Positions 1 to 64,000 of a DNA stretch of 64,000 nt are shown in pieces. The stretch comes from Nitrospirota bacterium (GTDB lineage Bacteria; Nitrospirota; Thermodesulfovibrionia; Thermodesulfovibrionales; Dissulfurispiraceae): the NCBI GenBank assembly GCA_963710375.1, contig CAVPZX010000003.1, forward strand, positions 374,084 to 438,083, in the 5' to 3' direction. Made by a program: the position numbers and the translations under genes. Numbering within the stretch: position 1 is the stretch's first letter; each line of letters opens with the position of its first letter. Below the pieces are notes generated by a model. It was given only the letters and a program-made list of their open reading frames with translations. It ran no database searches and had not been told where the DNA came from.

Positions 1-447
1 ATCAATGCCTCCGACCTGCTGGAAGTAGGTAAACTGGGTGATTTCCATACTGTCGAGCCATATTTCCCATCCAAGACCCCATGCCCCCAGCGTCGGAGAT
101 TCCCAATCATCTTCGACAAAACGGATATCGTGCCTGATAGGATCAATTCCGATATGCGCCATGCTTTCTAGGTACAAATCCTGGCTTTCCATAGGAGAGG
201 GCTTAATGATCACCTGATACTGATAATACTGCTGCAGTCTGTTGGGGTTTTCTCCGTAGCGGCCGTCAGTCGGGCGTCTGCAGGGCTCGACATACGCTGT
301 CTTCCACGGTTCGGGGCCCAGGACTCTGAAAAATGTTGCAGTATGAAAAGTGCCTGCCCCAACTTCCGTATCATAAGGCTGGAGAAGGACACAACCCTTC
401 TTAGCCCAGAAATCATTCAAAGATGCAATTAAATCCTGAAAATACAT
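1..447 (-). CDS. glyQ: Glycyl-tRNA synthetase alpha subunit, N-terminal part (runs off window start)
   Basis: Manual translation from ATG 447: [35 protein letters not shown]...[23 protein letters not shown]...[40 protein letters not shown]; not in ORF track. Confidence 0.97.
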
Positions 448-472
448 TGACCTCTCGCGATTATGATTGAAG

Positions 473-499
473 ACTCCCTGCGGCAAGAGCGCAGGGAGT
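473..499. repeat. GC-rich palindrome in glyQ leader, REP-like; related copy at 43424-43456
   Basis: ACTCCCTGCG-gcaagag-CGCAGGGAGT, 10-bp perfect stem. Confidence 0.6.
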
Positions 500-566
500 T
501 TTACTGACCTCTGTGCCCGACCACGTGGGGAATACGTCCGCTATCAATTTAAATTTGAATGTACAT

Positions 567-594
567 ATTATAAGAAAGGCAAATCCTTTGTCAA
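567..594 (-). promoter_or_regulatory. Sigma-70 promoter of glyQ
   Basis: Minus strand TTGACA-16 nt-TATAAT, perfect hexamers. Confidence 0.75.
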
Positions 595-623
595 ACGAAG
601 GATGGGTCAGGAGTGGTCCGGTT

Positions 624-2273
624 TCACACCTTGAACCTTCCCACGAGCCGCTGGAGCATCAGGGAGAGTTCAGCAAGGTCCGACGCAGACTGTGCTATTT
701 GCCCGGAGGTTGACAATGTATCTTTTGACACCGATGCTATAGTTTCGATATCTCCGCTTATCACTTCCGAGGTCGTCAACATCTCCTCTGTTGCAGACGC
801 TATCTGCTGTACCATTGTCTGGAGACCCTGTACACTGCTTACTATGCTGTGAAGTGCGTCACCGGCCTTAGTGGCAAAATCGACACCTACGACAACTCTT
901 TTTGTGCCGTCGCTCATATTCAGGACAGCTTTTTCGACTTCATGCTGGATAGCCGTAATCATGGATCCTATTTCCGTCGTAGCCTTAGACGTCCTTTCGG
1001 CCAGTTTTCTAACCTCATCCGCCACCACCGCAAATCCTCTGCCCTGGTCGCCCGCTCTCGCAGCCTCGATTGCTGCATTCAAGGCCAGAAGATTTGTCTG
1101 ATCAGCTATGTCCTTAATCACATCGACGATATCCCCTATCTGTTTTGAGCGCTCGCCAAGTGAGCTCATGAGTTCGGCAGATTCGTTAACTGTATCGGCG
1201 ATAGCTTTTACCTCCTGGATCGACCTATCTACTATATTTTCGCCCTCTTGAGCTATGACGGTGGTTTCCGCTGCCGAGGTTGACATGGCAGAAGCATTTT
1301 TTGCGATATCCACGACCGTCTGCGACATCTCCTCCGCAGAGGTCGCTATTTGGGAGGACCTGTTGGACTGCTCTGCAACTCCCTTTGACATCTGTTCCGA
1401 ATTCGCGCTCAACTCCTGACTTGAAGACGCCAGATTATCAGCGGCGGCCTTGGTTTCAGTAAGCACTTCCTTAAGCTTCCCGCCCATGTTTTTTATGGCT
1501 TCCATAAGCTTGCCTATCTCATCATTAGAGGTCACATCCACATGCTGCAACAGATCACCTTCGGCAATCTTTGTAGTGACCTCGATCGCTTCCAGCACCG
1601 GTCTTATGATAGCCCTCCGTACAAGAAGACTTACCAGCAACGATAATACTACGGATACAGCTATTACACTTATAAAAATAATAATGGTAAAATTAAAGTC
1701 CTTGATAGAATAGTCGTACCGGTCTTTGCTCAGTTTCTTCTCCAGACCGATCAAACCCTCCATACTCTTGTGGAGAGCCACATATTTATCGTTCGCCGTC
1801 TCCATGAACATGGTTGCCATATTCAGATCGGAACTCGCCAAATCAATTTCCGATAGGGCGGCTTTCTTATACTCCGAAAAGTCTCCTACAACGGTCTGGT
1901 AAGCTTTTTTTTCTTCCTGGTCAAACCCCTGAAACCGGAGCGTCCTTTTTATAGCCTCCTCAGATTTGTTAAGAACAGCCACCTGTTCTTTTCCTAGCGC
2001 CTCGATCTTCTTATCATCATATTTAGCATTGGCCCAGGTTATGAGCTTGTACAAATTAGCTTGTACATTGACGATATCCGCAACTAAATCCGTGCTTGAT
2101 TGAAAGATAGCAAACCGGTTATTGAAAATGTCGTTGATGGCTGATTTTTGATTGCTGAGGCTCACATACGATACGCCACCAAGAATAAGCAGAAAGATCA
2201 TAGCAACTGCCGGAGCTACGAGTAATTTTTTCGATAGTGCCAGACTATAGAATAGTTTCTTCACTACTTCCAC
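624..2273 (-). CDS. Methyl-accepting chemotaxis protein (2 TM, helical periplasmic domain, HAMP, MCP signal domain)
   Basis: [40 protein letters not shown] signature; two TM helices. Confidence 0.95.
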
Positions 2274-2280
2274 CCCTTAT

Positions 2281-2739
2281 CTATTTATATGCGCCGCAAC
2301 AAACGATCATGTCCTCGTATTTCTCGATATAGACTATCTTGGGTTCGATCTTTTTTGTGACAGGGTTGGTAAACTTATACTCCTGCCAGCCTTTGCCTTT
2401 AGTTTTGGCAAGTTCTATCCTCTCTTTTACGAAGGGCACTCCGTCAGGATCTTTCATGTCTATGAAGTTTTTGCCGACCATCTTCTGGTTGGCCCCGTGG
2501 GCAAGGGTCGTTCCAGTCATGTCATAAACCATTACGTAAAGGTCCCTATCGACAAACTTCCCGTTCTTATTGTCGAACTCTGCAAAGGCCTTTTCCTTGC
2601 CGTGCTCTTTTATATAGGCGATGGCCTTCTTTACCATTGCCTCTGCTTCCGCCTTAGTGCCGTGTGCACCTGCGAACGCAACACTCGTTATGCCAACCAG
2701 AAAGAAAGCCATCAACGCAGCCACAAAAAACTTCTTCAT
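2281..2739 (-). CDS. Secreted stand-alone single Cache (sCache_2-like) domain protein
   Basis: Signal peptide; YVMVYD..G..LAH, DMKDPDGVPFVKE, GWQEYKFTNP, K..Y Cache motifs. Confidence 0.85.
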   Translation of the reverse strand: MKKFFVAALMAFFLVGITSVAFAGAHGTKAEAEAMVKKAIAYIKEHGKEKAFAEFDNKNGKFVDRDLYVMVYDMTGTTLAHGANQKMVGKNFIDMKDPDGVPFVKERIELAKTKGKGWQEYKFTNPVTKKIEPKIVYIEKYEDMIVCCGAYK

Positions 2740-2822
2740 TTGTATCCTCCTCTTCTAAACAATTTTTTTTACCTGAATCTCTTTTAACCGCCACAAAACT
2801 TCCTTAATCGATTTACTGGTGC

Positions 2823-2839
2823 AGCAAAGAATATGCCAA
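2823..2839 (-). promoter_or_regulatory. Sigma-54 (-24/-12) promoter of the Cache-MCP operon
   Basis: Minus strand TTGGCATATTCTTTGCT = GG-N10-GC, about 85 nt upstream of ATG 2739. Confidence 0.7.
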
Positions 2840-3002
2840 GCGAGACAATGTACTATCTTCTTGGTTTGTCGGGATTTCTGAAGAATATTATACAGAATTG
2901 ATATGGATTAATTCCAATGTCCGCGGAAAAATTACAAGATTCTTGCCTTTTTTTGACTTGCCAGATGAGTGAGAAAAGGATACATATAGTGTCCGGTTTT
3001 GA

Positions 3003-3031
3003 TTGACACTATGTAATAAATGAAATATACT
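3003..3031 (+). promoter_or_regulatory. Sigma-70 promoter of the DEAD-box helicase gene
   Basis: TTGACA-17 nt-TATACT. Confidence 0.75.
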
Positions 3032-3064
3032 AATCAATCTATTCGAATTTAATTAATCCCTCAA

Positions 3065-3244
3065 GGGCTCGCGAATAAATAACTTGTGCATTCAGGCGCT
3101 CAGATTTGGGTCAGATTTGGCTGATCTGACTGAGCAAAACCGCAGGCGTAGCATCGCTACGTTGAGGATTTTGCGACTGAGGATCCGGCAAAGATGGCCT
3201 AAATCTGAGATGCATCAATGTGCAAGTTATTTATTCGCGAGCCC
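3065..3244. mobile_element. MITE copy 1 (180 bp, non-autonomous)
   Basis: TIRs GGGCTCGCGAATAAATAACTTG / CAAGTTATTTATTCGCGAGCCC; flanks CAA/TAA; highly similar to 12960-13141. Confidence 0.85.
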
Positions 3245-3296
3245 TAATAGGCCCTGAGGTTTTTTTTTGTGACGGAAAAAAGGAGAGGTACCCGGA

Positions 3297-4850
3297 ATGA
3301 GATTTGAAGATTTTGGATTATCAAAAGAAACGATGCGGGCTATATCTGAGATCGGGTTTGAAGAGCCGACTCCTATACAGGCGTCTGTTATTCCGCTGAT
3401 TATGGGTGGAGCTGACATTATCGGGCAGGCCCAGACCGGCACGGGCAAAACTGCCGCATTCGGCATTCCCATAGTTGAAATGTGCAAAAAAAGCGAGCAT
3501 CCATTTGCCATCATACTGGAGCCGACGAGAGAGCTCGCTGTTCAGGTTGCTCTGGAGATTGACCGAATTGGAAGCCGCAAACGGGTCAGGGTGCTTGCGG
3601 TATACGGCGGGCAGTCCATCGAAAACCAGATAAAGGCATTAAAACACGGCGTCGATGTTGTCGTCGGCACGCCGGGGCGGATCATTGACCATCTGAACAG
3701 GAAGACTCTCTCTTTATCGGCAATCAAGATTTTGGTGCTTGACGAGGCTGATGAAATGCTGAACATGGGATTCATAGATGACATAGAGATTATTCTCAAC
3801 AAAATTCCCGAGGCAAGGCAAACAATGCTTTTCTCTGCGACAATCCCACAGCCTATTATGAGCATCGCCAGGAAGCATATGAAGGAGCCCGAAAAGATAC
3901 GCATCAATCCCAAGGATGTTGTCATACCTCAGATCAAACAGGTGTTTTATGAGGTTCGTGAAGGGGACAAACTCAACGCGCTTTCCAGGCTCCTTGATGT
4001 CGAAAACCCGCAATTGGCGATCGTATTTTGCCACACAAAACGCGAGGTCGATGAAGTTTCCATGAAACTAGGACAACTTGGCTATAATGCAAGCGCACTG
4101 CACGGTGATTTTACGCAGGCCCGCAGGGATGAGGTGATGTATAAGTTCAGGGAAGGCATGCTTGATATACTCGTTGCTACCGACGTAGCGGCAAGGGGAC
4201 TCGATATAAAAAATGTTTCCCATGTTATCAACTTCAACATTCCGCAAAATCCCGACAGCTACGTACACCGCATCGGCAGGACAGGCAGGGCCGGAAAGTC
4301 CGGGATAGCTATAACGTTTGTTACTCCGCGGGAGTATCGTCATTTGCGGCTTATTGAGCAGACCGCAAAAACAGTCATAGATAAAAAAAGATTGCCGTCT
4401 GCTGACGATGTCCTCAAAGCAAGGGAGCTGAATATCCTGAAAGACGTTGCCGGTATAATCGAGGCCGGCAGCCATACCCGTTATATGCATACCGTCAAAA
4501 GCCTCTCCGAGCGCCACAGTTTTGCAGATATTGCTGCAGCGGCCTTTTTCGTTGCCTATGGAGAAATTAAAGAACAGGCTCCAGGGGAACAGGCTGAAAC
4601 TAAAGGGATGGTGCGCCTCTTTATGACAATAGGAAGAAAGGACAAGATAAAGGTTGCCGACATTGTGAAATCAATAGCCTCCGAAGCCAACATCCCCTAC
4701 AGCAAGATAGGCAACATTGATGTCCTCGAAAAGTTTACCTTTGTGGAAGTGCCGGCCGAACTCGCAGACCGCGTGATACGCTCGGTGGATGACATGATCA
4801 TGAAAGGGAAAAGGGTCAAGATACAAGAAGCTAAAGCAAGACCTGCATAG
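3297..4850 (+). CDS. deaD: DEAD-box RNA helicase with C-terminal DbpA-type RNA-binding domain
   Basis: AQTGTGKT, PTRELA, DEAD, SAT, ARGLD, HRIGRTGRAG motifs. Confidence 0.93.
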   Translation: MRFEDFGLSKETMRAISEIGFEEPTPIQASVIPLIMGGADIIGQAQTGTGKTAAFGIPIVEMCKKSEHPFAIILEPTRELAVQVALEIDRIGSRKRVRVLAVYGGQSIENQIKALKHGVDVVVGTPGRIIDHLNRKTLSLSAIKILVLDEADEMLNMGFIDDIEIILNKIPEARQTMLFSATIPQPIMSIARKHMKEPEKIRINPKDVVIPQIKQVFYEVREGDKLNALSRLLDVENPQLAIVFCHTKREVDEVSMKLGQLGYNASALHGDFTQARRDEVMYKFREGMLDILVATDVAARGLDIKNVSHVINFNIPQNPDSYVHRIGRTGRAGKSGIAITFVTPREYRHLRLIEQTAKTVIDKKRLPSADDVLKARELNILKDVAGIIEAGSHTRYMHTVKSLSERHSFADIAAAAFFVAYGEIKEQAPGEQAETKGMVRLFMTIGRKDKIKVADIVKSIASEANIPYSKIGNIDVLEKFTFVEVPAELADRVIRSVDDMIMKGKRVKIQEAKARPA

Positions 4851-4856
4851 GAGGCG

Positions 4857-4942
4857 TAAGTCAAGGGTAAGACTAAGGTTTAGGAAATGATCAAGATAAT
4901 AAATTTGTGGACTATACTCAACCTTAACCTCAACCTGACTTA
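4857..4942. repeat. Hexamer-unit (AAGGTT/AACCTT-like) imperfect palindrome
   Basis: taagtcaagggtaagactaaggtttag ... ctcaaccttaacctcaacctgactta. Confidence 0.7.
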
Positions 4943-4948
4943 GAGTTT

Positions 4949-5116
4949 ATGCAAGTAAGGTGTCCGATATGCAAGAAAAAGACAACGTGGGAAGAAAATC
5001 CGTATAAGCCGTTCTGTTCTGAACGGTGTAAAATGATAGACCTCGGCAAGTGGGCTTCAGATGAGTACAAAGTTCCGGGTGAGGATACTGAAAACGATAA
5101 GAAAAAAACAGAATAA
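4949..5116 (+). CDS. yacG: DNA gyrase inhibitor YacG (55 aa zinc finger)
   Basis: Manual translation MQVRCPICKKKTTWEENPYKPFCSERCKMIDLGKWASDEYKVPGE...; below ORF-track cutoff. Confidence 0.95.
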   Translation: MQVRCPICKKKTTWEENPYKPFCSERCKMIDLGKWASDEYKVPGEDTENDKKKTE

Positions 5117-5123
5117 AGTATGA

Positions 5124-5257
5124 AACCACGGAGACACGGTGACACTGAGAATAGGATAAGGTTAAGGCTAAGGCTGAGGTCAAGAAAGGATAAAATAGTT
5201 AATCTTAACCTTAACCTAAACCTCAACCTTTCTTTTTAATGCTGTGTCTCTGTGGTT
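5124..5257. repeat. Nested palindrome: outer ACCACRGAGACAC-type arms around inner hexamer-unit arms
   Basis: aaccacggagacac...taaggttaaggctaaggctgagg...cttaaccttaacctaaacctcaacctt...gtgtctctgtggtt. Confidence 0.75.
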
Positions 5258-5280
5258 AATTTTGCATAGGGGGATGACCA

Positions 5281-6084
5281 ATGAAGAGGATCATAGTAGC
5301 CGGTGCAACAGGAAGGATGGGGAGCAGGATTGCGGCGCTTTCTAAAGAATATCCCGATCTGCAGCTTTGCGGAGCCCTCGAAATAAAAGGGAGCAAAGAT
5401 GTAGGCTCTGATATTGGCCTGCGGCTCGGCATAGGGGAAACAAAAGTGCTTATCAGCGATGCCCTCGAAAATATAATAAGTGACGGAGACGTGGTTATTG
5501 ACTTTACTGTTCCAGCCTCAACACTGCAAAATGCAAAAATTGCCTCCAGGAGTGGGAAAGCAGTGGTTATCGGCACTACCGGATTTTCCAAGGATCAGAT
5601 TGAAGTTTTACGCAGTTTGTCCGGAGAAATCCCTCTGGTCATGGCCCCTAATATGAGTGTCGGAGTAAATTTATTGTTTAAAGTTCTGAAGGATGTCGCA
5701 CGGGTGTTAGGCGACGATTATGATATTGAGATCATTGAGGCCCACCACCGCATGAAAAAAGATGCACCAAGCGGAACCGCTCTTAAAATGGCTCAGGTCA
5801 TTGCTGATGCGTTACAGAGAAATCTTGATGAGGTTGGCGTATATGCCAGAAAAGGGATAATCGGCGAGCGTACAAAGCAGGAGATAGGCATTCAGACTGT
5901 CAGGGCAGGAGATATTGTGGGCGAACATACGGTGCTTTTCGGAGGCCTTGGCGAAAGGATAGAGATCACTCATAAGGCATCCAGCAGAGATACTTTTGCC
6001 CGCGGGGCACTGAGAGCCGCAATGTGGGTAGCTGACAGAAAACCTGGTCTGTATGACATGCAGGATGTGCTGGGACTAAAATAG
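5281..6084 (+). CDS. dapB: 4-hydroxy-tetrahydrodipicolinate reductase
   Basis: GATGRMG, DFT, GTTG, APNMSVG, EAHHRMKKDAPSGTA. Confidence 0.97.
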   Translation: MKRIIVAGATGRMGSRIAALSKEYPDLQLCGALEIKGSKDVGSDIGLRLGIGETKVLISDALENIISDGDVVIDFTVPASTLQNAKIASRSGKAVVIGTTGFSKDQIEVLRSLSGEIPLVMAPNMSVGVNLLFKVLKDVARVLGDDYDIEIIEAHHRMKKDAPSGTALKMAQVIADALQRNLDEVGVYARKGIIGERTKQEIGIQTVRAGDIVGEHTVLFGGLGERIEITHKASSRDTFARGALRAAMWVADRKPGLYDMQDVLGLK

Positions 6085-6180
6085 AAGTTGAGAAGTTGAG
6101 AGGATGTGAAGTTGTGACAAATAAAGAAAACCTGCCCCTTTTCGTTGCACACCCTCTCACCTTCACAACTTCTCAACTTC
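6083..6180. repeat. Octamer-unit (GAAGTTGA) palindrome between convergent genes
   Basis: agaagttgagaagttgagaggatgtgaagttgtga ... cacaccctctcaccttcacaacttctcaacttc. Confidence 0.75.
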
Positions 6181-6209
6181 AAAACTTGACACTCGGCTCC
6201 CGACGGTCT

Positions 6210-6371
6210 TTATGCTGCCTTCTCGAACAAGTCTTTGGTTGCACCGCAAATAGGGCACACCCAGCTGTCGGGGATATCATCGAAAGATGTTCCGGGGGCG
6301 ATTCCCGAATCCGGGTCTCCAAATTCGGGTTCATACACATATCCGCATACAGTGCACTTCCACTTTTCCAT
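6210..6371 (-). CDS. Rubredoxin (53 aa)
   Basis: Manual translation [62 protein letters not shown]; not in ORF track. Confidence 0.97.
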
Positions 6372-6393
6372 AAGTCCTCCTTTTTTTCAGCCG

Positions 6394-7683
6394 CTATGTG
6401 TCAATTATTTCCATCTTTACTTTTGCGATCCTCTGTGCTACCATCTCGATTATCCTGAAACGTTTATCTTCGAAATCGACCGTATCACCGGTTTTAGGTA
6501 TTCGTTGCAGACTCATTACAATAAATCCGCCAAGGGTCTCATACTCTGTTGATTCAGGAATAACTATATTGTAGTCTTCATTAAGGTCGCTGACGCTGAT
6601 CGAGGCGTCGATAATCATGGATCCGTCCTCAAGCAGGATAACCGGACTCTCGGTATCGTATTCGTCCCTGATCTCGCCGACTATTTCCTCCAGAAGGTCT
6701 TCCAGAGTGACAAGACCTGAAACAGCGCCATATTCATCTATGACAATTGCCATATGGACCCTTTTCCTCTGCATTTCTCTGAGGAGATTACTTATCTTCA
6801 CGGTTTCCGGAATAAATATGGGCGGCTTGATTATCCTGTGAATGTTGATGCTGTCTGTCTTTGAAATCAGACTATAAAAATCTTTGGCATAAAGAATACC
6901 GCGAATGTCATTAATATCTTTTCCTATGACCGGATATCGTGAAAACTTTTCTTCAAGAATGATTGTCTTTACTTCGTCGACCGTCATTGATATTCGGACG
7001 GTAACCATCTGGAGAGCGGGTATCATAACCTCTTTGACAGAGGTGTCGGTGAATTCAAACACGCTGTGGATAAGTTCTTTCTCCGCTGATTCGAAAACAC
7101 CCTGTTCTCCACCTTCTTCTATAAGCAGTTTTACTTCCTCTTCGGATACGTATTCCCGTGCTGTAAATGCCTTTGTGTGAAAAGGCTTTAATATGATATT
7201 GGTGCTGGCAGTCAGGATATTGACCAGGATATATGCGATCCTTGAGAACCTTTCGATCAGCGGCGCAACCCAGAGGCCGATAACTTCTGAATTTGCGAGC
7301 GCCAGAGATTTAGGGATAAGTTCACCGAAGATAAGGAAGAAGAATGTTATGACGATAACAACAAACCCGATTGCAATGGCCTCGCTTGAAGCGGCAATAA
7401 ACGGTATCGGGACTTCCTGTAGCAGGGGTTTCAGAATCTTCACTGCGGCAGCGCCTCCGATTGCGGATGCAAGGTCGGCAGTCAGGGTTATGCCTATCTG
7501 AATAGTGGCCAAAAAACGGTCCGGTCTTCCCTTGAGTTTATAGAGGACGTCGGCATTTTTGTTGCCCTCATCCATTAGCTGCTTTATGCGGGTTCTTCTG
7601 CTGGTTACGACAGCAATTTCAGAAGCTGCAAAAAAACCATTGATAATAATACAGAGCGCTATAAGGAAGAGTTCAAGCCACAT
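6394..7683 (-). CDS. HlyC/CorC (CNNM + CBS + CorC) family membrane protein
   Basis: NGFFAASEIA, FLATIQIGIT, FGELIPKSLA, DEYGAVSGLVTLEDLLEEIVGEIRDEYD. Confidence 0.93.
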   Translation of the reverse strand: MWLELFLIALCIIINGFFAASEIAVVTSRRTRIKQLMDEGNKNADVLYKLKGRPDRFLATIQIGITLTADLASAIGGAAAVKILKPLLQEVPIPFIAASSEAIAIGFVVIVITFFFLIFGELIPKSLALANSEVIGLWVAPLIERFSRIAYILVNILTASTNIILKPFHTKAFTAREYVSEEEVKLLIEEGGEQGVFESAEKELIHSVFEFTDTSVKEVMIPALQMVTVRISMTVDEVKTIILEEKFSRYPVIGKDINDIRGILYAKDFYSLISKTDSINIHRIIKPPIFIPETVKISNLLREMQRKRVHMAIVIDEYGAVSGLVTLEDLLEEIVGEIRDEYDTESPVILLEDGSMIIDASISVSDLNEDYNIVIPESTEYETLGGFIVMSLQRIPKTGDTVDFEDKRFRIIEMVAQRIAKVKMEIIDT

Positions 7684-7699
7684 ACGGGATAATTATACC

Positions 7700-7756
7700 A
7701 TAGCTGACAGCTGATAGCTCGTAGCTCATAGTCTTTTTATTAGCAATGAGCCATCA
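7700..7756. repeat. Heptamer-unit (ATAGCTS) repeat with short inverted arm
   Basis: atagctgacagctgatagctcgtagctcatag ... tagcaatgagccatca. Confidence 0.5.
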
Positions 7757-8989
7757 TGGGTTTACAGTAAGGATAGTCCTTACAACATCAGGATAATGTG
7801 CAATAAGCCTTAACTCATCATCGGTGAGGGGTTTCTGTGTATGGAGGTTTGCATACTGCGCAAGTTCGAGTATCCTCCTGGCCTCGTTGTCATCATGGAA
7901 TGCTATGCCGAGCTTCGAGTATACATGCCTGAACCCTTTAATGCCGCCATATTCACCGGTCGTAATGATTCTGCCCGTCTCGGTGAGTTCGGGTTCGCCT
8001 CTTCCCACGTCCTCAGGGTCGTACAATTCATAGTTTCTCTTGCCTTTCAAGATACCGTCGGCATGAATGCCTGATTCATGCGCAAAGGTGTTAGCGCCGA
8101 CACCAGGCTGGTTGATAGGGATAGGGAGATTGAAGGCATAGGACGCATACTTCGCAATCTTCCAGGATTTTTTCAGATCTACATGCTCGTCCAGAGGCGC
8201 ATTATCTTTCACGCCATGTGAGTACTTTAGCGCCAGGACAGTGGATACAAGGTCACAGTTGCCTGCACGCTCACCGTAGCCATTGATCGTCGTATTGATG
8301 TAAGAGTCAACACCGGCATCTATGGCGCCCCGCGCGCCCGCCACCGAGACGGCCTCCGCCATTCCAAGGTCGTTGTGGCAGTGCATTTCGACATGGAATT
8401 TTGTCGCAGTGGAAAGCGCTTTTATCCTCTCATATATAGTAATCGGGTCGTCTATGCCAAGAGTGTCGGAGTACCTGAATCTGTCCGCCCCCGACTCCTT
8501 GCCCATGAGTGAAAATTCGATGAGCCGGTCGAGTTTGGTCCTCGATGCATCCTCGGCAGTTACCCCTATCGTTTCAGCACCAAGTTCCCTGGCAAGCTTA
8601 AGCGATTCTGAAACCGTTTTTAAAATGTTCCCCCATGACTTCTTCCCCTGGAATTTCCCTTGCAGCATGACGTCGGAAGTCGGCATAGAGATGCTCAGAT
8701 GTTTTATAGCGGGGCAATTCTTAAAAGTGAGTTTTACGTCTTCGGGAATCGCACGGCACCAGCCTTCAAGGTGTAATCTTTTGATCGCTCCCTGCCTGGC
8801 CAGCAGGAGGTTCGCATTAATATAGTTGATCTCATGTTTAAGAGTCGGGAACCCGATCTCGCTCTGATAGATGCCCATTTCGTCGAGATAAATATTCAGC
8901 ATGGTCTTCGACAACTTTGGCAGAAGGATTCTTGATGTCTGGACGCCGTCCCTGTTAGTAACGTCTATGAGATAAACTTTGCCGCTCAT
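7754..8989 (-). CDS. DRE-TIM acyltransferase (homocitrate/isopropylmalate synthase family), probably Re-citrate synthase type
   Basis: DVTNRDGVQ, HCHNDLGM, GYGERAGN, FAHESGIHADG; no C-terminal regulatory domain. Confidence 0.75.
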   Translation of the reverse strand: MSGKVYLIDVTNRDGVQTSRILLPKLSKTMLNIYLDEMGIYQSEIGFPTLKHEINYINANLLLARQGAIKRLHLEGWCRAIPEDVKLTFKNCPAIKHLSISMPTSDVMLQGKFQGKKSWGNILKTVSESLKLARELGAETIGVTAEDASRTKLDRLIEFSLMGKESGADRFRYSDTLGIDDPITIYERIKALSTATKFHVEMHCHNDLGMAEAVSVAGARGAIDAGVDSYINTTINGYGERAGNCDLVSTVLALKYSHGVKDNAPLDEHVDLKKSWKIAKYASYAFNLPIPINQPGVGANTFAHESGIHADGILKGKRNYELYDPEDVGRGEPELTETGRIITTGEYGGIKGFRHVYSKLGIAFHDDNEARRILELAQYANLHTQKPLTDDELRLIAHYPDVVRTILTVNP

Positions 8990-9025
8990 GCGTTCCTTAA
9001 GGCAGAGAGGGACGTTGAGGTACGG

Positions 9026-9514
9026 TCATTTTTTACGGGCAATCTCACGGGCGATGGCAACTTTGCCGGTCCTTACGAATTCCTTTATCCCCATAGGTTT
9101 CATGATTTCGATAAATGCCTCTATCTTTTTCTCATCACCGGTAATCTCAATGGTATAGGTATTAATACTGGAATCAACCACTCTGCCCCTGAAGATTTCG
9201 GCTGTCCTCAGCACTTCAGCCTTGTTCTCCTGCCTGGGGGAGACTTTGATAAGCACCATTTCTCTTTCAACATGGTCCAGTTCGGTGAGGTCAGTGACCT
9301 TTATGACATCGATCAGTTTGTTGAGCTGTTTATTTATCTGCTCGATGATCCAATCGTCGCCTGAGGTGACAATTGTCATTATCGATACCTGGGGATCTAT
9401 GGTCTCTGCAACTGAAAGGCTCTCAATATTATATCCACGACCGCTGAAGAGACCTGAAACTCTCGAAAGAACACCGAATTTATTTTCAACATGCACTGAT
9501 ATTGTGTGCCTCAT
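9026..9514 (-). CDS. ilvN: Acetolactate synthase small subunit
   Basis: [42 protein letters not shown]. Confidence 0.97.
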
Positions 9515-9526
9515 GTATTTTCCTCC

Positions 9527-11260
9527 TTACTTCACCGCTTTAAGTTTTCTGGGCGCTTTCTTCTCCTGTTCCTCAAAGAGCATATTATCTATCGAGGCGC
9601 CTGCAGGGACCATCGGGTATACCTTCTCTTTCCAATCAACAACGAAGTCCATGAACACAGGCCTCTTGACTTTGAATGCCTCTTTGAGAACCGGCTCGAC
9701 TTCACCGGGTTTGGTGGCCCGCAGCCCGACTGCTCCATATGCATGAGCAAGTTCAACGAAATCCGGAGTGACGTCAAGATTGGTGTGTGAGTAACGCTCC
9801 TGATAAAAGAGTTCCTGCCACTGCCTCACCATTCCGAGGTAGCGGTTTTTCAGTATGGCAACCTTTACCGGCAGTTTATAAATGACCGCAGTAGCCAATT
9901 CCTGTATATTCATCTGTATGCTCCCGTCACCGGCGATATCAATAACAAGTTTGTCTGGAAAGGCAAGTTGGGCGCCGATGGCGGCAGGTAATCCAAAGCC
10001 CATGGTGCCGAGTCCGCCCGAGGTCAGCAAGCGCCTGGGTTTATCGAACTTGTAAAATTGGGCTGTCCACATCTGGTTTTGTCCGACCTCAGTAGTGATA
10101 ATTGCATCGCCTTTTGTAAGCTCATATATCTTCTCTACAACATATTGTGGTTTGATGACATCTTTAACGAAGTGATAGGAAAGCGGCCTTTCCTTTTTCC
10201 AGACAGCTATCTGCTTCGCCCAGGCTTTTCTGATTTCATCCCAGGGCTCCTTGATATCCTTCTTGAGCACCTTGTTCAAAACGGTCAGCACATTTTTGAC
10301 ATCTCCGACAATGGGGATATCGACCCTTACATTTTTTCTGATGGAAGTTGGATCTATATCGATGTGTATTATCCTGGCATGAGGGGCAAAGTTGTCGATC
10401 TTTCCTGTCACGCGGTCATCGAATCTCATGCCTATGGCTATCAGCAGGTCGGATTCCTGAACAGTCATATTCGCATAATACGTGCCGTGCATGCCCAGCA
10501 TGCCCAGGGAAAGCTCATGCGTGCCTGGAAAACCGCCCAGACCCATAAGAGTCATGGTGACCGGAATATTGGTATATTCTGCAAGCTCCCGCAACTCGTG
10601 CGAGGCTTCGGAGATAATACAGCCGCCGCCGGCGATGATAACCGGTTTCTTTGCTCTGGCTATTTCATGCGCCGCCTTCGCTATCATCCACTGGTTGCCC
10701 TCATAAGTCGGATTATAACTCCGCACGTCTACCTTCTCGGGCCAAATAAATTCCGTTTTATTAGACGTTACATCTTTGGGGAGGTCTATCAGCACAGGGC
10801 CGGGACGTCCGGTTGTTGCTATGTGGAACAACTCTTTTAATTGTGATGCCAGCTCCTTAACATCCTTTGCAAGGATATTGTATTTTGTGCAAGGCCTGGT
10901 TATCCCGATTATATCCGCCTCCTGAAAGGCGTCGTTTCCTATCAGGAGAGTAGGCACTTGACCTGTGAGAACAACAACAGGTATAGAGTCCATGGAGGCG
11001 TTAGCAATGCCGGTGACGGTGTTGGTGGCTCCTGGTCCTGAAGTTACCAGCACGACTCCGGGCTTTCCTGTTGCGCGTGCATATCCGTCAGCAGCATGGA
11101 CCGCTCCCTGCTCATGCCGTGTCAGTATAAGCTTTAAATCCTTGTCATCGTGGAGCAGGTCAAAGATATTTAGGATAACACCTCCCGGGTAGCCAAAAAT
11201 ATGTTTGACGCCAAGTTTCTTAAGGGACTCAAGTATTATTTCAGCACCTGACAATTTCAT
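9527..11260 (-). CDS. ilvB: Acetolactate synthase large subunit
   Basis: [39 protein letters not shown] motif. Confidence 0.97.
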
Positions 11261-11397
11261 TTTATTGCTCCTTGCGTTTTAGACTGCTTGCTGTAACTGA
11301 AGATATAAAATAGCATAATTCCCCAGGCTTTTCCATATTTTAATTATGACATACTCTACCATGACTTTGACAAAACATACCGATTGTGGTTAAATAA

Positions 11398-12042
<645 letters not shown>

Positions 12043-12045
12043 AGT

Positions 12046-12959
12046 ATGACCAAGGACCTGGTCGGAATAAAGGAGATGTCAAAGGAAGACATCGAGCAGG
12101 TGCTGCTCACGGCATCGTCATTCAAAGATGTTTTGAAAAGGGACATCAAGAAAGTGCCTGCCCTCCGTGGAAAAACCGTTGTCAATCTTTTTTTTGAGCC
12201 CTCTACAAGAACTAAAACCTCTTTTGAACTGGCTGAAAAAAGGCTGAGCACCGACGTGCTCAATTTTTCAGTGCCTACGAGCAGCGTTGTTAAGGGCGAG
12301 ACGCTTTACGACACAGTAAAGACTATCGAGGCCTATGGTGTGGATTTCATCGTTATCAGGCATGCTTCAAGCGGTGCCCCGCATTTTATTGCCCGCAACG
12401 TCAGCGCATCGGTGATAAATGCAGGGGATGGTATTAATGAACACCCGACCCAGGCATTGCTCGATGCCTTCAGCATAATAGAAAAGAGGGGAACTCTTGA
12501 CGGTCTTAAAATCGCTATCATCGGAGATATATTTCACAGCAGGGTGGCGAAATCGAACATCTACCTTCTTTCAAAATTCAATACTTCCATCAGGTTGATA
12601 GGTCCTCCTACGCTCATTCCCGATGTGGGGGATTACGGCGTGGAGGTTTTTTTTGACATGGACAAAGGGCTTAAAGATATCGACGTCGTCATGATGCTGA
12701 GAATACAGACGGAAAGGCAGGGTAAAGGTTTTTTTCCGTCCACCAGAGAGTATTCCAAATATTGGGGAATGGACATGAAGCGGCTTAACCTTACCGGAAA
12801 AAATACTATAGTCATGCATCCGGGACCGATGAACAGAGGTATTGAGATAGCTTCCGACGTTGCCGACACTCCCGGTCAGTCGTCCTGGACCAGGTGACCA
12901 ATGGCATTGCGGTCAGAATGGCGGTGATGTACCTGTTGGCGGGAGATGGAAAAAATTAA
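12046..12959 (+). CDS. pyrB: Aspartate carbamoyltransferase catalytic subunit; 1-nt deletion near 12871-12873 (probably sequencing error)
   Basis: [17 protein letters not shown]; conserved C-terminus [22 protein letters not shown] continues in another frame to TAA 12957-12959. Confidence 0.93.
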
Positions 12960-13141
12960 GGGCTTGCGAATAAATAACTTGGGCATTCAGGCGCTCAGAT
13001 TTGGGTCAGATTTGGCTGATCCGATTGAGCAAAACCGCAGGCGTAGCACAGCTACGTCGAGGATTTTTCGATTGAGGATCGGACAAAGATGAACCGTAAA
13101 GCTGAGATGCATCAAGGTGCAAGTCATTTATTCGCAAGCCC
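12960..13141. mobile_element. MITE copy 2 (182 bp) with TAA target duplication
   Basis: TAA|GGGCTTGCGAATAAAT...ATTTATTCGCAAGCCC|TAA. Confidence 0.9.
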
Positions 13142-14441
13142 TAATAATCTGCTTATAAAAGACGGCCACATCATCGACCCCTCACAAGGGATCAATGGTA
13201 TAGGTGATGTCCTAATTAATGGAGGCACTATAGCAGCAATTAACCTCAAGAACGGAAAACATAATGCCGCTTCCGGACTTAAAGGACTCCCGAACCTGCA
13301 GACTATAGATGCGGCCGGACTATATGTGTTTCCCGGTCTTGTTGACATGCATACCCATCTGCGGGAGCCTGGTGGTGAGCATAAAGAGACCATCAGGACC
13401 GGTACTATGGCGGCTGTCAGGGGCGGCTTTACTTCAGTTTGCTCCATGCCGAATACAAACCCGGTTAATGACAACCCTACAGTCACCGTCTTTATCATTA
13501 AAAAGGCAATGAAAGAGGGATTTTGTTCCGTTTATCCCATAGGAGCCATCACGAAAGGACAAAAGGGTGAGGAGCTTGCTGAGATGGGCCTTATGTATGA
13601 TGCCGGATGCAGGGCATTTTCCGATGACGGCAGGCCAGTCATGAGCAGTATTGTAATGCGTAGGGCACTTGAATACTCCAGGACATTCAATGTACCGATC
13701 ATCTCTCACTGCGAGGACCTTACCCTTGCCGACAATGGCGTGATGAACGAGGGTATTCTTTCTACAACCCTCGGACTGAATGGAGTTCCTTCAGCCGCAG
13801 AAGAAGTAATGGTTGCTAGGGATATTATCCTTTCAGAATTAACGGGAGGACGGCTGCACATTGCACATATTTCGACAGAGGGTTCCGTTAGACTTATACG
13901 GCAGGCAAAACAGCACGGAATACAAGTCACTGCAGAAACATGCCCGCACTACTTTAGTATAACCGAAGACGCGGTCAAGGGATATAATACAAATGCGAAG
14001 GTAAACCCTCCTTTGCGGGCTGAGAAAGACATCGAGGCAATAAAGGGGGGACTACAAGACGGGACGATTGATGTGATTGCTACTGATCATGCGCCCCACC
14101 ACCGTGATGAAAAGCTTCAGGAATTTGACAAGGCGCCATCAGGCATCTCAGGCCTGGAAAGCGCCCTAAGCCTGGGACTGAGACTGGTCGAAGACGGCGT
14201 TTTAACTCTCGCTGCCCTTGCGGAAAAAATGGCGTTTAATCCTGCACGAATTATCGGCATTGACAAGGGCACACTTAGGCCGGGTTCGGATGCTGATGTC
14301 ACAATAATAGATTGCAAGAAAGAAGTGATTATATACGCAGATGCTTTTGCATCAATGGGAAAGAATACACCTTTCGATAATTGGCAGATGAAGGGGATGC
14401 CTGTAATTACAATAGTTAGAGGAAGTGTCTACAAATTCTAA
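13089..14441 (+). CDS. pyrC: Dihydroorotase; present start lies inside the MITE, ancestral start probably ATG 12946
   Basis: [40 protein letters not shown]. Confidence 0.95.
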
Positions 14442-14454
14442 ATTTGGAGATTTT

Positions 14455-15573
14455 ATGAATAAGGCATTGCTCGTATTGGCAGATGGGACGGTTTTTGAAG
14501 GCAAAGGGTTCGGAGCACCGGGCGAGACCATCGGTGAAGTCGTTTTCAATACGTCCATGACCGGCTACCAGGAAATTCTCACAGACGCGTCCTATAAAGG
14601 GCAGATCGTTACCATGACGTACAGCCAGATGGGCAATTACGGGATAAACAAAGAGGATGTGGAATCGGCAGGGGGACCGAAAGTGGAGGGCTTTATCGTA
14701 AAGGAATACCTCGACTTCCCTAGCAACTGGCGCTCCGAACTTTCGCTGGGTCGCTATCTTCAGGACAACAATATCACCTGCATTGAAGGCATCGATACAA
14801 GGGCACTTACGCGTCATTTGAGAAATCACGGTGCGCAAATGGGAATAATTTCGACTCTCGATATCGATCCGGACAGCCTGCACGGAAAAGTGAAGGCGCA
14901 CCCTGGAATATCTGTATTTGATTATGTTTCGGATGTTACAGCAAAAGTCCCGTATACCTGGACTGCAGGGTGCTGGAAGTGGCGCACTGCCGAAAAACAG
15001 TCACCCCCCTCATTAAAAGCGGTAGTTTATGATTTCGGCATTAAATTTAATATCTTAAGGAATCTTGTTGATGCGGGTTTTAAGGTTGCGGTGGTGCCTG
15101 CCCGTACACCTGCAGAAGCAGTTCTCGAAATGGCCCCTGACGGTATTATACTCAGCAACGGCCCGGGAGATCCCGAAACCGTTACATATGCTATCGAAAA
15201 TGTGAGAAAATTGATGGGGGAAAAGCCCATATTCGGCATCTGCCTGGGCCACCAGATACTCGGCCTGGCAATGGGCGGCACGACATACAAACTCAAGTTC
15301 GGCCACCATGGAGGCAACCATCCTGTAAAAGATCTTGAGACTGGAAGGGTCGAAATAACATCTCAGAACCACAACTATTGCGTTGATATCCATAGCCTGC
15401 GCGGCAAGACAAGACTCACCCACAGGAATCTCTACGACGGGACGGAAGAAGGCATGCGTCATGTTGAACTGCCCATTATCTCTGTCCAGCACCATCCTGA
15501 GGCAGGTCCTGGACCGAATGATTCCGCTCATCTGTTCAAGAGATTCAGGGAAATGGTAATAGGTGATAGGTAA
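14455..15573 (+). CDS. carA: Carbamoyl-phosphate synthase small subunit
   Basis: [41 protein letters not shown]. Confidence 0.97.
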
Positions 15574-15626
15574 AAGATTGAAGATGAGAAGCTGTGAAGT
15601 TGAGCGTAAAACAGATTCTCATCTTC
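15555..15626. repeat. Heptamer (TAGGTRA) and octamer (GAAGNTGW) repeat patch overlapping the carA stop
   Basis: gtaataggtgataggtaa...gaagatgagaagctgtgaagttgag...ttctcatcttc. Confidence 0.55.
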
Positions 15627-15646
15627 GAGGATTTCGTCTATAAGCT

Positions 15647-16246
15647 ATGACATATGCATTTGATATAAACGATAAGGTGCTTGCCTTCAGGACTGCGTCG
15701 TTCAGAGCGGAAAAAGGCAGTATGCTGCACAGCGGTATTTATAACCGTGAGACGGCTTCCACCTTTGCCGCCGGAGCATGCATAATGCTGCTGGGATTTT
15801 TTTTTGCTTCCAGGCCGCCCCTGTCCACTATTTCCTTTATAGCTGTATTGCCGCTGTTTCTGCTGCTTTTTCTTTTTTTTAGGACCTTTGTTTTCATTGA
15901 AACGTTTTTGCAGGTTGTCATAGACAAAGAAAATAATGTTATTGCCATTATGCGCAAGGGGTTTCTCCGAAAAGGAAAACAGTTATTTCCCATTACTGAG
16001 CTTGATGGAATAAGGGAAGATTATAAAGCAGTTGCTCCGGAAAATCCCGATGGAACAAAAATTGTCGAGAAGATAGCGCTCCAGCATGGCGCTGTTATTC
16101 CCGGTTTCGGTGCCGCCGTAGAATTTTACACTGTTGAATTTGAATTCAAAGATGCGGGAAGAATAATGGTTTTCTCTTCCGGAGACTATTCCGAAGCCGA
16201 TAATGTAGCAAGAACTTTTAAAAATTTTATTTTTATAGAGAGGTAA
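15647..16246 (+). CDS. Hypothetical 2-TM membrane protein between carA and carB
   Basis: 199 aa ORF, co-oriented, 2 nt from carB start, two hydrophobic segments. Confidence 0.75.
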
Positions 16247-16248
16247 TA

Positions 16249-19200
16249 ATGCCCAAGCGGACGGATATCAGGAAGATACTTTTGATCGGATCAGGTCCTA
16301 TTGTGATTGGCCAGGCATGTGAGTTCGATTATTCGGGGACGCAGGCATGCAAGGCCCTTCGTGAAGAGGGATACACGGTGGTACTGGTTAATTCCAACCC
16401 TGCAACGATAATGACCGACCCCGAGACAGCTGACGCTATTTATATTGAACCCCTCTCGGTTGAGTTTGTTGAGCTGATCATCAAAAAAGAGAGACCCGAT
16501 GCAATATTGCCGACCATGGGCGGGCAGACTGCCCTCAATCTTGCAGTGGAACTTTCTGATTCAGGTGTGCTGGACCGCTACAATGTGGAACTGATAGGCG
16601 CCAAACTGCATGCAATCAAGAAAGCTGAAGACAGGGAATTGTTTAAGAAGGCGATGCGGAACATCGGGTTGGAAGTCCCTAAGAGTGCAGCAATAACAAC
16701 CATCCAGGACGGGCTTGATATTATAGAGCATCTTGGTTTCCCGGTCATCCTCAGGCCGGCATTTACACTCGGAGGTACTGGAGGAGGGATCGCATATAAC
16801 ATTGAAGAATATCGTGAACTCCTTGAGAGGGGGCTGAAGCTCAGCCCGGTCAGCCAGGTGCTTGTCGAGGAGTCTGTGATCGGGTGGAAGGAGTATGAAC
16901 TTGAAGTGATGCGGGACAAGAAAGACAACGTCGTCATCGTCTGCTCCATCGAAAACTTCGATCCTATGGGTGTTCATACCGGCGACTCAATTACAGTGGC
17001 GCCTGCACAGACACTCTCTGATAAGGAATACCAGAGAATGAGAGACGCCGCTATAGCGGTGATACGGGAAATCGGCGTCGATACAGGCGGATCAAACATT
17101 CAATTTGCTCTGGACCCACGGAACGGGAGGATGGTGCTTGTAGAGATGAACCCGAGGGTATCGAGGAGTTCAGCGCTTGCCAGTAAGGCAACAGGTTTCC
17201 CTATTGCAAAAATTGCAGCCAAGCTTGCGGTCGGATACTCCCTTGATGAGATAAAAAATGACATTACACGGGAAACCCCTGCGTCCTTTGAACCTGCCAT
17301 CGATTATGTTGTGACAAAAATTCCGCGATTCACTTTTGAGAAGTTTCCCGATGCGGATGCAACTCTCACCACTCAAATGAAATCGGTCGGTGAGGTAATG
17401 TCTATTGGCAGAACTTTCAAGGAATCTCTGCAAAAAGCACTCAGAAGTCTCGAAATAGATTGCTCAGGTTTTGAGCCGAGGGACGACAATTCAGTCGAAG
17501 AGATAAGAGCAAAACTAAAAACTCCCAATGCCGAGAGGATATGGTACATATCGCAGGCACTCAGACAGGGCATTTCCATCGAAGAGGTTTACGCGCTTAC
17601 CGGGGTGGATCCCTGGTTTTTGAACAATATAATGCAGATTATTGAGATGGAAGAGAGGATCGACTCAGAAGCTCGAAAACCGTTGAGCCCGGAAGAGAAA
17701 TATGCTGTCCTGAGACAGGCAAAGGAGTTTGGTTTTTCTGATAAACGTATTGCTGCATTGACAGGTGATACCGAAAAAAACATCAGGGACTTCAGGAGAA
17801 AGAACGGGCTAAAGCCGGTCTATAAGCTTGTTGACACCTGTGCAGCAGAGTTTGAGGCCTATACTCCGTACCTGTATTCGACCTATGAGAAACCGTTTTA
17901 TAGGATCGGGTGTTCCGGAGTTGTCGAATGCGAAGCAAACCCGACCGACAGAAAAAAAGTCATTATTCTGGGTTCAGGGCCGAACAGGATAGGCCAGGGT
18001 ATAGAGTTTGATTATTGTTGCGTCCATGCAGTATTTGCCCTCCGGGAACTGGGTTATGAGACTATCATGGTCAATTGCAATCCCGAAACGGTCAGTACCG
18101 ATTACGATACTGCCGACCGTCTTTACTTCGAACCGTTGACCATTGAGGATGTCCTTAATATCATAGAGATCGAGAAGCCAGAGGGTGTTATTGTTCAGTT
18201 CGGCGGACAGACACCGCTGAAACTTGCGGTGCCCCTTGACAATGAGGGAGTAAAGATACTGGGGACGTCTCCTTATTCCATTGACAGGGCCGAAGACAGG
18301 AGAAAGTTCAAGACACTGCTGCATAAACTGGAGCTTAAACAGGCTGAAAGCGATACTGCTATGTCTATTGACGAGGCTATTGCAGTGGCAGCCAAGATAG
18401 GATATCCGGTCATGGTGAGACCCTCATACGTGTTGGGCGGACGCGCAATGGAGATAGTTTATGACAAAGACTCTATGACTGACTATATGAGAAAGGCAGT
18501 TAAGGCGTCGCCGGAACACCCGATTCTGATAGACAAATACCTCGAAGATGCCATTGAAGTGGATGTGGATGCCATCGCAGACGGCTTCGACGTTGTTATT
18601 GGCGGTGTTATGGAGCATATCGAGGAGGCTGGTATCCATTCCGGCGATTCCGCCTGTTCAATTCCTCCTTACTCATTGCCCCCGCTTATTGTCGGAGAGA
18701 TCAGGAAACAGACAAAAGCACTGGCAAGGGAACTCGACGTAAAGGGGCTGATGAACGTACAGTTTGCGGTCAAGGATGGTGAAATATTTGTTCTGGAAGT
18801 CAACCCAAGGGGATCACGAACAATCCCTTATGTGAGTAAGGCCACCGGAGTTCCTCTGGCAAAACTTGCTGCCAAAGTCATGCTCGGCAAAACCCTGAAG
18901 GAACTGGGCCTGACAAAAGAAAAAGAATTGACGTATGTTGCGGTGAAAGAGGCGGTCTTCCCTTTTGACCGCTTCCCCGGAGTTGATACCATACTGGGCC
19001 CCGAAATGAAATCGACCGGAGAAGTAATGGGCATTGATGAAGATTTCGGTCTGGCATATGCAAAGGCGCAGGCGGCAAGCTACAACAGGATCCCGACTTC
19101 GGGAAAGATTATTCTCAGTGTAAAAGATAAAGACAAACCCCATACGGTCGAGATCGCAAGAAAATTGGTCGATATGGGGTTCAGACTTATCGCCACCAGA

Positions 19201-19503
19201 GGGACCGCTCAGTTCCTCAAACAAAACGGCATAGAGACGGAAGTCATTAATAAAGTGACGGAAGGTCGCCCTCACATAGTGGACCTTATCAAGAACAGAG
19301 AGGTGAACTTTATAATAAATACGGTAACCGGAACGCAGGCGCAGAGGGATTCTCTTTCCATAAGAAGAAGTGCCCTGCAATTTAAGGTCCCATTAACGAC
19401 AACCATATCAGGTGCACGGGCGGTAGTAAAAGCGATTGAAATGCTTCAAAAGAAAGAAGTGAGCATCAAGTCGATTCAGGAATACCATAAAAGCGTGGCT
19501 TAG
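16249..19503 (+). CDS. carB: Carbamoyl-phosphate synthase large subunit
   Basis: [24 protein letters not shown]; duplicated ATP-grasp halves; MGS-like C-terminus. Confidence 0.98.
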
Positions 19504-19588
19504 GACTCAGATGATTCAGATCAAAAACAAACTAACCAACTCCATGAATTTGACTTGCCTTTTCTTTTCTGATATTCTCATTTGGACA

Positions 19589-20368
19589 ATGAGAATATGG
19601 ATTGTCTTTGTTATTTTGATTATACCCGTTACATCCGTATTTGCCTTTGACACAGAAGGGTTGCGGCCGCTCCCTCCTTACGGTGTGTTTTCCACATTCA
19701 GCGCAGAAAGCCTTCAACAAAACAGTGTAGGGATAGACCTTAGTTTGGAAAAATCTTCACGGCCGAATTTTTATCGCTCAACGCTCCAGCTCGCCTATGG
19801 ACTCCATGACCGGTTTGAAATAGATGTGACGCTTCCCTATGACGACAATACTCAAAGACAAATTAGCGGATTGGAAGACGCTAACTTCGGGATAAAACAC
19901 AGGGTTCTGGATGAGGGGAAGTATTACCCGGCAATTGCTTATATGCTCACGGTTGCCACACCCTCCGGCGCTAAGCAGTATACTACCAACGGGGAGGATG
20001 GGGCTGGGTTGGTGTTTACCAAGAAGATAGGTCCTTTCAAAGAGCATCTGAATATATTGTATGAGAGACCCGGGAACTCCGCCTTGCACTACCAATATAA
20101 TTTAAACTGGGGAAGCGAGCTGGCAATTACCCATGATTCGAATATCCTTGCCGAACTGGTGGGAAGAAAAGATTACTTTCAAAATAAAATTGATCTCCTG
20201 GAATGGAGAGTGGGATACAGGATTGCCACTCTTGAGAACCTCTATACGACACTGGGTGCGGGTTTTAACATAGAAAGACGCACCCCCGATTACCGCCTGT
20301 TGTTTTCAATAAGCCTTATTTTGCCTCAACATAAGAAAAAACTTGAAAAAATCTATGAAGAGCAATAA
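19589..20368 (+). CDS. Putative outer-membrane beta-barrel (MetA-pathway/'transporter'-like) protein
   Basis: Signal peptide from ATG 19589; alternating amphipathic strands; TTGACT-17-TATTCT promoter at 19550-19578. Confidence 0.6.
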   Translation: MRIWIVFVILIIPVTSVFAFDTEGLRPLPPYGVFSTFSAESLQQNSVGIDLSLEKSSRPNFYRSTLQLAYGLHDRFEIDVTLPYDDNTQRQISGLEDANFGIKHRVLDEGKYYPAIAYMLTVATPSGAKQYTTNGEDGAGLVFTKKIGPFKEHLNILYERPGNSALHYQYNLNWGSELAITHDSNILAELVGRKDYFQNKIDLLEWRVGYRIATLENLYTTLGAGFNIERRTPDYRLLFSISLILPQHKKKLEKIYEEQ

Positions 20369-20419
20369 TAAGGGTCTGTTATTTATTCGCGGACCCTGGT
20401 ATGTGGTATACTACGTATC

Positions 20420-20731
20420 ATGTTTAATTTGACATTACCCGAGCTTGTCGTAATTTTTGTAGTAGCACTGATAGTCTTTGGCCCGAATAAGCTTCCTGAG
20501 ATCGGCAGGGCACTCGGTAAAGGAATAGGTGAACTTAAAAGGGCGCTTGATGGAGTCAAAGAGCAGGTGGATTCGGAAATTCACAACATAAACCAGCCGG
20601 ATTCTGGAGAGAGACAATCCCAGGGAGGCAATGCCGATCAAACGCTTGAGCATAAATCCACTGAAAAAATTGATGCTCCTGATTCAAATACCGCCGAACA
20701 GCACGATACTTCAACTAAAGATCATGCCTGA
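20420..20731 (+). CDS. tatA: Twin-arginine translocase TatA/TatB subunit
   Basis: ELVVIFVVALIVFGPNKLPEIGRALGKGIGELK. Confidence 0.9.
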   Translation: MFNLTLPELVVIFVVALIVFGPNKLPEIGRALGKGIGELKRALDGVKEQVDSEIHNINQPDSGERQSQGGNADQTLEHKSTEKIDAPDSNTAEQHDTSTKDHA

Positions 20732-20755
20732 TTTATCATAGCCGGGAGAATCTGG

Positions 20756-21544
20756 ATGGCAAACTATACGATGCCACTTACGGCCCACCTTGGCGAACTC
20801 AGGAAACGCATTATCATATCACTTATTGCAGTGACTGTGACCTTCGTTATTGCCTTTAATTATTCCGAGGATATTTTCCGGTTTATAATGTTTCCCCTCA
20901 AATACAGCCTGGATTTTTCCGTAAAGAAATTGTTTTTCCACTTTGTGCCCCAGGATAAACTTCATAATACAAAACTGGTGTTCCTCGCACCGGCCGAGGC
21001 TTTCTGGATGAACCTGAAAGTCGCTTTTGTAGCAGGGTTTATGTTGGCCTTGCCGGTAATTTTTCACCAGCTTTGGCTATTTATATCTCCCGGACTTCTT
21101 TCAAAAGAAAAAAAATATGTTCTCCCATTTATTTTGATTGCCACAGTCCTTTTCATTGCAGGGGCGTCCTTCTGTTTCTTTATAGTAATGCCTTTTGCGA
21201 TGGGTTTTCTTCTTACGTATAAAGTGGGGGATTTTCTTATGCCCATGCTTTCTGTGGGGCAGTACGTGGATTTCTGCCTTAAGTTCATTCTCGCTTTCGG
21301 CGTCATATTCGAACTTCCAATCGCCATAATTTTCCTTACAAAAATGGGCATCGTCACTCCTAAGGGACTTGCTAGAAACAGGAAGTATGCTGTTTTGTTG
21401 GCTTTTATTGCCGGCGCAATCCTTACGCCGACGCCTGATGCTTTTAACCAGACACTTATGGCTGTCCCTATAATTTTGCTTTATGAAGTGGGTATCTGGA
21501 TATCGCCGCTCTTTGTTAAAAAGAACGGAACTGCCGAAACTTAA
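20756..21544 (+). CDS. tatC: Twin-arginine translocase TatC
   Basis: MPLTAHLGELRKRI, QLWLFISPGL, FELP, TPTPD. Confidence 0.96.
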   Translation: MANYTMPLTAHLGELRKRIIISLIAVTVTFVIAFNYSEDIFRFIMFPLKYSLDFSVKKLFFHFVPQDKLHNTKLVFLAPAEAFWMNLKVAFVAGFMLALPVIFHQLWLFISPGLLSKEKKYVLPFILIATVLFIAGASFCFFIVMPFAMGFLLTYKVGDFLMPMLSVGQYVDFCLKFILAFGVIFELPIAIIFLTKMGIVTPKGLARNRKYAVLLAFIAGAILTPTPDAFNQTLMAVPIILLYEVGIWISPLFVKKNGTAET

Positions 21545-21569
21545 GCCTAATTATTGAAGAGCCAGAGAC

Positions 21570-21848
21570 ATGGCAGATCATGGTACAAAAAATTTCAAGG
21601 CGATCGCGACGGATATTGCAGAAGGATATGTATCGTTAAACCCGCTTTATTTAAAGCCGTTCAATGAGGTGTCCCTAAAATCTCTCTACTCGATAGTTAT
21701 GAAAGTGCAAGCCGGAATCCGCGACGAGCCTTTCCCTTATCGCGAAATTGAGCTCATAAGAAAACGGAACCTGAAGCTCCAGAGACTCTATACAGCACTT
21801 ATCGTCATAAAAAATACGGCTCGTGAGAGAAAATACAAGTTTTTATAA
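21570..21848 (+). CDS. Hypothetical protein (92 aa)
   Basis: Co-oriented ORF filling the gap, GAGA-type RBS. Confidence 0.65.
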   Translation: MADHGTKNFKAIATDIAEGYVSLNPLYLKPFNEVSLKSLYSIVMKVQAGIRDEPFPYREIELIRKRNLKLQRLYTALIVIKNTARERKYKFL

Positions 21849-21919
21849 CACAGGTCATAGTTGATTATCTTCATAACACTGTGGTAAAAATTGAAGTAGG
21901 AGAATAAGATAACTAAGAA

Positions 21920-22261
21920 ATGGCAATCATTCCTACAAACAAGTTAACGCCCGGCATGGTTTTAAAGAGTGCTGTTTATGACATAACTGGCCGGCTGCTG
22001 TTAGGCGAAGGGGCAGAAATATGTTGGAAACACATAACCATCTTTAAAACTTGGGGTATTACTGAAGTTGAAATAGAGGGAGATGTCGATGGCGATGCTG
22101 TTGAAGACGCCGTGATTCAGGCTGACGAGGAAACTCTTTACATGGTAAGGAAAGAGCTGGAGGAACTATTCTCCTTTACCGACTTAAACAATTCACCGGT
22201 TACTAAAGAGATATTTCGTCTGAGTGTAAAATATAAAATAGACAGACTACATGGTGTCTGA
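21920..22261 (+). CDS. Small protein resembling the N-terminal module of HD-GYP/HDOD proteins
   Basis: LTPGMVL..VYD..GRLLL..G motif; TGATG coupling to HDOD gene. Confidence 0.7.
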   Translation: MAIIPTNKLTPGMVLKSAVYDITGRLLLGEGAEICWKHITIFKTWGITEVEIEGDVDGDAVEDAVIQADEETLYMVRKELEELFSFTDLNNSPVTKEIFRLSVKYKIDRLHGV

Positions 22262-23115
22262 TGTCAATCCAATTAGACTCTCTTATAAGAGACAACATAA
22301 AGATATTCTCACCTCCGGAAGTATTTCTCCGCCTTAACAATGTGGTAAATAACCTGCGCAGTTCAGTAACTGACATAGGCAATATAATAAGCGAGGACCA
22401 GGGACTTACCGCGCGTATTCTCAAAATCGCAAACAGCACTTTATACGGCTTTCCTTCAAAGATCGAAACCATATCTCAAGCTGTATTAATCATTGGCGCG
22501 AAGCAAATAAGAGACCTTACGCTTGCGACTTCAGTAGTACGGATTTTTAAAGGGATACCTGAAGACCTTATAAACATGGAGACCTTCTGGCGACATTCAA
22601 TAGCCTGCGGTGTAATTGCCAGAATCATAGCCGGATACAGAAGAGAGCCGAATGTGGAGACTTTTTTTACAGGTGGAATACTGCATGACATAGGACGTCT
22701 CATCATGTACACAAAGATGCCTGATGAATGCCGGAAAATACTGTCCCAGGTAGGAAAACAGCCTCAATTACTCTTTAATGCAGAAAGGGAGTCACTTGGA
22801 TACGATCATACTGATGTCGGAGGCCTCCTTCTAAAGGAGTGGAAACTCCCGCAAACACTTACCGAAGCAATAGCATACCACCATAATCCGTACAAAGCGT
22901 CGCAGTATCCGGTTGAAGCTGCTGCCACCCATATTGCCGATATACTGGCTCACGCCATGCAACTCGGAAGTAGCGGAGAGAAATATGTTCCTCACATTTC
23001 TGAGGAAGCATGGGCAAAACTGTCATTTCAGACCTCAATGTTGCCGTTTCTGTTTAAACAAACGACACAGCATGTAGACATTGCAATGCAGATTATCCTG
23101 CCATCTGAGAAATGA
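22261..23115 (+). CDS. HDOD domain protein
   Basis: DQGLTARILKIANS..YG, FWRHS, GILHDIG, AIAYHH. Confidence 0.93.
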   Translation: MSIQLDSLIRDNIKIFSPPEVFLRLNNVVNNLRSSVTDIGNIISEDQGLTARILKIANSTLYGFPSKIETISQAVLIIGAKQIRDLTLATSVVRIFKGIPEDLINMETFWRHSIACGVIARIIAGYRREPNVETFFTGGILHDIGRLIMYTKMPDECRKILSQVGKQPQLLFNAERESLGYDHTDVGGLLLKEWKLPQTLTEAIAYHHNPYKASQYPVEAAATHIADILAHAMQLGSSGEKYVPHISEEAWAKLSFQTSMLPFLFKQTTQHVDIAMQIILPSEK

Positions 23116-24713
23116 AGAAACCTCCAAAAAAAGAGATCCAAATTCAGGCTCTGCAAGAACGTGTAGATCATATGGAGGGAGCTTATGCAAAGCTGCTCGA
23201 CTATGTGAGCGAACTCGCATCCAGCAGAGAATTCAATAAGGATATTGTTGTTACTACAGAACCATTGAATATTTTGGATGCCGGGTTGACATATATCAAG
23301 CGGCGACTTTTATTTGAAGAGCTGGCGTTTTATCTTATAGAAGAGAAAGACGCAAGCTTTTACATGGCACGCTGCGAACCTGAATCGAAAAGTGAAAAGT
23401 TGCGGGATGAAGTAAATCAATGCATAGAAGACGGCACCTTTGCATGGGCTCTCAGGCAGAACCATTCCATAGTTGTTCCATCAAAGGTCCCTGAACTTAA
23501 GCTTGTTTTGCATGTCCTGGCAACCCAAACCCGAGCTCGTGGAATGTTTGTAGGCACCATTAAAGATGAAAACCTTAAAATCAACGACCTGTCAGCTACA
23601 ATGTTGTCAGTAACAGTCCAGAACATTGCCTATGCGCTCGAAAACTCGATGCTTTATCAAATGTTTCGGAAAAGTAGTGAGATGCGTTTGAATTCAGCAG
23701 TGGAGAAACTGATAGAAAATGCGCACTTTCTTCAAACCCTTATTGACGCTATCCCTAACCCTATCTTTTACAAAGACATCCACGGCATTTACCAGGGCTG
23801 CAATACGGCTTTCGAGGCGCATCTCGGAATGCACAAGAGTAAGATAGTCGGCAAATCCGTCTATGACGTAGCTCCCCTGGAACTGGCTGACAGATATAAC
23901 GAAATGGATTTGGAGCTGTTCCGTAAAGGCGGTTTTCAGGTCTACGAGTCATCTGTTCGTTACGCCGACGGCACTATGCACGATGTTATCTTCAATAACG
24001 CAACTTTTACCAATGCAGACGGCAACATGGGCGGGTTGGTGGGGGTTATGCTTGACATCACCGAGCGCAAGGAGGCCGAGCGGAAGATGAAACAATCACT
24101 GAGAGAAAAAGAGACCCTTCTCAGGGAAATCCATCACCGTGTCAAGAACAACATGGCGGTCGTCTCAAGCTTACTTTATTTGCAGGCAAACAAAATAAAT
24201 GACAACACTGTGAGATCCCTTTTTGAAGAAAGCCAGCAGAGGGTCAAGGCAATGGCCCTTGTTCATGAAAAGCTCTATCAGACAAAGGACCTATCATCCA
24301 TTAATTTTAGAGACTACATCACATCAATAGTTTCGGAGATAGTCAGCCTATACCGGATAGATACCAGTGCAATCAGTATGGAGATCAATGTTGAGGACGT
24401 TGAGCTTGATCTTGAATCAGCCATACCGTGCGGTCTGATAATCAACGAACTCCTCACAAATGCCTTTAAATACGCCTTCCCGGACAATAGAGGGGGGGTA
24501 TTAAGCGTCCATTTGACAAAGACTGATGACACCTGCACACTGACAATCAAAGACAACGGCGTAGGACTACCGGAAGGTTTTGATTATAAAGAGGCAAGCA
24601 CTCTGGGCCTTCAGCTTGTCAATGTTTTAACAGGACAACTGGATGGAACCCTCCAAATCAAATTTGATAAAGGAACGGAAACAGTCGTTACATTTAAGGC
24701 CAAAAGGGAATAA
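23112..24713 (+). CDS. Cytoplasmic GAF-like/PAS sensor histidine kinase, HisKA_2 type
   Basis: EKETLLREIHHRVKNN, NELLTNAFKYAF, DNGVG, LGLQLV. Confidence 0.92.
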   Translation: MKKPPKKEIQIQALQERVDHMEGAYAKLLDYVSELASSREFNKDIVVTTEPLNILDAGLTYIKRRLLFEELAFYLIEEKDASFYMARCEPESKSEKLRDEVNQCIEDGTFAWALRQNHSIVVPSKVPELKLVLHVLATQTRARGMFVGTIKDENLKINDLSATMLSVTVQNIAYALENSMLYQMFRKSSEMRLNSAVEKLIENAHFLQTLIDAIPNPIFYKDIHGIYQGCNTAFEAHLGMHKSKIVGKSVYDVAPLELADRYNEMDLELFRKGGFQVYESSVRYADGTMHDVIFNNATFTNADGNMGGLVGVMLDITERKEAERKMKQSLREKETLLREIHHRVKNNMAVVSSLLYLQANKINDNTVRSLFEESQQRVKAMALVHEKLYQTKDLSSINFRDYITSIVSEIVSLYRIDTSAISMEINVEDVELDLESAIPCGLIINELLTNAFKYAFPDNRGGVLSVHLTKTDDTCTLTIKDNGVGLPEGFDYKEASTLGLQLVNVLTGQLDGTLQIKFDKGTETVVTFKAKRE

Positions 24714-24715
24714 CC

Positions 24716-25105
24716 ATGGAAGACAACAAAAAAATAGTTGTTGTCGAAGATGAAGCAATACTTGCGTTGCAGGTAAAGGATGCACTTTTGCAGATGGGTC
24801 ATTCGATCACCGGTATATATACCTCAGGTGTGAAAGCGCTTGAAGGTATAGAAACTACCCGACCTGATCTGGTACTGATGGACATAAAGCTTAAGGGAAA
24901 AATGGATGGGATAGAGACGGCTGACCGCATAAAAAAACAGTATGACATACCGATAATATTCATGACCGCACACTCCGAGAAGGACATGGTTGAAAGGGCG
25001 AGGACGACAGGGGCCTATGGATATTTGCTGAAGCCGGTCAACCCGAGAGAACTCCAGACAGCCATCGACGTAGCCATGTGCAAGTCCAAAATAGACAAGG
25101 AATAG
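24716..25105 (+). CDS. Single-domain response regulator
   Basis: VVVEDE, LVLMDI, FMTAH, YLLKP. Confidence 0.93.
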   Translation: MEDNKKIVVVEDEAILALQVKDALLQMGHSITGIYTSGVKALEGIETTRPDLVLMDIKLKGKMDGIETADRIKKQYDIPIIFMTAHSEKDMVERARTTGAYGYLLKPVNPRELQTAIDVAMCKSKIDKE

Positions 25106-25113
25106 GGAGTGTG

Positions 25114-25620
25114 TCAGACCTGCTTTTTTTGTATTTCCTGTATCAGATACTTTGCCGCAATCCCGTTAAATGCTCCTGTCACTGTTCCTGCCACAGCTAA
25201 AAAGGGGAACACAACCAGGATTGCCTCGATTTTCCTTACAAAAAGCAGATAGGCCGTAAGTAGCTGCGCTATATTATGAAAAAAAGCGCCGATCAGACTA
25301 ATTCCTAACGGTCCGAAAAGACCGGGGAAAAGAGTCATCACAATACACATTGAAAGGGTGCCTGCCAGTCCACCGCTAAGACTGAGGAAAAAACCAGGTC
25401 CTAAAAAAGTGCCCAGAAGCAATGAGCCAAGGACAATCCTGATCATGGTAACGGTCAATGCCGGTTTGATTCCATAAAAAAAAAGTGTGATCACGGTAAT
25501 TATATTTGAAAGCCCCAGACGCAACCAGGGTATCGGCGTAGGAATGAGCGCCTCAAAGCCATGCAGGGCAAGGGCGTATGATGCCAGTATGGCGATACGG
25601 TACTTATCCGCTGATTGCAT
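25114..25620 (-). CDS. Gx transporter / 'heptaprenyl diphosphate synthase component I' family membrane protein
   Basis: EALIPTPIPWLRLGLSN, SLSGG, GISLIGAFFHNIAQL. Confidence 0.85.
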   Translation of the reverse strand: MQSADKYRIAILASYALALHGFEALIPTPIPWLRLGLSNIITVITLFFYGIKPALTVTMIRIVLGSLLLGTFLGPGFFLSLSGGLAGTLSMCIVMTLFPGLFGPLGISLIGAFFHNIAQLLTAYLLFVRKIEAILVVFPFLAVAGTVTGAFNGIAAKYLIQEIQKKQV

Positions 25621-25978
25621 CAGGGCCTTTGCTATGGTCGGGGCGCGAAATGGTGACAACGACTTTATTGGGAAGGCATATAATAGCCCCGTTTTCTATC
25701 CAGCCCTCATGGATGCAGACTTTGTTGGGGCAAGGAGCTTCTGTCATCCTGACCTTTCCGCCCTTTATTTCAACCGTGGCCATTCCGATCACCCCGCTGA
25801 ATTCGACTGTTCTGTCCTCGTTGAGCGGAAATGTATACTTCAGCTTGCCGTCCACCTCTATCCTGACTTCAGTTCCTTTCGGCATTGCCTCTTTTACATA
25901 AGCAAAACTATAAAGAGAGAGAAAAATACATATTAAGAGCAGGACCTTATCGGCCAGTGTAGTTTTAATAATGCTCAT
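25604..25978 (-). CDS. NusG domain II (DUF1312) membrane-anchored protein
   Basis: N-terminal TM; EAPCPNKVCIHEGWI...IICLPNKVVV. Confidence 0.88.
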   Translation of the reverse strand: MSIIKTTLADKVLLLICIFLSLYSFAYVKEAMPKGTEVRIEVDGKLKYTFPLNEDRTVEFSGVIGMATVEIKGGKVRMTEAPCPNKVCIHEGWIENGAIICLPNKVVVTISRPDHSKGPDAISG

Positions 25979-28506
25979 TTCATCCTCTGGGCCAAATACC
26001 TTCCGGTATGCGAATTCACATTGCGTGCAACTTCCTCCGGAGTGCCGGCGGCTATGATTCTACCGCCTTCATTGCCGCCTTCTGGACCGAGGTCGATTAC
26101 ATAGTCAGCAGACTTTACGATATCGATGTCGTGCTCAATGATAATTACGCTGTTGCCCATGTCGACCAACCTGTTTATTACATTCAGCAGACGCTGCACA
26201 TCGACGAAGTGAAGCCCTGTTGTAGGTTCATCGAGAATATACAGAGTATTTCCGGTGGCCTTTTTCCCAAGCTCTTTTGAGAGCCTTAAACGCTGGGATT
26301 CTCCTCCAGAGAGAGTGGTGGCTGGCTGACCAAGTTTTAAGTATCCCATCCCGATATCTTCGAGGATGTCGAGGCGCTGTTTTAATGGAGGGATTGACGC
26401 AAAGAATTCAAGCGCCTCAGAAATAGTCATTTCAAGGAAGTCGGCAATATTTTTACCCTTGTAATAGACATCAAGAGTTTCTTTATTATACCGCTTGCCT
26501 TTGCATGAATCACAGGTGACGTAGACATCCGGGAGGAAGTGCATTTCGATTTTCTTCAGACCATCGCCCTGGCAGGTTTCACAGCGGCCGCCCGCAAGAT
26601 TAAAACTGAAACGAGATACCTTGTACCCCCTTACCCTGGAATCCGCAAGCTGCGCAAAAAGGTCCCGAATGAACGTAAATATTCCTGTGTACGTTGCGGG
26701 ATTTGAGCGTGGAGTCCTCCCCAGCGGCGACTGATCTACACAAATAACTTTGTCGATTTTTTCGAGTCCTTCAATACGCCTGTATTTTCCCGGGGTGACC
26801 TTGCTCTTATACAAGTGCCTGGCAAGCGACTTGTATAAGACTTCGAATATCAAGGTGCTCTTGCCGGAACCCGACACACCTGTTACACAGACAAAAGAGC
26901 TGAGGGGAATGGAAACATTTATATCTCTGAGGTTGAATTCAGATGCCCCTTGAATAATCAGAAAATCTTTTGGTATCCGGCGTTTAGTCGGCAGCGGAAT
27001 AGAGAGCTTTTTGCTCAAATATTTCCCGGTGATGGACGACTCGGTATTTTGAATTTCTTCAGGAGAACCAGCGGCAATAATCCAGCCGCCATTCTTGCCT
27101 GCACCGGGCCCCATATCGATAATATAGTCAGCCCATCGGATTGTTTCCTCATCATGCTCTACGATTATGACTGTATTGCCGCTGTCACGTATTGCCGCAA
27201 GGTTATTAAGCAGTTTGCCGCAGTCCTTCGGATGCAGTCCTATGCTTGGTTCGTCGAGAACATACAGAACACCGGTGAAAGATGAGCCCAATTGTGTTGC
27301 AAGCCTTATCCTCTGTGCCTCTCCTCCTGAGAGGGTGAGAGAAGGTCTGTTCAGCGTCAGATAGCCAAGGCCAACTTTATCAAGAAAGGAAAGCCTGTCA
27401 CTGACCTCTTTCAGCACTCTTTTAGAAATTGTCCTTTCTCTTTCCGAGAGATTGAGGCTGTCCACATATGTTTTTGCATCCTCAACCGACATTGCCGAGA
27501 ATTCGCCGATGTTTATATTGCCTATCTTCACAGAAAGGGCTTCTTTTCTAAGCCGCATGCCTGCGCAGGCCTTGCAAGTCGGCAAATGGATCAGTTCCCG
27601 TTCGTAAATATCATCGGGGTACTCCCCATCGTCAATGCCTTCGAACCCCATGCCGTTGCATTTAGGACAGGCCCCATACTTGCTGTTGAACGAAAACAGG
27701 CGAGGCTCTATTTCAGGATAGCTGATACCGCAGTTTGGGCATGCAAGGGTTTTGCTGAATGGGATGTCCCTGTTTTCATCAACCAGATTTATCACCACAG
27801 TATCGGCATATTTCAGAGAGGTGTCAATGGCGTGCTTGATCTGCCGCTCTATGCCCGGCTTTATGATAAAGCGGTCGATGACAATCTCGATAGTGTGCAG
27901 TTTCTGTTTTTTTAGTGCAATGTCCTGGGTAAGCTCCACCATCTTTTCGTCTATTCGCGCCCTCACAAAGCCGTCTGTTCTCATCTGCTGGAGTTCCTTT
28001 TTATATTCTCCCTTTCTGCCCCTTACCAGCGGGGCCAGCACCTGGATTCTCGTGCCCTCCGGAAGCGAACAGACAGGCACAATGATATTGTTGATATCCT
28101 GTGTTGCTATAACTGCACCACACCGGTAACAATACGGGACGCCGATGCGGGTATAGAGTACTCTCATGTAGTCATAGGTTTCCGTGATGGTCCCAACAGT
28201 CAACCTGGGGCTCTTGGTTACAGTCTTCTGGTCAATGGCAATAGAAGGCGAGAGTCCGTCAATGTAATCCAGTTCCGGTTTTTGCATCTGTTCAAGGAAC
28301 TGCCGGGCATAGGCTGAAAGGCTCTCGACATAACGCCTCTGTCCTTCGGCATAAATAGTATCCATAGCGAGCGACGATTTTCCAGAACCGGAAGGTCCTG
28401 TAATAACAGTTATCTTGTCCCGTGGAATTGCGACATTGATATTTTTGAGGTTGTGCTCGCGAGCACCCCTTACCACAATGTATTTCCGTAAGCCTTCGTT
28501 TCCCAT
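25975..28506 (-). CDS. uvrA: Excinuclease ABC subunit A (843 aa, short form)
   Basis: GAREHNLKN, GSGKSSLA, LSGGEAQRIRLA, GVSGSGKS, RTPRSNP, DEPTTGLH. Confidence 0.97.
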   Translation of the reverse strand: MGNEGLRKYIVVRGAREHNLKNINVAIPRDKITVITGPSGSGKSSLAMDTIYAEGQRRYVESLSAYARQFLEQMQKPELDYIDGLSPSIAIDQKTVTKSPRLTVGTITETYDYMRVLYTRIGVPYCYRCGAVIATQDINNIIVPVCSLPEGTRIQVLAPLVRGRKGEYKKELQQMRTDGFVRARIDEKMVELTQDIALKKQKLHTIEIVIDRFIIKPGIERQIKHAIDTSLKYADTVVINLVDENRDIPFSKTLACPNCGISYPEIEPRLFSFNSKYGACPKCNGMGFEGIDDGEYPDDIYERELIHLPTCKACAGMRLRKEALSVKIGNINIGEFSAMSVEDAKTYVDSLNLSERERTISKRVLKEVSDRLSFLDKVGLGYLTLNRPSLTLSGGEAQRIRLATQLGSSFTGVLYVLDEPSIGLHPKDCGKLLNNLAAIRDSGNTVIIVEHDEETIRWADYIIDMGPGAGKNGGWIIAAGSPEEIQNTESSITGKYLSKKLSIPLPTKRRIPKDFLIIQGASEFNLRDINVSIPLSSFVCVTGVSGSGKSTLIFEVLYKSLARHLYKSKVTPGKYRRIEGLEKIDKVICVDQSPLGRTPRSNPATYTGIFTFIRDLFAQLADSRVRGYKVSRFSFNLAGGRCETCQGDGLKKIEMHFLPDVYVTCDSCKGKRYNKETLDVYYKGKNIADFLEMTISEALEFFASIPPLKQRLDILEDIGMGYLKLGQPATTLSGGESQRLRLSKELGKKATGNTLYILDEPTTGLHFVDVQRLLNVINRLVDMGNSVIIIEHDIDIVKSADYVIDLGPEGGNEGGRIIAAGTPEEVARNVNSHTGRYLAQRMK

Positions 28507-28535
28507 TTATTCGCAGTCTCTTACTATAACCCCTT

Positions 28536-29642
28536 TTAGTTCCCCGTTTCCAGCGATTTTAAAATAGCAACTACTTTCCCTATTGGGGCCTTTGTCTCGA
28601 CTTTTACAGGTGTTTTGTTGTCATCATCTGTCAGCCAGATCATGATATCCCCCTTGTTCTGGAACAAACCTTCTGATTTAATGACAGGCTTCACCTTGAC
28701 AGTATCAATTATCTTGGTTTCAGAGAACCGGACCTGTTCTTTTCCGATTACGTTGACTTCAGCCTGGAAAAATTTATTACTGTCAAAGATATTAATATTG
28801 ATGGTTTTACCCACCTCAAAAGGCTGCGTTCTAAGATAATAAAAACCGGAGATCAAATCCCACAATTCACCGCCCTGAATCGGATAGTCGTCCTTTGTTC
28901 CTTTTATGTAATTAAAAAAGGTGACAAGTTTTTTATCAGTATCAAAAATGGTTTCCTTGTCACTCCTGTATTTCCCTTCCTTCTGTTTGATCCTGAAATG
29001 CACGGGTACTCCATTGGCAACCATGCTTTCGGAGTGATCATCGACCCTGTAAAACGCCGAAATAACCGGGGTAGAATGCACCTGGCATTTTATTATCACC
29101 ATCCCTGAACTGCCCACAGCTTCGAGTTCTGCATTTCCGACATGGATACCTAACCAATAAAGGCTGTACGAAAGTTTTTCCCCTGAGAATTTTAGCAGAA
29201 CCGTACTCCCGGTACCGCCTTCAGTCTTGATAGCCGGCGGCGTTATTTGAGGCGAGACAGGTACGGCAGCGGCAGTTTCTGTCGCACCCTGAGTCCCCGA
29301 ATCGAGTGTATCTTTTTGTGGGATGGAAGGGACCTCAGCCAGAGCGGGTTCCTCGAGCTTCGGCGGTTCGGTAACTTCAGGGCCGGGTTCATCACTTTCC
29401 ACAACTACTTTGCTTTGCATGATATTATGTTGCCGGGTCTTGATCTTCGGGGCGATGAGCGGTCTTGAAGTATTTTCAGATGGTTCGGATATCAGCGTCG
29501 CAGTCATAGGTTTATCAGAAAGGTCACTGACAAAAACAAACAATCCCAGCCGATAGGCTCCCGCAATAAAAATGAAATGCAAGATGACGGATAGTACCAA
29601 TGGGACGATAACAGGAGTGAAAATTTTTTTCAATAATGCCAC
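28536..29642 (-). CDS. DUF3108-like protein with N-terminal TM and Pro-rich linker
   Basis: GEKLSY..YWLGIHVGNA, FYRVDD, YYLR, IWLTDD..KTPVK. Confidence 0.75.
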   Translation of the reverse strand: MALLKKIFTPVIVPLVLSVILHFIFIAGAYRLGLFVFVSDLSDKPMTATLISEPSENTSRPLIAPKIKTRQHNIMQSKVVVESDEPGPEVTEPPKLEEPALAEVPSIPQKDTLDSGTQGATETAAAVPVSPQITPPAIKTEGGTGSTVLLKFSGEKLSYSLYWLGIHVGNAELEAVGSSGMVIIKCQVHSTPVISAFYRVDDHSESMVANGVPVHFRIKQKEGKYRSDKETIFDTDKKLVTFFNYIKGTKDDYPIQGGELWDLISGFYYLRTQPFEVGKTININIFDSNKFFQAEVNVIGKEQVRFSETKIIDTVKVKPVIKSEGLFQNKGDIMIWLTDDDNKTPVKVETKAPIGKVVAILKSLETGN

Positions 29643-29761
29643 CTAATTATTTTATATGATAAAAGAGCCTTTTGTGCAACAAAAACCGTTAACCCGAAAA
29701 AAGCATTTATGGGAGCGACTTCCTTAAGCGGATAGGATAGGGTAGGGTAGTAGAGTCCTGT

Positions 29762-31340
29762 TCAGTCCGATTGTTTCTGTCTGATTGCCATGACCGTCTG
29801 ATCGCGCAACATTTTTAGGTAGTTTAAATGCTCAGCTGAGACTTTCTGAAAGCCTTCCTTGTCCCCTTCCACATAAATCAACCCTACAGGTTTATTATTT
29901 ATTATAATAGGCAAAAGGACAATAAAGGTTTTTTTTAATACCCTGTTTTTGAACCACTCCGGCAGCAGCTTTCTGACAGCGGCAGGCTCGAGGTCCTTGA
30001 TGACAAGATCATGCTGCTTCGCTACCGCTATGTTAAAGATGTCGTTCGAATCGCCAATTGGAATAGTAAACCACTTTTTCATTTCCTGAATCCCGCTCCC
30101 GATTCCGAACTTGATGCTCATGCTGGCAAATTTTGTATCCTTTATCAGGAAGAGGACTTTTCCGTCCCCTGACAGACTGCATGCCTCTGTAAATAGTTTC
30201 CAGCACAATCCTTATTATATCGTTCAGCGAGAAACTGCTCAATAATGAACAAGTGACATCGTGCAAGCCGTTTGAGAATATGCTCTCGGGGGTATCTTCT
30301 TTTTCAGATCCGGCAATAACATCAATCGACTTTAGTTGTTCAGATGTAAAGTCCGCGTGTAGAGGTCCTGCAACCGTTGCTGACGGTTCGACCACCTTAT
30401 CCGACCAGGTCATCAACTGCCTGTTAAAAGGAACACTATCCAGGTTGATATGAAAAATAGTCGAAAACTGATTCAGCTCTTCAAGACTTTCATTAATAAC
30501 ACCGGTTATCACCTTGCGGTTCAGCCCGGAGAAAGTAGTCTTGAACATGTCGGCAAGTTTGCCAAGCCTCTCATCCATCTCCTTCTTTTCCGAACTGCTC
30601 GATAGTATGTTCGATATTTCATTGGAAAGGGAAGCAATGCTAATGAGCTGATTGATCTCATCGGACGAGTCTTTGACTTCCGTTCTGCTGAGTTTGTGCA
30701 TGCTGCGAACGATCTTGGTCGGGAAATTCCATCCCTTGGCTATTGCCATGCCTATCTCCTCATATCTCCCGCCGAGGACCGAAAGGGCAGCCGCATCTTC
30801 TGAAATACCTCTTTGACGGCTTACAGATTTTATCTCCTTTATTGTTTCAGGCAAGGCAAAGGATATCAGCATCTTCCCAAAATTGTGGAGCAGCGAACAG
30901 ATAAACGCCTCTTCCTTGTTCTCAAAAGATACCTCGCCGCATAACTTCTGGGCCAGGAATCCGCTGTAAAAAGATTTGATCATAGTATCCAGATGCTCGA
31001 GATTTGAATCGCCCTCACGGAAATGACCAAAAAGCATTAACGTAAGGCAAAGATTCTTGATGTTTTCAAATCCAAGCAGATTGACCGCACGGGAAATAGT
31101 AGTAACTTCCCCGAACTGGGAATAACTGACGCTGTTGACAACTTTTATGATCTTTGACGTCAATGCATAATCCCTCAAAACAATATTGGCTAATTCAGTA
31201 ACAGAGGCGTCTTCGGCAGCCTTCAACTGATTAATCATGTTCATGGTATTAGACATGGCAGGAAAGTCACCGTTTTCCTGCAAGCGTCCTAAAATAACAT
31301 CTTTAACACTTTGTTGCGCCCCACGCATGACGAACTGCAT
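29762..31340 (-). CDS. HDOD + C-terminal GAF-like protein split by an extra base at 30176 (about 525 aa if corrected)
   Basis: DFPAM, DYALTSKIIKVVNS, GWNFP; IYRGMQ|LSGDGKVLFLIKD joins two ORFs when one base is removed. Confidence 0.8.
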
Positions 31341-31485
31341 ATCCTCCTAAAACAAATCATAGTGTAACAAAAATACAACAAAAACTAAAGGCTACAGCTG
31401 ACAGCCCACACAGGGGTATATATTTAAAGGAATACAGAAAGTGAAAGCTGTTTTGAGGGAATCCGTCGCGCTTAAGTACCAGGCA

Positions 31486-32865
31486 TTAAGATTCATCCTC
31501 ACCTTTTTCCAGGTTATATTTTTTAAGTTTTCTCCATAGAGATACCCTGTCTATGCCGAGTATCTGCGCTGCGAGTGTCTTGTTGTCTCCGACCTCTCCG
31601 AGCACCCACTGGATATAGGTCAACTCCTGGTCCTCGAGAGAGGGTATTGTACCCCGCTTTTTCCTGAATGTCTTAATGCTTAGCTCCCTGAGGTCCTCCG
31701 GCAGGTGGGCAACCTCTATTGACGCACCATTGGAAAGCGCCACGCCACGCTCGATAATGTTTTCAAGCTCCCTGACATTGCCCGGGAAATCGTAATTCAT
31801 TAACAGCGCAATAACGTCCGGCGCAATCTCCCTGACAGGCTTCTTCATCAGGGTCGCGTACTTGTTAAGGAAATAGTAACTCAAGATGTGGATATCTTCT
31901 TTTCTCTCGGAAAGTGGAGGAAGGTACAATGAAACGACGTTGAGTCTGAAATAAAGGTCCTGTCTGAAGTTGCCGCTTTTAATGGCATCGGAGATGTCCC
32001 GGTTTGTGGCTGCAATGAATCTGACGTCAACTTTTACAGGCGCCGTTGCACCGAGACGAAGCACCTCCTTCTCCTGGATTACCCTGAGAAGTTTTACCTG
32101 CATAGAAGCCGGCATCTCGGTGATCTCGTCCAGGAAAAGCGTACCCTCCGAAGCCATTTCGGTCAGTCCTTTTTTCATGGTCATCGCTCCGGTAAAAGCG
32201 CCTTTTTCATGGCCGAAGAGTTCGTTTGAGAGCAGCTCCTCGGTAAATGCGCCACAGTTAATAGCGAAGAAGGGGCCATTGGAGCGGGCGCTGTTATTGT
32301 GTATGAATTTGGCAAGAATCTCCTTGCCTGTACCGCTCTCCCCGCTGATGAGGATGTTACAGTCAGTAGGTGCTATCTGTCGTGCTGTATCGAGAAGCCG
32401 CTGCATGGACGGGTCCTGAGTAATGATCTTGACTTTGCCTTCATAGGTTTCGATCTGCTCCCTGAGCTGGATATTCTCCCGCTTCAGACGGACTTTTTCG
32501 AGGGCCTCTTTCACGACCAGCCGCACCTCGTCCAGTTTGAATGGTTTGGCTACGTAATAAAACGCCCCCAGTTTAATTGTGTCGACAGCGGACTTCAAGG
32601 TTGCATATCCGGTGATCATGATGACCTCGGTGTCGGAATGAAGTTCCCTGCAGCGTTTCAGTATCTCCAGACCGTCAACTTTTTCCATTTTCAAATCCGT
32701 GAGCACCACATCGAAATGTTCTTCGTATAGGAGTTTGAGGGCGTTTTGTCCGCTTTGTGTGCCGGTGACGTTGTACCCCTCTTTTTTCATGACATGTTCA
32801 AGATTGTTAAGCGCCACTTTTTCATCATCGACAATTAATATTCTTGCGTTATTCGGCATTGTCAT
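31486..32865 (-). CDS. Sigma-54-dependent response regulator (REC-AAA-HTH, NtrC family)
   Basis: GESGTGKE, ELFGHEKGAFTGA, LFLDEI, FRQDLYFRLNV, PGNVRELEN, Fis-type HTH. Confidence 0.96.
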   Translation of the reverse strand: MTMPNNARILIVDDEKVALNNLEHVMKKEGYNVTGTQSGQNALKLLYEEHFDVVLTDLKMEKVDGLEILKRCRELHSDTEVIMITGYATLKSAVDTIKLGAFYYVAKPFKLDEVRLVVKEALEKVRLKRENIQLREQIETYEGKVKIITQDPSMQRLLDTARQIAPTDCNILISGESGTGKEILAKFIHNNSARSNGPFFAINCGAFTEELLSNELFGHEKGAFTGAMTMKKGLTEMASEGTLFLDEITEMPASMQVKLLRVIQEKEVLRLGATAPVKVDVRFIAATNRDISDAIKSGNFRQDLYFRLNVVSLYLPPLSERKEDIHILSYYFLNKYATLMKKPVREIAPDVIALLMNYDFPGNVRELENIIERGVALSNGASIEVAHLPEDLRELSIKTFRKKRGTIPSLEDQELTYIQWVLGEVGDNKTLAAQILGIDRVSLWRKLKKYNLEKGEDES

Positions 32866-32880
32866 TACTCTCCTCTTTGA

Positions 32881-34389
32881 TTACTCTTTGCCTGTTCCTC
32901 TCGGTATGGGCAGGCGAATAAGGAATATGGTACCGCTGCCAGGTTTGCTATCGACTGCTATGCAGCCGTCGTGTTCTACTATGATTTCATGTACAATGGA
33001 TAACCCGAGCCCGGAACCTTTCCCAACGTCTTTTGTAGTAAAAAAAGGATCGAATACCTTGGGCAACACATCGGCATCTATACCCGATCCGGTATCCGAT
33101 ATCTCTATATCAACGGTATCGTCTTCAACAGTGCACTTACCATGATACTTCAGGTAATTGTATATCTCCGGTTCGTCTTCGTGCGCTTTCTCGATAGCAC
33201 TCCGCCGCTGCGCCCTGACATAGACTATGCCTTCGTCTGGAATAGCTTCGATGGCATTTTTGATCAGATTAAGAAAGACCTGCTGAATCCGCTGTTTGTC
33301 GGCGAATATTACCACGTCGTTTGGCACACTGACTTCTATATCGACTTTTGTCGGCACCTGCCCTTTTACAAAACGTATGGTCTCTTCAATGAGGTTTTTA
33401 AGCGGCAGCGTCTCTTTCTTGAAATCCTTGTTCCTCGAGAACTCAAGCAGCGACTTGACGATATTCCTTGCCCTGTCTGTCTGTTCGTCGATCTGTGAAA
33501 GGAGTTCCTTCTTATACTCCATGTCATCCTCAGCGACTTCTTCAGTTAGAATCTGGCATGAGGTTGAGATATTTGAAAGAGGGTTGTTGAGTTCATGAGC
33601 TATTCCTGACAGCAGGGTACCCAGCGATGCAAGTTTCTCTGTCTGGATAAGGTGCCTCTGCCGCAACTCGAGTTCCTTGAGCATTTTATTGAAAGCATTT
33701 GTAAGCGACACAATCTCCCTGTCTTTTGAGTCCATGTGTATGATTTCGAACCGTCCTTCCGCAATTGTTTCCATGCTTTCTTCGAGAAGCTTAAGCGGCT
33801 TGATCACCATCCTGGTCAGTATCTGCCCCACTACAATACCCAGAAGCGAAAGAGAGATGATCGAAATAATAAGCATGCTTTGTGAATTGTGAAGCTGGAC
33901 CTGGAGACGTTTTCTCTCGGTATTGGCAATATCATCAGCCGCGTCCACGATCTCTTTTCCCGTCTTTCTGATCATGCTGTCGAGGACTTCCTTATTCGAT
34001 GTCCCGATTTGCGGGTTTGCATATTGCTCCATCATTTTTTTGTATTCCTTCAGGTTTTGGAGCAGCATCGCGGTTTGCATTGGCCGGGCAACAGTATTGA
34101 ATTCAGCGAGATTGTCCTCAAGGGATTTTTGCGCCTGGCTCACATAATTAAGAGTTTCCCGGTAATCGGATTCATGCTTGTAGAGGAAAAAGTTCTTCTC
34201 AAAGCGCCGCGCTTCAAGCGTAGAATTGAAAAATTCAGTGATGGTTTTACCGAAAAGGATTTTTTTTTCAAAAAATCTGAGTTCCATAAATGAAAAAACG
34301 GAAAGGGCGATGATTATGGGGACAATTCCATAATAGCCGAATGCTATTTTTTGCCTGATACTCGGCCGGTACCTGAATTTTTTCAGCAT
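32881..34389 (-). CDS. Membrane sensor histidine kinase (2 TM, HAMP, HisKA, HATPase)
   Basis: EKLASLGTLLSGIAHELNNPL, QQVFLNLIKNA, DTGSG, FDPFFTTK, GSGLGL. Confidence 0.96.
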   Translation of the reverse strand: MLKKFRYRPSIRQKIAFGYYGIVPIIIALSVFSFMELRFFEKKILFGKTITEFFNSTLEARRFEKNFFLYKHESDYRETLNYVSQAQKSLEDNLAEFNTVARPMQTAMLLQNLKEYKKMMEQYANPQIGTSNKEVLDSMIRKTGKEIVDAADDIANTERKRLQVQLHNSQSMLIISIISLSLLGIVVGQILTRMVIKPLKLLEESMETIAEGRFEIIHMDSKDREIVSLTNAFNKMLKELELRQRHLIQTEKLASLGTLLSGIAHELNNPLSNISTSCQILTEEVAEDDMEYKKELLSQIDEQTDRARNIVKSLLEFSRNKDFKKETLPLKNLIEETIRFVKGQVPTKVDIEVSVPNDVVIFADKQRIQQVFLNLIKNAIEAIPDEGIVYVRAQRRSAIEKAHEDEPEIYNYLKYHGKCTVEDDTVDIEISDTGSGIDADVLPKVFDPFFTTKDVGKGSGLGLSIVHEIIVEHDGCIAVDSKPGSGTIFLIRLPIPRGTGKE

Positions 34390-34454
34390 GATTTCACTCT
34401 ATCATAAGAATATTGCAAAAAGCAACGATTGAGCAAAATGATGTAACATTAGGA

Positions 34455-34572
34455 AATAGTGAAACGTGAAAGGTGAATAGTGAATCGTCAATGGCATGCA
34501 AATCGGCGGCGTCTTAATGCTTGTCCTTACTTTTTCTTTTCACCTTTCACTTTTCACGATTCACCTTTCACT
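34455..34572. repeat. Heptamer-unit (GTGAANN/NNTTCAC) palindrome downstream of lon
   Basis: aatagtgaaacgtgaaaggtgaatagtgaatcgtcaa ... ttttcacctttcacttttcacgattcacctttcact. Confidence 0.75.
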
Positions 34573-34577
34573 GTTGT

Positions 34578-36594
34578 TTATGTCAGCACAAGATCGATGA
34601 CTTCATTAATGGTATCGGCGAAATGAATAGTCATGCCGTCTGTTACTTCGGCGGACAGCTCGTCCATTTCAGCCTTGTTGCGTTCAGGAAGAATAACGGT
34701 TTTTACATTAGCCCTTTTAGCTGCAAGGACCTTTTCTTTGATGCCCCGGACCGGTAATATCCGCCCGGTCAGCGTAATCTCTCCGGTCATGGCCACATCG
34801 CGTCTGGCTGGCCTCCTGGTCAGCAGCGAAAAAAGCGACATGGCTATGGTTATGCCTGCGGACGGGCCGTCTTTTTGTATGGCTCCGGAGGGCACATGAA
34901 TATGTATATCATGGTGCTCAAAAAAATCCTCCGGTATGCTGTAAAGGGCGGCATTGCTTCTCACGAAACTCAATGCTGCCTGCGCCGATTCTCTCATAAC
35001 TTCGCCAAGGGAACCGGTCATTATAAGTTCTTTCTTCCCCTTCATGGCTACAGCCTCGACAAAGATAATGTCGCCTCCCGCTTCGGTGAGTACAAGGCCT
35101 GTGGCAACTCCAATTTTGTCTTTCTCGCCGGCAACTTCGTAGTAATGATGCCCCTGTCCCAGATATCGAACAACATCACCGGGGGCGATAGTTACAGTAT
35201 TTGGTCTCGCATCGGGGGAGCTTGAGCACTGCACCATTTCTCTTGCTATCTTTCGGCATATGGTCGCAATCTCCCTTTCCATGTTCCTGGTGCCGGCTTC
35301 ATGAGTATAATTATCTATAATGCTTGCAATAGCGTCTTGAGTGAACACAACAGGGCCGTATTCGATACCCTTTTCCCTGAGCTGCCTGGGGACAATGAAT
35401 TGAGAAGCGATCTGTATTTTCTCTTCGCGCGTGAAGCCGGTGAATTCTATCACTTCCATGCGGTCTCTAAGCGGCGCAGGAATGTTTTCGATCGTATTGG
35501 AAGTCAGAATAAACACGACAAAGGAAAGATCAAATGGGACATCAAGATAGTGGTCAACAAAGCTGTGGTTTTGCTCAGAGTCCAGGACCTCAAGCAACAC
35601 TGAGGAGGGATCTCCCTTGAAATCACGACCTATTTTGTCGAGTTCATCCAGCATGATGACAGGATTGGAAGATTCCGCCCTCCGTATCTCTTCGATAATC
35701 CTTCCGGGTTTAGCGCCAACATAAGTACGGCGGTGGCCCCTCAGACTCTGCTTCGTCTTTCAGTCCGCCCAGCGCTATCCTGGCGAATTTTCTTCCCAGG
35801 GCGTCGGCGATGGCTTTGCCCATGGATGTCTTGCCTGTGCCGGGAGGGCCTGCAAAGCACAGGACAGAACCCCTGATGTTCTGAGTTTTTGTCCTGCTTT
35901 CCAGTGCCTCCCGAACAGCGGTGCGTACTTCCTCGAGTTTGAAGGGTTTCGAAATATAGGAGAAAGCGCCTTTCTTCATTGCCTCTACAGCAGAAGAGAC
36001 AGTGGCATACCCGGTCACCATTATGACCTTGGTATCGGGCCGCGTCTGTCTTATGCTTTCAAGTACTTCCAGGCCGCTGACACCCGGCATTTTAAGATCC
36101 GAGATTACCACATCGAATGAAGCCTCAGAAAGCTTTGCCAAAGCATCGCGGCCGTCCTCCGCGGTCAAAACTTCATACGCGTCTTTCTGAAGAATGTGCG
36201 ACAGGTTTTTTCTCGCGACTTCTTCATCATCGACGATAAGTATACGCGATTTTCTGTTCATGATAAGGGATTTGACCGCCAGATGTTCGAGAATCCTCTC
36301 TTTGATTGCAGGCAGGCCATAATGGTTCCTGTCCAGTATGGCTTTAGCGTTTGCAAGATCAATGCTGTCCTCAGTCTTTTTATTCCATGGAAGTGCCAGC
36401 AGGTAATCGATATAAGTCATGCCTATGGAATATTCCGTGGTAGAGGGACTTATCCTCGAAAGGCCCTCCAGTTCATGAAGGGCGATCTTTTCGACCCGGG
36501 GTGGCATATTGGCAGAGGCGATCGACTCCCGGAGTTCATCGAGCGCCGTCTCTTCCCGATGCTCGTCGCCATCGTTCTTTTTAAAGAATTTCAT
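34578..36594 (-). CDS. lon: Lon-type ATP-dependent protease lacking the N-domain, with inserted receiver domain; extra base at 35745 (about 671 aa if corrected)
   Basis: LPW, HYGL..IKERILEHLAV, REC, GPPGTGKT, DEAE|LRGHRRTYVGAKPGRII, MLDELDK, KDGPSAG, IKEK. Confidence 0.9.
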
Positions 36595-36854
36595 TGTTTG
36601 TATATTATCACAGATGCGTCAAATTAGGAATTTTAGTAGTGGGTCAGTGGTAATCTGCAGCCAATTTGCACAAGATGCAGAATATAATGAAATTTATTTG
36701 CGATACATAGTAAAATGACACCTATAGAGCGTTGCAGACCACTAAGCTCTCGGATGTCTTCAAGGTGAGTTTCTTGCCGGAATGACATTTCAACAATTTT
36801 ATGTAATGGATTTCGGGTTATCTTTATTTCTTGAAAGTTAACCCGGAGGTAATT

Positions 36855-39800
36855 ATGAGCCATAACTTATTTATAGATCAGATGGACTATATTTATTTCA
36901 TCTATGGTCTTGCCTTTATTCTGCTTGGTGCGGTGACTCACTTTCTGTCCCGTATTGACAAAAGGCTGCCCTGGACATGGCTCTGCATGTTCGGTTTTAT
37001 TCATGGCTTCAACGAATGGCTGGATATGTTGGCTTTCAGCCTGGGTAACAGTACTATATTCAGTCTTCTGCGTATGTTGTTAATGGTCGCTTCTTTTCTT
37101 CTTCTCGTGGAGTTTGCAAGAAATGGAACCTCTGCGTTGCAGGGGAGAAATGTGTCTAAGTGGGTTCTAGTGCCCTTTCTGGTGTTAGCTGTCTCTGGCG
37201 CATTAACAGGGATCGAGGGGTTAACTGTATCCTGCCGATATGCACTTGGCCTACCTGGAGGGATCTGGTCAGCATGGGTTTTATATCGCTATTCAGATAA
37301 GCCCGATCATTTGGAAAGCGGACGGTGGCTGACATATGCAGCCTTGGCAATGGCTTTTTATGGTTTTTCCGCAGGTTTTATAGTACCGCCATCAGCATTT
37401 TTCCCAGCATCTCAGATCAATTATGATTCGTTTCTCGCGACTGCTGGCTTCCCGGTTCAGGCAATGCGGTGTTTTCTGGCACTAGTTATCACTCTTGGTT
37501 TGTGGCAGCACTATCGTTCGTGTCATGAGTCTGTCATTTCAATATGGCAAAGATTCTCGTCATAGGCTCATAGGCCGCCTGCTGGTAATTGCTGTCATCT
37601 CTGTGCTTGCAATAGGTTGGGTAATGACAGGCTATTTTGGAAAAGTCGGATTCAACAATGATCTGGCACGTGGGCACTCGAGGTTAAAGTATTATCAGAT
37701 CCATTTATCTTCCCTGCTCCAGACAGTTGACAAGGTCGCGATTGCAGTTTCTGAAAGCCCATCTTTGAGCTCAATGACTTCAACTGGAGGGGGTATCAAT
37801 GAAAAAGCTGTTAATTCAACTGTTGACCGATACAGCAGCCTTGTTCCGGATACAATCATCTACATCATAAATACTGAAGGGATAACTGTTGCGTCATCCA
37901 ACCGAAACACACCATCGAGCTTCGTCGGCGTGTCTTATTTGAAGCGCCCATATTTTTCGGAAGCCTTGAAGGGAACTGCTTCGTTTTATGTAGCTATGGG
38001 AATTATGACAAAAAAACCGGGCTATTTTGCGAGCTACCCCATCCGTAATCGGTCCGGAAGAATCACAGGGGTAGCGGTTGTCAAATATACCTTAGATGTT
38101 GCAACTGAAGGTGAAGAGAATTACTTCTTGATTGATTACAATGGAATAATTCTTGGCGCCTCCAATCACGATCTGATTATGCGTGAGCTCTGGCCGCTCT
38201 CCGGGAATACCCGTCGGTTTCTGAGAGAGTCCGGGCAGTATCCCTTGTCAGGCAAGGCGCCTCTTTTGGCTGAAACACCTGAAAATGAAAAGCATGTTTA
38301 TTATGCCGGCAAGCAAGCCCGCTTTTTGATGATGGAAGTTCCTGACAAGAGAATGTCTTTTGTTTCTATCGGACAGTTCCGGGATCATAAACTGATGCGT
38401 CTGTTGGGTATCGGAGGCACCTTATTCATTGTCCTTCTCAACATCGGCGTCTTTATTATCGAAGAGCATCAGGAGGCGGATAAAGACGCTCTGCGAAAAT
38501 CGGAATATGCACTCCGCAGAGTTTTTGATCATGTATATGACGCTGTTCTTGTCCATGATCGGAACGGAGACATAATGGATATCAATGAGCGGGCACTCGC
38601 CCTATATGGCGTTACGCGTCAGGACGCTCTAAAAATGAGTATTATTAAAGATTTCTTAGGAAAGGACAATCCTGCGGATAAGGTTTCTTTATTGTGGGAA
38701 AAGGTGCTTCTCGGAGAGCCTCAAAACTTTGAATGTAAGGCTCGCCGACCCGGGGATGGCACTGAGTTTTATGTGGATATGTTTTTCGACAGGATGGAAC
38801 TTTCTGGAAGGCATGTTGTTGTTGCTACAGTCAGGGACATTACTGACAGCAAGAGGACAATGGAAGAGCTTCAGAAACTTTCACAAGCGATACGGCAAAG
38901 TGCATCTGCTGTTACCATAACAGACACGCAGGGCAGGATAGAATTTGTAAATCCGCAGGCTGAAAAAGTTACGGGATATTCGGCAAGCGAGGTTTTGGGG
39001 CAAAACCCAATGATGTTCAGATCCGGAATTCACCCCGATGAGTTTTACAATTCCATATTCGAGACCTTGAGGTCAGGGCACGAGTGGGTCGGCGAGATAT
39101 GCAACAGGAACAAAAAAGGTGACTTATACTGGGAGCACTCCTCTATCGCTCCTGTATTGAACCAAGAGGGCAATATCACTCATTACATCCTGGTCAATGA
39201 AGATATAACTGAGCGAAAACAGATTGAAGAGGCTCTCAAGAAGGCGAAGACGGCTGCGGAAGCGGCGAATGTGGCAAAGAGCGATTTTCTGGCAAACATG
39301 AGCCACGAAATCCGCACCCCATTGAACGGCATAATGGGGATGACCGGTTTGCTTCTAGACACAGGGCTTTCTGAGGAGCAGCGGAACTATGCCGAGATGC
39401 TGCGCTCAAGCGGCGAGCTGTTGCTGGGCCTGATCAACGACATCCTTGACTTCTCCAAGATAGAGGCAGGCAAACTGGAGATAGAGACAATAGAGTTTGA
39501 TCTGAGAAACACGCTTGAAGAGACTGCGGAGTTTCTGGCCTTGAGGGCCCACGAAAAGGGTCTGGAGTTAATATGCCGGATAGACCCCGGCGTCCACACA
39601 TTCCTAATAGGCGACCCTGGCCGGCTTCGCCAGGTATTAGTGAACCTGATAGGGAATGCCATCAAGTTCACCTCAGTGGGCGAGGTGGTTATCGAAGCGG
39701 TGACGGAATATGAGAGAGACGGTCAGGTAGCGGTGCGTTTCAATATTAGGGATACTGGCATTGGGATACCAGAAGACAAACTGCCTTTATTGTTTGACAG

Positions 39801-41247
39801 TTTTCAGCAGGTTGATGCCTCTACATCGAGGAAGTTTGGAGGCAGCGGCTTAGGGTTGGCAATATCTAGGCGTCTGGTTGAGCTAATGAATGGCAGGATA
39901 GGGGTTGAAAGCATAGAAGGGAAGGGTTCCAACTTCTGGTTTACAGCAGTGTTCGATAAGGGGAGTCAGCCGGACAGGGGAGAAATGCCTCCATTTGCCG
40001 ATATCAGCGGGGTGAGGATACTGTCAGTAGACGACAATGCGGTGAACCGCATCGTAATTGCAGAGCAGATGAAGTCGTGGGGGGTGCGCCATGCCGAGGC
40101 CGGGGGAGCTTTAACGGCAATGGAGATGCTCCATGCCGCTCAAGCTGAAGGGGATCCTTTTCGGGTTGTAGTTACTGATATGCAAATGCCTGGGATGGAT
40201 GGCGAAGCCCTTGCCAGGGCCATCAAGGCAGACCCAGTTTTGAGGGACACTTTGCTGATTATGCTGACATCCAGTGGAGTGAGGGGAGATTCAAAGCGGC
40301 TTGCGAGCCTTGGATTTTCCGCATATCTAACCAAACCTGTAAGGATGTTCCAACTGCACGACTGCATAGCCGCAGTCCTTGGCGGGAGCAGTCTGCATGA
40401 AAAGGCCCAGGAATCCGCCATTATTACGAAGCATTGGCTTCGTGAGGCATCCAGGCAGAATGCGCGCATTCTACTGGTGGAGGATAACAAAGTGAATAAA
40501 CTGGTGGCAGAGGGCATTCTGGGCAAATTGGGGTTTATTGCTGACACCGCTGACAATGGCCAGCAGGCGATCAATATGCTGGAAGCCGCTTCTTACGACA
40601 TAGTCTTCATGGATGTGCAGATGCCTGTTATGGATGGATATCAGGCGACCATGGCTATCCGGGGTGGCAAGACAAAGGCAGCGAATCCTAATGTACCTAT
40701 TATTGCAATGACAGCCCATGCCATGATGGGTGACAGGGAGAAATGCCTGCAATGTGGGATGGACGATTATATCTCAAAGCCGATCTCTCCGAGGAAGTTG
40801 TCCAAGGTGCTCGAAAAGTGGCTGCCACAGGCGCGGGTCAAGTTGCCGGCGGAAACTGATACGACCCATGATAAGACAGCAGCGGCAGTAGAAGCATTGC
40901 CGGTCTTTGACTATGCAGGGCTTATGGAACGAATAATGGATGACAAGGGTTTGGCTGGAACAATCGTTACGGCATTCATGAAAGAAATACCCTGGATGGT
41001 TGATGACCTCAGGGTGCAGATAGCGCGTGGCGATGCTGGACTTGCGGGCAGACAAGCCCACAAGATCAAGGGGGCAGCGGCCAACACAGGATGTATGGCA
41101 ATGAGCGCCATAGCAGCTGATATGCAGAAGGCCGGAGAACAAGGGGAAATGGAGACACTGATTGCACTTATGCCTGAGCTTGAAAGCCAGCTTGAGTTAC
41201 TGAAGGCTAAAATCAAAGACTCGGGGATAGTAGACAGGCGCAGTTGA
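36855..41247 (+). CDS. Hybrid histidine kinase (multi-TM + Cache + 2 PAS + HisKA + HATPase + 2 REC + Hpt); extra base at 37530 (about 1463 aa if corrected)
   Basis: [61 protein letters not shown]; ORFs 36831-37565 and 37495-41247 join. Confidence 0.88.
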
Positions 41248-41316
41248 AAGCGTCCCGATATGGCATTATTAATAATCCTTTTCATGATATAATTTTCTTA
41301 GCACAGGAGGACATTC

Positions 41317-41697
41317 TTGGAAGGACTAAGAATATTGGTAATAGACGATGAATATATCACGCGGATTTTTATTAAGAGTTGCCTGCAAATGTCTTTCCCG
41401 GGCTGCATAATAGTTGAGGCGGCCTCCGGACAAGCTGCATTAGAAAAGATTAAGAGCGAGCCATTCCATATTGTGCTGTGCGACTGGCAATTGCCGGATA
41501 TAAGTGGGGTCGAAATACTCGAATGGGTCAGGGTCGCATCGGATACAAAAAATATGCCCTTCATGATGATAACGGGTGATAGCAACAGGGAACACATTAC
41601 CAAAGCGATATCATTGGGGGTCTCGGGTTATGTCATCAAGCCATTGGACTGCGCGAGTCTGTCACAACGTATCGTAGCAGCATTGGTCCCAAAGTAG
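41317..41697 (+). CDS. CheY-like single-domain response regulator
   Basis: ILVIDDE, VLCDWQLP, MITG, YVIKP; AGGAGG RBS with TTG start. Confidence 0.9.
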   Translation: MEGLRILVIDDEYITRIFIKSCLQMSFPGCIIVEAASGQAALEKIKSEPFHIVLCDWQLPDISGVEILEWVRVASDTKNMPFMMITGDSNREHITKAISLGVSGYVIKPLDCASLSQRIVAALVPK

Positions 41698-41737
41698 CGC
41701 GGGATATCTGTAGAGACACTGCGCTAAGCCGGCCCGC

Positions 41738-42151
41738 TCAGTCACCTGCCTTGAGTATGCCCGATGCGGCAAGCGCCAGAATTAAAACCTCAATAACGGA
41801 GAAGACGACGTACAGCATATCTTTCTTTCTGTATAATATCGGGATGATCCTCAGATAACACAAGATCGTCACACCGGCAAGGAAAGCAATGCTGACGAAA
41901 TTAAGAAAATCACCTTTGCCGATCATGTACAACCAGGACCATCCCGAATGGATATGTGTAGCCGCAAGATATTTATGCACCGGCATGCCCCAGTATTTAG
42001 GAAGGTCACGCACCGGCACATGAGCCGGCAGGAGACCGCTAAGATAAATAATGAATATTACAATAAGCAAGAGCAAGCCGGCTTTCATCCCTAGTTCCAG
42101 GATGTTGGCGTATGCAAGCTGCTCCTCTGTCGCCTTTATTTTCTTATCCAT
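41738..42151 (-). CDS. DUF1634-like membrane protein
   Basis: EEQLAYANIL, YW, GWSWL..IGKGDFLNF; adjacent to TauE gene. Confidence 0.7.
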   Translation of the reverse strand: MDKKIKATEEQLAYANILELGMKAGLLLLIVIFIIYLSGLLPAHVPVRDLPKYWGMPVHKYLAATHIHSGWSWLYMIGKGDFLNFVSIAFLAGVTILCYLRIIPILYRKKDMLYVVFSVIEVLILALAASGILKAGD

Positions 42152-42196
42152 AAAATGTCTCCCCTGTGTACTGCCGTGGTTTCATATCTTTTAATT

Positions 42197-43162
42197 TCAT
42201 ATACCCAGTCCCTTAAGCAATGCCTTCAGACCGGCAAAAAGGAGTAAAACTATAACGATGTACCGTATCGCCGCCGGCTTTGTTTTTGCCAATATCCTGA
42301 CGCCGACTATCGAGCCCAGCATAATGCCGATAATGGACGGGACCACCATCATCGGAAGCACCGCACCGCGGTTCATATATATCCATGCCGCTGACGTGTC
42401 CGTGATGGAAAGCAGGAATTTACTCGTCGCCACCGCTACTTTCAAAGGGGCCCCCATCATCAGGTTCAGGACAGGAACATTCGCCCATCCCGCTCCCAGA
42501 CCGAACATGCCGGCCATGAAACCTATAATAATAAAAGTAGCGAGACCCTGCGGTGTCCTGTGTATCTGCCAGTTGACTTCATGGTCGCTGGACGGTTCGT
42601 AGTAAATGCCGTTTATCCTGAGCGCCATTGAAAGGGCGTCAGGATGTTTGACTTCCGGGTATACCGATTTTTTTGCTGTTAGCATAATGCCGACGATAGC
42701 GAGAATGGCCGCTCCGAGCGCTGTTTGAACTATTTTAGTCGGAAGCGCAAGTCCCACCATCGCTCCGACAATCGCACACGACGATGCAATGAGCGCGACA
42801 GGCATAGACAGCCGCAAATCCGCCATGCCTTTTTTCAACAAGCCGGGTCCTGCAGCCAGGGCGCCTGATAAAGCTACGAGGAGACCGGCGCCTCTCACAA
42901 AATCGAGATGGAACGGAAAAAAACCTGAGATGATCGGGACAAAGAGCACCCCACCTCCGACACCGCCCAATACAGCCACGATGCCCATAAGGAATGTAAC
43001 GACAAATAATGACAACGGCCACACCCACCATGGGACATTCGATGATGCCGCAGCCACCGGAGCCGAAGTTGCATCGGCTGATGCCACAGCATAGCCGTTC
43101 ATACCAAAAACAACCAATAAGATGGTTAAAAATAATATTAGTGCTGCTGATCCTCTCAACAT
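42197..43162 (-). CDS. TauE/SafE (TSUP) family permease
   Basis: GGVGGGVLFVP, GMFGLGAGWANVP, KVAVATS; start set to ATG 43162 by GGAAGG RBS. Confidence 0.9.
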   Translation of the reverse strand: MLRGSAALILFLTILLVVFGMNGYAVASADATSAPVAAASSNVPWWVWPLSLFVVTFLMGIVAVLGGVGGGVLFVPIISGFFPFHLDFVRGAGLLVALSGALAAGPGLLKKGMADLRLSMPVALIASSCAIVGAMVGLALPTKIVQTALGAAILAIVGIMLTAKKSVYPEVKHPDALSMALRINGIYYEPSSDHEVNWQIHRTPQGLATFIIIGFMAGMFGLGAGWANVPVLNLMMGAPLKVAVATSKFLLSITDTSAAWIYMNRGAVLPMMVVPSIIGIMLGSIVGVRILAKTKPAAIRYIVIVLLLFAGLKALLKGLGI

Positions 43163-43231
43163 TGTTTTATACCTTCCTTCTATCTTAATCGTTCCAGTTC
43201 GAAATGTCCTCACTCACTGTTAAGACCTATC

Positions 43232-43408
43232 TTATTCGGCTCTTAATTCTTTTCTCTTATCAGGTCTCTGGCGTTTGTCGGTGGAAGGCCTTTTTGTTTT
43301 CCTCGGCTCGTTTTCATTCATTATCTGACGGGCCGTCTCAAATTCTCCCTCTTCAGCAAAGGTCGCTGCCATCATCATAGTCTGAAATCTTTCGATTAAC
43401 CTTCTCAT
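43232..43408 (-). CDS. Small hypothetical protein with AATFAEEGEFETAR motif
   Basis: GAGGA RBS before ATG 43408; first gene of the TauE cluster. Confidence 0.7.
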   Translation of the reverse strand: MRRLIERFQTMMMAATFAEEGEFETARQIMNENEPRKTKRPSTDKRQRPDKRKELRAE

Positions 43409-43423
43409 GGTAGTCCTCACATT

Positions 43424-43456
43424 AAGATTCCCTGCGGGCGGACCGCAGGGAATCTT
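43424..43456. repeat. GC-rich palindrome (REP-like or terminator) downstream of fhs
   Basis: AAGATTCCCTGCGG-gcgga-CCGCAGGGAATCTT, 14-bp perfect stem; similar to 470-502. Confidence 0.7.
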
Positions 43457-43522
43457 CAGCTGTCATAAAACAACCCCACCCATAAAAACCGGATGGCTAA
43501 AGTAATCGCATCAAGCCGGAGT

Positions 43523-45286
43523 TTAGAACAATCCACTCACCTTGCCTGTGTTCGTATCGACGTCAATCCTTCTGAAGGCAGGATTGGAACTCGTACCTGG
43601 CATGAGGCTGATCGTGCCTGCGCAGGGGCAAAGGAATTTGGCTCCCGAATATATAAGAATATCTCTGATGGGCAGCGTCCAGCCCTTTGGCACTCCCTTG
43701 ACAGCCGGATCGTGGCTAAGGCTCAGGTGGGTCTTGACCATCATTGTAGCAAAATCAGCATACTTTGAGTCGTCTTCAAGCATCTTGGCTTTGGCTTCGG
43801 CTTCAGGCAGCCAGGAAACACCGTCGGCCCCATAAACTGCCTTTGCTATCAGCGCCACGCGATCGCGCAGTTTCATCTCCAGCGGGTATAGGAATTTGAA
43901 CTCGTTCTTCTCGTTGCAGGCATCTATAACTGCATCGGCCAGTTCGAGAGCTCCCTCGCCGCCCTTGAGCCAGTGTTGGGATTCAGCGCAGCGGGCCCCG
44001 GCAGCTTCTGCGGCCTTCTTGACTGTAGCCACTTCGGCATTGGTATCGGTATAAAAACGGTTGATGCATACAACCGGGTTTATGCCGGACTTGCGGATAA
44101 CGTTGATCATGTGGACCATATTGGCGCAGCCCTTTTCCACCAGTGCCACATTCTCTTTGGTGTACTCTTCGGGCAGGGCTTTACCGGCAACGACCTTGGG
44201 TCCTCCGCCATGCATCTTCAGGGCGCGAATAGTGGTCGTAAGCACTGATACGTGGGGCTTCAGTCCGCTGAAACGGCATTTGACGTTCCAGAATTTTTCG
44301 AACCCGATGTCAGCCGCAAAGCCTGACTCTGTCACATGGTAATCGAACAGCTTGAGGCCGACACGGTCCGCGATGATGGAGGACTGGCCCACGGCTATAT
44401 TGGCAAAAGGCCCGGCATGGACAAAGCAGGGGTTGTATTCAGCAGTGCACATGAGAGTGGGGTTGATCGTGTTGCGCATGAAGGCGGCCATGGCGTTGCC
44501 GACTTCCAGATCACCCGTGGTAACCGGCTTGCCGGACTTGTCGAAAGCAACCGTGATGTTATTGAGGCGTTTTTTCAGGTCCGCAAGGTCGTTGGCTACT
44601 GCCAAAATCGCCATGCACTCCGACCCAACGGCTATCCCGAACTTGGATTGCATCATAAAGCCGTCAGTCCGTCCGCCCATACCTATGATTATATTACGCA
44701 GACTCTGGGCGCAGAAGTCCATGATCCAGCCCATCTCCACGCGGGTGGGGTCAATGTCGAGCCGCTTCATTTTGGTGAGCCGCTCAAGCTGTTCGTCGTT
44801 ATAGTTGCGTTCATGCTGCATACGTGCAGTCAGCGCCACCATAGCCAGGTTGTGGGCGTTCATTATATCGTTGATGTCGCCCGTGAGTCCCAGCGAGAAC
44901 TCGGTCATTGGAATCAACAGGGAGTTGCCGCCGCCGGCAGCCGTACCCTTAACGTTCATCGTGGGACCGCCCGAAGGCTGGCGCAGCGCCCCGCCCACGT
45001 TCACTCCACGCTTGCCCAGGCCTTCCATCAATCCGCAAGATGTGGTGCTTTTGCCTTCGCCTAATGGGGTAGGGGTGATAGCTGTCACCTCTATGTACTT
45101 GCCATCGGCTTTCTTCTTGAGACGATTAATGACCTTGAGAAAATCCACCTTTGACAGCCTTCCCATGGGCAGCATCTCGTCTTTTTGAAGTCCAAGACGT
45201 TCGCGCCACTGATCTGCGGTAGGCATACTCTTTTCTGCTTCCTCAGAAATCTGCCAGTCAGCCAGCTTCGTTGCATCAAACGGCAT
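43523..45286 (-). CDS. fhs: Formate-tetrahydrofolate ligase
   Basis: [53 protein letters not shown]. Confidence 0.97.
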
Positions 45287-45415
45287 AAAATACCTCCTCT
45301 AAATGAAATGTAAAAATATTCTCAATTAAGGCACCTGCATTCCCGTTACCGGGCATATTGAGAAACGCTAATGTTTTGAAGCATTTCCCGCATGCACTTA
45401 TGAGATAACCCGAAC

Positions 45416-45444
45416 ATTATAACAACAATCCTCCGTAGCGTCAA
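45416..45444 (-). promoter_or_regulatory. Sigma-70 promoter of fhs
   Basis: Minus strand TTGACG-17 nt-TATAAT with TG extension. Confidence 0.7.
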
Positions 45445-45546
45445 TAAGTTAATATATAAATAAAATAAGGTAATGGGTTAGTCTGTTTTTGCGGCGGACC
45501 ATGGCTTTATTAATAAGAACGAACTCTGTGTTACAATTAGGGCTGG

Positions 45547-48063
45547 ATGAAAGAAGATATAAGCTGGCTATGGTGTAATAGGGCATCTGAGCTGATAGAT
45601 AGAGGGTTCACGGGTAAATCGATCGTCTCAGATTTAACTGCCCAAGTGAACAACATGCTGTCGGACACATTCAGAACGGCATTGCAAGATTCTTATTCGG
45701 GCGCAGTGACTAATGATCTGGCACTTATCGCGGTCGGCGGTTACGGGCGCAGTGAAATGGTGCCGTATTCGGATATTGATATAATGTTCCTGTCGAGGGG
45801 AAGGGACAATAAGACCACTGAATCGGCCCAGGCGGTGCTTTACAAATTGTGGGATATGGGACTGAACATAAGCCACAGTTTCAGGACCCTGGTTGAATGT
45901 CTGCAGGATTCGATCAAAGATCCGAAAACCCGGACGGCAATTATTGATTCGAGATTCCTGATCGGAGACAGAACTGTTTTTGAAGAATTCAGAAGGGACA
46001 TCTATCCTAAGATATTATTTAAAAAGAAACAGGATTTTGTGGGCGCCATACTGGGCGAAGTCAACAGACGACACAAGACATTCGAGGACTCCGTTTACCT
46101 TCTTGAGCCGAATATTAAAGACGGCATAGGCGGACTGCGGGATGTGCACACGCTCACCTGGCTGTCAAAAGTGATTTTGAAAATAGATGACATCGCCGGC
46201 CTGGCACCAATTTTTACAAAAAACGATTTTATGCATCTTATGAAAGCCTTTGATTTCTTTTTAAGGATGCGGTTAAGCCTGAATATAATCTCAAAATGCA
46301 GGAATGATGTCCTATCGTTTGAATTCCAGGATGCCGTAGCCCGGAATATGGGCTTTAATAACACAAAAAGATTTATGGCTGCAGAAATAATGATGCGGCT
46401 TTATTATAAGAAGGCTGAAGCGATCAGCAGCGCATTGAAGAAGATCATGAACATCAGCGGGCGCAAGTACGTACATTTTCCGCTGAACCTGAGCATAAAA
46501 AAAATTACGGATGATTTTTATCTTGCAAGAAACGAGATCACGGTCAAAGACCAGGGAATTTTCAGAAACCCTGATAAAATTATAGAGGCTTTCAGCATTT
46601 ATTCGATGTCAGGGAGGAAATTAAGTGATCAGGTACAGGAAAGCATAAGGGGGAGGGCGCTGTTCATAAGCGGCGGAATCCGTCCGTCGAAAAAGTCCGT
46701 GGCTGCCTTTCTGGCGATATTAAAGGGAAACAGGGTATATGATACGCTCCGGAGGATGCATGAGATGGGGATACTTGACCGTTTTATCCCTGAGTTCGGA
46801 AGGTTAAGGCACCTGGTTATCTATGAGATATATCATCGGTATACGGTCGATGAGCATTCCCTGATCGCTGTAAAAAACCTTGAGACTCTGAAAAATACCC
46901 CTCAGGCAAGGCTGCGCTATCTCGCTGAAATTCTCAAAAGGTCCAGGCAGGATATTCTGTTTTTTGCCATACTCCTGCATGACATAGGGAAAGGCGGTTA
47001 TGGCGGAAACGGCGGCAGTCATGAAAATTCGGGGTATAAAATGCTGAAATCCATAATGGAGCGTTTCGGCATCGAGCATCAGGACAGGAGAAGGATTGAG
47101 TTTCTGGTAAGAAATCACATTGTGATGTCAAAGCTCGCACTTAACAGAGATAGCGAGGAGGCCGAAACCATAACACAACTTGCAGAGCTGGTTGAGAATG
47201 AGGAAAACCTTGATTCACTTTATTTGATGACGTATGCGGACATGACAGCTGTGAATCCGGTTTTTTGGACAGAGTGGAAGGCATATCTCTTTCATGATAT
47301 CTATATGAGGACAAAAGATCATCTGCACGGAATAAGGGCAAAGCAATACATGACCTCTGATAAGAAACTGCAGGGGTTTATAGAGTCAATGCCGGATCGC
47401 TACGTTATTTCGACCACGAGCGAGATCGTCCAGGCAGATTACCTTCTTGCCGCCAGGGCAGCAGAGGAGGTGCTTGCGGTAGCTGTGAATAAGAGGCCGG
47501 ACAGCGCTGCCGAGATAGTTATTGCTACGAAGGACAAACCGGGACTCTTCTCAAAAATTGTCGGTGTCCTGAGTTTCAGAGGCCTTAATATTCTGAGGGC
47601 CAGGATTTATACAAGTGACAATGCCCTGGCACTCGATAAGATTTTATTGTCAAACTGGGGTTCCATCTGGTGGGAAGGGCTGGAGGAGCAATTAAAAGAG
47701 GACCTTTATAGTGCAATTGTTATGGACACCAAGATTTGCCCTGAAAGAGGCTTTTTGAAACCTACTTTTGCCGGCAAAAGGCTCGAGAACTTTATCGAAA
47801 TTGACAATGAGAGTTCCTCAAACCATACCCTCCTGGAACTTCTGTTGCCTGACAGGATAGGCCTTTTATTCGATATTGCAGAACAATTGTTCGAGCACAA
47901 CATTGATATAGCTTCTGCTGTAATAAACACGGAAGATGGAGTTGCCAGGGACGTATTTTATTTGCAATGCAATGGTGGTAAACTTAGTGCTGACGTTGTT
48001 TTAAAAACTTTAGGCGCATTACATGATTCTAGAATTGCAACAAACGCAGGTTATGGGTCTTAG
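45547..48063 (+). CDS. glnD: [Protein-PII] uridylyltransferase
   Basis: AVGGYGR..PYSDID, EPNIKDGIGGLRD, HRYTVDEH, LLHDIGKG, two ACT domains. Confidence 0.95.
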   Translation: MKEDISWLWCNRASELIDRGFTGKSIVSDLTAQVNNMLSDTFRTALQDSYSGAVTNDLALIAVGGYGRSEMVPYSDIDIMFLSRGRDNKTTESAQAVLYKLWDMGLNISHSFRTLVECLQDSIKDPKTRTAIIDSRFLIGDRTVFEEFRRDIYPKILFKKKQDFVGAILGEVNRRHKTFEDSVYLLEPNIKDGIGGLRDVHTLTWLSKVILKIDDIAGLAPIFTKNDFMHLMKAFDFFLRMRLSLNIISKCRNDVLSFEFQDAVARNMGFNNTKRFMAAEIMMRLYYKKAEAISSALKKIMNISGRKYVHFPLNLSIKKITDDFYLARNEITVKDQGIFRNPDKIIEAFSIYSMSGRKLSDQVQESIRGRALFISGGIRPSKKSVAAFLAILKGNRVYDTLRRMHEMGILDRFIPEFGRLRHLVIYEIYHRYTVDEHSLIAVKNLETLKNTPQARLRYLAEILKRSRQDILFFAILLHDIGKGGYGGNGGSHENSGYKMLKSIMERFGIEHQDRRRIEFLVRNHIVMSKLALNRDSEEAETITQLAELVENEENLDSLYLMTYADMTAVNPVFWTEWKAYLFHDIYMRTKDHLHGIRAKQYMTSDKKLQGFIESMPDRYVISTTSEIVQADYLLAARAAEEVLAVAVNKRPDSAAEIVIATKDKPGLFSKIVGVLSFRGLNILRARIYTSDNALALDKILLSNWGSIWWEGLEEQLKEDLYSAIVMDTKICPERGFLKPTFAGKRLENFIEIDNESSSNHTLLELLLPDRIGLLFDIAEQLFEHNIDIASAVINTEDGVARDVFYLQCNGGKLSADVVLKTLGALHDSRIATNAGYGS

Positions 48064-48093
48064 GTAATAGCCTATTGCCGGTACTATTTTGAG

Positions 48094-51000
48094 ATGAAAC
48101 GAAAACTTCTATATATTGCGGCAACCGTTCTGTTATTAGGAATTTTTTTATATGCCTCACGGGGGCCGAATATTTCAAATGCCCTAAAGAGGATCATACT
48201 GCCTGAGTTGGAAGATGCGACCGGCAGAAAGTTTATCGCCCAGCAGATATACATAAACCTGATGCCTCTTTTTGTCGAGATCAAAGGACTGAAATCATTC
48301 GACGATAATGGTGAAAAGATTCTCGATGTCCAGAGAGTTAAGGGGTATATAGGGCTTTCAGGGCTGATACGGAAAAAACTCACTGTTAAGAGGCTCGTTC
48401 TTGAAGAGTCCGATCTGCGGACCGACAGAAAGCAGCTCGAAGAGATTTCGGCGAACATAAAACAATATCTGGCTAAGGAACCAAAGCTGCCGATAAAGCT
48501 CGAAGTTAAATCGCTCAGCGTGAGCGATGCAGCCCTCTCATATCAGGACAGCAATTATAAGGCGGTTCTTGGAGGTTTTGACGCCGATGTCATTATAGGC
48601 AAGACTCCTAAATTCATAGTTTCCGCCAGGAAAGTGTTCATCGACATGAAGGGATTACAAGAGGCAAAAGGATCACTGGAAGCGGTTTTCTTTTTAAAGG
48701 ACAAGCTTATCGATCTGAAAAAGCTTAAGATCACCTCCTACAACTCGGATGTGCGAACCTCGGGATCGCTCGATACAAAAAGCCTTATCGGCAGGTTTGA
48801 ATCTGCAGCAACAGTATATCTTGAGACTATAAAGAATATCTTTGGACTGAAACGCAAGGGAGAGGGACAGCTTTCGGTAAAGGGGGCAATAGGATTTGAC
48901 GGCCTGCAGTCAGGGATCAAAGCTATCTTTGTTGACGTGAAAGTCAAAGGAGATTTGTTTATTGAAACGTTGATGGAATTGCTCAATGTAAAAGATAGAA
49001 TCGCCGGACATATTAGTGTTGACGGCTTTCTAAAAGGCCCTATCGACAAACTTTACGGGGAAGGCAAAGCGGTGCTTGATAAAGGCGATCTCTTCGGGGT
49101 GCCTGTTGACAAGCTGGACTGTAAAGTCCTGTATCATGACGGTGCGCTGAAATTCCTGGACGGCAATGCAAGACTTCTTCAGGGTAAAGCGGTTGCAGAA
49201 GGCATGATAAAACTTCCTGTTGTCAATTACTTTGAAGTCAGAGTCAAGGCAAATGATGTATCCAGCGAAGGTCTTTTAAAACTTGTGGGATTGCCGCACA
49301 TACTTCCTGAAGGGAAAGTGAGCGGAACGTTGACATCGTCGGGCAGCGCATTTGATCCCGAGGGCCAATTTTCTTACAGGAGAACAGTTGCGGGCCGGGA
49401 CGTGCTTGGAAGAATACGGAACATCAAAAGCGGATATACTATGAAGAACGGCATGCTTTTTTTTGAACAGATGTTTTTCGATACCGGCAAATCGAAGCTC
49501 TTTACCACGGGATCTTTGGACCTGAAAAACAATACGTTAAATTTTCGAGGGACGGGGGAGACAATAGATATAGCGGATTTATCATCTCCGTATTTCAGTG
49601 CGGTTTCAGGACCGGCGAGCTTTTCTCACATCGTTTCAGGAAGTGTAAAGGACCCTGTCATCGATTTGCATTTTGATGCTCGCGGTACAACCTTTGCCAC
49701 CAAAAACCTCACTGAAGTCAAGCTCGTTAACAACAGCTACTTTATTTTTGATACCTCAGAGGGCGACCTTAATTATAAAAAAAACCGTTTGACCCTCAAA
49801 TATTTTTCGGCCCAATCTCCCAAGGAAAAAATAAGCGCCTCCGGCACTATTCTCTTTCCGCGGGCCATGTCTTTATTTGATTTAAAAAAACCGGATTTCG
49901 ACCTTGCACTTTCGCTGCGCAATATCGATATCAAAACACTCGCCGGTATGTTGACCAATAAGGTAACTATAAGCGGTGTTTTGAATACTGATTTCAGGCT
50001 GTCGGGCGGCCTGAATGCAATAAAACTGTCCGGAGATATTCATGGAAAGGACATGACTATATCAGACCAATACGCTGTTAACAGCGCAGACGGTCATGTC
50101 ACGTACGAGGGCGGTGCAGTGCGTTTAAAGTCGGTCCGTTTGAAGAGGGGATCTTCATCATTCGACATTTCAGGGACAGTTGGCGCTCACAATGAGTTCT
50201 CTGTCGCTGCGACGGGCAAATCTATTAAGGTCTCCGACATTATTCTCCAAAAACATATTGAGAAGCTCAGGACACGATATAAAGAGCTTTTTGAAGACAA
50301 CTTCTTTGATACGGTCTTTATTACCAACCTGGACATAAGAGGCGCAGGGACTTTTGAAAATCCGACACTCACATTAAGAGGCGATGTCAATGCCGGAAGA
50401 TACAGAGGACGTCCAGTGGGCAGCGGTTATATAGAGGGAACGCTTAATGGCAAGCATGCAACTGTGACCGCGAGCCTTCTTAATAAAAAATTGACCCTTA
50501 AAGGAGAAGCGCAGCTGACAAAGACGCTGCCCTGGAATGCCTCTGCAGACCTTCAATCTGCCAGGTATGATTTTATTGCCGCCAGTTTCCTGAAAGATGT
50601 TCCCGATGATCTGCTTGTCAACCTGAGGGGTAACATTGTTGCCAGGGGCGATAAGAACCATGTAAATGCCGTGGCGAGCATTAACAATGTCCATGTTTAC
50701 CTGTACGGGACCGGTTATACCAACAGTTCCGGCGTCGTCCTGAAACTGGAAGACAATAAGCTCTCAATAGGCTCCCTGTCTATGAAAAGTGACACCTCGG
50801 AGCTCAGGCTCGGGGGCTCTGTTTCTATCGGCTCGCGCTACGATCTTCTGCTTGAGGGCTCGTCGTCCCTGGCGCCTCTTAAGGGGTGGTCGAAAAATAT
50901 CGATATAATAAACGGTAATGCGTCCTTTGTTTGCTCTATCACAGGGGACTGGAATGGTCCTAACATAAACGGGGACATGGATGTGTCAAACGGCATCCTC

Positions 51001-52155
51001 GGCTTCAAGAATATCCGCTACCGCCTCTCCGCGGTTTCAGCTTATCTCTATTTCGATGGGGACCGGATCATACTTGATAGTGCCTCCGGAAAACTTTCAG
51101 GCGGCACTGTTACTGCAACTGGTGAAGCATATCTCCAAAAATTCAGTATAAAACGATTTCTTCTCAACACTCATCTCAGGAACGTCACCGCCTCTGTATC
51201 AAAGGACTTCTGGACCAATTTCAATGCTGACCTGAACTATGCCGGCACGCTCGCCTCACAGACCATTCTCGGGGATGTTGAGATAAAGAGAGCTAAATAT
51301 ACGCAGAGGGTCGAATGGAAAAGCTGGCTTTTGGGATTCGGGCAGAAAGAGAAACCGGTCGTGGGATCTTCCAGGGCTGATAATACCAAGTTAAATGTCC
51401 GGGTCTCAGGCGCTAACCTTGGGATAGACAATAATGTAGCCAAGGCATCGGCTCGAATAGATATTCTTTTAAGGGGTACTATCGGGCAACCGGTTGTTCT
51501 GGGAAAATTGGAAGCAAGGGAGGGCCTCGTCTATTTTAGAAATAATGAGTTTAAAATATTGCAGGCCACCGTGGACTCTTCGAATCCTGATCAAATAACA
51601 CCTTATTTTACCATTGTAGCCGAGACTAAAGTGAGAAACTACAATATAAGGCTCAGCATGAACGGATACGTCAATCAATTCACTCTTTCTCTGTCTTCCG
51701 ATCCTTTTTTGGCCGAAACCGACATCTTCAGCCTTTTGACTGTCGGGCAGATAGGTAAAAACCTGAGGGGACTCGAAGGTGGCATCGGCGCAGGAGAAGC
51801 TACCTCTTTTCTCACCGGAAAAATGCAGGATGTCTTTGAAGAACGCCTCAGGACAATTACAGGGTTAGACCGCCTGTCGATAGAACCTTCAGTTTCTTTG
51901 AAATCCTCCGAGTCCGCGCTAACCACTACGTCGGCGTTGACGAGTACGACAGGGACTGTTTCTCCCCGAGTAACCGTTTCAAAGCGTTTGCTTGGAGACA
52001 AGCTTTACGTTACCTATAGCGCCGCTACCGGTTCGGGTGAAGAACAGGTAGTGAAGCTGGAATACCTGTTGGGGCCCAACGTATCACTTGTCGGCGACAG
52101 GGATGAACTGGGTAGTCTGGGCGGGGACATTAAATTCCGCTTTAGCTTCAAATAA
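48094..52155 (+). CDS. tamB: Translocation/assembly module TamB-like protein
   Basis: N-terminal anchor, long beta-rich body, C-terminal DUF490-like end (LSSDP, KRL..KLYVTY, DIKFRFSF). Confidence 0.85.
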   Translation: MKRKLLYIAATVLLLGIFLYASRGPNISNALKRIILPELEDATGRKFIAQQIYINLMPLFVEIKGLKSFDDNGEKILDVQRVKGYIGLSGLIRKKLTVKRLVLEESDLRTDRKQLEEISANIKQYLAKEPKLPIKLEVKSLSVSDAALSYQDSNYKAVLGGFDADVIIGKTPKFIVSARKVFIDMKGLQEAKGSLEAVFFLKDKLIDLKKLKITSYNSDVRTSGSLDTKSLIGRFESAATVYLETIKNIFGLKRKGEGQLSVKGAIGFDGLQSGIKAIFVDVKVKGDLFIETLMELLNVKDRIAGHISVDGFLKGPIDKLYGEGKAVLDKGDLFGVPVDKLDCKVLYHDGALKFLDGNARLLQGKAVAEGMIKLPVVNYFEVRVKANDVSSEGLLKLVGLPHILPEGKVSGTLTSSGSAFDPEGQFSYRRTVAGRDVLGRIRNIKSGYTMKNGMLFFEQMFFDTGKSKLFTTGSLDLKNNTLNFRGTGETIDIADLSSPYFSAVSGPASFSHIVSGSVKDPVIDLHFDARGTTFATKNLTEVKLVNNSYFIFDTSEGDLNYKKNRLTLKYFSAQSPKEKISASGTILFPRAMSLFDLKKPDFDLALSLRNIDIKTLAGMLTNKVTISGVLNTDFRLSGGLNAIKLSGDIHGKDMTISDQYAVNSADGHVTYEGGAVRLKSVRLKRGSSSFDISGTVGAHNEFSVAATGKSIKVSDIILQKHIEKLRTRYKELFEDNFFDTVFITNLDIRGAGTFENPTLTLRGDVNAGRYRGRPVGSGYIEGTLNGKHATVTASLLNKKLTLKGEAQLTKTLPWNASADLQSARYDFIAASFLKDVPDDLLVNLRGNIVARGDKNHVNAVASINNVHVYLYGTGYTNSSGVVLKLEDNKLSIGSLSMKSDTSELRLGGSVSIGSRYDLLLEGSSSLAPLKGWSKNIDIINGNASFVCSITGDWNGPNINGDMDVSNGILGFKNIRYRLSAVSAYLYFDGDRIILDSASGKLSGGTVTATGEAYLQKFSIKRFLLNTHLRNVTASVSKDFWTNFNADLNYAGTLASQTILGDVEIKRAKYTQRVEWKSWLLGFGQKEKPVVGSSRADNTKLNVRVSGANLGIDNNVAKASARIDILLRGTIGQPVVLGKLEAREGLVYFRNNEFKILQATVDSSNPDQITPYFTIVAETKVRNYNIRLSMNGYVNQFTLSLSSDPFLAETDIFSLLTVGQIGKNLRGLEGGIGAGEATSFLTGKMQDVFEERLRTITGLDRLSIEPSVSLKSSESALTTTSALTSTTGTVSPRVTVSKRLLGDKLYVTYSAATGSGEEQVVKLEYLLGPNVSLVGDRDELGSLGGDIKFRFSFK

Positions 52156-52170
52156 TAACACGGGATTCGA

Positions 52171-54864
52171 ATGAAACAAACTATATGCCATACACTCTTC
52201 TTTTTTTTTATGATTATTGCAAGTCTGCAAAATGTCCTATATGCTGCTGATGAGCCTTTGCCTGAGAAGGCAGGCCCTGTACGGCAGGTCAAAGTAAGAG
52301 GCCTGCATACAATTTCAAAGTCTGAGCTTCTTTACCTTCTTAATATTGATAAGGGACGCGTTATCGACAGGTCTGCCCTGAGCGCAGGCGTTAAGCGCGC
52401 TTTTTTGATGGGCATTTTTGACGATATTACTATTGAAAGCCTTGATCCGGACAAAACTGTAATTGTCGTAAAAGTTAAAGAAAAGCCGGTGATCACTTCG
52501 ATTGCGGTGAAAGAAAACGAGCATTTTTCGACCAACTTTATAAAAAAGCTGCTGCATTTTAAGACTGGAGATCGTTTAACCGGCCTTAAAATCAAAGACG
52601 GCATTGCGAAACTTGAAGCAGCAATGCACAGAAAAGGCTTCATTGATGCCGACGCTGCTTACGCTGCAGTACCAGGCAAAAAAAATACGGTAGCCATCGA
52701 AATAACGATTCACGAAGGACAGCCCGAAATTATTAAACAGATTATCATCCCTTCGCATGCTGATATCATCAACAACTATTTAAAGGTTTCGGTAAACGGT
52801 ATTTTCGATCTTGAGGAGATGGACCGATTTAAAACTAAAATACGTAATTATTGCAAAAAAGAAAACTTTGTCGGAACATCTCTGTCGTATACCTATCGGA
52901 GCGGCGTATTGACCATAAATTTCGATCCCGGCAAAAGACTTACTGTCACTTTCAGCGGTAATCAAACAATTCCGTCAAGCGACCTTATGAAAGAGCTGCC
53001 TTTTTTTGAGATCAACGAGATCAGCGATGATCTTATTGAGGAGTCCATAGCAGGTATCCTGTCGCTCTATCACGGGAATGGTTTTATTTTTGCGGAGGCT
53101 GCGCCGGTTATATCAACCACCCAGGAAACCATGAAGCTCGAAATATTCATATCAGAAGGAGCCAGGTATAAGGTGGGAGCCATAACCTTTGAGGGGGTAG
53201 CTGCCATCCCTCGGGAAAAGCTGAGGGATATTCTTTTCTCAAAAACAGGTGATTACTACAACCCCGATAATCCGGAAGCGGACAAGGACGTTCTCATAGA
53301 TTTTTATCATGCCCTCGGCTATTTGAATGTTGAAGTCAAGGAGCCTGAAATAGTGATGAAGGACCAGAACGTTGACATCAGATTTTTAATTAATGAGAAA
53401 CAACAAGTGAAGATCGCTGATATTAAAGTGGCCGGCACAAAATTTTTTCCTTCTGATGAGATAATAAAAATATTACCACTCAAGATCGGCAGCCCTTACA
53501 ATGAGGAGGATATTTTGGATTCACGGCGCAAAATCCTTGAGTTTTACCACAATAGGGGTTTCCTCGATGCAAAAATCAATATCGACAGGGAAATAACTGA
53601 AACGTCCTCGCAAATTACATTTAATGTTAGTGAGGGCAATAGGACTTTTTTCGGCAAGAACATTTTCATCGGCAATGAAAAAACAAAGCTGGCTGTAATC
53701 GAGCGTCAGCTTACCCATAAGAGTGAAGCTCCTTTCGATTCCAGCGAGCTGACCAGGGAGCGAGAGCGTCTCTATCGCCTTGGACTTTTTACCGATATTA
53801 CAGTTGCTCCGTCTGAAAAGAATGACTCCGAAAGAGATGTACTCTATAAATTCCACGAGGGTGATTCAGGGGTCGTGGATTTCGGCCTGGGATATGGCGA
53901 GTATGAAAAGTTCAGGGGGTTCCTCGACATCAGCTACAGGAATTTGTTCGGAATGGACAGGCAGGCATCTTTCAGGACGGAAATAAGCACCCTCGAAAAA
54001 AGATTTATCCTTTCATATGTCGAACCGTACTTTCTCGACAGTGATCTGACTTTGAAATCGTCACTTTTATATGAAAATAAGAGAGAGTTGAACATCGATA
54101 CCGGATTGATAAGCTATCGTCTAGCAAGAGAGACCGCTAGTGCGGGAGTAGAAAAAAAACTGAGCGATACAATAAAAGCGACTTTAAGTTATGATTTTTC
54201 TGTTGTGGACACCAAGGATGTGCAGCCTGATATAATATTGACCAGGGAGGACACCGGTACTCTCATCATAAGCGGATTGCACCCCAGACTGATTTACGAT
54301 ACCAGAGATAATCCTTTCGATCCGACAAAGGGGATACTCGCCGGAGTATCATTTCAAGCGGCCTCTTCATTCCTCTTTTCTAAAACCGATTTCTTTAAAT
54401 TATCGGGTTACTTCAATAATTACCAACGTCTTAGCAAAAGGTTAGTGCTTGCTTTTTCACTGAGAAGCGGAGTAGCGGAGGGCTACAATCATACTAGCGA
54501 ACTGCCGTTGGTCGAGCGTTTCTTTTTAGGCGGAAGAACAACAGTGAGGGGTTATGACCAGGACACGTTGGGACCCAAAGGGGCCGATGGGACACCTCTC
54601 GGAGGTGATGCCTTCGTTATGGGTAATCTTGAACTTAGAACCGATGTGGGAAGGGGATTCGGCGTCGTTACTTTTGTCGATACGGGAAATGTATGGAACA
54701 AAGTTCAGGACATAAACCCTGAGCAGCTCAGGTTCACTACCGGTATTGGCCTTAGATACAAGACTCCGGTCGGCCCCTTGAGCATTGACTACGGCGTCAA
54801 ATTGAGCAGACTGAAGGGAGAAAGCCTTGGCGCATTACATTTCAGTATCGGTCAAGCATTCTAA
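52171..54864 (+). CDS. bamA: Omp85 family protein (BamA/TamA-like), multiple POTRA domains
   Basis: RFFLGGRTTVRGY, DTRDNPFDP, TPVGPLSIDYG, FSIGQAF. Confidence 0.88.
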   Translation: MKQTICHTLFFFFMIIASLQNVLYAADEPLPEKAGPVRQVKVRGLHTISKSELLYLLNIDKGRVIDRSALSAGVKRAFLMGIFDDITIESLDPDKTVIVVKVKEKPVITSIAVKENEHFSTNFIKKLLHFKTGDRLTGLKIKDGIAKLEAAMHRKGFIDADAAYAAVPGKKNTVAIEITIHEGQPEIIKQIIIPSHADIINNYLKVSVNGIFDLEEMDRFKTKIRNYCKKENFVGTSLSYTYRSGVLTINFDPGKRLTVTFSGNQTIPSSDLMKELPFFEINEISDDLIEESIAGILSLYHGNGFIFAEAAPVISTTQETMKLEIFISEGARYKVGAITFEGVAAIPREKLRDILFSKTGDYYNPDNPEADKDVLIDFYHALGYLNVEVKEPEIVMKDQNVDIRFLINEKQQVKIADIKVAGTKFFPSDEIIKILPLKIGSPYNEEDILDSRRKILEFYHNRGFLDAKINIDREITETSSQITFNVSEGNRTFFGKNIFIGNEKTKLAVIERQLTHKSEAPFDSSELTRERERLYRLGLFTDITVAPSEKNDSERDVLYKFHEGDSGVVDFGLGYGEYEKFRGFLDISYRNLFGMDRQASFRTEISTLEKRFILSYVEPYFLDSDLTLKSSLLYENKRELNIDTGLISYRLARETASAGVEKKLSDTIKATLSYDFSVVDTKDVQPDIILTREDTGTLIISGLHPRLIYDTRDNPFDPTKGILAGVSFQAASSFLFSKTDFFKLSGYFNNYQRLSKRLVLAFSLRSGVAEGYNHTSELPLVERFFLGGRTTVRGYDQDTLGPKGADGTPLGGDAFVMGNLELRTDVGRGFGVVTFVDTGNVWNKVQDINPEQLRFTTGIGLRYKTPVGPLSIDYGVKLSRLKGESLGALHFSIGQAF

Positions 54865-55372
54865 CAGCAGCAGTAACAGAAAAATACTTTTTTCTTTTAT
54901 TTTACTGTTTACTTCTTGCTGCCTACTGCCTACTGTTGTTTATTCTGAAGTTCTCGATAGGGTAGTTGCATACGTCAACAATAACGCAATCACACTTTCG
55001 GCGTTCCAGAAGAGTGCGCAGGGGGCAAGAGAGAAGCTGGGCAATGTTTCAGATTCGGACATAATCAACTCGATGATCAATAACCTGCTTTTGGTTGAGG
55101 CAGCAAAAAATATGCGGCTGGAAGCTCCTGACGACGATAAGCTGGTGCAGGAATACATTGATATAAAGATAAAACCGGCCATAATAATAAGGGAAGAAGA
55201 CATGGAGCGCTTCTACAATGAAAACAGGGGCCAATTCAAAGGGCAGGACTACGTTGATGTAAGAGATGAAATTGAAAAGTACCTTGTAGAACTCGATACG
55301 AACAAACAATTGAAAAAGCTCATTGAGGAACTACGGTCGAAATCCGATATAAAAATATTACTTAACCCTTGA
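54827..55372 (+). CDS. SurA N-terminal-domain-like periplasmic chaperone (start uncertain)
   Basis: EVLDRVVAYVNNNAITLS...ELRSKSDIKI; GGGAG before TTG 54827. Confidence 0.8.
   Translation: MAHYISVSVKHSNSSSNRKILFSFILLFTSCCLLPTVVYSEVLDRVVAYVNNNAITLSAFQKSAQGAREKLGNVSDSDIINSMINNLLLVEAAKNMRLEAPDDDKLVQEYIDIKIKPAIIIREEDMERFYNENRGQFKGQDYVDVRDEIEKYLVELDTNKQLKKLIEELRSKSDIKILLNP
54865..54936. repeat. Heptamer-unit (CTACTGC-type) degenerate palindrome inside the SurA-like signal region
   Basis: cagcagcagtaacag ... ttactgtttacttcttgctgcctactgcctactg. Confidence 0.5.
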
Positions 55373-55820
55373 GAGTAATAATAACGGCATGTTCATAGCA
55401 GTCCGGAAATTTATGGCACTTCAGGCAATCACCCCATATCTTCTGCGGAAGTTTGGATTTGTCGATTTCTTTGAAACCCATTTTTTTAAAGAATTCGGGC
55501 CGGTAGGTGAGAGCAAAGACCTTTTTAATCCCCAGTTCTCCCGCTTCCCTGAGACATTTCCTGACAAGTGATTTGCCGATACCTTGCAACTGCTCTGCTT
55601 CTCTAACAGCCAGGGAGCGTATTTCTGCAAGGTCTTCCCACAAAATTCGGAGCGCGCATACGCCTTTTATTTCTCCCTTATCATCATAAACTATGAAATC
55701 TCTGACCCCCTCATATAATTCGTTAAGCGCACGGGGCAGCATTTCCTCTTTTTTTGCAAAATAGTTTACAAAGTTATGGATCTTCTTTACGTCAGCTATA
55801 GTGGCCTTTCTTATTTTCAA
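55362..55820 (-). CDS. GNAT acetyltransferase, short ArgA-like (amino-acid N-acetyltransferase)
   Basis: MLPRALNELYE, WEDLAEIRSLAV, KVFALTY, LPQKIWGDC. Confidence 0.85.
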   Translation of the reverse strand: MKIRKATIADVKKIHNFVNYFAKKEEMLPRALNELYEGVRDFIVYDDKGEIKGVCALRILWEDLAEIRSLAVREAEQLQGIGKSLVRKCLREAGELGIKKVFALTYRPEFFKKMGFKEIDKSKLPQKIWGDCLKCHKFPDCYEHAVIITLKG

Positions 55821-56349
55821 TGATATCGATTCCTTTGGCTATTAATTGTTTGTTCAGGTCAATCGTGTTTCTCCTATTGGTGGGGGTAATATCACCAAGG
55901 GCCCCAATTACTGAATCGAGGGACAGAATGCCCGTAGAGGAGATAAAAGCCCCCATCATCACCATGTTGGCGAGCTTTGTACTGTTCATGGTTGCCGACA
56001 GCGCACTGGCCGGCACACCCAGCACCTTAATGTCATCCCTGTGATCAGTCCTGCTTATAAGAGATGAATCGTATAATAGCATTCCGCCGGGACGAAGCTT
56101 CCCGGTAAAACGGCTGTAAGACGCGTCATTCATAATCACAAGTATATGAGGGTTTCGGATGACCGGAGAGCCGATCATCTCATCGGAGATGATGACTGTA
56201 CAGTTTGCCGTTCCACCACGCATTTCAGCACCGTATGAAGGCATCCAGGTAACTTCTTTATCTTCGAGCAGTGTGGCATATGCCATAAGTCTGCCGAGAA
56301 AAAGAGTGCCCTGTCCGCCTGATCCGGCTATAATGATTGTATGCTCCAT
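55792..56349 (-). CDS. 2-oxoacid:ferredoxin oxidoreductase gamma subunit
   Basis: AGSGGQG, WMPSYGAEMRGGTANC, NMVMMGA. Confidence 0.93.
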   Translation of the reverse strand: MEHTIIIAGSGGQGTLFLGRLMAYATLLEDKEVTWMPSYGAEMRGGTANCTVIISDEMIGSPVIRNPHILVIMNDASYSRFTGKLRPGGMLLYDSSLISRTDHRDDIKVLGVPASALSATMNSTKLANMVMMGAFISSTGILSLDSVIGALGDITPTNRRNTIDLNKQLIAKGIDIIENKKGHYS

Positions 56350-56360
56350 GGGTAGCTGCC

Positions 56361-57104
56361 TTAAGTGTGATGCGCATCTTTGAAAACCCCAAGTTTATAA
56401 ACACCCACCATTTTGTCTCTTACCCAATCAAGCGATTTCTTAGGCGAGAGACCCCAATCAGTGGGGCAGGGTGACAGAATCTCAACCATACTGAACCCCT
56501 TTTCTTCCATCTGATATCTGAACGATTTCTCTATCATCTTTTTTGTTTTTAAAACGTTTTTTACTGAATCCAAAGATGTCCTAGCAATAAAAGAGACACC
56601 TTCTATGGTGGCCAGCATCTCTGCGATATGGAGCGGGTAGCCTGTTGTCTTCCTATCCCTTCCTCTTTGTGTTGTCGTTGTCTTCTGCTCCAGCAATGTT
56701 GTCGGCGCCATCTGTCCGCCGGTCATGCCGTAAGTCGCATTATTGATAAAAAAGACTGTTATATTTTCTCCCCTATTTGCAGCATGAACAATTTCGGCGG
56801 TACCGATTGCTGCAAGGTCGCCATCACCCTGATATGAGAAAACAATGCTGTCGGGGCGTGTTCTCTTCATTCCGGTGGCTGCGGCAGGTGGCCTGCCATG
56901 TGCAACTTCAATCATATCAAAATCGAAATAATCATAGGCAAACACAGCACATCCAACCGGGGCAATGCCTATGACCCTTTCTCTGATACCCAGTTCCTCG
57001 ATTACTTCAGCGATCAGCCTGTGTGCAAGGCTATGGCCGCAACCTGGACAGTAGCGTAACGGCGTCTTCTTAATAAATGCCGGGCGCTTAAAAACCTGCT
57101 TCAT
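56361..57104 (-). CDS. 2-oxoacid:ferredoxin oxidoreductase beta subunit
   Basis: YCPGCGH, PVGC, HGR, QGDGDLAAIG, YGMTGGQ, LSPCPT. Confidence 0.94.
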   Translation of the reverse strand: MKQVFKRPAFIKKTPLRYCPGCGHSLAHRLIAEVIEELGIRERVIGIAPVGCAVFAYDYFDFDMIEVAHGRPPAAATGMKRTRPDSIVFSYQGDGDLAAIGTAEIVHAANRGENITVFFINNATYGMTGGQMAPTTLLEQKTTTTQRGRDRKTTGYPLHIAEMLATIEGVSFIARTSLDSVKNVLKTKKMIEKSFRYQMEEKGFSMVEILSPCPTDWGLSPKKSLDWVRDKMVGVYKLGVFKDAHHT

Positions 57105-57167
57105 AAAAGCGATTATAACATATTCCAGGTGATAGGTAATGGGAATAACCTATATTTACCCTGTAGC

Positions 57168-58157
57168 TTATGGCCTGTCAGCTGTACTTAATAGTATCCC
57201 TTCAAGCAATCCGAAATCACTGACAGTCATAGTGTCAGTTTTGAGTATTTCCATTAAAACTAAAAGAATAATAATACCCGGAATTATTATATCAGCTCTC
57301 TCCGGTTCGAGGCCCTTAATAATAGCACGATCACATAAGGTGATAGCTGATAAATGCTCAAGCTGTGCTTTTAGAGTATTACAAGAGATTGTATGTAAAT
57401 GGATAGTGTCAGCATCATATGTTTCGAGTCCAATATCAATTGCCGCTACAGTAGTGGCGGTACCGCCAGTTGCTACAAAACTCTTTATTTCGCCGGCATT
57501 GAGTCTGGTACTAATCCCAGATTCCAGAAATGATCGCGTAACCGATTCAAATACTACATCTTTTATATTCTCAATTTCTATAGGAGATGGCGGATCACTG
57601 TAAGTGTACTGCTCATGTAGCCGAACGGCACCCATTTGAAGACTATTTTTTTTGAATATTGTGGAGCCGGCATCGCAGAATATCCATTCAGTGCTTCCTC
57701 CACCTATGTCTGTAATAAACGCAGGCATAGACGGCGCAGGCTCATTCCCTAAAATACCAAGGACTGTCAACTCGGCCTCCCTATCTCCGCTTATAATATC
57801 AATGGAAATGCCTGTCCGGGCCTTAACCTCTTCAATAAACTCGCGGCTGTTGCCTGCATCACGCAAAGCACTTGTACCGACTGCGAAAATATTACGTGTC
57901 TTATATTTTTCTATTGATGCCTTAAATTTAATGAGTGATCTAATTGATTTTTCGATACTATCTTCATTAAGTATTCCTTTTTGTGTTATGTCCCTGCCAA
58001 GGCGTGTCACAGCACGCTCTGCTAAAAGTCGAATTAATTTCCCTTTGTCAATACAGCCAATCAATAATCTAAGGGTATTGGTGCCAATGTCTATTGCAGC
58101 ATTAGGGAAGGGGGGATCAGGGTTTATTCTCAGACCCTCAGATGAGTGACTTATCAT
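57168..58157 (-). CDS. ppx: Ppx/GppA family phosphatase
   Basis: AAIDIGTNT, GTSALRDA, ISGDREA, DIGGGSTE, TGGT, ERADII. Confidence 0.92.
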   Translation of the reverse strand: MISHSSEGLRINPDPPFPNAAIDIGTNTLRLLIGCIDKGKLIRLLAERAVTRLGRDITQKGILNEDSIEKSIRSLIKFKASIEKYKTRNIFAVGTSALRDAGNSREFIEEVKARTGISIDIISGDREAELTVLGILGNEPAPSMPAFITDIGGGSTEWIFCDAGSTIFKKNSLQMGAVRLHEQYTYSDPPSPIEIENIKDVVFESVTRSFLESGISTRLNAGEIKSFVATGGTATTVAAIDIGLETYDADTIHLHTISCNTLKAQLEHLSAITLCDRAIIKGLEPERADIIIPGIIILLVLMEILKTDTMTVSDFGLLEGILLSTADRP

Positions 58158-59832
58158 TGACTATCTTAAGAATTGTACCAACAACATCTTCCAGTTGAAC
58201 TTTAAGTATTTCGCTTGTACGCCTTATTTTTATTTCAATCATATTGCCTTTTAGAGATTTTTCACCAATAATCAGATGAATAGGAATCCCGATAAGGTCA
58301 GCATCTTTAAATTTTACTCCCGGCCTCTCATCTCGGTCGTCAATTAAGACTTCTAACGCATTATCTGTTAAAGTGGCGTACAGTCTCCCTGCGGTCTCCC
58401 TTGTCCTGGCATCACTCACATTCAACGGGATGATCTCAACATCGAATGGAGCGATACTCTTAGGCCATATTATTCCGTCCTTATCATAATTCTGCTCTAT
58501 TGAGGCAGCAGCAATCCTGGCAGGGCCTATGCCGTAACTACCCATAACAATAGGCTTTTCCTGACCACCGCTGTCCAGAAATACTGCATGAAGGGGAGTC
58601 GAATACTTAACTCCAAGTTTAAAGATATTACCGATCTCGATAACTCTCTCCATTCTCAACGGCCCCTGACACTTTGGACAGCCATCGCCTTCTTTTGCCA
58701 AGTGAAGGTCGTGCCATTCGGCATGAAAATCGCGACTTGAAGTAATACCTTTAATGTGATAATCGACTTTATTTGCTCCAGCAACGTAAGTGCCTTCTTT
58801 TAGGGACAAATCTGCAAGAATACGTATTTCGTGCGACATAGGGCCTATAAAACCGGTCTCAACACCAAGAATAGAAAGCACCTCATCTTTTGCTGCAGCT
58901 TTAAAGTTTCCAATTAACTTTGCGACCTTTTTTTCATGTAACTCCTGATCTCCCCTGATCAGAACAAGGACAGGGCCCTCTGCTGAAATAAGAAGCAGAC
59001 TTTTTATAAAATAGGCTGGTTCAATCTTAAGGAAACCTGATACATCTTTTATAGTTCTTCTGTCAGGTGTATGGACCTCTTCAAGCTGCCAGCCGTAATC
59101 CTTTACGGACGTGGCCACTGATTGGGCAACCTCTATATTTGCCTTATATTGACATTGATCGCATAGAACAATATTATCCTCTCCTGCCGGGCTAGGAGCC
59201 ATGAACTCATGGGCTGCGGCGCCTCCCATCATGCCAGTGTCTGATTCGACCTGATAGAACTTAAGACCGCAGCGCTTGAATATTTTATGATAAGCATCTG
59301 CATGAATTTTATAGTTTATGTCAAGACCTTCATCGTCAACATCAAAACTGTAGCTGTCTTTCATAATGAATTCTCTTGTACGCAATATACCGCTCTTTGG
59401 CCTTGCCTCATCCCTGAGCTTAGTCTCGATCTGATACCATATCTGGGGGAGGTCGCGATAGGACTTCAGCTCCCTCGACGCGAGCCAGGTCACAATTTCC
59501 TCATGGGTCATGCCGAGGCACATATCACGTCCTGTCCGGTCCTTCAAACGGAACATTGCGTCCTTCATTTCATACCATCGACCGGTTTTCTGCCATATTT
59601 CAGCAGGATGCAAAATAGGCATTGACACTTCCTGGGCGCCGATAGCATTCATTTCTTCCCTAAGTATGGCAGTAATCCTGCACATGACCCTCCATCCAAG
59701 GGGTAGATAAATATAAAGCCCTGCAGCAAGCTGCCGCACATAGCCGGCGCGAAGCATAAGCTTATGGCTGATCGCCTCAGCCTCGGAGGGAATATCCCTG
59801 ATCGTTCTAACAAGCATTTTAGAAAAATTCAT
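58138..59832 (-). CDS. proS: Proline-tRNA ligase with editing domain
   Basis: SHKLMLRAG, THEE, RDEARP, REFIMKDSYSF, IEIGNIFKLG, MGSYGIG. Confidence 0.98.
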   Translation of the reverse strand: MNFSKMLVRTIRDIPSEAEAISHKLMLRAGYVRQLAAGLYIYLPLGWRVMCRITAILREEMNAIGAQEVSMPILHPAEIWQKTGRWYEMKDAMFRLKDRTGRDMCLGMTHEEIVTWLASRELKSYRDLPQIWYQIETKLRDEARPKSGILRTREFIMKDSYSFDVDDEGLDINYKIHADAYHKIFKRCGLKFYQVESDTGMMGGAAAHEFMAPSPAGEDNIVLCDQCQYKANIEVAQSVATSVKDYGWQLEEVHTPDRRTIKDVSGFLKIEPAYFIKSLLLISAEGPVLVLIRGDQELHEKKVAKLIGNFKAAAKDEVLSILGVETGFIGPMSHEIRILADLSLKEGTYVAGANKVDYHIKGITSSRDFHAEWHDLHLAKEGDGCPKCQGPLRMERVIEIGNIFKLGVKYSTPLHAVFLDSGGQEKPIVMGSYGIGPARIAAASIEQNYDKDGIIWPKSIAPFDVEIIPLNVSDARTRETAGRLYATLTDNALEVLIDDRDERPGVKFKDADLIGIPIHLIIGEKSLKGNMIEIKIRRTSEILKVQLEDVVGTILKIVNDKSLI

Positions 59833-60138
59833 AACTATACACTATATCATTCTTTCTCACTCAAAAACAACACATACACAAAAGAAATGGTGAATTTTGA
59901 ATGAGAAATTACTGACTTATTTATTAATCAACATTTAAAATTTTAGGCATAACTCTGATTCTTCAACGGATAATTGTATTATTTGATCTTGTGAATACAG
60001 GAATAGTAGGTATTTTGACCAAATGTGACAGTCAGATTACAAGTTTCTGACATTTCAAAGACATTAAGAAGAATGATCAGAAATTCCGAATGGTTCATAT
60101 TGTAACCGTCTGTTTTTCATATATTTAACCTTTAACAA

Positions 60139-60166
60139 ACTTTACATAATATATCTTATCAGACAT
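60139..60166 (-). other. Probable dif site (XerCD chromosome dimer resolution)
   Basis: Minus strand ATGTCTGATAA-GATATA-TTATGTAAAGT: 11-6-11 layout with ATAA/TTAT inner palindrome, in a 450-bp AT-rich intergenic region. Confidence 0.8.
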
Positions 60167-60283
60167 ATTCTGTAAACATCTAATGTTGATAAGTTGTTAT
60201 AAACGATGTTAATAATTGCCATGCAAAAGCGATATTGCAGTGTTCTAACTATACTGTATAAGTTCTAGGCATATGAAAAAATA

Positions 60284-61543
60284 TTATATGTTAATGGGTT
60301 CATAGTTATTTACTGGGATTGCGAGTGCCTGATAATTTGTGAATCCTGTAACCCTACCATTTATCAAGGTTTCTTCTCTAATATCCGAACCGCTTGCTAT
60401 CAAAACCTTGATATAATTGGCACTGGTGCCGACATATCCCTCCGCAGTTCTATTTTCGATGAGTATTTCAAGGGTTTTATTCAGGTGCCTTCTCAGGTAA
60501 GCTCTTTTTTTTGACTCACCAATAGCCTTTAGAAGTTTAACTCTTTGTTTTTTAACAATATCTTGAATCTGGCCGCCAAATGTGGCCGCCCTGGTTCCAG
60601 GACGTAATGAATAAGGGAAAACATGCACATATGAAAATGGAGCAGCCTCAATAAAGCGGCATGTTTTGAGGAAGCTTCCGTCGCCCTCTCCTGGAAAACC
60701 TGTAATAACATCTGTGCCGATACTGATATCAGGGAACATTTCAGTAATAAATTCAAGCCTTTTGTTAAAAGTGGCTTCAGTATATGCTCTGCCCATCCTT
60801 TTAAGAATGAAATCATCACCGCTCTGAAGAGGTATATGCAGATGTCTGCATATCCTGCTATCCCTCATTGTGTCGAGCAGATCATCATTTATTTCATTTA
60901 TTCCAAGTGAACTGAGCCTTATTCTTGTCATAGATGTCTCTTTAAGTATTCCCCTTAGGAGATCAGAAAGCGATTTCTTAACCCTTAAATCAAGACCATA
61001 GGCGCCAAGGTGTATACCTGTAAGAACAACCTCTTTATAACCCCATGCATCATATTCGTTGATTTTCCTTATGATTTCATCGTATGATTCACTTCGCGAC
61101 CTTCCTCTCGCTTTTGGAATAGCGCAATAGCTGCATGAAAAGTTGCATCCATCCTGCACTTTAACGATAGGCCGGTGTCTCGGATAACGGTTGTTAACGC
61201 AGGGATCGCCTGGGTTAAAATTTGTTAATTTAGTGACAATACTTTCTTTTTCACTGTTTTTAATGATATCTATAGTAGATCCGATCCTTTTTATTTCATC
61301 GGCATTGAGCTCTGAATAACAGCCTGTAACAATAACTTTAGCATTGTTTCTTAAAGCCCTGTATATCAATTGCCTTGATTGGCGGTCAGCTTTAGCTGTA
61401 ACTGTGCATGTGTTAATGATGCATAAATCAGGAGCGTCGGTAATATCAACGATATCATTGCCGGCAAGCTTCAGACTGCCTTCAATAGAGAAACTTTCAG
61501 ACTGGTTCGTTTTACAACCAAGTGTTAGGATAGAGATTCTCAT
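60284..61543 (-). CDS. mtaB: tRNA t6A37 methylthiotransferase
   Basis: TLGCKTNQSES, INTCTVT..AD, KVQDGCNFSCSYC, HVFPYS. Confidence 0.93.
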   Translation of the reverse strand: MRISILTLGCKTNQSESFSIEGSLKLAGNDIVDITDAPDLCIINTCTVTAKADRQSRQLIYRALRNNAKVIVTGCYSELNADEIKRIGSTIDIIKNSEKESIVTKLTNFNPGDPCVNNRYPRHRPIVKVQDGCNFSCSYCAIPKARGRSRSESYDEIIRKINEYDAWGYKEVVLTGIHLGAYGLDLRVKKSLSDLLRGILKETSMTRIRLSSLGINEINDDLLDTMRDSRICRHLHIPLQSGDDFILKRMGRAYTEATFNKRLEFITEMFPDISIGTDVITGFPGEGDGSFLKTCRFIEAAPFSYVHVFPYSLRPGTRAATFGGQIQDIVKKQRVKLLKAIGESKKRAYLRRHLNKTLEILIENRTAEGYVGTSANYIKVLIASGSDIREETLINGRVTGFTNYQALAIPVNNYEPINI

Positions 61544-62841
61544 GCTTTTATTATCCCTTCAAGGCTATGTCTGTTTGCTTTGATTATGCTCACATTAATC
61601 AGATCGCCAGACTTAAGTGTTACATTTTTTTTGTCAAGAGAAATACTTACTATTTTATTGGTTTGCGTCCTCCCTGACATTTTTTTCAGATCTTTTTCAT
61701 CAGGCATCTCTAAAAGTATCTCTTGAACACTATTTAAAAGTGCCCTGTTTTTTCTTTCGGAAATATCATCTTGAACTTCAAGTATTTCATTAAGTCTTGA
61801 TAATTTGGTGTCATCTTCAACCTGGCCCTCCATTACAGCTGCCCTTGTTCCTGCCCTTACCGAATAATGAAAAGCAAAGATGCCGTCAAACTCAATATCA
61901 TGCAAAGCCTTGATGGTCAGGCGGTGATCCTCAACCGTTTCATCAGGAAATCCAGCGATAATATCTGATGTTATTGCAATTCCAGGGATTTCTTTGCGTA
62001 ATTTCTCAACTTTACCAATATAATCATCGTACTCATACTTACGGTTCATTAAAGAAAGTATCTTAGATGACCCGGATTGAAGAGGCAGATGAATATGCTC
62101 GCACACTTTCTCACAGTCCCGCATAGCAATAATCAGATCATCTGAAAGGTCTTTTGGATGGGATGTGACAAATCTGACACGCTTGATGCCTTCTATTTTA
62201 TCCACTGCTTTAAGTAATTCAGGAAAACTTAAATCGCCTGCATATGAATTGACATTTTGGCCCAAAAGTGTTACTTCAACATATCCTTTTTCAGCAACTC
62301 CTTTAATTTCATTGAGTATTGCAGCGCTGGGCCTGCTGCGCTCCCTGCCCCTGGTATATGGAACTATGCAGTAGCTGCAGAAGTTATTGCATCCATACAT
62401 AATGTTTATCCACGCCTTTACCTCATCCTTTCTTTCGACAGGAAGTTCTGTATCTGCTATCAGCGGATTGTCGTCAATGGCAATTTTATTGATATTTGAC
62501 TTTAAAATATCCCTGACCATATGGATATTCTGAGGGCCCATGACGTGGTCCACATAAGGCACTCTTTTTAAAATGTTTTTGCCCTCCTGCTGAGCAATAC
62601 AGCCAGCCACGGCAATTGTGAGTCCGGGTTTTCTTTTTTTAAGCTCTTTTAACCTCCCCAGTTCACTATAGAACTTTTGCTCAGCTTTTTGGCGAATGCT
62701 GCAGGTATTGAAAATAACGAGATCGGCATCCCGTGGGCTATCTGCTTCAATATACCCCTCTGCTTTCAAAATACCCGACATCTTTTCCGAATCATGAACA
62801 TTCATCTGGCATCCAAAAGTGGATATGTAATATTTAACCAT
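61540..62841 (-). CDS. miaB: tRNA i6A37 methylthiotransferase
   Basis: TFGCQMNVHDSE, NTCSIR, GCNNFCSYCIVPYTRGRERSR, LLGQNVNSY. Confidence 0.96.
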   Translation of the reverse strand: MVKYYISTFGCQMNVHDSEKMSGILKAEGYIEADSPRDADLVIFNTCSIRQKAEQKFYSELGRLKELKKRKPGLTIAVAGCIAQQEGKNILKRVPYVDHVMGPQNIHMVRDILKSNINKIAIDDNPLIADTELPVERKDEVKAWINIMYGCNNFCSYCIVPYTRGRERSRPSAAILNEIKGVAEKGYVEVTLLGQNVNSYAGDLSFPELLKAVDKIEGIKRVRFVTSHPKDLSDDLIIAMRDCEKVCEHIHLPLQSGSSKILSLMNRKYEYDDYIGKVEKLRKEIPGIAITSDIIAGFPDETVEDHRLTIKALHDIEFDGIFAFHYSVRAGTRAAVMEGQVEDDTKLSRLNEILEVQDDISERKNRALLNSVQEILLEMPDEKDLKKMSGRTQTNKIVSISLDKKNVTLKSGDLINVSIIKANRHSLEGIIKA

Positions 62842-62874
62842 ATATCTAATGAATTACATTAACAATTGTGCTTA

Positions 62875-64000
62875 TCAGGCGTCTAAGACTCCTGAGTCTT
62901 TAATTTTAGCCTTCAGTAACGCAAGCTGGCTTTCAAGCTCAGACATTAGTGTAATCAGTGTCTCCATTTCCCCTTGTTCTCCGGCCTTCTGCATATCAGA
63001 CTGCTATGGCGCTCATTGCCACACATCCTGTGTTGGCAGCTGACCCCTTGATCTTGTGGGCTTGTCTCCCGGCAAGTCCCGCATCGCCCCTCACTATCTG
63101 CTCCCTGAGGTCATCAAGCATCCGGGGGATTTCCTCCATGAATGCCGTAACAATTGTTCCTGCAAGACCCTTGTCATCCATTATGCGCTCCAAAAGCCCT
63201 GCATAGTCAAAGACCGGCAATGCTTCTTGGACTACTGCTGTTGTCTTATCATGGGTCATATCAGTCACCGCCGGCAATTTGACCTGACCCTGCGGCAGCC
63301 ACTTTTCGAGCGCCTTAGCCAATTCCTGGGGCGAGATCGGCTTGGAGATATAATCGTCCATCCCCACTTTCAGGCATTTCTCCCTGTCACCCTTCATGGC
63401 ATTTGCTGTCATTGCGATAATAGGGACATGGCAACCGGAATCAATCTCGATATGACGGATGGCACGAGTTGCTTCAAAGCCGTCCATAACCGGCATCTGC
63501 ACATCCATGAATACTATGTCGTAAGAAGCGGCTTCCAGCATATTGACCGCCTGCCGGCCATTGTCAGCGGTGTCAGCAATGAACCCCAATTTGTCTAAAA
63601 TGCCCACTGCCACCATTTTATTCACCTTATTATCCTCGACCAGAAGAATGCGTACATTCCGCCTCGCTATCTCACGAAGCCGGTGTCCGGTAATAATAGC
63701 GGTTTCCTGGGCCTTTTCATGCAGACTGCTCCCGCCAAGGACTGCGGCTATGCAGTTGTGCAGTTGGAACATCCTTACAGGTTTGGTAAGATATGCGGAA
63801 AATCCAAGGCTCGCAAGCCTCTTTGAATCTCCCCTCATCCCGCTGGATGTCAGCATAACCAGCAAAGTGTCCCTCAAAACCGGGTCTGTCTTGATGGCCC
63901 TGGCAAGGGCTTCGCCATCCATGCCAGGCATTTGCATATCAGTAACTACAACCCGAAAAGGGTCCCCTTCAGCTTGAGCAGCATGGAGCATCTCCATTGC
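62875..64000 (-). CDS. C-terminal REC-REC-Hpt part of a second hybrid kinase, paralogous to 36855-41247; extra base at 63000; runs off window end
   Basis: Near-identical to 40116-41230; removing base 63000 restores [19 protein letters not shown]...KIKDSGVLDA*. Confidence 0.9.

Follow-up and report, generated by a model that had tools for sequence, protein, structure and literature searches.

A receiver-containing Lon protease locus of the DVU3303-3305 type in a Nitrospirota genome, with an Arg-tailed small protein as candidate partner

The window, a stretch of 64,000 nucleotides from a Nitrospirota genome, was found to contain co-oriented genes for a Lon protease with an inserted receiver domain, a membrane histidine kinase and a sigma-54 activator. 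This locus is an ordinary member of the family known from Desulfovibrio vulgaris Hildenborough as DVU3303 (receiver-Lon), DVU3304 (kinase) and DVU3305 (sigma-54 regulator), with the target operon DVU3302-3298 (PMC3333781; PMC4641369; PMC10102598). The initial annotation pointed to a similar D. vulgaris cluster; the cluster is real, and the same hypothesis is in print (PMC3333781). As a system, the receiver-Lon module was known before: it corresponds to DVU3303-3305, for which a 2011 study put forward phosphorylation-gated proteolysis, in that phosphorylation may be needed for DVU3303 protease activity (PMC3333781), and orthologues were earlier noted in Thermodesulfovibrio yellowstonii (PMC3333781; PMC4641369; PMC10102598). 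In the literature searched, neither biochemistry of the system nor a test of the 2011 proposal was found, and the main obstacle so far has been the lack of a substrate for the receiver-Lon. This analysis adds a match of kinase-docking residues, a split regulon, and Lon-less versions together with the co-occurrence of an Arg-rich tail and Lon; no mention of Lon-less versions or of the tail was found in the DVU3303-3305 literature (PMC3333781; PMC4641369; PMC10102598). The question becomes testable through the docking residues common to both receivers, through relatives without Lon that serve as natural controls, and through the small protein with its Arg tail.

Our preferred reading, held tentatively and at not quite an even chance, is a branched module of the DVU3303-3305 type. 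One membrane kinase would phosphorylate both the sigma-54 activator and, at Asp166, the receiver inside a Lon that has no N-domain, and phosphorylation would switch proteolysis on rather than inhibit it. The target would be a small protein with an Arg tail, encoded in the operon that the activator itself controls, either degraded or serving as the route; its tail, as degron or adaptor dock, would stand in for the missing N-domain. In this scheme the protease arm would keep the TauE/Usp operon output in check or reset it, and general quality control would stay with the genome's ordinary Lon. This reading is built on the observed architecture, catalytic set, gene order, docking residues, motif before target genes and tail-Lon co-occurrence.

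The receiver-Lon gene

34578..36594, minus strand: receiver-containing LonA without N-domain, DVU3303-type (671 aa after the assembly error is read through; domain searches)
36577..36594, minus strand: MKFFKK, conserved N-terminal hydrophobic-basic motif, then an acidic linker (homologue alignment)
36259..36546, minus strand: retained pre-ATPase helices, aa 17-112 (TIGR00763 237-357; 3m6a_A 8-102)
35899..36249, minus strand: inserted receiver domain, aa 116-232 (PF00072, E 3e-34)
36097..36099, minus strand: Asp166, predicted phosphoacceptor (alignment)
35827..35850, minus strand: Walker A, GPPGTGKT (sequence)
35745..35745, no strand: extra base causing a frameshift, an assembly error (left out of the contigs of 4/4 runs)
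34584..35186, minus strand: Lon_C protease domain (PF05362, E 4e-80)
34860-34862 and 34731-34733, minus strand: Ser578 and Lys621, inside the Lon_C domain (alignment)

The pre-ATPase helices, the AAA+ core with its lid and the Ser-Lys protease domain were shown to be collinear with LonA/endopeptidase La (TIGR00763; B. subtilis 3M6A). Unlike LonA, the window Lon lacks LON_substr_bdg, carries a receiver inserted ahead of Walker A, and has an FF-basic N-terminus that is short and conserved. As initially annotated, the protein starts at the pre-ATPase helices: its residues 1-120 aligned to TIGR00763 positions 237-357, and a Pfam search found no LON_substr_bdg in it, as was also the case for 120/120 homologues among the matches listed. 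The receiver, annotated as complete and inserted before Walker A, was recovered as a Response_reg match at aa 118-228 of the N-terminal piece (E 3e-34). An intact homologue, P0005, aligned with B. subtilis Lon (3m6a_A) in two collinear blocks, 16-110 and 237-670, that map onto the contiguous residues 8-102 and 103-530, and thus the receiver interrupts the Lon chain cleanly, directly ahead of Walker A. The analogy drawn to NtrC holds only loosely, since the receiver here lies inside the Lon ATPase module and not N-terminal to it.

All residues said to be retained were located by alignment, comprising D122/D123, D166, T194, K216, Walker A, Walker B, R378 and the Ser-Lys dyad of the protease domain (S578 and K621). 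The canonical receiver set (acidic pair, phospho-Asp, Thr/Ser, aromatic switch, Lys; by PF00072) and the LonA AAA+ set (Walker A/B, pore Tyr, sensor 1, Arg finger, sensor 2; by TIGR00763) are complete. Asp occupies position 166 in 120/120 close homologues among the matches listed and in 58/58 diverse homologues. The latter, from two phyla, likewise all keep D122, K216, the Walker A Lys, R378, S578 and K621, and the switch residues T/S194 and Y/F213 are invariant among them; this invariance supports the prediction of a working phospho-pocket and protease. F4 of the N-terminal motif is kept in 58/58, and residues 7-22 are net negative in 53/58.

The same receiver-Lon architecture was present in 120/120 homologues among the matches listed, where a lack of homologues with it would have spoken against the annotation. 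As to direct orthology with DVU3303, a listing of 120 matches contained no D. vulgaris-named protein, and homologues of about 50% identity occurred in Desulfovibrionaceae. A profile search of 50% representatives gave mostly ordinary Lons; 5 of the 17 top matches scanned had a receiver, and no other receiver-Lon layout was found among these 17. The AlphaFold2 monomer of P0005 (pLDDT 66.5, pTM 0.35), in which the receiver folds well and the AAA core poorly, is uninformative on receiver placement in the ring; Foldseek with this model returned Lon structures only.

The +1 frameshift noted at 35745 is real in the assembly. Since the base is missing from the Logan contigs of all four public runs (2 studies; run X1 possibly the source sample), it is an assembly error, and the two Lon pieces together give 671 aa, identical to P0005 at 611/672 columns. 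Logan contigs also bridge the receiver-ATPase junction, which shows that the gene is no chimera. A separate Lon with N-domain is encoded in the same genome; the ordinary Lon on contig C6 is also broken, over three frames, which points to indel errors in the assembly. That the receiver-Lon is a pseudogene or chimeric misassembly, as the frameshift by itself would suggest, is thus refuted by the missing base and the bridged junctions, and can be virtually dismissed also in view of the architecture common to all homologues listed and the likewise split ordinary Lon.

Kinase, activator and target genes

32881..34389, minus strand: membrane histidine kinase, DVU3304-type (HAMP, HisKA, HATPase_c; Pfam)
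31486..32865, minus strand: sigma-54 activator, DVU3305-type (REC, AAA+ with GAFTGA, HTH_8; Pfam)
34412..34426, no strand: DVU3305-type palindromic site, 2 mismatches, 23 bp before the kinase start (motif scan)
42197..43213, minus strand: TauE/SafE-family transporter directly behind the small gene (Pfam, homologues)
41738..42151, minus strand: 137-aa membrane protein, in relatives located after this TauE (neighbourhood comparison)

Lon, kinase and sigma-54 regulator follow in this order on one strand, with gaps of 188 and 15 bp, and the domain content agreed with the annotated membrane kinase and NtrC-type regulator. The kinase has a predicted extracytoplasmic four-helix sensor resembling CHASE3/4HB/TarH, which is a lead only. 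The likeness between the Lon and activator receivers is not due to chance: they are 57% identical, and the runner-up among the genome's 107 receivers reaches 48%. At eight predicted kinase-docking positions, mapped from OmpR-family work, the Lon receiver and the neighbouring activator agree at 7/8 and the other 105 receivers at no more than 3/8; across 25 loci the two agree at 4-8/8. Together with the conserved linkage, this supports the proposal that one kinase may serve both receivers. In a receiver tree (117 columns), too weak to show receiver origin, 24/25 Lon receivers grouped near the cognate regulator receivers.

Gene order and motif are conserved in relatives, and the survey of neighbourhoods also revealed Lon-less versions: kinase, activator and target operon also occur without receiver-Lon, the kinase-activator pair in many lineages, so the protease is an accessory arm that is not needed for signalling. 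The related-locus search spanned about 1/64 of the collection and gave a full-length receiver-Lon match in 5/80 loci. With such docking residues both receivers would compete, and a Lon that can be absent can be a modulator; the main role of the Lon receiver might then be that of a phosphate sink or docking platform, either tuning the pair of kinase and activator or recruiting the protease to one of them, with proteolysis independent of Asp166. This is improbable, as a sink would have no need to sit beside Walker A in a protease that is intact, ATP-dependent and invariant at its switch residues, and as loss of a pure sink should oppose kinase loss, unlike the D. vulgaris phenotypes (see below).

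The binding motif, as validated for DVU3305 (type GTTGCA-n3-TGCAAC), was taken from PMC3333781, Tables S7 and S9. The site before the kinase is likely bound by the regulator, and relatives have a site at the same place. Further, 18/20 relatives have the motif within 450 nt upstream of Lon (0.28 expected from shuffles); in the window genome this site is lost, the best candidate having 3 mismatches. The whole genome contains just two perfect and four one-mismatch sites, of which one perfect and one 1-mismatch site stand together before a second copy of the small gene on contig C2, where the promoter is merely sigma-54-like with a deviating -12 element. The motif scan found neither a sigma-54 promoter nor a regulator motif before the window's small gene or Lon, and sigma-70 and terminator scans gave chance levels only.

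A divergent operon encoding the small protein, a Usp-like protein, a small membrane protein, TauE and a tandem Usp adjoins Lon in most relatives and matches DVU3302 (180 nt), DVU3301 (543 nt) and DVU3299 (1071 nt) in order and size. It is split and partly missing in the window genome: the C2 copy of the small gene lies with Usp-like and TIGR02186-like genes, and the other copy precedes a different TauE, 6.6 kb from Lon. No close DVU3299-type TauE was found in this genome (best 30%); the TauE/SafE transporter of the window has 68-82% homologues near the receiver-Lon system in several genomes. The motif marks what appears to be a split regulon. That the divergent operon is missing counts against identity of the locus as a whole, but not against placing the three genes in the family.

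Compared to DVU3303-3305, the locus is similar in domain content, gene order, binding motif and target-gene types, in having a truncated Lon as output of a response regulator (DVU3303, 2109 nt, is annotated 'protease La, truncation'), and in motif sites at both system and targets (2-mismatch before the kinase; perfect and 1-mismatch before the C2 operon). It differs in that the target operon is split and not divergent from Lon, and that Lon has no upstream motif and lies 188 bp from the kinase rather than overlapping it.

The small protein and its Arg-rich tail

43232..43408, minus strand: 58-aa small protein, candidate substrate or adaptor (comparison; DVU3302-like by position and size)
G000:C2:720328-720501: second copy of the small gene (comparison)

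The small gene is the first gene of the activator's target operon. Its product, without significant Pfam match or any NCBIfam match, is predicted to have a helical core with FAEEGE, and it carries an Arg-rich tail whose last residues are LRAE. At least four Arg in the last 20 aa were found in 47/50 Lon-bearing cases vs 0/17 Lon-less cases (1/18 if G182 is counted), a correlation that is not significant once relatedness is allowed for (p 0.5). G182 (88% complete), which has two full Arg tails, a Lon fragment at a contig edge and no receiver-Lon found, was left out. Also omitted were L160 and L162 (different operon, regulator 37-40%, non-basic tails), L087, L106 and L166 (no small ORF in the stretch examined) and the second-phylum Lon loci G250, G285, G316, G346, G376 and G398 (no small ORF within 1.5 kb). 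Among the 17 Lon-less rows, four (L151, L152, L155, L157) have no orthologous regulator in the stretch examined, and L154 is the latter half of an ORF with a double motif. For 12 of the 17 rows, the absence of Lon was checked again over every candidate; for the other five it is judged from 12 scored candidates per genome.

The contrast is seen inside one genus (G090 with Lon; G013, one complete contig, without), and both copies in the window genome keep the tail despite their separation from the Lon gene. Lon presence changes at least six times on the regulator tree, with two independent pairs on well-supported branches, both usually concordant. Arg tails were absent from the Usp-like, tandem-Usp, TauE, kinase and regulator genes, and occurred on the small membrane gene in 5/21 Lon-bearing and 0/10 Lon-less loci. 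The measure 'Arg in last 5 residues' also differs for the kinase (11/21 vs 1/12), so that measure is subject to lineage confounding.

According to PMC11882793, ordinary Lon recognises C-terminal degrons through its N-domain; since that domain is absent here, the receiver-Lon would need another recognition route, and the Arg-rich tail is a candidate degron or adaptor dock. As described there, the Caulobacter Lon activator and substrate LarA is likewise a stress-induced protein that engages Lon via a C-terminal degron, but it binds the N-domain via a terminal aromatic residue, whereas the window Lon has no such domain and the candidate tail is Arg-rich (PMC11882793). The FAE core is found in 70/201 genomes and receiver-Lon in 32, so the core probably binds something else. 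A more specific reading, rather less likely than not, is a built-in phospho-switch protease whose N-domain is replaced by a code of C-terminal tails rich in Arg and carried by FAEEGE-helix proteins of 55-60 aa. The small protein would be a substrate, or else an adaptor with a helix that binds other Usp-like and receiver proteins tagged with FAEEGE. If true, one kinase would both make and clear regulators of TauE anion transporters in sulfur-cycling anaerobes.

Alternatively, the receiver, phosphorylated by the shared kinase, may gate a broad stress protease, and the tail may be a passenger of a mobile cassette and no recognition signal. The small gene is usually the divergent neighbour of Lon and hence easily co-transferred, Lon-less tails are common to different genera (L147, L149), just two independent pairs are strong, and the D. 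vulgaris operons are stress-induced (PMC3333781). Some receiver-Lon genomes also lack the small gene: no match was found in 6/27 second-phylum receiver-Lon genomes, nor in G202 and G203. We nevertheless regard a passenger tail as unlikely, since the tails of the two phyla are barely alignable and still Arg-rich, tails are kept at loci whose small gene lies away from the start of Lon (window, L125, L206, L207, L209), and a similar end occurs on another operon gene in some Lon-bearing loci only.

Direction of the switch

Known phospho-control of bacterial AAA+ proteases acts via separate adaptors (CpdR, RssB); in RssB-ClpXP, the receiver is a separate adaptor controlling a general AAA+ protease. 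A receiver wired into the Lon motor would, if true, be direct two-component control of proteolysis. The Caulobacter CckA-ChpT-CpdR/CtrA pathway with ClpXP (PMC11519897) similarly combines a phosphorylatable receiver with an AAA+ protease and leads one kinase path to transcription and proteolysis, but the CpdR receiver is a separate adaptor of a general protease, whereas the window receiver is fused into a dedicated one.

In the same source, ClpXP proteolysis is inactive when CpdR is phosphorylated via CckA-ChpT (PMC11519897), which suggests a CpdR-like coherent switch of opposite sign: unphosphorylated Lon would clear the tagged small protein with the signal off, and phosphorylation would silence Lon while the activator makes the operon products. 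This avoids simultaneous making and destroying of one protein and fits the shared-kinase and tail evidence equally well. We consider it unlikely, because it predicts opposite phenotypes for kinase loss and Lon loss, and D. vulgaris shows the same sign for both, unless Lon insertions are polar. There, loss of any one of DVU3303, DVU3304 and DVU3305 helps growth in chlorate, with cofitness >0.9 that may reflect polarity since DVU3303 overlaps DVU3304 by 4 nt, and the target DVU3299 is required. The sign of this chlorate phenotype could be explained if a destructive arm acted downstream of the kinase, as in the preferred branched module.

The receiver-Lon gene and its family

The feature is real and was described correctly in the initial annotation. 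The genes concerned are:

34578-36594, minus strand: receiver-Lon gene, read in the assembly as two frames, of 283 and 388 aa
32881-34389, minus strand: kinase gene
31486-32865, minus strand: sigma-54 activator gene

In a Pfam scan, the first piece (283 aa) matched a receiver over 118-228 and an AAA domain beginning at 245, and the second (388 aa) matched AAA, Lon_lid and Lon_C. No N-domain was found by Pfam in either piece, as had been claimed. An intact homologue (P0005, 89%) aligned with Bacillus subtilis Lon in two blocks falling on contiguous residues of the latter; the receiver is therefore a clean insertion before Walker A, and its proposed position was borne out by both Pfam and this alignment. 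All phospho-pocket and catalytic residues named in the initial annotation were present.

The base at 35745, to which a +1 frameshift had been ascribed, was lacking from the Logan contigs of all four runs checked, and contigs of the same four runs bridged the junctions, which argues against a chimera. These runs come from two studies, and one of them possibly represents the source sample. The window also differed from all four runs at 35556 (A>G), at the third position of a Val codon of the receiver-Lon gene. An ordinary, N-domain-bearing Lon on contig C6 (L132:7821-10306) was also interrupted in the assembly, running over three frames, which fits indel errors. At 29762-31340, 145 bp beyond the regulator, two overlapping ORFs were found, one HDOD and one GAF-bearing, possibly a single gene split by another assembly indel.

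The architecture was common to the homologues, with receiver, AAA, lid and Lon_C in 120/120 and PF02190 in none of the 120 receiver-Lon matches listed. Among these matches, the nearest named homologues were from Nitrospirota. Named cultured carriers of receiver-Lon include Desulfocurvibacter africanus and Desulfacinum infernum. Receiver-Lon was present in 32 of 201 genomes of the window's phylum; for the phylum of G204, a genome holding a Desulfovibrionaceae contig, the figure was 27 of 201. All 58 diverse full-length copies compared kept the phospho-Asp and Lys, Walker A, the Arg finger, and the Ser and Lys. Among 50% representatives, 11 Lon-like proteins of 889-1379 aa (P0125, P0127, P0128, P0130, P0131, P0133, P0134, P0135, P0137, P0144, and P0145) carried two or three AAA+ modules ahead of one Lon_C.

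Probable binding sites and target genes

The module belongs to a system, and falls under a hypothesis, published in 2011 by Rajeev et al. (PMC3333781): DVU3303/3304/3305 (receiver-Lon, kinase and sigma-54 regulator) of Desulfovibrio vulgaris. Orthology to DVU3303 is presumed from the matching architecture, gene order and motif and from the sizes of the genes. The same regulon is listed by Kazakov et al. (PMC4641369).

A DVU3305-type palindrome was found upstream of Lon in 18 of 20 relatives, against an expectation of 0.28. Of 12 Lon-less loci, 11 had it ahead of the kinase. In the window's genome (G000) it was absent before Lon and present 23 bp before the kinase. Only six sites with at most one mismatch occurred in this 3.19-Mb genome, two of them together on contig C2, ahead of genes for a 58-aa small protein (FAEEGE core, Arg-rich tail), a Usp-like protein and a TIGR02186-like protein. 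The window holds another copy:

43232-43408: second copy of the 58-aa gene, directly before a gene for a TauE/SafE-family transporter (TauE)

The target operon faces Lon in most relatives; motif and gene positions in G000 thus indicate that it is broken up here. In its usual place (36831-41697) lie a membrane gene, a gene for a 1250-aa hybrid kinase (Cache-PAS, with Hpt) and a CheY-like gene; a kinase C-terminus of close similarity is found again at the window's end (62996-63997). Only two perfect sites were present in the genome. One of them, at G000:C4:244117 (L134:6118-6132), precedes a sulfhydrogenase-like [NiFe] hydrogenase operon by about 58 bp, and this operon may be a further target of the regulator. 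At L003 and L004, a membrane transporter of about 620 aa, unrelated to TauE, faces receiver-Lon, and the FAEEGE small protein was not found in these genomes.

A probable shared kinase for two receivers

Among the 107 receivers of the genome, that of the neighbouring activator was closest to the Lon receiver (57% versus 48% for the next). Of eight positions that, from OmpR-family work, we take to be kinase-facing, the two receivers had seven in common, and any other receiver of the genome at most three. Across 25 loci, the Lon and activator receivers had 4-8 of the eight in common. These sequence comparisons support the view that one kinase may serve both receivers. Many relatives (L111, L117, L121, L122, L147, L148, L149, and L154) have, after the target operon's Usp gene, another pair of kinase and sigma-54 regulator whose docking residues differ.

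The Arg tail and the proposed function

Many genomes have this regulator (58-82% identical), the kinase and the linked target genes but no receiver-Lon, among them a complete genome whose genus also includes a Lon-bearing one; receiver-Lon is therefore an accessory arm. We infer that the kinase senses an extracytoplasmic cue, for which its predicted sensor fold is a lead only, and that it would phosphorylate both receivers. The activator would then drive the small-protein, Usp and TauE genes, and phosphorylated N-domain-less Lon would recognise the Arg tail and limit their output. Ordinary Lon reads C-terminal degrons via its N-domain (PMC11882793).

For the small protein, a helix-turn-helix core with an unstructured tail is predicted. 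Among small proteins extracted with a core-only profile, and with the exception G182 excluded, at least four Arg in the last 20 residues were found in 47 of 50 Lon-bearing versus 0 of 17 Lon-less cases. This contrast was missing from the other operon genes, except for a small membrane gene (5/21 versus 0/10). Against a link between Lon and tail, there were only two independent Lon/tail pairs on strong branches (p 0.5), G182 had two Arg tails but no receiver-Lon that was found, the small protein was not found in 6 of the 27 receiver-Lon genomes of the second phylum nor in G202 and G203, and one tail measure was confounded by lineage. A gated general protease, with the Arg tail merely hitchhiking, is accordingly an alternative, albeit an unlikely one.

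In Trotter et al. 2023 (PMC10102598), DVU3303/3304/3305 show cofitness above 0.9, and under chlorate the loss of any of the three is beneficial and DVU3299 is needed. Activation of Lon by phosphorylation is tentatively favoured, since it might account for the benefit of losing a system whose target is itself required. However, DVU3303 overlaps DVU3304 (PMC10102598), so that polarity is possible and rivals, the hitchhiking tail among them, have to be weighed. Control of the opposite sign, CpdR-like (PMC11519897), has perhaps a one-in-several chance of being right, and a Lon receiver serving as a sink is improbable. No biochemical study of the system was found in the literature searched, most subscription papers being beyond reach. 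The 58-aa small protein is a concrete candidate for the substrate or an adaptor, and the Lon-less relatives provide natural controls.

Of 201 genomes, 70 had the FAEEGE core, the 32 with receiver-Lon all among them; the core also occurs terminally in Usp-like proteins and in stand-alone receiver proteins. This helix of about 25 aa is a portable module matching no known Pfam family. It is C-terminal in stand-alone proteins of receiver size and N-terminal in Usp-like ones, occurs in tandem copies as well, and frequently lies within TauE or kinase clusters (L126, L128, L147, L158, L195, L196, L200, L204, and L210).
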